Part shown: positions 1-64,000 of the stretch, one piece after another
Layout of the letters: the number at the start of each line of letters is the position of its first letter
Numbering within the stretch: position 1 is the stretch's first letter
The notes under the pieces: generated by a model
Seen by the model: the letters and a program-made list of their open reading frames with translations, nothing else
Databases searched by the model: none
Told to the model about the DNA's origin: nothing
Source of the DNA: Syncephalis fuscata S228
Lineage: Eukaryota; Fungi; Zoopagomycota
Assembly (NCBI GenBank): GCA_025786725.1
Contig: JAHLTZ010000020.1
Coordinates: forward strand, 1 to 64,000
DNA: 64,000 bases
Direction of reading: 5' to 3'
Position numbers and translations under genes: made by a program

Positions 1-290
1 GTGGGACAGAATGGGAATGATATAGGTAAATGGTGGATATATGCATAGTGGATAACGAATCTATGATGACGAGTATTTGATGACTGATGTCACTCACCAC
101 CCATCATCATGTTCAATAGATTGGACGTTATTAAATATTAGTCATTTGTCCCCCAAAAAAGCAATAAGTGTGATGATGTGACGATTAAATAAAACTCACC
201 ACTTGTCCCCATGTTCAATAGAGTGAATGTGCAGTGCAATTGCGCGAATGTTATTAAATTTAGTCCTTTGACCCCCAAATCACACTACAT
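1..290. repeat. Arm of dispersed long inverted-repeat family (copy A1, runs off window start)
   Basis: 1-261 matches 2260-2520 with ~2 substitutions and is a diverged reverse complement of ~892-1170; contains CATGTTCAATAG at 108-119 and 210-221. Confidence 0.9.
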
Positions 291-338
291 GTAATAATGT
301 AATGATTAAATAAACAATTATAAAAATATATATATTGT

Positions 339-856
339 TATACCATTATATGACGGTGTAAGACGGCGTAAGACGGTATAAGACGGCGTACCGCTCCGTA
401 CCGCGGCGTACCGCTCCATAAGACGGTGTAAGAAGGTATAAAACGGCGTAAGACGGCGTAAGGCGGTGTAAGACGGTATAAGACGGCGTAAGACGGTGTA
501 AGGCGGTATAAGACGGCGTACCGCTCCGTACCGCGGCGTACCGCTCCATAAGACGGTATAAGACGGCGTAAGACGGCGTAAGACGGTATAAGACGGTATA
601 AGACGGCGTAAGGCGGTGTAAGACGGTATAAGACGGTATAAGACGGCGTACCGCTGCGTACCGCTCCATACCGCTCCATACCGCTCCGTACCGCTCCATA
701 AGATGGTATAAGCCGGTGTAAGGCGGTGTAAGGCGGTATAAGAAAGTATATATCACTATACACCACTATATATCACTATATACCACTATATACCACTATA
801 TACCATTATATACCATTATATACCATTATATACCATTATATACCATTATATACCAC
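339..856. repeat. 10-bp-unit minisatellite (AGACGGYRTA / CCGCKSCRTA variants, then TACCAYTATA)
   Basis: ~50 in-register decamers read directly; ORFs 338-766 and 346-756 are translations of the repeat. Confidence 0.97.
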
Positions 857-891
857 ATTATAACTTTTTTTAACTAAAACCGTTTATTGCT

Positions 892-2520
892 TAGTGTGAT
901 TTGGGGGTCAAATGACTTTTTTTTGTAACATTCGCGTAGTTGAACTACATTTTCGTTCTATTGAACATGGGGACAAGTGGTGAGTTTGATTTAATCGTCG
1001 CATTATTACATTTATTGTGATTTGGTGGTTAAATGACTATTTTTAATAACGCCCGATCTATTGAACATGATGATGGGCGGTGAGTGACATCAATTATCAA
1101 ATGCTCATTATTGTAGCTTTATTATCCAGTATGCATATATCCACCATTTACTTGCATTATTTCCATTCTGTTTATGCTGTACACTTTTATTTTATTAAAT
1201 GTTGTTGTACATTGTTATACAATATATTGACCACACTCTATCGGTTGGCGTTGTCCATTCGACTCTAGCTTTATAGTTGAATTGGCCCTTCATTACGCTT
1301 TTTCTGCTAATGACCATATTACACAGTCACAGTTGGGCATATTGATAAAGTTAACAGTAAATTAACGAATATATATACTGCAAATCCGATTGGTTCTGCG
1401 TACTCGCATGACAATTCTGGCTATAATAAACCAATAAAATAAAATGTCTAAATATTTATTGTTTTTATTTAGAATTGTATACGCATATCATAGCAATATT
1501 GGGCAAATATTGGTGAAAATAGTTAAATATAAATATAAATTTGTTTATTTATCGCTATAATTTGTTTATTATGCTAGTTTTCGATTGGTGTATAGTATAC
1601 TGGCTGCTGGCTGCCAATCTGGCTTATTCTAGTGCAGTCATTGCAGTCATTGCAGTGATTTCAGCTAATGACCATCAGTATGGTCCTTGCAGGTCCTTAC
1701 TCGTATATCAGCTGGCGTATTTTGTTTGTTTTACGTGCGTATGCATCGATTGCATTGCCCGGGTTGTTTCTGGCTATTGAGCTATGTAGTGGTACGCTTT
1801 ATTCGTTCTATTTCACTCATATTGGCCTCAATCTACACAGCACGCCACTACATCACTTCCGTTTTTTGTACCACCTTCCTAATATGGAGTATTGCCGTGA
1901 CTCGGTTTAACATTCAACTCCAAGCCCGTAGTAATACAGCCACCCATTGGGCCATTTCCGGCTGACCTTGCCATTACTGTGGATACGCATTGTTTTGCTT
2001 GATCAACACCAAAGCCATTGCTAATTGACAATTGCCGGCTTGTCTAGCAGACGGTTACAATAATTCGATTTGTTAATAATTAGCCTGGTGCAAAAATAAA
2101 CACGATTTTGGATAGAGGAAAGATGGGCGATTATAGAAAACATAAAAAGCGGTGTCAAAGCTACAGTGTGTATAGTGGAATGAGTGGAAGGAGCAAAGTA
2201 TATTGCCGCGTATAAACAATAAAATGTGTCTAGTGTATCGTAGAATGATACATAGTAGTGTGGGACAGAATGGGAATGATATAGGTAAATGGTGGATATA
2301 TGCATACTGGATAACGAATCTATGATGACGAGTATTTGATGACTGATGTCACTCACCACCCATCATCATGTTCAATAGATTGGACGTTATTAAATATTAG
2401 TCATTTGTCCCCCAAAAAAGCAATAAGTGTGATGATGTGACGATTAAATAAAACTCACCACTTGTCCCCGTGTTCAATAGAGTGAATGTGCAGTGCAATT
2501 GCGCGAATGTTATTAAATTT
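892..2520. mobile_element. Putative non-autonomous element bounded by ~270-bp diverged inverted arms (892-1170 / 2260-2520)
   Basis: Arms are reverse complements, each with two CTATTGAACATG-type motifs ~100 bp apart (958, 1058; 2367, 2469); no transposase ORF inside; TSD not identified. Confidence 0.6.
1840..2030 (-). pseudogene. Degenerate SEL1-repeat-like fragment
   Basis: Manual minus-strand reading gives NGFGVDQ...GWLYYYGLGVEC..VTAILH.RK across frameshifts and stops, resembling the SEL1 consensus LG.xY..G.GV..d...A...y.kA. Confidence 0.3.
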
Positions 2521-2849
2521 GGTTATTTAACACAAAAGTCATACTAGATTACTAATAGAAAATAAATAATTATAATAAAATAAAAAACAAATGACATTTT
2601 ATCGTCAATACGTTGCTCAATTACAGGGTGAACGTTACGAATAAGTTGCATAATAAATAGTTACATGATTATAATATTGTAATTATATACTGTAACAATA
2701 TGATATAACTTTAAATAAGTCTTAATTTAATGTAATGTAGTGTTTAAATCAATACTATTTCGTTTATCTCTTATTTAAACCAATGTAGTTGTATACAACT
2801 TCTACCATTTACATGGAGCAACTACAACAATATCCATAAAGAAATATCA

Positions 2850-3682
2850 TCAAGTCTGAATCAAATTGCCACTAGTGCCACGTTCGCCGTGATCTTGCAC
2901 GACGGCCGTGCAGAATTTACACCGCCGTGCCTCGGGATGAATAGTTTCCATACATTCGTCGCATCTACGCTCGGGTGGCGAGTCGGCCACTTCTTCCTCC
3001 TTGTGACTGCGACGAAACGCCATGGCGACTATAGAAATGGCATGAGTAATGGCAAATGGATTTGTTAGTAACTGCTGCTTGTCATAGTAATTCAATTATA
3101 ATAATTATTGTTACACTTACGACGGACAAACCAGAATAGCATAAATGAAATAATAATAAAATTGATGCCTGCCATGGCAAATCGACCGCCATTAATGGTT
3201 CTATAGTATATATCGTTAGTATCAGGTATTATTTATTAAGCGAGCACAAGCATTGTAAATAAAACTATACTTACACAGCTCCGTCGGCATGTGCTTCTTC
3301 AATCGTCTTGTAGCCGGCATGAGATTTACCTTTCTTGATAACCCAGAACATGTTCTCAAGATCACGGCCTCCTACAACTAAGCCAATAGGTGGAGTAATA
3401 ATATCATCCTAGAGACTGCTAAGCCACCCCACTCGTTGTTATCGATAACTAAACACGCTTACCACAAACGAAGTAACAATGCCGGAAAAGGCTGCACCAA
3501 TTACAATACCTAGATAAGAGGGGCGCGTTAGAAGCCGTGTATATGTAAAGCGCAAGACAGCCAGTAATACACTTACCAACACCAAGGTCAATGACCGAGC
3601 CTTGAGCAATGAAGGCTTTGAAATCGGCCCAAATACTCGTAGTCGTGCTACGTGCTTGGCCAAGTAGATGATGAGTAGACAT
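2850..3682 (-). CDS. mscL: Large-conductance mechanosensitive channel MscL with C-terminal CxxC..CxxC zinc ribbon (5 exons)
   Basis: Spliced reading: WADFKAFIAQGSVIDLGVG/IVIGAAFSGIVTSFV/DDIITPPIGLVVGG.../...INFIIISFMLFWFVR/...RRCDECMETIHPEARRCKFCT; GT-AG introns. Confidence 0.9.
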
Positions 3683-4841
3683 TGTTGCGGCAAGTATATC
3701 AATAGTATAAACAAATGAGAACAAAGAGAGTAGGTGGTCGATAAATAAAGCAAAAAAGGCGGTGATAGTTTTAACGTTTGCTTTTAGCAATTTGCCTCAA
3801 TATAGCATCCACGAATTACAACAATTAAATGACGTCATCTACAAATGCCGTGCAGTGCGTCACATGAACACTGCATTGAATCAACCAGTGATTTGTATTA
3901 CACTTTATTGTTATTTGTTTGGTTAGGACCATCGAGTGTTTTATAGTACAAGCAAAGGTAGGAAGCAAATATTTGAAAATAACAATCATGTTTTTACAAA
4001 AATCTAGTAAATAATCTAAAATATAGGCATAGCAGCTACTACCTTGTTTAGGAATGTATAGAGATAGCGATCTTTATATTAGTTGCTGATCATACATACT
4101 AATAGTATTATTATTATTGCTTCATATTTTATTTACTTTGTAAATCTACAAAATAGATCGTACAGCTACTATATTGCAACAAAAACTTAATTTCCGTAAA
4201 TTAACCTGTATTTATAAACCAATAGACTGTACTACAGACAAGTTGAAATGTACCAATATGTGATAATATATAAAGTTCTAAGTGACTATAAAAATACTAG
4301 ATGCATAGTAGCTACAGTGGTTTATATATATTGAGAATAATTTCTTTGCATTAGCTGTTGCGTACAGCAAAATAAAAATGTAAATAATTGGAAATTTTCA
4401 ATCCAATCCTCTGATTTAATGTAAATATTACTGGTAAATTGTTTTATGGCATTATAAGCCACTATAACTTGCAAAAAAACAAAATAATAGATGAGATTTC
4501 AATAGCATATAATTTTTACCACTCTTAGAATGTAGAAGTTTATAAAAAGGATTTATTAAAAGTTGTTTTTGCTATCGCATATAAAAAGAAAAAACATATT
4601 TTAGTTTCAGGCAAGTTAATGAGAGCTGAAATGCTATACATATAACTAATTGATGTTTTCGCAGATGTCTAAGTTGCACGGTTTTATGGAATAGCAGTGA
4701 TGAACATACCTAAACATTTACAATAATTACTATCGACTATTGCAATTTAGTTTTAGTACACACAACTATTAAGCAAGATAAAGCCATTTAAGTTAACGGA
4801 TCAGTCACTTATTTACTTGCCTAAATAAATAAATCGTTTAT

Positions 4842-5761
4842 TTAATTAATTTCAAAAAATGCTGGTAGTGGTGCTGTAAATTTATTAACAGACAATCTGG
4901 TAGTTTTAGCAATCCATGGGATAAAATGATCTATACGAGCATAGAATCCCATATTACCTTCTAAACCACAAATTTCTGTATTTTGTCTAGTAAGTTATGG
5001 CCAAAACTGGTAACACCGGCCTGTAGCCATGCTGCGGCAGCTTTTTCACCGACAGTACTGTTAGAATTTGCTATTTCGACCAATAGAGGCCCCCCAGAGT
5101 CTCCAAGACAGGTGTCTTTTCCAGGTACATCTTCAGTGCACAGCAATTGGTCACTGTATAAGGGATAATCTGGATTAACTTCAGTACAAAACTCCGTACT
5201 TCCATTGGGAAGATCAACTCTATTTAGTTTTGGTGTCAATTTTTGTGTTTGATCTCTGCCCCATCCAATAGCTGTAAACATTTGATCTACTGATAGTTTG
5301 GATGTGTCGTTTATAAGTTTGACAGATTGAATGGCATTGGTGAATTTAAGTGGACGCCTCAATTCTAACAAACCAACATCATGGCTAATAGTGGTTCCGT
5401 TATATTTGGGGTGTGCATAAATTTTTTTTGGAATAACTAAATTATTATTTATATTCGAGTTCAATCCAATGTTAATGCCATATTTTGACGGATCGTTTAA
5501 AATTATTTTTCCTGCTTCTTCGGATTCTTTAACAGCTACTACACAATGAGCGGCTGTTAAAATCCAACGATCTCCAATAATGGAGCCCGTGCATGTATTG
5601 ATTTCATCGTATAAAAGATGCACAGCAAACGGAAACGCAGTGACTGTGGTGTTGTTGCCTCCAGCAATTTTCATTACTGGATTGAATGGGGTGGCTTTTG
5701 CCATGTATGATGTTGCAATCACAATGGCAGTCAACGTTGTAATAAAGTCCAGCTTAAACAT
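4842..5761 (-). CDS. Secreted S1 (trypsin-family) serine protease, paralog 1 (apparent -1 indel in a homopolymer at ~4981-4984)
   Basis: Signal peptide, K|IAGG activation site, LTAAHC, DVGLL, GKDTCLGDSGGP; restoring one base gives ICGLEGNMGFYARIDHFIPWI...* matching the paralogs. Confidence 0.93.
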
Positions 5762-5948
5762 TGTTGTAAACGTCGGCAGTGCTGATGTGTAAATGGAGTA
5801 ATGGCACTGTCCGCGAATACTAGAAATTTGGATAATATAGGTAATAAATGCGATGTTTGGGATTTGCAACTGTTCTTTACCTGAAAATAATTTGGTATTT
5901 AAATAGTAGTATTAAACAATCAAGTTTTTGGAATACAATATTGGCTTG

Positions 5949-6353
5949 TTTTCTTTGTTCTTGGACCCACACATGAAACCAACATAGCATGCTTTATACT
6001 ACCATAAGCACTTTTTTTATTGCAACAAGGTTATTTTATTTACTCAAAATAACGATTAAGCAATAAACGATACAGATAGTAAATAAATTAAATTTAGCTA
6101 TCAATCAATATTGGTGCTAAGCTATTTTTTGGTATAAACTGCAACGCTACAAAATTAAAACTAAAAGCAATAATAAATAAATCCATTGTTTTTTGGGGGC
6201 TGTTATTATTATTTGGACCCGCACAATATTAATACTGCTACATTGTAACATGCTGACCATTTTAGACTGGGTACTATCCCCAATATGCCTTTCTATATAT
6301 GTTGGAATAGTAGATGTAAGCTACTACCCCATAAAATCTTTCCTATTGCATTG
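5949..6353. repeat. ~400-bp near-identical inverted duplicate of 49013-49417 (protease upstream regions)
   Basis: Direct comparison shows only a few substitutions; the ORF track also gives near-identical spurious peptides (6193+ and 48880-). Confidence 0.92.
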
Positions 6354-7146
6354 TTCTATAAGTCTTTGTCATAATAATAAAATATTGTTGTTTATGTGTT
6401 GCATTCTTTGTAAAGCTATGAAATAAAATGTACACATAAACAGAATGTAATTATACGAAATGGGTTAATTAACATTATTATTATATTACTGTGAGTTTAG
6501 AGATAAGAATATGTATTAAATTACTCGGCATAGATATATTAAAATACTCGTGCAGCATACGCTCACTAAAATACATATATTAACTCTCCATCATACAATA
6601 AAACATTAACGTTTACTCTATTCTACTTTATTAATTAGTCAGTTGTCTTATCGTTACAATATAGGAGAAATACATTAATTCTATTTCGTTTAGCAATTCA
6701 GCATTTTGCTTTTTAGATTATGCTAGCGCTTTATCACTTTATTGGCAATGTATTAAATAATTAAAATTATTATTTAAACTATATGTAACTTTATTTAATT
6801 TCATTTCATTATATTAACAATTTTATTGGCAACACATTCTATGATAATGGCTTTTGGCGTCAAATAATATTGATTCATTTTTTATAAATACAAACAATAT
6901 TATGCAAATATCTTTATGCTATCTGTTGTAGAATACTTAATAGCAGCGCAAATAAGTAGCGTCAGTTTGTTATTATTGTACATATATGTAATTAAACCGC
7001 AATAAACTATTGTTTTTTGTTTTATAATATTTGCTATTTATTCTTGCAATCGCTTTAATTCAGGAATTTAACTGAATTGTACTTTGTTTCCCCATATTTT
7101 GAGTCCCTAAAGTAAAATTCGTTTCAATTAAATTCATGCTATTATA

Positions 7147-7567
7147 CGCAACATAGTTATATTACTTCATATTAAAATGCTATTAATAAATCGATTTAAA
7201 TAAAGAATGTAGTATGTTATTTAATTTCTTTGAAATATTTGAGGCCGATTATTGCTGTTGTTAGCCATATGTAGAAAAATGCTTGAATATTAACATATTA
7301 CAATGAGTTACATTCACTACGATTACAGCCATGTTAGCTATTTTAGCAATGATATCAACAATTATCTAGTTAATTGTTATATTTGATTGTGCTATTATTG
7401 TTGCACTAATATATACATGCTATGTTTTAATTCATTTTTTAACCTTTAATTTTAATAACACCCAATCTATTGAACATGATGATGGGCGGTAAATGATATC
7501 AAATATCAAATTATAATGCATTGAATACTTTACAGCAACCATAATATGGATTATCATTTATTAACAT
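7147..7567 (+). repeat. Dispersed repeat, homologous to 16954-17280 and (3' part) to 1040-1160
   Basis: 7147-7417 aligns with 16954-17222; CTATTGAACATGATGATGGGCGGT at 7467 is identical to 1058. Confidence 0.85.
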
Positions 7568-7571
7568 CTAC

Positions 7572-7970
7572 ACTAGCACACAGCCTCTACCTATTCACCC
7601 ACTTAATGATAAAATTCCACTTATTGCTTTTGGAGCTGTCCGATTTGCCATTTCTATAAAAGGCAAGGTTGCTGGACTGGCCAATCGTTGCAGAAGATGC
7701 TCAAAACTGCTGGGCAACAAGGATTTTTGGTGATCGTAGATATTGATGAATACAATACATCAAAGTCTGTTTCAAATGAAAGAAAAAGATGGCAGATTTA
7801 CATCTCGAAGAACACAACAGCACAATGCATAGCGTACTTGCTTGTCAAAACAATGATTGCCGTACGGCATGGTAGCGTGATGTTAATGCAGCAGAAACAT
7901 ACACAGTATATTCAGTACAATGGCCAGTGACGAACCAAAGCCTTCTGATTTCTTACCACTACTATTATAA
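7572..7970 (+). pseudogene. Fanzor (eukaryotic TnpB-like RNA-guided endonuclease) C-terminal remnant: RuvC-II, zinc finger, RuvC-III
   Basis: Joining frames across three -1 indels (~7687, ~7764, ~7895): KIPLIAFGAVRFAISIKGKVAGLANR-LQKMLKTAGQQGFLVIVDIDEYNTSK-VCFK*KKKMADLHLEEHNSTMHSVLACQNNDCRTAW*RDVNAA-(E/R)NIHSIFSTMASDEPKPSDFLPLLL*; matches Fanzor1 hallmarks iDEyxTSkvCxxC...h.vL.C...C...wnRDvNAa.Ni...RP..F. Confidence 0.88.
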
Positions 7971-8013
7971 GAAATCAAACTGCACTGTTGCATCAACATC
8001 ATAATCAAACCAT
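7869..8013 (+). ncRNA. Candidate Fanzor omegaRNA scaffold (nested stem-loops overlapping ORF end)
   Basis: Stem 7878-7894/7985-8001 (17 bp, 1 mismatch, 1 G-U), ATGGT 7869-73/ACCAT 8009-13, inner perfect 10-bp hairpin 7946-7955/7968-7977; position is as expected for TnpB/Fanzor guide RNAs; expression unknown. Confidence 0.5.
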
Positions 8014-8670
8014 AATATGTTATTGTAAGTAGCATGAATACTATTTAACATTTATTAATACTGATATTGGATATTGGAAATAGTGCTGATTAATTAAGAC
8101 ACTGATAAATTCAATTGGAGTTGATATGATACTACAACAAATACCACTTCTTAGTAGTAAAAACTGGTTTAGTAGTAAAAACTGGTTAAAGGTTTAATAT
8201 TCGAGTTATTGAATTTTTGTCCTTCAGTTTAAGGATAGAGGCTCAAAGCACAGCTCTCAAAATTAAATAAAACAAAGCGGATCATTATATTGTTTTATTT
8301 ATGGTTGTACTCCTTATTTGATTATTTGTATTTTACAAAGCTATATTGCTAAGAACTGTTAATTTAACATGCAAATAAAATCATAGCTAATTCATTGACA
8401 AACTTTTATTCATAAACACCAAGCCTTGCAATAATGAAAGACAAAACACACTCAAATCAAAAAAGTATGCATCAAAGTAACGATCTATTTGTTGGTGCTC
8501 GTTAGTTGGACAACTAATAACAATAACTTTACTTACAAGTAAATGCCATCCTTTAGATACATACGTGCACGCTAAGAGATAAAAATTCATACATAAATCA
8601 CGCTGTCGATGATCTAGTAATTCAGTTCAAGTTAGGCTCTAGCCAATCAACCATCTAATATGATCAGTAC

Positions 8671-11600
8671 TTACCGCAAAGGTGTCATGGGCACTGCTTC
8701 CCCTTCACTGTTGCTGTTAGTTGAATTACGTGAATTCGCCACCGAATTGACAACATGATCTTTTATCATAGTCGCACCCTGTGAGGCAATGCCACGTGCC
8801 ATACGCTCAAATGGTCCCGCCAAATTCAATACCCAACAACGTAGCCAACAAATCCAAGCGTTGAAAACAAAACCAGATACATAGGCGACGTAAGAATGGT
8901 AATAAACTCGTTCCATCCAAGAACGCAAACCAATACAATCATCCAATAGGGAACCTTGGCTTCGGTAGCCACAATAGATCGCTTTGCTTCAAGGAACATA
9001 GCTTCCGCTTCACGACGGAAACGCGTATTAATATCCTGTTGCTTACTGGCACTGTAAATAGTCAGAGTCTCGGTATAGTCAAATTCCTAATTAACAACAA
9101 CAACAATAGCAACAATATTATTATTAGTACTACTGCTTGTTAACAATAAATGCTGCATAGCTTACAGGATCATCGGCAAAATGGTCTGGCACTTCTAATT
9201 CACTCTTTGACCAGTCCATACGAGCAAATAATGGAATCAGTTTGAACGCCTAAATATGCCAATATAAGTATATGTCAATGGTTAATAACGCCATCTTGTA
9301 GCTTACCTCGTTCTTGGCTTGTTGAAAGTATGAATCCATATCATCTTCTGGTTTCCATACACGTGGTAGACCTTGCTCATCATAGCGGAATTTCTCTTCC
9401 AAACTAATAGCCGGGTGTTAGTATAAACATTGTTGACAGCGCCAGTATTGAATGCCCTAAGCAATCGCCACTTACCGATTCCTTAGTTTGATCAACACCA
9501 TATTGTCGGCCAATTCATCTCGAACCTTCTTATTGAGGCATTCCCATCCACGACGGCGTAAACGGGTAGCACAGTCCTTTTGCTCCGTTTCTCCTGCACC
9601 AAATCCTATATAATAAATAAATTGCTAATTAGCTACTTTAATTTTACACTAAAAGAACGTACGTTCAGCTCGGTCGATCAGCTTTTGCTCGGCATCTTCT
9701 TCAACTTGCTTATAGTTATCAAATATAAGCTTCCATAACTCTGGCTTAGCTTCATTCAAATGTAATCCAACCAATTCTTCAACTTCTTTACGTATCGATT
9801 TCTATTGTTACTAGTTAGCCATTGGATCTATTATTATTGCTTCAATCAAATTCACCTCAAATGTAGTAATCATTTTGTTAATTTCTTCAACACGTCGCTG
9901 AGCAGCAATCTCTGACAAGTCCTCTTCCAACTGTTCGCGTGTATCCTCCACGGTCCAGTCGGTATCCTCCAAAAGAATGGCTGTTATTGTAAATCCAACC
10001 AAATTAATAATAAGCTTTAATCACTTCAACACACAGCCTACCTTGAGCACCTGACTTGAACTGATCCAATACAGCTTCACGGGCCTCAGTTACCACATGA
10101 AGGAAATCGTAAGTGGCACCCGCCATACGCTCTTGCAACAAACTACCAAATTGCTGTGTTGCTCGCTTGTGCAAATTTTTCAACTGACCCAAAAACAACA
10201 CGTGCAATGTTGCGTGGCATTTAGCCGTCATTTCTTCTCGCTTTCGTTGGTACACTTGCTGGTGATAACGACTGGCATTTTTGTCGAATGCCGCTATATA
10301 TCAATATCACAGTTAGTCATCAATATACAAAATACTCCATCAACTAACCTAGTGCTTCTGTCAAATAAGTCTTCATATTTTCGCCTAGTACGTCGACCAC
10401 CTTGCCGGACTCTATTGGCCGCTGGAATGGCTTAACGCCTGTCATAAACTCTGCATAGGCAGCCTACATAGGATATTTAGTCAATGTCACATCCAACACC
10501 CTTGTTAAACTGGTTACATTTAGAATTTCGTCACAACGATATTGGGCCAATAATTCTTGCTGTGTAGGCAAATCCAAGTCGCGGTTGGTAATAATCTTCT
10601 CCCAAATAGCCGATGCATAATGCGGGAATCCATCGGCGGGGATTCTTTTATGATACCGTGGTCTGAATACATAGTTTTCATCTTGTTTATCCATAAATCT
10701 TATTTATATAAAACAACAATAGTAATAGTCGTTAGTCGTCCATCTTATAATATAGTTTGACTATTACCGGTTACGGAGTACATCAACCGAGTCGTCAAAC
10801 TTTTCCGGCATTAAAATCTTATGAGGCAGAGCCGTAAACATCGTATCAAAGAAATCGGTAATATTACAATCCTCCAATCCTTCAGGCTATTTATATAACA
10901 TTGCACATTAATATTTAACTCTAATTTATAAATAATCATTTTACACCCACCTTTGATAATTCACGCCATATCTTCTCCAAATCCGTAGTAACCGTACGGG
11001 CCAGATTCTCCAATGGTGTATTGCCAATAAAATCACGAATCACAAAAAACAGCAGTGTCTTCTCTTTTCTGTGATTATTATGTTAGCCTACTATGTCTAT
11101 ATTCGTTTATTCATGTGACTTGCCCTTTCTTTTGGAATAGCTGCAGATTAACTTCAAAGACAGTTTTAAGTAATCCCATATTGGCACCATTGTAGAGTCC
11201 AACCATGTGTTCCCACAAATTAACAATCATTACTTCGGCCGTGGCCAAGGAAAACAATGCGCTTTTTCGTTCAAAGTCCTAATATTTAAATAAACACGTA
11301 TACATTATAGGTTACTGTTGTTGATACTCGTAATTACAATGTTATTACCTGATTCTCGCCTCGTTCGCGACCGTCCGTGCCTTCCACATCCATTACTAGC
11401 ACATCCATGCCAATGCCCTTACTCATCCAAATGCCTACGACAAATTGTTAGCAATGGTATGTAAACTAGCCACATCACCTACCTTTGGTCGTTTGTTGAC
11501 GAGTATTCTCTTCCATGGTAGCAAACTTGGTGCCAAATAATTTATTCAATAACGTGCCTAGATTAACCAAGCAAACCAATAAGCACCTACCCAACCGTGC

Positions 11601-11979
11601 TATATTTATTTCCTCTTACTTTTACCAGTACTTTGTGAACCAAACACTGCTACTACATTATAATCAAATCCTTGATCGGCCAGCTTCCATTCTGCGTCCA
11701 TATATTTGCCCACATCCTCCCTTTATGCAATAAAGCCAAATGGCCCTTTAGCTTAACTAAAACCAACACCATGACGAAGCTCACTTACGAGAAATTTTGC
11801 TCGCCGTCAATCAGCTGCAAGCTTTTACACTTTTCTTGATTTATACCATTAGCTGCCGAGCCAGCTTTTGGACCGGCAGCGTCGGCAGGCGGACAGTTGG
11901 TTTCGGTCGGGTTGGTAGACGACATTAGCTTAGATAGATCCTGATCAACAGTAGAAGCAGTAGAAAGCAATTCGGTCAT
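8671..11979 (-). CDS. SEY1: Sey1/RHD3 atlastin-like ER-fusion GTPase (multi-exon)
   Basis: [37 protein letters not shown]...[22 protein letters not shown]-terminal [18 protein letters not shown] hairpin TM; a few apparent indels. Confidence 0.95.
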
Positions 11980-12544
11980 GGCCTAAAGGGGAACAAAAAG
12001 GAGAAGTGCCAGTGGTGTCGATAGCCGTGTAAAGGAATACAACGCTTAGAACAGGAAATGATAAAAGGATGGTATGAAGCACGAGTAGCCGAGTTGTTGT
12101 GTCCCTTGCACACGTAACAATGATAGAGAAAAAACAGAGATATCGTTAATCAGGCAAGAAAACAGTGGAAGGCCGTCAAGTAGATAACTAGGTGGAAACG
12201 AAAGAATATCAACTGACAGTGTAGACAAGGGAGAAAAGAAGAGAGCAGCCAAACGGCCTGTTCATATACGTAGACAAAAATGTTGATCACTGTGGCGCTT
12301 GTTGGTTGGTTGATTATTATTGTGGCGGTAATTTCTGATATCACATGACTTGTTAGTATATTGAGTGTTGTTCAATATCTATACAACTAGAATCACATGA
12401 TAGTCGCTGTTGTTGTTATCATTATCATTCATTTGAACTGTGCACTATATTTACAAATAGTATTTAAAAATAAACAAATTTATTATTTTAATGGCGCATA
12501 AAAGTTTTTAAATAATCGCTTTACAGTATGATAAATGGCATAAT

Positions 12545-14507
12545 TTATGGCGAAAGAGGAATAGTAAGATCAACACATTGGTAACCAGAGTTAATACCCG
12601 AATGGCGCAATACGCTACTTGCACAGCATGAAAGGACCTTGGTATTTGCTCTTTCCCGTCCTGCTGTATTTTTCAAGCTTGGATTTGTTACCAGGTATAG
12701 CTGTGATCGGCGATTTCTGACTAAAAGTTGTTTACGGATTTTGAACCATAAAGTTTTGAAAATAACACAAAAGCTAACCGTGCTGGAGGCATTCTCATCT
12801 GGCATACGGACGCCAAGCATGTAGAGTAAAATCCAGGAATCAGTGGTAATACTCACCATTTTAAATATCTTTCTCGTTATAACCTTTCTAGCATAATATG
12901 TCCACTCAAAATCAAGTCCAAGTGTTTCATCTGTGCAAGCAAGAATAATGGCCACGAACGATGCAAATGATATAATGCATAGCTATCAAACGTACGAGTT
13001 AGTTGTTGCTATTACAGCTGATCTCTATAAATCTACCTACCCTAGTTAATGCATCCTTGGCAGCTTCATTGTTGCATTTCTTGATTTTTAAATAAAACAA
13101 GGTTCCTGTATTAAATTGGTTGCTTAGAAATGTTGAAATGAACAACATTTACGCTTTAAACACATACCACTGTAAGCAAATATAATTGCTGTAATAAGCT
13201 CTAATGAGATGGTAATGTAGGTACATATAGAGAAAACTACGATAGATGAAGGATTGCTATTTAAAAAAAAGCAAATAAAAATAATTATTCGTCCCATTAT
13301 TTGGAAAAGAAAATTTGCATGGACAATAATTTGTAATAATTTGCTATATTTTCTACTATCTACGGCATATTGAAATGAGCACCTATAACAGTAAGTGTTA
13401 GTGATAATCAATGGGATAGAAACGACTTACCAAATCAATAGGACAATGTAGAAAGCAATCGAGAAAAGAATGGAACTGACATAAAACAAAGCCTGGCTAC
13501 GGAATGTTACAGTCTTCATGGGTAATGCCACCAGGATAACTAATATTTGTATCATACAAACATACATTTCATTAGTCAATAGCTGTTTAAAATAAATCCC
13601 ACTCTTACAAATAACCGAACAAAGTGCAGTAACAAATGCAATGTTCGCAGTTCATTTTTAAACGACCCAAATGTTACAATAAAAATGAGACTACTAATTG
13701 CTCGTATCGCCACAATAACGTTGATCGAAAACAGTATCCAGATTAATGCTTTATACCAAGACGAGAAAACAAGTACATTCCAAAATTCACTTCTGAACAT
13801 AAAACAGCATTAGTTGCAAATTTAATAATGTTAAATAACAATAACGACTTACGTTGGATTACTGTTGAAAATTTAGGTTTTGGAATTTTCTCAAGCGCCG
13901 CCATAAACGTTTTTAGATATCTAGGTGAAAGTATGGTTACTGGAATGATCGGGTCGTTGTCGGGGATATATGGATACGGTGAGCTGTAGGTAGTCAACCA
14001 AGCAGTAGTATATACGTTTGCAGTTTCCTTAGCAATCATAAATACAATTACTTTGATGGGCGGCAATTTTTGTGCTCTAAGCCAGTCATTGTATTCAAAA
14101 AGCGATTTGCTTACCTGATAAACAAGCAAGTAAGCAATATATCAAGTTTATAGTTTAACTTCAACTTACTTGCGCCACAGTCCAACAGCTATGCATTTTA
14201 GATACTGATTGCTCTACAATGGCAATGGATGCATTAATATGTTTTGGGATTGCGTTATAGCTTTACGAGATAAGATTGGTTGACTGGTATCGAATTCACA
14301 ACTTTTATATGGGAGAAATTTTGGTTCGACTATTAATCCATTAATGCTGTAAAAATCCACAATAACTTCTGGAGGATCATGCGTATTAAACTGAATTAAA
14401 GAATCTCCTTGGCCAAGTGTAATACTAGCGATAGTATAGTCTATTCGGTTTGTGCAGCAAAACCATAAATATAAATTGAATGCGTAAAATATAATTGAAT
14501 GTGCCAT
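12545..14507 (-). CDS. Lineage-specific membrane protein: signal peptide, PA-like ectodomain, multi-pass TM region, cytoplasmic tail
   Basis: Hydrophobic N-terminus MAHSIIFYAF..., motifs GLIVEPKF..C..., IKVIVF, IPVTILS, then several hydrophobic helices over short introns; exon boundaries approximate. Confidence 0.6.
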
Positions 14508-15071
14508 TATAATAATTGTTGTATGTGTAAAAGGAGTAAAGTTGAGAAATGGTTGAACTTGAATAAACACTTGCATTATTAATAATTATTGCTTGGGGTA
14601 GCGGAGAAGAAAGACATATTGCAAATGTAAGCTCCCGTTTTAAAACCAGCTTAAACCTGTTAATGCACAAGCCTCTTCAAGTGCAGCACCATTGCTTGTA
14701 CGAGGTCGTATTCCCTTTTCTAGAAGGCTAGTTTGGCGATTACGTATTTTGTAGTGTGGCTTTTTGTTACTCCGAAACGATATTAACTTACTTAGACATT
14801 TAATTATGAAATGTGTTTTACAAACTCCGATATACTGTACTACCATATTTATTTGGTAACTGCGCAAATACCGTGCTAAACATCAAATATCCACAGTTAT
14901 CTATTTATAAGTAGTTGTATCAACCTAAATAACGCATAAATGAGCTTTTCGTTCAACGTTTAAAACTTGCCTGTTTGTACCACGAACTATCACGCCTTTG
15001 AGGTCCTGCTCATTTAATCCTCCGTGGTATTGGCATCCCGTCTTGTTTCTGTTTGACCTTTTGTTTCCACC

Positions 15072-16886
15072 ATGTTTCTTTTTAACCACGCACATTATTG
15101 CGCCTTAGTTTTCTGTTTATTTTTGTGCAAAAAAGCAAATGCTGCTATCAATACTTTTAAAACAACAACGGCAGCTACTAACGATGGTATTAAAAATCAC
15201 CATGCACAACGATTAAATATTTTATTTAGTGCCGGTTTTGGCGGCAAATCACATGCTACACCACAACTTGAAATGGCCGATATATTGGCAGAACGAGGTC
15301 ATAAAATTACTTTTGCATCGTTTAATAGCACAGTGATACCGTGGCTTGCCGATCATCCTAGACTCCATCCTTTGGGCATCGGTGAAAGTCCAAACGACGT
15401 TTCTGAATTTATATCCGTTGTGCAGAGTTACATGCAAGGTGAAAACGATTTAAAAACCGTCAGCAGTAAGGAAGTCAGTATGATTCTGCTTAAAAGATTC
15501 TATCCCAAACATTATCGATTGTTTCGCGCATGGATCCTTGAAAACAACGTGGATGTAATGGTTTGCGATTTTTTCGTAGCGGGTTGCTATGATGCAGCCT
15601 ACGAAACTGGAACGTCATTTGTGATTACCACCAACATGCTAAGCCATCAAGGTAGTCGCTATATATTAATCTAACGATTATTGCTAATTAGTGAATACTA
15701 TGGCAGGTCTAGACCATCAGCCATACTTATCTGGATTAATGTCCTATTTGCCGGCTACACATGAATCCACAACATTTATGGAGCGTCTAAAAGACGTAAT
15801 TGTAGATCCGATACTGGACAATTGGGCACAAAAGAGTTACAGAAAGATTAGACATGAATTGTTCGCAGAACTGGGTGTAACTCCCTATAATACTAGACTG
15901 AATCGTTGGCGACAAGGTTTTATACTAAGCAATAATTTCTTTGGATTTGAGGTTGGTAGCTTTATATTTATGCAATTAACTAGCTAACGGTAATTAGATA
16001 CCACGACCACTATCGCCCAACACATTTTTAATTGGCCCTACATGCCGCGTACATATCCGTCATTGCCTAGTGATTTAAAGTATTTTCTAGATACACGTAA
16101 ACGTGTAGTTTACGTAGGATTTGGATCAAATATGGTTCTACCGCAGCAGCGTTTACTTGTTATTCTGCGTTCATTGCTTGTTGCCCATGCTGATGGACTG
16201 CTAGATGGTGTCATCTGGGGATTAATGAAACGGTCAGTAGCGATAGTTCAGTACCAACATCAATGGTTGTTAATGGCGTCACACATAACATCGAAGAGAT
16301 GCGTTCCGGTAAACACTCTATCGTTCGTATGTTGAATCGCGCGCCACAACGCGCCGTGTTAAATCATCCATCAATTCAGCTGTTTATTACACACTGTGGC
16401 ATTGCGTCTATTTACGAAACGCTGTTCGCCGGTGTACCTATACTAGGATTACCTGTATTTGGTGACCAGCCCAGTAATGCGGTTAAACTACAGCAACATG
16501 GTGTTGGACTATGGATAAGAAGATCTCAAGTTAGTGAACACACACTAAGTCTAGCGCTTTATCAACTATTGTCGCAAAACCCACTGGAGTCAAGTCCATT
16601 TCGTACAAATGCCCATCGGCTCCAGCAAATGATTCGTATTGCAGACCGTGCTCGCAATCGTGGTCCAGATTTAATTGAGTTGGCAGCCATTCCTGGTGCT
16701 ATTTTGGCACATCAAAGTGCCGAATGGCGTATGCCATGGTGGAAATCAGGAAACTATGATCTGTATACATTTACAGCGTTTTTATTCATTTTCACTGGTT
16801 ATTTACTATTTAAAACCATACGCTATATTCAAATATTTTTATTATCCAAGCAATCAATGCATGTAAAGCAAAATAAACTTAAGTAA
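15072..16886 (+). CDS. GT1 UDP-glycosyltransferase with signal peptide and C-terminal TM (2 introns, -1 indel ~16228)
   Basis: GGKSH...LAERGHKITF; signature APQRAVLNHPSIQLFITHCGIASIYETLFAGVPILGLPVFGDQ; C-terminal TM and lysine-rich tail KQNKLK. Confidence 0.93.
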
Positions 16887-16953
16887 ATAGTTGGATTTTA
16901 CTTTGAGTTTCTAAAGCAAGATTCACCCCAATCAAAGTCATGCCCCTGTGATG

Positions 16954-17280
16954 CGCAACATAGTTATATTACTTATATTAAGATATAACTAATAAATTGA
17001 TTTAAATAAATAATATAGCATACTATTTAATTTCTTTGAAACGTTTGAGTTGATCATTATTATTGTTGGCTATGCGTGGAAAGATTGATCAATATTAACA
17101 TATTACAATGAGTTGCATTTACTATAATTACAGTTATGTTAGCTATCTTAACAATGCTATCAATAATTATTTAGTTAATTGGTCTATTTGATTGTGCTAG
17201 TGTTATTGCACTAATATACACATATTCAGTCTATTGAACATGACCATGGGTAATGAGTTATATTGATAATCAAATTTATT
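16954..17280 (+). repeat. Dispersed repeat homologous to 7147-7510
   Basis: Alignable by eye; CTATTGAACATG at 17231. Confidence 0.85.
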
Positions 17281-17992
17281 ATTCTAATCATTCTATATAG
17301 ATACATTTATTATAGATAGTGCCATATCGTTATATTTTTGTAATAATGCAATATGAATATTTGCATTGTCCGTATTCTATAGCTTTCTACAGTTTCATAT
17401 CAGCCTATTTGTTGTTAATTAGTCCAGCACTCAATAGCCATAAATGCTTAACCAAATAGGCATTTTTAATTAAGCAATAAGTTTATGCATACTCGTATTG
17501 TTTACTTTATCTGTATTTATTGTTCAATAAACAAAATTAAACAAATTTTATTGGTAATTGAACTAGAGACAAACAAACAATAGTTATGAATAGTACATGA
17601 CTATTAAAAATAAACGATAGAATAGATAAATAGTAATGCATAAAATCTTACCATTGATACACAATATTTATAAACATTGTGAATTGAACTATTAATTGTT
17701 TTGAATATACATGATTATTGTAGAAATGTAATGTTATTATTTCTGATAGCTATGATCATAATAAAATGTCTTATTTTATGTATAGTACCTTGAGTTGGCA
17801 ATAAAGCTTTATTTTACAAATTAAAATGTAAAATTATTGCCCAATGCTATAAAAGTAAGCGATGTATTGAAAAGCGATTCTAGCATACCCAAGTGGCAAA
17901 AATCGATAGCAAATCAATAGGACTAATTTATTTAATAAAGTGTTACTAAAATAATGTATAACTTTTGTGAAATAAAGCAAATTGTCTGCTGT

Positions 17993-19257
17993 TTTGCACA
18001 AGTATACATATGGCATACAAGTGACTATCAGCAAAGTATACCGTTATTGTATTGCATGATGGTGTATCTTCATGCAATACACTGATAAATGTGAAAAATA
18101 GGTTTTTGTCATTCATGCTTATATAACAAAATACAGCAAAATGATAGCTAGATTCGAGTTTTCCATGCTTCGCTGATCAGATTGGTATAAATATAGAACA
18201 TGATTTTTGTAAAAATAATTAGTCAAAAATGCATTTACGTATTTTTAATCACTCAATAAATATTGATAATAATACGTATAACTTAATGTATAATAAAGCA
18301 AATGGCATAATATTTTGCACAAGTATGTATATGATATACAGATAGCTACTGGCAAAGTATACCGTTATTGTATTGCGTGATGGTGTATCTATCATGGCAA
18401 TACACTAATAAATATGTAAAAATAGTGGTTTTTGGTCATTCATGGTTGTATACAAAATACAGCAAAATGATTGCTAGATTCGAGTTTCCATGCTCGCTGA
18501 TCAGATTGGTATAAAATATAGAACAGGATTTTTGCAAAAAAGTTAGCCAAAATTCAATTTGCGCGTATTTAGTTGTTAACAAAACCTTAGTTATATGTAT
18601 ATTTATGGCATAAATTGCCGCCATGTATCGGTATTTCTGCATAGCGACTTTTATTATATTTGTTTAGCGCTATATAACACTTTGAATTTACTATGGACCA
18701 AACTTTATTTTTGCATTAAAATTCTAAATTTTTAAAATTAAATCACTTTTTATTAACTAAATACGCGCAAATTGAATTTTGGCTAACTTTTGTTGCAAAA
18801 ATCGCTGTTCTATATTTTATACCAATCTGATCAGCGAAGCATGGAAAACTCGAATCTAGCAATTATTTTGCTGTATTTTAGTATATAAGCCATGAATGAC
18901 CAAAAACCACTATTTTTACACATTTATTAGTGTATTGCCATGATAGATACACCATCACGCAATACAATAACGGTATACTTTGCCAGTAGCTATCTGTATA
19001 TCATATACATACTTGTGCAAAATATTATGCCATTTGCTTTATTCTAATAAAGTTATACATGTTATTATCAATATTTATTGAGTGGATTAAAAATACGTAA
19101 ATCGCATTTTTGACTAATTATTTTTACAAAAATCGCTGTTTTAAATCTTATATCAATCTAATTAGCTAAGCATGGGAACTCGAACCTAGCAATCATTTTG
19201 TTATGTTTTAGTTATATAAGTCATAAATGACCAAAAACCATTATTTTGTACATTTAT
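17993..19257. mobile_element. Foldback-like element: ~490-bp inverted arms built of ~320-bp tandem units
   Basis: 18085-18574 is the reverse complement of 18755-19257 (180-bp spacer); 17993-18312 is tandemly repeated at 18313-18574. Confidence 0.8.
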
Positions 19258-20326
19258 TTCAAGTTTAAATTTGCAAATTAGCGTTATATTGACATTTAAA
19301 AATATTATAAAGGTAAATATTTTGCGGCAACCATAGCTATAGAAATGAAATACTACATTTTACAATGCGTCATGATAGTGTGAATAAGTCTCATGTTAAA
19401 CCATGTGCACTGGACATGATAACGTGACTTTGCACAAATACTATGCTATCGATATTTAATCAAATGGCATTAGCGCTGATTAAAACGAGATTTCACACAT
19501 ACATATTTATACATGTTTGCTATATAGCCGACTGTCATGTAGTGAAATATTAATAGTATCTCATATTTAAACTGAATTTTTATACTTTGCATACTAGTTT
19601 ATTTTATAGTAAATCACGATTTATTTATAAGATTTAGCTATAAAACATTTTAAAGCACGTGGTTCCACAACGCCAACAACAGTTTTATTTCGGATGATTT
19701 CGGGGATGATTATCTGATGGGCGAGAACAATCTCAATCGGGAGAATATATTAGTTTCATTTTGCCATTATCTGATGAAACAACGCTAGTTGCCGTTTTCT
19801 TTTCATTCGTTATCCATTCTCGATTGTTGTTATTACTCTTATGATTATTTCTGTAACAAGTATGCTTTCGGATATTGAGGTATGCTAAGCAACATGGACG
19901 CAGCAGCGTGCGTGCGTGCAAATTGTTGTTTTTATATACGCGTCATAGAATCTATAGTCAATACTGTTATTTAGATACTACTCGTTAATCTATTTGCTTT
20001 GTTACGTACTCTATTCTTCACACCAGTCTAAGCAATTAGGCTGTTAATGCTTTGATATAGCTATGCTACCTTGACGGCATGTTACTGAACTGCCTCACAA
20101 ATGCCATGACACTTTTGCTGCCCTTGGCACGCTTCCGAGTATTGCCGGAAACAATGCGCCTTGAGGTTAAATAAGGAGTCGGACTTTACACTTTTGCATA
20201 TAAACTCTTTCTACATTCAATCGCATTCTTATTTCTCATACTAGCGCACGCATATTCACCTATAGACCTAATGCTAACCGTTTCTCTGCGTTCTATTTAA
20301 ACTTTTGCTTTATACCAGCAATTACA

Positions 20327-22617
20327 ATGACTGCCGAAAAAATTCTGAAGAAAACATTGCTGTTGGCACTCTGCCAATTTCTTTTACTTTGCTGGCGGAT
20401 GAATTTAACAAAAAAATTTCGTTAAACACATCTGTATCCGATTGTGCCACCAGCACTAACTCAAGCAAGTTGCCGCTTTGTTTGCGCGAGTTTGGCCAAC
20501 TTTCAACACACATGCAATGCTTACTTGCCACTATTCTTGGAGACGACTCCGATAATTCGTCTTTAAAACCATTACATCAAAGCTTATCGGCTACTGCAGA
20601 ACAATTTGACGGTCGTCTTCGCCGTCGCAATCTAACCGACACCGATCTGACGACACTAACATGGATACTACGTGCATCAACCGTGCGTGTTCGTACTGGA
20701 GCTGTATTTTCTCGCTTAACCGAATTGGATCTATCACGCAATCGGCTGACCACATTACCAGACGGACTATGCCGAGCATTACCTTCGTTAACTAAACTTA
20801 ATTTGGCACATAATCGCATTGTCCAATGCCCATCGAGCCTTTCACATCTTACTGGTTTGCAAGAACTTAACTTAACGGGTAACCGCCTAGGTACCGAGGA
20901 TGACCCACTTCCTGGATGGCTATTCCGTCGCTGGCCTCAACTTCGTGTACTACGACTTAGCGACAATTTTCTTGAGAATCTACCTAACGAACTTGCTCAG
21001 CTTAAGCAGCTTGAAGTATTGGAACTGGGATCGGTTCTTGGAGGCAATCGGCTTAAGCATTTACCAACTGGATGTTTAGTGCATCTACGCAATCTGGCGG
21101 ATCTTGATCTAACTGGTAATCAAATCACTAAGCTAGAATTTACAGACAACTTTTACGGCTACACTGGTTCATCAACCAGTGAAGGCAACGATAGTGCTGC
21201 GACAGTTTTACCAAACTTAAGCTATCTGACTCTTACAGACAACCATCTTTGTGTGCTACCAGTTGAACTGGCCGAATGTAGCCAGCTTCGTTCGTTACGA
21301 GCCGACGGTAACAGATTGACTAGCCTGCCTACCGAACTGGTCGATCTGGCAAATCTGGAACTACTCGATGTTGCACGCAATCAATTGTCAATATGGCCAG
21401 CTGAACTTGATGAACTTGCACGAAGAGGCTGTACTGTTATTTTGGCTCAGAATCCATTTGATAAACAAACAGACTTGCTACAAAGTCGTCGCAATAGCGT
21501 GATTACAATATCCGAGGATTTATCGACATCGACCAGCCTTCATTCTAATGATGCTATGTTATCTAATCAAACATATTTCAATTCACCACTACTTCAAAGT
21601 AAAACGCCCACCACTGCTGGATCAGTACCACTTATGGAGCTTGATACATCGCCCATACTTCCTGCAATTGCTTTTGAATCAGCAAGACCTATTACCGCTC
21701 ATGCAACAGTTGCTTCTAATAATAATAGCAATATTTATTATAATAATAGCAACAACACTAAAGTTGCTAATACCATTGCCAATGGCCCACCTTCCTTATT
21801 GGAGCTGTCAGCACGTGCACTATTGCGCCATCAACAGCCTATTCCATATCATGCACTACCTGATCACCTAGTTACTTACTTATCTGGTGGTGCCCATGCC
21901 TGTGCTCGCTGCTATGGACCATTTGTCGGCGAGTGGGTAGGCTGCTTGCGACAAGGACAGTTTGGCGGCCATGGCGTGCACCGATGGCTGCGCTATTGTT
22001 CACGCTCTTGCCAGTCAGCTGCAATCAAAGAAGCTTCTCGTATTGCATTCACCACAATGTCCAAGTCGTCCAAACACCACCAGCGTATTGTCACGCATCC
22101 AGCTAGCAGCTTAAGTCGCCAGCGCATGTTTCATATGCGAAATAAAAATGACAGAAAAGATGCCTTTATTTGTTATGCGCCACGGCCACCAGTCGGTCGC
22201 TGTTTACGACGTAACCTGAGTGCACCCGCCAAATACAATTCAGATGGTGAAAACTACGCAACAGCTTGTGCTCGTTGGCGTTGTCTTTTCCACTACGAGG
22301 ATACAGACAGCGCAGGAGAAGATGATGACACTATATCTGTGGCATCGAGTGGCTATGACGGATATAGCACACGCGACCGTTACGGCTTAGGCGATGAAGG
22401 CTGGTGCGATCCAACAGCGTGTGCACCCGTAGGAGCTTCTGCTGAACTTGCCGTCAGTATTGACACTGAGGCAGCGTCATCATCTGAGGCAGCAGCTATA
22501 CCATCCTCATCTACCGCGCCCTACTCGCCATTGTCGATTTTTATGCAGTCTCGTAAGAAGAAGGCTACAAAAAAGCACAGTCGGCTGCGCTGTGATGTCA
22601 GTCAACTGGACTGGTAA
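20327..22617 (+). CDS. Leucine-rich-repeat protein with LRRC58/LRRC28-like BC-box and Cys-rich C-terminal domain
   Basis: ~9 LxxLxLxxNxL repeats; PPSLLELSARALL...LPDHLVTYL...CARC...CSRSC; probable true ATG at 20327 with one A missing from the A-run at 20337-20342. Confidence 0.85.
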
Positions 22618-23893
22618 AATCGACCGTACATTTACTTATTTGTATTCTAAGCACTTAATTATTCATTACTCTGTTTACTAACTTATGACCCTCCACTAAG
22701 TTGTTTATTTTTATTCATTACAATAAATAACCAAATTAATATTATGCATAGTTAGTTTCATGTTCGATGTCTTAAATTAGCCATATTATTACTAAGTCAT
22801 GGCAATGGTTTAGATAACAGTAATAGAAAGCTTCATGGTGCTACTGATTTGTAAAACAAACAAATAAAATAGATAGTAATTATAGTAGTAGTAGGTATTT
22901 GATAGAAAGTAGAGTATGATGATGATACCACTAGTTAGTTGTGTACATTATGTAGGCTATTTAAGCTATAGTTATAATGAGATGTTAATATGCTATATTA
23001 CATGGCTATACCATTGGTATACAATTTGTTATTTAAACTAGCTAACTCTGTTGGTTTTAAAGAAACAGTAATAACGCATTGATGAGTCTTTAGTGTTACT
23101 TTCATTGACAATCCCAAATCCCATATTTGTATGCATCTCAAACAGCGCAGAACACTAATACGACAGTAGCATTATTGCAGTAAAGCTTTACTTCTTTACA
23201 AATATCTTTGCTGTGCATAAACTAATTGTATTTTTTAAATCGTGCAATATACTGGTTGGTTTACACGTACATTTAATTTGCCATTATAGCTTTTTACAGC
23301 AATAAACAGTTTATTTTTAGCACAGCGTTACCGAATGTCAATGCAATCTATGTTGCTAATCATTAATTTTTATTTATTTATTGACTATTAATTATAAATA
23401 TTTCGATAATAGAATATTACGTCCGGTTACTAGTGTCGCCATTCCTTGATCTTAAAGTAATGTAAATTGAGCAAATTTATTACCTTTATTTATATTTAAT
23501 ACTTTTATATAATTGTATTTCTATTTTAACGTAACATATAATGATTTTAATAAACAAAAATACTTTTTATTAGATGTCGCATTAAAATAATGTTTATTTT
23601 GGTATGGATATACAATTCATCCGTCTAAAATTATTAATCCGCTAATACACACATACATATACTGGTAATCTCCATATAACGCCATCACGACACACAGCAA
23701 TGATTGGCTGCAGTAATTAATGATCTATTGATAATAAGCACTGTTTCCTGATGAACAACTTTAGGAAATAGGCTTGAATCATATAAAAGCCCCGTCTTTG
23801 TTTAGTTTGACCTCCGTTTTTTTAAATACAAAGTTGACACATTTTCACAACGCTAGTAGACAAGTTTGAAGTAAATAAATCTATTTATCAGCT

Positions 23894-25257
23894 ATGGAGT
23901 CGTTTATACGGCTTATTTTACTATCTATCGGTATGTTCTTTGGTGCTTTATTGGCCGGAGTGCTGCCATTCCGGCTTGGTTTAGCGGATAGTCGTCGCAA
24001 TCTAAGTAGCCAGCGCTGGACCGTGCTGGGCAGCGGTTTGCTAGTCGGTGCCGTACTTACAGTAATTATACCTGAAGGCATGGAAGCTATGTATAGCGGC
24101 AAATCAAGCACCGCCTCCACACTGCTCGGTGTACCGTGGCACTCGTGGATAGGCCCAACGCTGGCGTTTGGCTTTAGCTTCATGTTACTCGTTGACCAGG
24201 CCGCTTCGATGCCCAAACGTCGACCACGCGCGTCATCAACGGCCAGCACGGGTAGTGAGTGCGATGGTGCAACACCCAACCAGTACCCGGGAGCTGAATC
24301 GCGTACGTCTTCCGCCACACTAGGTCTACTAGTGCACGCTGCGGCCGATGGTGTCGCCATGGGGGCAGCATCGACCACCAATAGCAACCAGCTGGAACTG
24401 GTCATTTTTGCCGCGGTATTATTGCACAAAGCGCCAACGGCGTTTGGTCTTTCTACTGTACTATTACGCGAAAGATACACTCGTGCCCAAGTATTGCAAC
24501 GATTGTTAGCCTTTTCAGTTGCTGCCCCTATAGGTGCACTACTAACTTATGGTGTTCTGCTCGCCAGTTTTATGGCAGCGGGTATTTACAAAGACCACGA
24601 CGGACTAACACCCGATCAGTTAACTCGATTAAATCGATTGACTGGATTACTTTTACTATTCTCGCAGGCACTTTCCTGTATGTGGCTACGGCACATGCCT
24701 TACCCGACACACTTGCTATACTCAACGGAGGGGCATTTCATAAGCATGGCACCTCGACTGCAGAGATCATCAATCCCGATGATCGCTTCTATTCTGCCGA
24801 AGAGGAGGAAGAAGATGGAGACAACGAAGAAGATGGCGAGGAAGAAGAGCCCAGCACTAGTGGCGATAATGGCGCACAAGGCGATACCGATGAAGAGATA
24901 TTACTTCAAGAGCGTATTACTACACCTTTTGAAGTCAACCAGCATGAGATACACTTTCCAAATACCCAGCAGTATGGCATTACAGAAACAGCCGCATCTC
25001 CATCCACCAATATACCAACTATAACTGCCAAAAAGCTTTCTGGCATGCTTAATACACTGGCCAGTCCACGCCGTTCTACCAAACATCCACGGCGCTGGCC
25101 AAGACAAAGTAAAGTAAATCAGGCGCGTAGAATGCGCGCCAATAGCCGTGCTATGCTGTCACCGTCAACTCATACACCACGCGATACTTGGTCATTAATT
25201 GCATTTCTAGTAGGCGTCTTTATACCGGCACTATTTTCAATTGGCCACCATCATTAA
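23894..25257 (+). CDS. ZIP-family metal transporter (ZIP9/Atx2-like; -1 indel ~24664)
   Basis: GLLVHAAADGVAMG, LLHKAPTAFGL, restored LFSAGTFLYVATAH, C-terminal HHH. Confidence 0.92.
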
Positions 25258-25360
25258 TATTGCATATACGTTTATTTAACCAATGTTTATATCCAATGCA
25301 ATCATTGCGTGTATATGTGTTTAATATCTTTATTATAATATCAATGCTTGTGGAGAATAA

Positions 25361-25863
25361 TTATCGCGCCACGGCACGAATACCATACATCTTTTGAAAT
25401 GCTTGAAATTCGTTTTCCCGTTTGTTGTAATCGTCGGTTAATTGTTCAATTGCTTTAGTGATCTAATAATGATTATTAATATTGTTACAATAAATTGATT
25501 AATTATTTAATTAATACTACATTAATAATATACTTACACCTTCGTGGTTTATTTTCAAAGCAGGCAAGACATCGCTTACTGTTCGTTCAACTAAAACACC
25601 ACCTACTAAACGGAAGCATTTACGATCCTTGTCAAGAGGCTCTATAGTATCAAGTACAAGGCTAATAATGTTATTAAATGTACTAACTAGATGAAGGCTG
25701 CCTACCCATGCTCTTCCTTCTCCATCTCAAGCTCGCTAATCTTTTGCGCCAACTGTTGCAATTCCTGCTTCATCACATTGTACACCTGCGTTAACTGTTC
25801 CGGCGACAATTTGTCAGCCGAAATCTTTGTGGCAGTTGACGAAGATCCTTGGCTAGTCGACAT
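25361..25863 (-). CDS. GIM4: Prefoldin subunit 2 (3 exons)
   Basis: QELQQLAQKISELEMEKEEH/LVLDTIEPLDKDRKCFRLVGGVLVERTVSDVLPAL. Confidence 0.93.
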
Positions 25864-26002
25864 GATACAACAACAATAACAAATCAGTAGTTTATGTAGT
25901 AAAAAGAAAGTGGAAAAGACGAGACCACGTCATTCCTGCATTTTTCTTTAAAGTAAAACAACACCCTCGCTATTTATCACCGTATTTAACAACAAGCTTA
26001 CC
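25864..26002. promoter_or_regulatory. Probable bidirectional promoter (prefoldin-2 / NDUFAF5)
   Basis: Only 139 bp separate the divergent ATGs. Confidence 0.55.
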
Positions 26003-27554
26003 ATGATATCAATGGCATACCCGTATAGATATGGCCAGCGATGGCTAGCAGGGACGGTTAGGCAACGGTTTATTGGACAAGGTGCCAACACCATTGCTGT
26101 TATAGCACAGCGCACTTTGAGCCAGTCCACGAGTGATTATCGCGTATTTGACCGGAATCTTAAGCGTGAACAGCGTAATCGGGCTGCCCTGTCACCTGAA
26201 TCAAGTAGACAGGTTGACTACTTAAAGGACGAAGTGGCCGAACGTATGGTGGACCGACTTTTGGTATTATTTATATTATAATAGCGATATTGCCTAATAA
26301 TAGGTTTAATGGATCGATGATAGGACATTAAACGTAAATTCAATGTTATGATAGACCTTGGCTCGGGTGCTGGCCATGTTATCAAATACATGCCTACCGA
26401 TAAATGTGATCGGCTTATTATGACTGATACAGCTGGTAACTATACTTGAAGTAACAGTAATACTATGGTGTGGTAACATTTATTAGAAAAGATGCTTAAT
26501 CGAGATGCAGACACTAAATATCCTGTAACCAATGTTACTCGAGAGATAGTCGATGAAGAGACGTTGCCATTTAAAGAGAATACAGCAGATGCCGTTGTTA
26601 GCTGCTTATCGCTTCACTGGGTTAATGATCTACTTGGTAATGTTAAAATACGGTTAACTGGCGTATCAATATTATTAATGTAACGAATATAAACAGGGGC
26701 CATGATTCAAGCACGACGTACACTTAAGCCAGATGGATTATTTATGGCTTCATTAATTGGTGGTGATTCGCTTTATGAATTACGGCAAGTATACACATAG
26801 TTATATATATGTTGTGTTATATTAGTGTTAATCGATAATTATAGTACATCATTTCAATTAGCAGAAATGGAACGAGAAGGCGGCATGTCACCTCGGGTTT
26901 CTCCTATGGCTGGTAATAGTCGATATAGCTATTATTGAAACAAATATTTATGATATACTATATTAACACTATTAGATGTTAAAGATTTTGGTAATCTACT
27001 AAGTAGAGCCGGCTACACTATGACCACTGTCGATGTCGATGAAATTGTTGTTGATTATCCCACACCATTTCATTTAATGGCCGATCTTAAAGCCATGGGC
27101 GAAAATAATGCCGTTATAGTAAAGTAATTATAATGGTAATAATAGTGTAAATGTTATTAATTAGAACCATGCTAATAGACGTCCCTATTTACATCGAGAT
27201 ACACTAATGGCTGCTGCATCTATTTACAAAGGTAATTTATTATCATTTATCTATTTGACTCTAATGATTATGAGTGAATATAGAAATGCACGGTAATCAG
27301 GATGGTACAGTACCGGCTACATTCCAGGTATGTAAATTAGATCATAAAAACCAACAGCTAATACTAATCAATATACTTGATTCATATTACATATAGATAC
27401 TTCATATGGTATGTAGTCTACAGTTAAATGTCTATTGTAACTAATAAGTAATATATATATAATATAGATTGGATGGAAACCGGATGTATCTCAGCCTAAA
27501 CCATTAGAACGTGGTAGTGCACAGCAATCACTTAAAGATGTATTGGAGAAATAG
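26003..27554 (+). CDS. NDUFAF5: NDUFAF5-like SAM-dependent complex I assembly factor (many small exons)
   Basis: [15 protein letters not shown]...[83 protein letters not shown]. Confidence 0.95.
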
Positions 27555-27617
27555 AGGCACAATAATAAATAAAATAATATTAATATTAATAATATTAACA
27601 ATCAAAACTTTATTTTA

Positions 27618-29693
27618 TTAACGTAGAAATTGCTGATAAACAATATTATTTGTTTCTTCTACATATGGATATTTGAGTTGAGATAAAAATGCATCAAACT
27701 GTTCTTTTTGATCTGGTGCTACTTGAATACCCACCAAATATGGCCATAATCTATTAATAAACATTAGTATGATCAAACTTTTAATTAATAACAATTATAT
27801 TGCATTAGACTTACCACCGCCGTTATTTCGATAATGAAATAGTGAAATATTCCAGTCAGATTGTATGCCGTGTAAGAATTTTTTTAATGCAAATGGTCTT
27901 TCCGGGAATGCTATTTCACAATAACAATAATAAAATGCATTAATTAGCCAATTACTATGTAAAGGCGCGTTACTTACCAAATCGATATAAACGTTCATTA
28001 GGTACTTGGCTACGACCACCAATTAAGAAACGAGCATGACTTTTGGCCATTTCATCATGTGTAATATCTATGCCTTGCATGCCTTGCGACTGTAATACAG
28101 AGAATATTTCATTTAAATCCTTTTCACGATCAGTGACGGTAAATGACGAAAAGATATAAGCACGATCTGGATCACTGTAACGATAGGAGAATTCGGTAAT
28201 CTGACGTGGATCGATGGCTTGATGTAATTGTAAAAAACTAATACGATGATTAATGTATTAATGATCAATATAGAATCAATTCTATTTAGTCTATATTTAT
28301 CTTACCTGCCCGGCCGTTCTGGAATAATAACTGAAATAAGTGCTTCACGTTGTTCACCAATTTCGGCACGTTCAGATACAAATCGAAGTCGGTCGAAATT
28401 CATATTGGCACCACTAAGAATGGCTACATACGCACCATTTGGGTTCGGGTTGTCTTGTTCAGATAGCCATTTCTTAGCACCGGCAAGACTTAGCGCACCC
28501 GATGGTTCTACGATAGAACGTGTATCTATTTTACATATTAATGTATTAATACGCTATTACATCAATATATTATTATTGTAATAAATTGTTGTACTATTAC
28601 CTTCAAATACATCTTTAATCGCTGCACATATTTCATCGGTATTAACTAAAACTACTTCATCAAGCAATTCTTTACAAAGACGGAATGTTTCCTGGCCAAC
28701 TTGACGTACTGCTGTGCCATCAGCAAATAGGCCCACCTCGTCAACCTCTACTCGTTCACCAGCCGCCAATGATTGATACATTGCATTGGCATCATACGTT
28801 TCCACACCAATGACTTTAACATGGGGCGAAATCCGTTTAATGTAGCTAGCAACACCGGCAATAAGACCGCCACCCCCTACAGCACAGAAAATAACTTCTA
28901 ATTGCTCATCCATAGGACATTGACGTAGAATTTCTACTCCTACAGTGCCCTGACCAGCAATAACATATGGATGATCAAATGGTGGTATATTCGTAAGATT
29001 GTGCTCTTCAGCTAATCGGGCACATTCGCGCTTGGCTTCGTCAAAGTCAGCACCATACAACACTACTTCCGCGCCTAATCGACGCACGGATCGTATTTTA
29101 ATATCTGGCGTTGCCTTAGGCATAACAATAGTTGCACGAATATTCATTTTACGGGCCGATAATGCCACACCTTGTGCATGGTTGCCAGCAGAACAAGCAA
29201 TCACGCCACTCGCCTTCTCAGCCGGTGTTAAGTGGTACATACAGTTATAGGCACCACGTAACTTGAACGAGAAGACAGGCTGCAAGTCCTCTCGTTTCAA
29301 ATAGACATTAGCACCAATTCGAGTTGATACGTTGTCGGCACGTGTAAGTGGCGATTCGCGAGCAACATCATAAACACGTGCTGTCAATATTAATTTAAGA
29401 TAGTCAGGCAGTTCAGAAGGTGAACAACGACCCCCTACAACGTCTGTCGACGACGACGATACCGGCGATGAGCTCGTTTGCTGTTCTTGCTGCTCCTGTT
29501 GCTGTAGAGACTCCTCCTCCAGCTCTTCGTGCAGCTTCTGGTACTGAAGAAGTAGCCCGTTACCCTTCAACGACGGCTTTCGACTGTTGACCGGACTCGT
29601 GCTGGCCGAAGTTAGTCCCAAGCCTGATTCGCGCGGACTGTCCGTCGGTCGAGGAGACATAATAGTTGGGGAAGCGTAGTAACGTTCAGCCAT
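27618..29693 (-). CDS. ILV1: Biosynthetic threonine dehydratase (5 exons)
   Basis: [36 protein letters not shown] and two C-terminal regulatory repeats (PERPG / PERPFAL). Confidence 0.96.
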
Positions 29694-30012
29694 ACTGTCG
29701 GTTGTCAGCAAGTGTACACAACCTTTTATACGTAGGTCACCGAATAAGAAAATATGCAAAAGTCAGGCCTCTGTTCCCCAACAATTTGTAGAGACCGTCG
29801 ATCCATTTAAATCGTTGGACTGTGGTATCCAATTAGATGGAGTAAGTAAAATGGCTGATATTTTAGTGATTAGATCATCTGAAATTGTATCGACTCGGAT
29901 TCAGCCAAAAGTGTTTGGAAACGATAGACCACAAAGAGCCATAGATTTTACACTGGACAGTAGAAAGATATAGCTTTATTTAACTACAAGTTTGAATCTA
30001 ATCAATAGCCAT

Positions 30013-32551
30013 ATGTCAGAAGCACTATCAGATAGATTTATTCTATTTTATGCATCCCAAACGGGTAATGCAGAATGGATTGCCAAAGGTCTGGACAAAA
30101 CAGCTGGCGAAAAAGGCTACAGCTGTCATTGTTTAGAAATGGACTCGTTTAGCGAGGTAATAGAAAGAACATTTAAGGAAAGACAGCTTATACAGGCTAT
30201 TTAGGTAATGTTCGACAAAGAGCAGCTACTTGTATTTGTAGTATCAACTACGGGCGATGGCGATCCACCCGATAATAGTCTAAAGTTTTGGCGCTGGCTT
30301 CGTCGTAATAAACAGCCTGATTTGCTAGCTCATATCAAATACGCTATTCTTGGTATGATACAGAATTAAAAAGAGTTACAAGGAATTAGACAACTAACAA
30401 ATGAATATACTCTAGGTCTAGGCGATACTAACTATGAGAATTTCTGTAATACAGCTAAGCGACTTGATAAAAAACTAAAAGAAATGAATGCCCATGCATT
30501 CTATCCAACAGGCAAGGCTGATGATGCTACCGGGTATGTAGTTTTTAATAAATAGATTAATCATTTAACTAATGTATTAATTAATGTAAATGTAAATGTA
30601 TATTTTATAGATTAGAAGAAGTGGTAGATCCATGGATAGAAGGATTTTGGCCCGCATTGGCTACTGTATGTCGTAAAACATTAGAGGGGAATAATACACC
30701 AGCCACCGCCATTGCACCAGCTATATCGGATGTTATTATTAAAGAAAGCGAATCAACACCACCTACAGCAACCACACCCTCCTTACAACAATTGGCGCCA
30801 TCAGCGGATGTTGTTAAAGAACAGTCGGCTGTGGATGAATTGACCTTTAAAGTAACAAAACTTGTATCAGAAATAACTGATCATACCGAGGCAGCTGACT
30901 ATCCAGCCTATGTAATATCACTTGATACGACAGCATTAGACGGTGGATTGTCAAAATTAACTAATATTGCTAAATCTCCCCCTCAACTGTCACAGTTGGT
31001 TGAAGTGGAAACAACGACGACACCAACTAATACGGCACCAGTATTCTTTCAGCCGCCATCGCCATTACTATACGCACGATTGACTGGTGCGCGTACACTA
31101 ACTGCACCGACAGCAGTTAAACAAACGCTTCACTTGGCATTGGCAATTAAAGAAGGCCCAGCTGAAGATAGTGCATCCATAAGAGAGGAATTGGATTTAT
31201 TGCCAGGTGATGCATTTGGTATTCTTTGTCCAAACGATCCTCGACTTGTTCAAGCGGTACTTGAACAGTTAAACGCGGTCGATGAAGCTGATCGACCGGT
31301 AAATGTTAAGCCATTAGTGAATCGGATGCACTACCATCACATCTTGGATTAGCAGCCAAGCTAGCGACAACTACTAGACGACAACTATTGACACATGCCC
31401 TCGATCTAACTGATGTATTGCGTAAAACTACGCTACGTTTATTGGCCGATGTAGCTACTGATTTAGAGGATAAAAAGAAATTACTTTATTTATCTAGTAA
31501 ACAAGGTGATTGGTATGATGATTTGATTAATAACATTAATTACTAACATGGATATGAATAGGCTCAGATGTATTTAAACAATTACGTGATCAATTGCCAA
31601 CATTTCTTGATTTATTAAAAACATTTCCATCAGCTAAGCCAACTGTGGACCGTTTATTAGATACACTACCAGCATTGCAGCCACGTAGTTACTCTTGTAC
31701 AAACACACCACTTAGCATCCACGTGAATTGCACTTTGCATTTAATGTGGCCGATTACAAAGATGCCCAAAATAGACATCGTCTTGGTGTTTGTACACCTT
31801 GGCTTGCTCAACTAGCCGCAACCATTAGTAATGGCAATAATGCATCAGCGCCATTATTGCGCGTCTATCTTCGACCGAATGTGCCGATTTCCGTGTACCT
31901 GACACGTCTATTCATCGGCCGCTTATCCTAGTGGGTCCAGGCACGGGTGTGGCACCATTCATTGGTTTTCTCGCTCATCGTATGGAACAACGACGACTTC
32001 GTTTATCGATGGGTGGACTTACTCGTGTACCGCGACTTGAAGTGGACGCTGCCTACGGCCCAATTCATTTGTTTTATGGATGCCGTGACGATCGCCTTGA
32101 CTTTCTTTACAAAGATGAATTAGATCAGGCCAAATCAAGTGGCGCACTGGCCGAATTAATCCTGGCGGTGAGTCGTCGTCCCGAGCATGGTCGTCGCTAC
32201 GTACAGGACGGTTTACGTGAACGAGCAGACCTAGTCTGGCAGCTAATGTCTGAACAAAATGGCATGATATTTGTTTGCGGGTATGTTGTTTAGACTGATT
32301 GCCGATTCAATTGCCAATATCCAATTAACTGACAATTATCTAGTGATGCGACTAATATGGCTAAAGATGTTAATAACGCACTTGTCGATATTATAAAGGA
32401 AAAGAGCGAAATAGCCGACACAAAGGATGCATTGGCTGTATTGGCCGAATGGACCAAACAAGGTCGCTATCTTCGAGATCTAGTAAGTTAATAGCCATGC
32501 TATAGCTCTTTATTATCCCTTCTAACAATGATTACAAACTAGTGGGCCTAA
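30013..32551 (+). CDS. MTRR: Methionine synthase reductase (diflavin FMN/FAD/NADPH)
   Basis: No N-terminal TM; FILFYASQTGNA, STTGDGDPPDN, LGLGDTNYENFCN...[47 protein letters not shown]/WA*; three -1 indels. Confidence 0.85.
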
Positions 32552-32686
32552 TAATATCTGTTTAATTTTATTCAGTATGAAAACCTACAACTGTCGACTA
32601 CTATTATCATCCACATAGTTATTGGGGGTAATTGCACAAATAACAATTACAAGTTTCGAATGTTATGAGAATTGTTTTCATTCATT

Positions 32687-33721
32687 CTACTGTGGTTGAC
32701 CTCGACCATAATTAGGTGGTGGTGGTGGGCCGCCATAACTGTTATAATAATAATAATAACAAAATAACAAATTAATAATAAAATTCATTATTATTATTCT
32801 AATAAACACCATCTAATTGCCATTACTTACCCTGGTGGTGGTGGGCCGCCACGGCCGGCGAAGCCGCCTGGTCCGCCCATATGAGGTGGCATTGGTGGCA
32901 TGCCACGGCCTGGATAGCCGCCTGGCCCGCCCATTGGTGGTGGTCCGCCCATATGTGGAGGCATTGGTGGTGGCATACCACGGCCTGGATAACCTTCTGG
33001 TCCGCCCATTGGTGGTGGTCCGCCCATATGTGGTGGCATTGGTGGTGGCATACCACGGCCTGGATAGCCGCCTGGTGGGCCTGGTGGAGGAGCTCCACGG
33101 CCATAAGCCATAGGTGCAGCCGCTGCGGTAGGATGCATTGAGCCAGGAGCTGGACCACCTACACCGCGTACTGGTCCTGCTAGACCTGCAATAAATATAG
33201 TTAGTGTCGTTAAATAAACAGTATTTATTCAATCACACTAGACAGCAACTTACCGGCACCAGCCATACCAGGTGGACCCATAGGTAAACCACGACCGGCT
33301 GGACGACCCATACCAGGACCGGCGGCCATTTGAGCTGCGGCAGCTGAACGAACACGGTGTTCTTCGGGCGTGACAGGTGGTGGTCCTTCGACCGTCAAGC
33401 TAACGATAATCTCACCACGTAGAATAACTAGACCAAGTGCGCGTCGCAGATCCTGCATCGTCTTGCCATTGGCCGATGGTTTCTTTACCTTTATCTTGCG
33501 GAACTCTTCACAATCCGCCAAGACTAGATTCATATGCTTGTCAAATGCTAGCATCTGGCCAGTAAGCTGACGCGTATCCGACAGTGTAATGCGAAGCCGA
33601 TGGTTAATCAGGCTAAGCATCTTTGAATTCTTGGAGATCGTCTAGCATATATCGTGATCGGGCCATGTATGCCACTGGTTAGTTACGTGTCTTTCCACGC
33701 TCTATTCTCGCAACTTACCAT
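32687..33721 (-). CDS. SMB1: Spliceosomal Sm protein B/B'
   Basis: ATG-only first coding exon, SKMLSLINHRLRITLSDTRQLTGQMLAFDKHMNLVLADCEEFR, LGLVILRGE; Pro/Gly-rich tail with ~72-bp tandem repeats. Confidence 0.95.
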
Positions 33722-35282
33722 GATCGATACTATAGTTGGAGGCCTCGGCCGTCCGTTAATCCACTCTTATGCCAAAAATAACAGATCTGAAGCAAACCGC
33801 TACAGATCAATCCTACAAGACAGACACGCAAGCGTCAGTTCAACAAGCACAGTAATGGCTATTGAACCGATGTGTGTATATACGTGCGATTATGCGTGTT
33901 TGTGTAGAGAGAAAAGGAATGACGAGACGGCGGTAATACTATAGGTAGACCGTGTTGTTATAGTTTAGTTCAAATTAAAAGAAAAAATACTTTGCAAATT
34001 CATTTTCGCGCCTGTATGATTATTACAATTATTATTATTACACTTTATACCTCTTTCAATTGTTATTATAGTCATTTTCTATTTTCTATTAAATACTCAG
34101 TACTATGTCTTCTGTTCTATTTATTTATTTAACAAAAATAATAAATAATAAAGTTTTTGTTGTTGTTATTGTCTGCACGCTCATCGTGATTTTTACAGTT
34201 TAGATATATAATTAACAAAAACCAAAACCATTTGACAGCTGCTGTCTAGTTGATGTCGATATCAAGTATCTGTCAATACGCCAATTTATTTAAATTCCAA
34301 TCAATATGCTATCATATTCCAACAAGCCTGTATTTAGTTTTGTCTAATCAATTGTGTACACTTGTAGTTCTAAATTTGTGATTTTATTAAATACCAATAA
34401 AATAGAGTATTTAAATTGTTCTCTATTAGACAAAATAATCATATAAGTAATAACAAAAATAGAAAGTAATTTATGAGTATTAAATTGTAAATATTGTTTA
34501 TATTTACATTGCTATCGAGAATATATCCATTGAAGACTAGTATATTATAAAAGCTGGAATGCTGTGTCTAACATGATGGCAAAATACTTTGTGAGAAAAT
34601 ACAAGTAAATATTCTGGTAATTATTTTTAAAAGATTACCAATAATAAATTAGTATATTCGATACTTATAGTTTGTAAGTTATATTGTAAATTAATATTAT
34701 TAATCGATGATATGGTTGTTACAACTACTAATTACTTAATTAAGCGGATTTTATCATAAGTATTGGCTCAAATATTATCCAATCAAGGCTTATCGACTCT
34801 CTTATTACTCAGCGTTCAATCAATAAATTTAACTTTTTATTATCTTATTGCTTAACAGTTATATTTCATTTTAGCAAACGTCATTCATGGTACTACTTAT
34901 ATAAACAATTTTTATTTTACTTTTTATTCTTTTTATTTAATTAGAACCTCTATTGCTTTAAGGATATGATTCTATACATAGTATATAACAACACTTCAAA
35001 CTGCTCATAATAGATCGTCTTCTTTTCTTTCAAATTTACTTGGTTCAATTGGAATCGTTTTGTTTAAAATAGGCTATGGTAATTTACCTACTCACTATTG
35101 GTATACTGCTTTAAAATAAAAAGTTTATTGTAACGAGTGAGAATGAAAATAACTACCAATAATACATGAAAATGAAAAATTAAGATGTTGCCTAAGAATA
35201 AGAATGTACACGGAGAATACCGACGAACAAAAGGCCAACTAGTATTACCGCTCCGTTATTACTGCCCATTAATACATTTGCA

Positions 35283-37799
35283 TTATTCAACATTGTTACT
35301 ATGAGCAATATCCGATGATGTCGTCATCTCGCTGACGTCGTCGAGCTTTACCGTTGACATGGCTGAAATGACTGCACTGGTATCAGTTTCAATTAGATTC
35401 CTTTCAACTGTAATACGATCATTGTTGTCACTTGCATTGGTATCGGCATCACTGTCACTATCCACGCTGCTTTCCTCCTCGTCCAGTTGATCGGTATCAT
35501 CGGTATCCATTTGTACTTCTTCCATAATATCGTCGTCATCGCCATCACCATCACCATTATTGTTGTTATTATTAGCACTGCCTTCACCGTTATTAGCATC
35601 GCCGATATGCTCCATTGATTGACCCAAACACGCTGCAAACGATAAGGTTGGTGAACGTGGTAGAGAAATAGGCGATGCCGGCACTTGGTTAAGTACTGAA
35701 GGAGCCAAGGCAATCAAATCATAGGATGGCGGTGGAGAAAGCACATCATTGGCCATATTCTCCATCATAGATGCTTGGTCAGCTACACGAGTGTATAGCG
35801 GCAATGGTTCTCCCATCGACATACGTGCCCGGTGGCGATATTCATTACCATTAGCGTCACGATCATACTGCGCTATTACTGGTGTGGGTCGGCGGTAATT
35901 GGCCATAACAATGGGTACACGCACAGTGATTCGAGTATCGTGACAGCCCCGTCGAGGGAATATAGATACCATAACATAGTATGCAAGATGAATAGGTGCA
36001 TCTCGACGTACGGTAGATGGTGGTTCCATGGCATCAGTGGGCAGTGTAAGTGTTAAATTAGACGACAATGTTTCTGGATCGATATTCAGCGCTTCAATAC
36101 GATAGGAAATAGTACGAGATATTCTTTCCGTATTGCTAAATAACCACCAATTAATATAAAGCTGTAAAATAGCCACTAATACTTACGTTCCCATATTAAC
36201 TGTTTGTCTTCGACGTAACTCTACCAGAACACCTTCTGACTGTTGTAGTTCACAGAAATGTTTAACATTAATGTTGATTGGCAATTCATCGCCTATTCAT
36301 TCGTTATTAGCTATTAGCTATTACACTTGCTGGTTTGTCTATTCCTACCTAGTAAAAATCCCGTACGCGGTAACGACACTTTACAGGACACCAGTCCTTT
36401 AGGTGCACGTCCCATTCTAGTCCAAAAACCACCAACTACAATCTCCATAGCATTTTCGCCTTGAGCCGTCTGTTCTAGTCGACGTCGATTCACAGGAACA
36501 CGCGACTGTACGGTTAAATCACGTGAAACATGTCGTCGTGGCTTTGGCCATGGCTGGGTGTAAGAGGCGATTAATTCGTAGCGTACAAATGTCAACGATT
36601 CCTATCCATCCCATATTAATTAGATTAATTATAAACAAAACATTTTACCATACACTTACGTAAAAGGTACTTGGCATATCCGTCAACACATCATTTGGTG
36701 TAGGCAATACAAATTGAAATGGAAAGCGATGCAGACCCTTGCCTAATTGATTTGGTTCGTCCATCGATCCAAATGATCGTAAACGACGATGCTGTGGCTG
36801 ATTTGACAATGATGATGTAGACAGTCTACCTTCTTCGTTGGCCGCATTATTTGCCGTTAGACTAGATGGCTCGGCACTACCTGGTCGTTGGAGAGAATGG
36901 CCTGCTGCGCTATTAGAGCCACTTGCCCCGCTATTGGGCGGTGTCAATCCAAGATTACGTAGTAATGTGCCGATCTTTAATCGTGACAAGTAATCGCCTC
37001 TTGATCCCACCAAGTTTGACGTGCTATTACTACGTGGACGGCCACCCCGGCTAAGCATATCGGCCTCTACACTATCCTCGTTTACTTCCTCGCTAGATTC
37101 GGCAGCCAGCGTAGAAGAAGGATGTGAGCTTAGTATGGGCATGGTCACGCTGACCGTGGGCACATTGGCCCGATGGGAGCCAGAAGTCGAGGACCGAGCT
37201 GAACTGGGTGGCTCGTGGCCTTGAATGGCCGAGCTTGGTCCCCGTGCACCTCCGCCTTGTCCAACAGCACTCGAAGAGCTACCTGGCGCATTTGATACGG
37301 CAGCCCGTGCCGCCGACCACACCACCATTTCCTGGGCAAATAGCTCAATGGTATCACTGCAACAACTATAGTCATCGTTAATAGGTACACCTATCGCTAA
37401 GTAACCATATCCACTTACTAGTTACGTCGAATGAAACATTGCATCGATCCACATAGCCGTACACGTATTTCCCGTGCACTTATTGATTTAGACAGCTCTA
37501 GTTCAATGAAACCTATACACGCATATTTATTAATAAAAGTCACATAGAATAATAATAATAATAAGTAAATTATATAGTCATATAATAAGAATAGACACCA
37601 TTTAATAATAAAACCAGCTCCGCTTATTTAAAATACAGTAACGCCTACCTTTAACAACATCGCCAGGATGGTAGATAGCATCGGGTGCGTCCAATAGAAT
37701 ACGAAAACCAGTAGAACGCTGTTCGAGTGCCGTCTTTTGTACTCGAACAGAAAGCGCATTGTCGGCCATTACACCTGCCATAGCGCTAAGGCTATTCAT
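35283..37799 (-). CDS. Alpha-arrestin (ART-like) protein
   Basis: YHPGDVVKG, GLHRFPFQFVLP...MPSTF, FVRYELIA, VSLPRTGFLLG, VPIVMAN; PY motifs LPLY and PPSY. Confidence 0.88.
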
Positions 37800-38271
37800 A
37801 GCGTTGTAGAAAAGAAAAGAAAAAACAGCGACAATAACCGTAGCTGTACCAAAATAGAATTGAAGATGAACAATATTCTATAAAAGAAAAGCCAATACTA
37901 AACACTACTATCGTCAATGCTACTAATAGTACCGTTCATTAATAAAGCAGATAAAGAACAGCAATTACTATAAAGTAACCACGACAACAGCGATAAAGAT
38001 GAGTATATTATAAAGAGAAATAGCACGGCAACAACAAAGACACAAAACAGACCAATAAGTAATAACGCCACTATAAAAAGATAAGAATCAAACAGTCGTA
38101 TATATCAGTGCCAAATCAACAAGGCAGTCCGCCTTTATTTTACAGGTCCAACAGAGGTCAGACAGAATGGCTGTGTGTATTGCTGTATGTGTACGTGTGG
38201 TGCAGCCTGTGCACAGGTAGAGACATGCGGAAGGATCAAACACAGCGTATGATATAGTTATTGAGCAATGG

Positions 38272-38304
<33 letters not shown>
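38272..38304. repeat. (TTG)n microsatellite
   Basis: ~11 trinucleotide units. Confidence 0.95.
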
Positions 38305-38307
<3 letters not shown>

Positions 38308-39473
38308 AACAAACAGCATCATGCATACGCCATTCATGTACATGCTGTTACATAGTCGGTATCTAGAATGGCGTACAGAGACACGCGTGCAGTGAAGTGC
38401 ATACGCCAGTAAGCCATTCTTTGCTGGAAAAGAAACACCACATGCATCAACCAAGAGTGCTAGAGCCCATTTACTTATCGCCACCCCACCACACGAGCGT
38501 ACTGCAGTTACAGGTTGTTGTCGTTGCTGTCATTGTCGTCGTTGGCACCATCCTCTCCTTGACATAATGCCAATCTTTCATATGGTAATACAACAGATTG
38601 ATGCCATTCCTGCATGTTGACCAACCAAACGTTGTTTGCTCGTATGGCCATACTATAGAGTCACGGTGTGCCTTTTACACCATCTACAAGAATAGACATT
38701 GATCATAGGCGAGACAAGTGCACGGTGGCGATCAAATAAACGGTTCAGGGCCTAAAACTCTCGATTACCATAGTGTATATAGTAGAAGGCCCGTGTTGGT
38801 TTAATTTGACTTTGGATGGTGACGAGGCCAGTGGGTTACACACTTGCCACCGCGGTCAAGGCGGCGATGCTATAGAGTTGCACCACACGTTAATCACCTA
38901 GTACAACCTTAATAAAACAGTTTTATTAGAAAAGAAAAAGTACAAGACGGTTATTTGTCTACAGCTTGTCCGCCCTCTATTTCTATGTCGCATTACTATA
39001 TGGATACACTAGTTGCCTCATGCTTTCTCCGCGATATATAAAACTACGATCCACGTGTACAATGTGGACCTGCACAGATAAATAAGAAACGCAATCAATA
39101 AAATGTGCATGCTGTAATTAATAGTAGTGGATACGAAAAACAACAAATTGTTACCATTGTACTTATAGTAAAAGTAATAATAATTACCATGTACTATTTA
39201 AACTACCAATATTATTTATATTAACTAATAATATGACGTTATAAATGATTTAATAAATAACATGATATAAATGAATGAGTATCTATATTTATGCAGGTAC
39301 CATGACTGTTCTTTTTTTTATTTTCATTTAAAACTAATTAAAAATGTTATTTTTTATTCTTTTGTTTTGCTATTTATCTTTATATTATTTGTCAAGTGCC
39401 GTCTGAGTCCTTTCGTTTCTTCGTTGGTAACACTTTGTCTCTCTGCCTTTTCTTTATAATATTTACAGCTAAA

Positions 39474-42400
39474 ATGGAGATTCCCGTAACGGTGAATGTC
39501 CAGTCTAAGGCAAGTTAACTATCGAATATTTGGAGAAAGCACAATTAATAATACTTGCCATAGGCGATGAATAAGCCAACACACGATGGTGCCATGAACG
39601 ATAACTGGCTTTTATGGTAAGTACTACCTAGAATACCATTATAGCTGTACAGCTTCTTATAGATGTTATTTAAAGGATTGATTGGATTTTTATACTGTCC
39701 ATATCCTTTTCTATAGGCTATTTATGGCAACTATTCAAACTATGGACCCGTGAAAGAAATGAATCTACACAAGCATCTAATGATTTGCATGGCCATCCAA
39801 GCGATCAATCAGCACTACTGGCATCCAATAGATCAGATAGAAGTAATGAGGGCAACTACGGCACTATAGGATGGTCACCATCATCGCCAATATCAGCAAC
39901 ATCTGTATCTGATAGTGGCACCGATGCTCCAATATCATATACTAGGACCGCTTTATTCAGTTACGATAACTTTATAGTTTACAGTGCACAATTTTGTTTA
40001 GCGTTTATTATCTCTCTATTGGGTGTTATTCAATGGAGATGGTGGCTATCGAATATGGGATCATCTACACCTGTCACACCTGTCATATCAAATTGGCGTT
40101 CATTAGAATTGATTTTAGACTATTCAGTATGGGTAAGTTTAATATAAATATGCTATATTATATTGATTGCCATTATATAGATCACTATTCTTGTAGGCAC
40201 TGGATATCAAATGTGGTGTATTCAACAACAAGCATCCCAAAATACACTATCCAGATCTGCCTATAATTTAAATAAGCGACTCCATAATCCACTTGCCTAC
40301 ATCATTTTTGCAAGTTCAATCTACACAGGAGTTCATTTAGTAGCCGATTTATACTATGGCTTTTTAATACCGCCCATGCATATTCTAACTCATGATACGC
40401 TAAATAATAATAACAACGAGACACTATCCATTTTTTCTAAAAAGAATGTAATAATACAAGATATTATATTGTTACGCTTAATTGTAGTCGTTACTGCTTT
40501 AACAACTTTACTATTCCTTCGACGTCCCATCGATGATACAGATGGTGCAGCTGTAGGTGAAGATGGTAGATTAATGACCCGTGAAGCCGGTGCATCCATC
40601 TGGGAATGTATGTCATTTTCATGGCTATCTCCGTTAATGAAAGCAGGACGGCAATCGGGTCGGATAGAAGAGGCTGATTTATGGGAATTAATGACACCAG
40701 ATCAAGCGAGTAAGGCGACACAAGCATTTGCATCAAATAGGTAATAGTTATAACACCGTTGGATTACTGTAATAACTAATGAATGTTATTGTAGACACTC
40801 TAATCTATTAATATCGTTATTAAGCACATTTAAAATCGATTTACTAAAACAGATGGGATTTGCCTGTTTATGGAGCCTATTCATGTATTCGCCGCCACTA
40901 TTTCTTAATCGTTTACTAGATACCATTTCTTTAAGAAATAAGCACCGAGATACTATACCAACCCATACTGTCCAAACAGACTATATAGACTATGCTTACT
41001 TTGATGCATTGGGTCTTTTACTGGGTACTCTCTTTATGAGTGCATGTTTACAACAAGCAGCATTCTACGGTCAACATGTGGCTGTACGTACCCGGGCTAT
41101 TCTTTCAAGTCTTATATTTGAAAAGTGTTTAAGGCGACGTGTCTATCAAACAACACCGTCAAAGAAAGATGATTGTCGGAAACGGAATAAAACAGCCACC
41201 ATCCATGAAGATAACAATAATGGACAAGAGACACCGGTACCTCATATAGTAGTTATAGAAGAAGAAGAAGAAAAGAAGAAGAAGAAGAAAGATAAAGCAG
41301 AAAAGGACGACACGCCTACAGTTAAAGATGCTGGATCCATTACTAATTTGTTAAATGTTGACGTTCAACATATTAGTGATGCATTCAGTTATACACATTT
41401 GTTTGTTGGTAGTGTGATTCAAATTGCAGTAGCTCTTACATTCCTATCATTTTTATTGGGATGGGCTACAGCATTTGGTATTGCCAGTATGTTGCCAGTC
41501 TATTGGGCATCTCGTTATGTAGGACGTAATTTTACTCAAGTTATGGCCCAACTTTTAAGTGCATCAGATAACCGACTATCCATTATGAATGAAGTAAGCT
41601 TATTTGTTTAATTGATTTATTTATTAATTAATTAATTAACACGTAACACGTAACACTTTTAGGTGATGCAAACGATACGAATTATTAAATTATTTGCCTG
41701 GGAGCCACAATTCTCGGATAGAATAATGAAGGCACGAGAGACGGAATTAAAGGTGCTATGGCAAAGAATGATGATGTTTATTGCCTTTATGTCTATTAGT
41801 ATGGGTGGACCTGTACTTATTATGTCAGTGACCCTTGGTGCTTACACAACACTGCTTCAACAAGCATTGACACCTTCAGTGGCATTTACTACTGTTGCAT
41901 TGTTTAATTCGTTAAGACGAGCTGTGGAACAATTTCCTGAAATGTTATTCTGGCTATTACAATGCCGTGTGAGTTCACATCGTATTGATACTTTTCTATC
42001 AGAAGAAGAAGTAGCAGTGCTACCTAAACCGTCATCTTATACGGCTACTGTTGCCAATAGTAACAGCAGTGCTTCAAATATGAATATAGGATTTACGCAT
42101 GCTTTCTTTAGTTGGAATAACACAACCATTGACTGCCCCTCTGACACAGCCACGGTAAAAGACGAATTACTTGAATCATTTTTAGTAAATGAAGATAATG
42201 AAAGAGAAGAGTCACGTGGATTTTGTTTAACTGATATACATATACAATTTCCAATTGATGAATTGACAGTAATAGCCGGTTCTACAGGCAGTGGTAAATC
42301 ATCTTTATTACTGGCGCTATTAGGTGGTAAGTAATTAATATTATTATATTTATTAATTATTAATTATTATATGTAGAAATGTCCCTTACGAGAGGACAGA

Positions 42401-45400
42401 TCCACTTTCCTAAACGTAACTCAAATGCATGTTCGGTCAACATGGATCATGAAGTGGCCTATGTAGCACAGCAGGCCTGGTTACAGAATGTTACTATTAG
42501 AGAAAATATTCTATTTGGTATGCCTTATGATGAGGCACGTTATCGCCAAGTAGTATATGCGTGTGCTTTAGAAAGAGACTTTGAAATTCTAGATGCAGGT
42601 GACCAGACTCAAGTGGGCGAGAAAGGAGTAACACTTTCTGGTGGTCAGAAACAACGTGTGGCCTTAGCGCGTGCCGTTTACAGTCGGGCTCGCCATCTAC
42701 TACTTGATGACTGTTTATCGGCCGTGGATGCCCATACGGCAAAGCATATTGTTGACTACTGCTTAACCAGCCCATTGATGTATGGCAGAACACGTATTCT
42801 AGTGACCCATCACGTTGAGATGTGTTTAGCCGATGCAACATTAGTGGTAGTGTTACGGGCAGGACGTATTATGGTACAAGGCACAGCGGATGCCGCACTG
42901 GCCTCAGGCTGGCTACCAAGCTGTTCTGAATCCATGACCACGAGTAGACAAGGTACACCCCGACCAAGTAGACCGGCATCTATTCGGGAACGACTTAATG
43001 CACTCGGCAGTCCCGATGATGGCGAGAGTAGTGGTGATAACTCTATATCACTAACCCTGGATGCTATTCCTAAAGGACATAGCCGTCGTCATGGTCGTCA
43101 GAAGAAAAAGCGTAGTAAACAGCCCACCAACAGCATCAACGACGTCGTCGACAAATTGGTGTTATTAATTCAGCGGCCGAAGAAGAACCAGAAGATGACG
43201 AGGACACGAATGGCGGTGAAACGGCCGGAACAGATAACGGCGACTCATCCAATATTAGTCGCTACGATGGCCGATTAGGCGAAGAGGAACAGAGAGCTAG
43301 GGGCCACGTCAATATGGATGTCTATCGAGCTTACATAAAGGCCAGTGGTGGCTACCAATACTGGGTGCTAGTTATATTGTTACTAGTTGCTATGCAAGTA
43401 TTTGTCTTTGCCCAACCTTACTGGTTAAGAATATGGACCAACTCGGTGACTAGCCACAAAGATCATGGTGCACCCCACTCGTCGCATTTCTATTTGGGTA
43501 TTTATGCACTATTAGGGGATTAGTTGTGATGGCTGTGGCGATTCGACACTATGTTATTATTGTTGGCACAGTACGAGCGGGTAGAAATCTGCACCAACAA
43601 TTAACCGATCGTATATTACATGCCAAATTACGTTTCTTTGACGCCACACCTGTAGGCCGTATTATGAATCGGTTTAGCAGAGATATTAGCGCCATTGATC
43701 AAGAACTTACTATTGCTCTTGGATTCTTCCTTATTGATCTTATTGAAATTGGTGCTATTGTGCTAATGATTAGTGTGGTGACACCATGGTTCTTAGTGGC
43801 GGGTATTGGTATTGGTAGGTTTATTTACGATAAATTAATAGAATTACACTAACAGTTGGACAATTAAATAGCCGCTGTCTACTTTGTAGTAGCATCACGA
43901 TTTGTTGCCGCTTCTCGTGATTTGAAACGACTAGAATCTGTGTCAAAGTCGCCGTTCCTTTCTCTGCTAAACGAAGCTCTACTGTAAGTTATACGGCGTC
44001 TATTATCTTCTTCTTACTTTTACTAATGTATTTATAGTGGTGTTACGACAATTCGAGCATTTGGAGCACAGGATCGCTTCTCAGTTGATAGCTTAATACG
44101 TGTGGATGCCATGAATCGGCCCACTTATCATTTAGGTGCGGCAAATCGTTGGCTTAGTTGGCGTACCTATTTGGCTGGCTCTTTTGTTAGCTTTTTCACT
44201 GCTATCTTCATTCTGATTAGTCTAGACCATATTGATGCTGGTCTAGCTGGATTTACGCTAAGTACTGCATTAATGTTCTCCGAAATCACCATGTGGACCG
44301 TTACCTTCTATGGTATGCTGGAAATGAGCATGAACGGTGTAGAACGTGTACACGAATACTTGCAAATTGATCAGGAACCACCTGCAATTATCGAATCGTC
44401 GCGACCAGCCCCAGAGGTAAGTAAATTATAGGCTAAAACCACTCGATACTAACTATAGATTAATAAATGAATAGTGGCCACAAAAAGGTTTAATACAAGT
44501 AGAAAACCTGGTTATACAATATTCACCACTACATACGCCGGTCATTCGTGATTTATCATTTACCGTACAGCCAGGCGAGCGTGTAGGCATTGTTGGAAGA
44601 ACTGGTATGGTGAATTGTACACGATTAATGGTTTTATTAACATAAAATATAGGTGCTGGTAAATCTACACTGGCCGTAGCATTCTTCCGCTTTGTCGAGG
44701 CTACAAGCGGCACCATCGCTATTGATGGCGTAAACATTGCCAATATTGGTCTTCATGATCTACGCTCTCGATTGACCATTATTCCGCAAGATCCAATTCT
44801 ATTTAATGGTACTATTCGTAGTAACTTAGATCCATTTTCGATACATTCCGACGATGCTATATGGAATACATTGCGACGCAGTCATTTGATTGGGCAAGTG
44901 GATGGTCAAGAGTTCTATCCGGCTGGTTTAGAAAGTTTAGATGCACCAGTGTCAGAAAATGGTGTTAACTTTAGTCAAGGACAGCGCCAATTATTAGCTA
45001 TGGCGCGAGCATTGCTATGCAGTAGCAAGGTTAGTCATTTAACTGTACTAAAATACAAGCATTTAAAAACTAATTACACAATAATAGCTTATTATCATGG
45101 ATGAAGCGACAGCCTCAGTCGATTTTGAGACTGATACTCTGATTCAACAAACGGTGCGCAATGAATTTACAGATGCATCACTGCTCTGCATTGCTCATCG
45201 CCTACGCACTATTATCGACTACGATAAAGTATTAGTCATGGGTAGGTGATTGATTTAATATTGTGTAGCTATTTTATTTACAAATATCCATAGATGCTGG
45301 TCGATTGGCAGAATACGATTCTCCATCAGTGCTTATTCAGCAAAAGGACTCGATATTCCGTAAACTTTGTGAACAATCGGGTGAATTTGATGTTTTACTA

Positions 45401-45421
45401 GCAATGGCAACAGGTGTTTAA
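39474..45421 (+). CDS. ABCC/MRP-type ABC transporter (Ybt1/Bpt1-like; multi-exon, apparent indels ~43150 and ~43520)
   Basis: Two TMD-NBD halves: GSTGSGKSS / [14 protein letters not shown] / LLDD; GRTGAGKST / FSQGQRQL / MDEATASVD. Confidence 0.95.
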
Positions 45422-45699
45422 GTCAGTGTAATAAAATATCTTAAATAGATGCAAGCAAATAATGGTATTGAATTATTAGTGATTTGTTACATTTTCAATA
45501 TAATAATGTAAATAATCGTGCACCATTTGCAGGTTGTAATTGTTAGTCGTTGATATACAAAATAGTAAAGATTACATTAAAATTCAACTGCTACAATTTT
45601 GATTAAATTTAATTAGTTTAATTAGTGCTATTAAACAATTTAATTTATTTATTAAAGTAAACTTTTTCGTAATTCTTTCTAAACAATTCTTACTTTATT

Positions 45700-46049
45700 G
45701 TCTATAGCATATTTAGCTTACTCGATTTTTCTAATATTGCTATGACTTTGATTATGAAATCTTTGCTCAATAATTTTCTATAATTAATCACATCTTCAAT
45801 CTTTTTTAATCAAATGGTCTAGTGCTTTTCAAAGTTTTGCGGTCCCATCAGTGCCATTGTTTTCATCATTACTATCATTTTAAACATGCCACATATTTAG
45901 ATTAACTTTAGGATATATTCTAGCAGAATACCTATTGATGGCATCATGGTTGAAATTGTCCAAAACCAAGCTATGACTTGCTGGTAAGACGGTGACAAAC
46001 ACCAATATCTCGAATATAGTCAAACCAGTATAGTAATAATAATATTCAT
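45700..46049 (-). pseudogene. Possible decayed small secreted-protein gene
   Basis: MNIIITIL..TIFEILVFVTVLPASHSLVLDNFNHDAINRY... signal-peptide-like reading interrupted by a frameshift and stops. Confidence 0.25.
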
Positions 46050-47322
46050 ATTAATAATGGCTTAGCGTTGTCTTATAATATACGCAATCAAAGTAAATAA
46101 CAAAATAATATCGACATCATTTTAACTATATTATATATAATTTATATCACTTGCGAATAAACAACAACTCAGTAACAAGTTTTAGGCAAATGCCAGTTTT
46201 ATTGACACATTATTATTTAGATACATAGTTAATAACAATAAAAATGAATGAATGCGCTGTTTAACGTTTTTAATAATTAAAATATGTTATTACTCTAACT
46301 ACATGCTGGTCATAAATGTAATGCAAGCGCTTTTTATTCTATATATTTTTACAAATACTAAATTGTATTAGATTGTATGATAAACTATAGTATAGACAAG
46401 AATTAAATTAATATGTGCTAATTTTAAAATATGCTAATCTAATACAAAGCTGTATGAATTATGCTACATTATTGATAAGGCATTCTTTGGAGTTATAACT
46501 AAATTAGTACTAAATGCTTGATTCATTTCAAAATAAATTTTTTATATTTGCTAAATCATGGCTTTAGACTGAAGTATTTCAATTGTTTAAATTCTTATTC
46601 TGTTATTTAATATAATTAGTAAAGAAATACTCGTATTCTTGATATATAAAAACCACTATGGCATAGTACATCCAGTTTTTCATATTTATCTAAAATATAG
46701 CATGTTGCACTATATTGTTACATTGTACCTTGTGCGTTACATAGTCTGATGGTTTATGAATATAAATTGTTTCACAAGAATTAAATCTTTGTTGGTATAT
46801 AGTTACATGCGTAACATCTTACTTGATAGCTTCGCAAAAATACAATATATAAAGAAAACAATATTTTATTACTATGACAAAGGTATGGAGTACAATGCAA
46901 TAAAATTTTTTTAGAGTAGTAGCTTACATCTACTATTCCAATGTAAACAACAAGGTACATCGAAAATGGCATCAAGTCTAAAACAATAAGCATGTTACAG
47001 TGTGACAGCATTAGTATTGTACAATAAAGTTTATACAATAAACAATAAAGTATATTTGATGTAATAATTAAATGTTTTTGAAAACGCAAAACACCTATGT
47101 TGGTTTCGTTTGTAGTTTTAAAAACCAACAGAGCAAGCAAATATTACGTTTCAACAAATTTGATTGTTTAATATTAGTATTTAAATAATATTTGACTTTC
47201 TGGATATACAGCAATTATTTACAAATCAAATTATCACACACATCACTTATAATATCTACATTTCAATACACTCTCATAAATTTTAAAAAGTTTACACATT
47301 AGCACTACAAGCGTTTACAACA

Positions 47323-48234
47323 ATGTTTAAGCTGGACTTAATCACAACATTGGCCATCATTGTAATTGCAACATCACACATGACAAAAGCCACTCCATTC
47401 AATCCAGTAATGAAAATTGCTGGAGGCTACAGAACCACAATCACTGAGTTTCCTTTCGCCGTGCGTCTTTTACGCACTCAAAATTATATATGTTCAGGTT
47501 CCATTATCGGCGACCGCTGGATCTTGACGGCCGCCCATTGCATAATTGATATCGATGAATCTAAAAAAACAAAAAGAGTAGTTATAAGAGACCCATCAAA
47601 ATATGCTATTAACATTGGATTGAACTCGGATGTAAATCCCAATTCAATTGTTTCAAAAAATGTCTATGCACATCCTAAGTATAACTGGAACACTGCTAGA
47701 TATGATGTTGGTTTACTGGAATTAAGTCAACCAATCAAGTTCACTGATGCTATCCAGTCTGTCAAGCTTATGAAGGATGAATCCAAACTGCCAGTAAATC
47801 AGATGCTTACAGTCGTTGGATGGGGCAAAGAGCAAGCCCACAAATTTGCAACAAAACTAAACCGAATTGAGCTTCCCAATGGAAGTCCAGAGTTTTGTGC
47901 TAAAGCTGATGGAAACTATTTAACATATCGTGATCAATTAATGTGTACTGCGTATGCACCTAGAAAAGTTATTTGTGGCGGAGACTCTGGGGGTCCTTTA
48001 TTGATCAAGGTAGCAAACTCTAACGGTGCTGTCGGCAAAAGAGCTGCTGCATCATGGTTACAGGCTGGTATTACCAGTTATACGCAAAATACGCTACGTC
48101 GCGATTCACGCATTTGTGGTGAAGAGGGCAATGTAGGATTTTATGCTCGTGTAGATTATTTTATCCCTTGGATTGCTAAAACCACCAGATTACCTATTGA
48201 TCAATTTACAGCATCACTACCAAGAAATGTTTAA
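47323..48234 (+). CDS. Secreted S1 serine protease, paralog 2
   Basis: Signal, K|IAGG, LTAAHC, DVGLL, RKVICGGDSGGP. Confidence 0.96.
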   Translation: MFKLDLITTLAIIVIATSHMTKATPFNPVMKIAGGYRTTITEFPFAVRLLRTQNYICSGSIIGDRWILTAAHCIIDIDESKKTKRVVIRDPSKYAINIGLNSDVNPNSIVSKNVYAHPKYNWNTARYDVGLLELSQPIKFTDAIQSVKLMKDESKLPVNQMLTVVGWGKEQAHKFATKLNRIELPNGSPEFCAKADGNYLTYRDQLMCTAYAPRKVICGGDSGGPLLIKVANSNGAVGKRAAASWLQAGITSYTQNTLRRDSRICGEEGNVGFYARVDYFIPWIAKTTRLPIDQFTASLPRNV

Positions 48235-49606
48235 AGCCAAATAAATAGTTCAGTAATTATTTACCTAGTCCAATAAATAGATACTCAATTGATTGATTTA
48301 GCTGTTTTTATCTTGTTTAATACTTTTGTTGCTTTAGTCAGACTTCAATGGTCATTAATAATTGCTGTGAATTTATTTATATGCCTACTATTTCAAGAAA
48401 CCATAATATGTATATAGCAGTAAGGGCATTGCTTGGGTAATTGAATATACATGGCGCATCCATACCACCAGCTTATCTGAGGCTGAAAGACACTTTTTTA
48501 TTATGATAACGAAGGGTACACATTAATAAGTATCATTTATACATTGCTACATGCTAAATAGAATTGCCAATACACTTAAACTGTGTTGATTTTTATCACG
48601 ATTTTGTTTTATTGCAAATCGTGATGACGTATAATGTTGTATTTGTTTCTTTACATCTTTATTTTTGCTATCTGCTACAGCTAATACAAAGAGATTATTA
48701 TCGATATGTATTGACCACTGTAGCTATGCCGCATCCAGTATTTTCATACTCGTTTAAAATCTTACATACAATGACATACTGCTATATCTCACATTGTGTG
48801 TAACACAACCCATCAGTTTATAAATACAGGTTAGTTGACGGGAATTAAGTCTTTGTTGCAATATAGTGGCCGCAACGTTCTATTTTCCAGGTTTATAGTG
48901 TATCGGCATCTGCTGACTTACAGGTAAAGAGGAAACAGTGTAAATATTAATGCTACACACAAAGGATATACATATGAACACGTGATAGCATATATGACAA
49001 AGGTATGGCGCACAATGCAATAGGAAAGATTTTATGGGGTAGTAGCTTACATCTACTATTCCAGCATATATAGAAAGGCATATTGGGGATAGTACCCAGT
49101 CTAAAATGGTCAGCATGTTACAATGTAGCAGTATTAGTATTGTGCGGGTCCAAATAATAATAACAGCCCCCAAAAAACAATGGATTTATTTATTATTGCT
49201 TTTAGTTTTAATTTTGTAGCGTTGCAGTTTATACCAAAAAATAGCTTAGCACCAATATTGATTGATAGCTAAATTTAATTTATTTACTATCTGTATCGTT
49301 TATTGCTTAATCGTTATTTTGAGTAAATAAAATAACCTTGTTGCAATAAAAAAAGTGCTTATGGTAGTATAAAGCATGCTATGTTGGTTTCATATGTGGG
49401 CTCAAGAACAAAGAAAATCAGTTAATATTACGTTTCAACAAATTTGATTGTTTAATATTAGTATTTAAATAATATTTGACTTTCTGGATATACAGCAATT
49501 ATTTACAAATCAAATTATCACACACATCACCTATAACATCTACATTTCAAGTGCAATCTCATAAATTTTAAAGCCTTACACATTAGCACTACAAGTGTTT
49601 ACAACA

Positions 49607-50527
49607 ATGTTTAAGCTGGACTTAATCACAACATTGGCCGCCATTGTGATTGCAACATCACACATGGCAAAAGCTACTCCATTCAATCCAGTAATGAAAA
49701 TCGCTGGAGGCGATAGCACCACAGTTACCGAGTTTCCTTTTACTGTGCGTCTTGTATACGATAGAACCTACTCATGCACAGGCTCCATCATTGGAGACCG
49801 CTGGATATTAACTGCCGCCCATTGTATAGTGGACACTGGAGAGTCTAAAAAAACCGGAAAAAGAGTTATAAGAAATTCATCAAAATTTGATATCAACATG
49901 GGACAAGACTCGAATATAAATCGGAATCCAATTGTTCCAAAGAGTGTTTATGTACATCCCAAGTATGACGGAATTATTGCTAGATATGACGTTGGTTTAC
50001 TGGAATTAAGTCAACCGCTTAAATTTACCGATTCTGTCCAGCCTGTCAAATTTATAAAGGATGAATCCAAATTAGCAGTAAATCAGATGCTCACAGCTGT
50101 TGGATGGGGCCAAGATCTAACGCAAAAATCTGTATCAAAACTAAACCGTGTTGACCTCTCCAACGGAGGTTCAGAGTATTGCGCCAAATCTCATCCAAAT
50201 TTTCTACCATATCGTGATCAATTATTGTGTAATAGATATGTACCCAAAAAGGGCACCTGTCACGGAGATTCCGGTGGTCCTCTATTGATCAAGGTAGCGA
50301 ACTCTAACGGTGTTGTCGGTAATAAAGCCGCTGCAGCATGGCTACAAGCTGGTGTTACTAGCTTTGGCTACAATATACTAAACCGCGACTCAGACGCTTG
50401 TGGTGCAGAAGGAACTATAAGCTTTTTTGCTCGTATAGATTATTTTATATCATGGATTGCTCAAACTAGCGGAATGCCTGTTGGTCAGTTTACGGCACCG
50501 CTACCAAAGCAATTGGAAGCTAAATAA
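49607..50527 (+). CDS. Secreted S1 serine protease, paralog 3
   Basis: MFKLDL signal, K|IAGG, LTAAHC, KKGTCHGDSGGP. Confidence 0.96.
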   Translation: MFKLDLITTLAAIVIATSHMAKATPFNPVMKIAGGDSTTVTEFPFTVRLVYDRTYSCTGSIIGDRWILTAAHCIVDTGESKKTGKRVIRNSSKFDINMGQDSNINRNPIVPKSVYVHPKYDGIIARYDVGLLELSQPLKFTDSVQPVKFIKDESKLAVNQMLTAVGWGQDLTQKSVSKLNRVDLSNGGSEYCAKSHPNFLPYRDQLLCNRYVPKKGTCHGDSGGPLLIKVANSNGVVGNKAAAAWLQAGVTSFGYNILNRDSDACGAEGTISFFARIDYFISWIAQTSGMPVGQFTAPLPKQLEAK

Positions 50528-51275
50528 ATAAACCACTAATTTGTCTGATTTCATTTTAGCTAATACTTTTATTAATGTAATTAAATCAATATACATATCG
50601 CATTCGCATTAGCCAATTTTACTTAAGTCTAAAGAATAATTTTTTTGTTTGTAGATTGTACATACTGCGCCATATTGCTACGCACTCTTTCTCTGGATTT
50701 TCGACGGCTTAATAAGTACAAATAAATAATAATCTACATAAATCAAAATCCTTGTTGATCTATAAATAGTAACACAACTCAACGTAGCATCTAGGTAACA
50801 ATAGCTTAGAATAGATGGGAGTTGATTTTTATTTCTACTTTTATTTTATACCTGTTTTTAATCTGGTACAATCTACACTAGAAATACAGTCTATTAAAAA
50901 CATTAACTAATGTTCAGATCAAATCTATTTACTATTGGTACATTTTGTTGCTTAAGCGTCATTTTAAGTAAATAAAAATGCTTTATTGTAATAGGAACAA
51001 TGGTCATGGTGGCATAAGGGACGCAATGTCGATTTCATTCATAAATCCAAAGACAAAGAACACGAGTCAATATTGTACTCCAAAGGCCTGATTGTCCAAC
51101 ATTGCTATTTAAATGGCCCCAGTTTTTTAGATTTACAAGAGCTATCCAAACATCAAACATTACTCTGATCGTCTATAGCATTCGCATTTTCAGCATTATC
51201 CGGCAGCATCTTTAAGCGTTATCTGGCAGCATCTTCAAGCATTTCTGTTTATAAGCACTACAAGGATCTGCAGCA

Positions 51276-52199
51276 ATGGCTAAAACGGACTTCCTAACAG
51301 TGTTTACCATCACCGCCTTTGCAATATTGCATGCAGCAACAGCTATTCCATTCAACCCAGTGATGAAAATTGCTGGGGGCGACATCACTACAGTTACCAA
51401 GTTTCCATTTGCCGCGCAGCTTGTATACGATCGAAGCGGCTTATGCACAGGTTCCATTATTGGAGACCGCTGGATCTTAACTGCCGCTCACTGCTTGGTG
51501 GACACTGAAGAGTCTAAAAGAACAGGAACAAAAGTTATAAAGAATCCATCGAAATTTGATATCAACATTGGACAAGACTCGAATATAAATCAAAATCCAC
51601 TTGTTCCGAAGAGTGTCTATGCACATCCCGAATATAACTGGAACAAAATTGGTAAATATGACATTGGCTTATTGGAATTAAGTCAACCGCTTAAATTTAC
51701 CGACTCTATCCAACCTGTCAAGCTTATAAAGGATGAATCCAAATTATCAGCAAATCAACCGTTCACAGCTGCCGGATGGGGCAAAGATTTAACGCAAAGA
51801 TCCACATCAAAACTAAATCGAGTTAATCTTTTCAATGGAGGACCAGAGTATTGCGGTAGAATTAATCCAGGCTATCCAGCATATCGCGATCAATTACTAT
51901 GTACCAAATATATACACAAAAAAACTCCTTGTAGTGGAGACTCTGGTGGCCCTCTATTAGTTGAAGTAATAGATTCTAGTGGCACTGTTGGTAGAAATGC
52001 CGCCGCAGCATGGCTACAGGCCGGTGTAATTGCTTCTGTTTACAATCCACGAAGGAATGATTTTAGTATCTGTGGTTCAGAAGATGATGTAGAATTTTAT
52101 GCGCGTACAGATTATTTTATACCATGGATTGCTCAAACTAGCGGAATGCCTATTGAACAGTTTACAGGATTGTTACCAAAACAATTTGAAGCCTACTAA
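51276..52199 (+). CDS. Secreted S1 serine protease, paralog 4
   Basis: Signal, K|IAGG, LTAAHC, KKTPCSGDSGGP. Confidence 0.96.
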   Translation: MAKTDFLTVFTITAFAILHAATAIPFNPVMKIAGGDITTVTKFPFAAQLVYDRSGLCTGSIIGDRWILTAAHCLVDTEESKRTGTKVIKNPSKFDINIGQDSNINQNPLVPKSVYAHPEYNWNKIGKYDIGLLELSQPLKFTDSIQPVKLIKDESKLSANQPFTAAGWGKDLTQRSTSKLNRVNLFNGGPEYCGRINPGYPAYRDQLLCTKYIHKKTPCSGDSGGPLLVEVIDSSGTVGRNAAAAWLQAGVIASVYNPRRNDFSICGSEDDVEFYARTDYFIPWIAQTSGMPIEQFTGLLPKQFEAY

Positions 52200-52603
52200 A
52201 ATAAGCAGAGCATTTGTCGATTTACTTAATCAAGCACAATAAACAACTGAACAAATCAACTTATCTGTTGCTATTTTGCTTAATATTTGTTATTACTGCA
52301 ATCAAATTGTGATAATAATAATAACTTTAAATGGACTGATGCAGCTATCACTGTTACCCCAGGGGAATCATGCAAGGGACATGTTTATTATTAATCGTCA
52401 ACCAAAGTTAACGTATCACTTTCATAGTGTGTCATCATTCTGACCCCTTATTACACTCCTGCATTTGAGCTGTAAAAGTTCATCGGACTATAATTATATA
52501 AATAATGCCAATATATAATTAATCATGTTTCCTTTGTTAACATTATCGTATAAATCTTATTTGTTTGCTTTTATACACCTAGATTCATAGGCATTATTCT
52601 AAA

Positions 52604-61019: not shown

Positions 61020-63767
61020 CTAAGCGTATTGACGGCCACTTATTTCTTTAATTTGCCCACTTGCTAAATAGGCTTCCAAAAATGATTGTAATCGACTGTT
61101 GGCTGCAGGACTTTTAGACGATAATCGACCCATATAGTCTTCAATGATATAGGCTATAAGTTTACGTGCTTGATCTCGATAAGTTTCAAGCAAAGCAGGA
61201 CCGGCGACCTATAATAATTGTTTTATAATTAGTTTATATTTATTGTATTAGTAGTAGGTATTATAAAGCTCATACTTCGAGAAAAGTGTTAATCAGCATA
61301 GGTGTAATAGAATGTGCAGGCTGATTTAGAATGCAGGCTAGCCAACGCCAGCCATACATCATGCCATATGGATTGATACCGCCATCTAAAAGTAGCCAAT
61401 GCAAGTATTAGTTTATATTAGTGCGTATAATTGTCGCAATAGTATCTTACCTGCCGGTGTAGTCTGTACAATAGCCGAGAAAAGGGCTACAATACCACAC
61501 ATACGTTCTTTATATTGCTCAACTTCTTCATCATTAGATGCATATCCAAGTATTTTACGATATGTTTCATCTGATTGTCCCTATTAACCAATATTAAATA
61601 TAGCACTAAGCTAATGGAATATTTATACTGTTAAAAGACTTACCGGCTGTCTGGCTACATAATGAGGGATAAGATAGGTACAGTTTTTCATTAATCGACC
61701 AATCATTAGTTTGACTAACTGAGGGTGTCGCATAAATAGCGCTACACACATCCGTGCCAGGGGGAAAGCCGATGAAAACTTGACACGTACTTCAGTCTCT
61801 GCTTGTTTCTATAAAGTGCCATTTATTATGTCTAAATAATAATAATAATACCAACAATGATCAAATTAGTACTTACCACAACAGCCTTTGAAAAAAAGTT
61901 TAATAACGAATAATAAACATTCGGTGACATTTGTTGACTTTGACTGAATAATTGATCCAGTTCATTTACCTAATTATAAATCAATATCAATGATATCATT
62001 AAAATCTACTTCATTCTTACAATGCGATCAATTTGAGATTTTGTATTCGTAATTTGTCCAATCTTTGGCTTAATTTTCATTCTTCCTTCAAAACAAAGCT
62101 TTTTAAATGCCGGATTATTATCTGTTTCTGGCTTAATACGTTGGTTAAAATCCTAATAAATACCCATTAATATTGTACACATCTCTATATCACTGCTTAC
62201 TTACCATAATAGAGGCTAGCATATCGGTGGTAGCACTACGGGTGCGTTTAGACTTTTCGTCAGCAATTGCCGCTTCCTATAGCAATTTATAAGTTATATA
62301 TTTAAAATATAGCTGTAGTTACCCACTTTACGTTCTGCTTCATGCTTTGCTTGTTGTTTCGCTTCCTTTTCACGACGTTGCTGTTCTTGTTGTTCCTGTT
62401 CTTTTAAACGTAACTCTTCTTCTGCTTTTTTCTTACGCATTTCTTCTTCCCTTTCCTTTTCCAGTTGTGCCAACGCACCATCCAATTTCTGTTGCTCATT
62501 TTATTAATAAACACTTAAATAGCCTATAAACACTTACTGAAAATGCTGCTTGTTTACGCATTGCTAAAGAGGATTCGGCTTGTTTCTCCTTTTCATCACT
62601 ATAATTTGTAAGTATTTATTTAAATAGCTATTTAATACATATACTAACTTGGATAATAGCAATCGATCCAGCGCCTTTGTTGCTTCCTCAGTAGCTTGGT
62701 GTATTTGATATAAATAATTTTCTTGGTTTTTAATACTTTCCTCTCGTATACGTGACTTTTCCAATCGGACTTGAATTGCTTTATCGGCAGCAGCAGCCTA
62801 TTTAACTTTTTTATTATGCTGTAATAGTATATCAATCTATTACTTACTTGACCGGCCTTTTTGGCTTCCTTAATAATAATTTCTTGGGTGTCAACGTAAT
62901 TGACATATTTCATTAAAACTGCTTCTGGTTCATCAGTTGGATCTTTTGGTGTAGCAATTTTATTGTGCTGTTTCTGATATGATCGTGGTGTTGAGCGTGT
63001 TGATGCCATAGATGGCGAACCGATTAACTGTGGACTATTGGCATTTTCATTAATACTATTGCTATATTGACGGTGGGGTGTATTCCATCGAGGACTAAAT
63101 ACCGCTAATAGTTAGATTCACTATAGGTGGTTCATCACTATACTATAATAGCTACCTATTATTGATTGGTATAGGATTTGTATTATTTATACGTGCAATA
63201 ACCGGTGATGCGTACTGTGGATGACTGGTGGAGATAGTTGGCTCATACGACAGCTCCACCGGTAAATAGGTACCCGTATGTGATTCATTTGATGGCTGTG
63301 TATTTAAAAATGTAGCATCTGAATGGATATAACCTTTAGTGCCAATTACACTTGACTTGGCAATAAAATCATCGTCACTACTGTCATCGTCTTCAGAACT
63401 TGGGCAGCGAAACGAGTTAAACGAGTGAGGAGAATGCCACTGGCTAATATAATAGCGAAATATAAATTGTTAATAAAGTATATCGTTTAAATTATTTATA
63501 CTAATAGCTTTATCTGTTACAGACTTATTACTTGACCTACTTTGCCAAATTGCTTGTATAGCCAGCAGAAGGTGACAAGGCTGTAGAGGTAGACGCGGCC
63601 AATTCAGACCTTCTACCTGGAATTGGCTGCGGCTTACTAGGCGTCAATGATAATGACGGCAATTTGTGTGGACTATTGTCTGTCGTTTGATTATTAGCAA
63701 TCCAAGCGTCGCTTAGTCCTTTTAAATCGTCTTCGTCCTCATTGTCGTCAATAAGACCAAACCGCAT
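61020..63767 (-). CDS. GLE1: mRNA export factor Gle1 (multi-exon)
   Basis: MRFGL N-terminus, charged coiled coil, KISQRIGQITNT, KQAETEVRVK...AFPLA, KNCTYLIPHY, ERMCGIVALFSAIVQT, GWRWLACILN, FLEVAG, SRLQSFLE. Confidence 0.88.
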
Positions 63768-64000
63768 AGCTTTAGTATAGTGGTATTTCTACAAAAACAA
63801 GGGATCACGAAACGGGTAATATAGAGGAGGGATAAGGAAAAGACTACCAGCAAGTAAACGATACAGTGCTTATTATTTCCAAATAACAAGTTTTATTATT
63901 ATTGTTGTTGTTATGGTTAATACATTTATTAATAAAATAGATATTCCTATTGATACAATGTGCCGTATTTATTTTACCTCATCCTTTACTTCAATCGGTG

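Follow-up and report, generated by a model that had tools for sequence, protein, structure and literature searches.

A Fanzor1 remnant on a probable non-autonomous cut-and-paste transposon in the mycoparasitic fungus Syncephalis fuscata

The window analysed here comprises 64,000 nucleotides of Syncephalis fuscata S228 (GenBank assembly GCA_025786725.1, contig JAHLTZ010000020.1, positions 1 to 64,000, forward strand). Syncephalis is a genus of Zoopagomycota and a haustorial parasite of Mucorales (PMC12034817), in keeping with a first-pass annotation which, made from the letters of the window, had pointed to a little-sampled fungal lineage; the lineage is indeed under-sampled. A housekeeping enzyme encoded in the window shows 88% identity to its S. 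plumigaleata counterpart, compared to about 70% for other fungi. At positions 7070-8257, the window contains a ~1.19-kb non-autonomous element in which a Fanzor remnant is embedded, with the following features:

7070-7090, no strand: left terminal inverted repeat ("L-type"), imperfect; the family form starts GGTTGAATTG and is decayed here.
7073-7293, minus strand: terminal 3' module from another Fanzor lineage (B), directed outward through the left end.
7294-7465, no strand: internal patch, also present in some sister copies and in a fragment at 17091-17223 (BLAST against the loci read).
7489-7576, plus strand: predicted 88-nt intron of the Fanzor A gene, with a GTRAGT-type donor and a ..CTAG acceptor in sister copies.
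7577-7970, plus strand: last ~130 codons of Fanzor1 lineage A, with the RuvC-II Glu, a CxxC/CxxxC zinc finger and the RuvC-III Asp.
7971-8257, plus strand: 3' non-coding tail of about 290 nt, common to sister copies, where an omegaRNA would lie.
8151-8187, plus strand: 18-bp tandem duplication, private to the window copy.
8239-8257, no strand: right terminal inverted repeat ("R-type"), family form inward GGAGCTACTG..., decayed, its end placed to within 1-2 nt.

Elsewhere in the window, 10-bp-period minisatellite arrays lie near the contig start (347-856), and a Ty3/Gypsy-type retrotransposon on the minus strand (55441-59952) retains an unbroken 1503-codon gag-pol frame with gag, zinc knuckle, protease, RT, RNase H and integrase, and looks young.

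The coding remnant was aligned to a sister copy with an open frame of 131 codons (L018:1432-1824, minus strand), relative to which it carries two stops (codons 66 and 99 in sister-copy numbering), four single-base deletions (codons 37, 60, 104 and 128, the last just before the stop) and one three-base deletion (codon 69). The peptide pieces proposed in the first-pass annotation were found at their positions across three plus-strand frames, with KIPLIAFG to ANRC and again NIHSIF to KPSDF in one frame, MLK to DIDEYNTS in a second frame and VCFK to RDVNA in a third, as were its two stops, TGA at 7777-7779 and TAG at 7873-7875, where sister copies carry Cys and Gln. The frames are broken by deletions as it had proposed, but it counted only three single-base ones, and two of its joins need correction, the first reading ANRC-RK-MLK and the third NASRN. 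Positions 7572-7576, which it had included, are probably the end of an intron rather than coding sequence: splice-like signals of the predicted intron are conserved across nine copies, and Hesseltinella and Rhizopus (Mucorales) relatives have an intron in the same linker, a few codons further upstream. Three 65-bp pieces near the contig start (75-140, 1038-1102 and 2334-2399, in alternating orientation) are 85-89% identical to 7447-7511 and resemble this exon-intron junction.

Joined with an X at each break, the window peptide scored 104 bits against a profile built from outside homologues only, compared to 7 bits for the best of 1000 shuffles, whereas its three pieces searched separately returned no Pfam match because they are too short (26-44 aa each). 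The E-x6-C-x2-C motif, which sets the RuvC-II Glu six residues ahead of the zinc finger, is present in the window with its second Cys replaced by a stop, and is intact in sister copies; the RuvC-III motif RDxNAxxN follows the zinc finger. The unbroken sister frame matched PF07282 above the cut-off (2.3e-9, 37.7 bits), along with 580 related proteins of 640-1000 aa in a representative protein library. Named top relatives of lineage A are all from Mucoromycota (Rhizopus delemar, Hesseltinella vesiculosa, Absidia, Mucor and Umbelopsis), with 51% identity to the R. delemar protein and 46% to a full-length 804-aa H. vesiculosa protein, the Mucorales Fanzors matched by the unbroken sister copy being 46-55% identical to it. 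The closest library match to lineage A (52%) is a near-complete ~900-aa Fanzor1, split into three called genes, on a JGI metagenome contig (L064:3777-6552). A profile of the relatives displays DPG, E-x6-CxxC and WQRDxNAxxN, the defining Fanzor motifs (Yoon et al., bioRxiv 2023.08.09.552727), and retrieves the solved Fanzor1s SpuFz1, GtFz1 and PpFz1 (from Spizellomyces, Guillardia and Parasitella) at 1e-56 to 1e-42 but TnpB-like chains only at 1e-9 (a viral, Fanzor2-type one) or weaker, and the family is therefore assigned to Fanzor1. Judged by homology, the window piece is a C-terminal Fanzor1 remnant, as the first-pass annotation had recognized. The RuvC-I DPG motif, present in the nearest full-length relatives, is deleted in the window and in all lineage-A copies found, a loss that lowers the case for a functional Fanzor and leaves that for a Fanzor-derived sequence intact.

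The sequence common to sister copies starts on the left near 7070, where they align on a TACTTTG core, and breaks off sharply near 8257 on the right. A core of ~11 nt recurs at every element end. The ends are of two types, each finishing in GG in the inward reading, and together these form an imperfect inverted repeat of ~20 bp. The R-type terminus had 189 matches in the genome at one mismatch or less, compared to none for the reversed control. At least 40 sister copies were identified at 78-89% identity (40 scored of 681 candidates). About half of the scored copies, which match 7873-8250, start within 7873-7880 and would constitute a sub-family with one fixed breakpoint at RuvC-III, while 16899-17223 in the window is a further fragment of the same transposon family, with a lineage-B end and the internal patch. 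The window copy had been correctly described as a 5'-deleted, non-autonomous derivative without RuvC-I; its extent (7070-8257) and the second, minus-strand Fanzor tail had been missed.

The trinucleotide TTA occurs exactly 7 nt outside the R-type terminus in 33 of 74 exact termini, a few of these 33 being duplicated sites, compared to 5 of 74 at a control spacing of nine bases and a background of about 3%. Target-site duplications were evaluated in 14 end pairs against permuted pairs (7 bp, p=0.06; 8 bp, p=0.26; 9 bp, p=0.91), and none could be established from this set, which we count against our best explanation. Two assignments to known superfamilies were rejected: a TA-flanked Tc1/mariner reading of the CAAAG-TA core, since conservation extends 10 nt further to the GG end, and the three-base TWA duplication of Harbinger or Zator, which is not seen in the flanks. 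Genome searches returned no Merlin-type transposase (PF12762) and 15 MULE matches, none of which adjoins the first 100 termini listed; no transposase was linked to these ends, a further point against that explanation.

The left part of the element derives from a different Fanzor. The B module holds the last ~21 codons of lineage B (about 7286-7224) followed by its 3' non-coding tail, is 80-83% identical to the B modules of sister copies that retain the B zinc finger, and has 307 candidate counterparts genome-wide; lineages A and B are about 31% identical. This divergent layout, with B on the opposite strand, was observed in 14 of the 15 lineage-A copies examined. Stand-alone B elements of 0.5-0.9 kb, bounded by one R-type and one L-type end, are also present, and three longer A copies retain a whole B element whose internal R-type end lies ~200 nt upstream of the A exon, the predicted intron being located between this junction and the exon. 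At one locus, the same B element sits in the same position upstream of a Fanzor of another lineage, D. In the window copy, the internal patch stands in place of the middle of the longer copies. Larger composites were also seen (L057, L058, L059, L024 and L034), in which two lineage-B ends lie tail to tail as a foldback.

Taken together, these features very probably identify the window sequence as a dead Fanzor1 fragment on a non-autonomous cut-and-paste DNA transposon of the Syncephalis genome. For the history of the window-type copies, we favor, with rather less confidence, a nested insertion followed by composite transposition and internal deletions. In this scenario, a lineage-A Fanzor gene would first have received a small lineage-B element in reverse orientation, ~200 nt upstream of the present exon; a transposase acting in trans would then have moved the unit between the outer end of B and the right end of A, as the terminal repeat common to all ends would allow, leaving the 5' part of A behind; and later internal deletions would have yielded the shorter window-type copies. 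The nested B element and the joint movement of the outer ends would together explain why no A copy keeps its 5' part. The proposed order of events is drawn from three copies, among about 30 loci read. By analogy, the ancestor most likely worked as other Fanzor1s do, with an RNA from the 3' end of the element guiding cleavage beside a short AT-rich motif, and cleavage of vacated sites would have helped to keep the transposon in place. The R-type end is the upstream end for lineage B, and TTA ahead of a 7-8-bp duplicated target would thus put the motif at the TAM position, whereas for lineage A it is the downstream end, so that a preference of the transposase would explain both equally well. As a testable lead, the sharp TTA-N7 target rule predicts a TAM for relatives of lineage B.

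Only two points are unusual here: the back-to-back arrangement of tails from two different Fanzors, and the fact that the named sequences closest to them come from the group on which the parasite feeds. At least four Fanzor lineages (A-D) were recognized in the genome, and their relationships were evaluated with a maximum-likelihood tree built on the 122 final profile columns for 54 rows selected among the hits, in which lineage B pairs with Rhizomucor pusillus (100/94), lineage C shares a clade with proteins from Apophysomyces and Mucor flavus (99/98), lineage D lies near Parasitella and B, and lineage A joins an unresolved set with Rhizopus, Umbelopsis, Absidia and Hesseltinella. Forcing the four lineages together was rejected (AU p 2e-17): in this phylogeny they do not form one clade, and each is nearest to Mucoromycota sequences. 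Repeated transfer from host to parasite may account for this pattern, although we rate it as less likely than not. Vertical inheritance of old paralogous lineages also fits, given that the tree is short and unrooted, that its sequence set was gathered with an A query and includes about 20 named relatives, and that Mucorales are far better sampled than Zoopagales; likewise, no match was found between the termini, at the DNA level, and the six relative loci read (Mucorales), where a match would argue for recent transfer. A more elaborate version, which we consider doubtful, is that several lineages were acquired separately from the Mucoromycota on which Syncephalis is a haustorial parasite, and merged into elements with a Fanzor at both ends, TTA-N7 preserving the TAM of B. 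The TAM would then lie upstream of the duplicated target and not at the edge of the element, a placement that seems just as doubtful.

The presence of Fanzor 3' ends at both extremities also raises the possibility that the element was kept for a purpose, with both outward-facing ends producing omegaRNAs, used in trans by an intact Fanzor, and both flanks serving as guides. Ghost omegaRNAs are functional in Spizellomyces (PMC10432273), and the last 100 nt of the tail fold slightly better than shuffled sequences in each of the nine copies (z -0.5 to -2.6), a weak stability compatible with a decayed scaffold and no more. Yet no intact Fanzor was found in the assembly that could use such RNAs, and divergence among copies is higher in the tail (11%, rising to 19% over its last 60 nt) than in the dead coding part (about 6%). 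The whole tail folds no better than shuffles (z +0.69), alignment folding yielded a weak consensus fold and no covariation, sliding windows gave no convincing signal, and the tail has no Rfam match. On this evidence, we consider a two-guide element improbable.

The preferred reading, a dead fragment, is supported by the way in which copies have decayed. Third codon positions show no excess of changes from the majority base (7.5, 6.1 and 5.2% at positions 1 to 3) and pN/pS among lineage-A copies is 0.82, which indicates neutral decay, while stops fall at many different codons. The stops and the truncation are not plausibly assembly errors, as had been suspected, and represent real decay. CpG-targeted or RIP-like mutation was considered and rejected, as transitions dominate yet CpG sites are barely enriched (12% vs 10%). 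The suggestion that the indels might be assembly errors holds in part: some may be, because two host genes of the window show probable one-base deletions, but the codon-60 deletion, common to 8 of 15 copies, is not plausibly one of them. The two genes are a ZIP zinc transporter (23894-24900, plus strand), with a probable single-base frameshift near 24690 that is likely an assembly error, and the first of four intronless genes for trypsin-like secreted proteases (4961-5869, minus strand; 47323-48234, 49595-50527 and 51276-52199, plus strand), three of which are in tandem, with a probable one-base deletion near its end.

These same deletions, the fact that virtually every indel in the copies is a one-base deletion, and the copy that keeps a 131-codon open frame could be taken to mean that the family is alive, its intact lineage-A Fanzors hidden by assembly errors, introns or collapsed repeats. 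The searches make this very unlikely. Across the whole assembly, both a full-length protein query and a full-length profile returned only C-terminal matches for lineage A, and a profile of the middle and RuvC-I region, searched in six frames such that exons are read singly and through stops, found one locus in 29 Mb. That locus (L054; G000:C317:732900-735400, minus strand) belongs to lineage C; no other near-full-length Fanzor1 relic turned up in the genome. The locus covers most of a Fanzor1, DPG motif included, with parts that are about 50-60% identical to Apophysomyces-like proteins, and has several frameshifts and stops, no readable zinc finger and a decayed end. Moreover, stops and a neutral substitution pattern are not indel errors. 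The intact copies envisaged by the first-pass annotation were not found by either protein or profile searches of this assembly, where the sole Fanzor bearing RuvC-I is frameshifted, and the window fragment makes no working nuclease but is cargo between transposon ends once moved in trans. Finally, resemblance to an unrelated zinc-finger family or a bacterial TnpB contaminant, to which the lack of Pfam matches for the separate pieces and weak matches to bacterial TnpB models might point, can be set aside with near certainty, being refuted by the PF07282 match, the 580 relatives, the profile score and the Fanzor1-specific matches, and countered by the eukaryotic gene context, the dozens of dispersed copies, the intron signals, the exclusively Mucoromycota origin of the named top relatives and TnpB model scores of ~20 bits, far under the cut-off.

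The dead fragment described here extends Fanzor1 to a Zoopagomycota mycoparasite and suggests how a nested insertion can leave nothing of a Fanzor gene but its tail. Its value as a source of new editing enzymes is small, since this copy no longer functions and the searches yielded no intact gene, and bench work would be better served by the near-full-length relatives from Rhizomucor pusillus (863 aa) and Hesseltinella (804-859 aa) than by anything in this genome. A further lead is the possibility that RNA-guided nuclease transposons have passed repeatedly from host to parasite, across fungal phyla; a role in parasite-host gene transfer had previously been a matter of speculation only (PMC11423790).

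Fanzors were already known in zygomycete fungi, including the Fanzor1 families of Rhizopus, Mucor and Phycomyces described by Bao and Jurka (PMC3627910) and PpFz1 of Parasitella (PMC11423790), and partial and ghost copies have been reported (PMC10432273), while a literature search returned no paper pairing Fanzor with Syncephalis. Compared to Mucoromycota Fanzor1s, the Syncephalis element has the same C-terminal signature and likewise rides on a terminal-inverted-repeat element without its own transposase, but its host is a zoopagomycete, only the tail of the gene survives, and its termini are unlike those of the six relative loci read. Similar to the Spu-1 partial and ghost loci of Spizellomyces punctatus, it is represented by many non-autonomous copies in which the right end is retained and a short motif is conserved beyond one of the inverted repeats. 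The Spu ghosts, however, are young copies whose omegaRNA still works, and 19 full-length genes exist alongside them (PMC10432273), whereas Syncephalis copies are about 6-11% from the majority sequence, have no intact partner, combine the ends of two lineages and carry the outside motif 7 nt from the end rather than adjacent to it. MCi-2 of Mucor circinelloides (PMC3627910) is likewise a Fanzor1 element whose 5' parts are mosaic and whose target site is patterned and AT-led, but it lacks terminal inverted repeats and has an 11-12-bp duplication, while the Syncephalis element has short terminal inverted repeats. The strong excess of 3' ends and the frequent 5' truncation recall CRe-1, CRe-2 and CRe-3, the Helitron-borne Fanzor1s of Chlamydomonas (PMC3627910). 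No Helitron hairpin was seen in the Syncephalis element, and, unlike in the CRe elements, the truncation is here linked to the nesting of a second element, and an inverted repeat is common to both ends.
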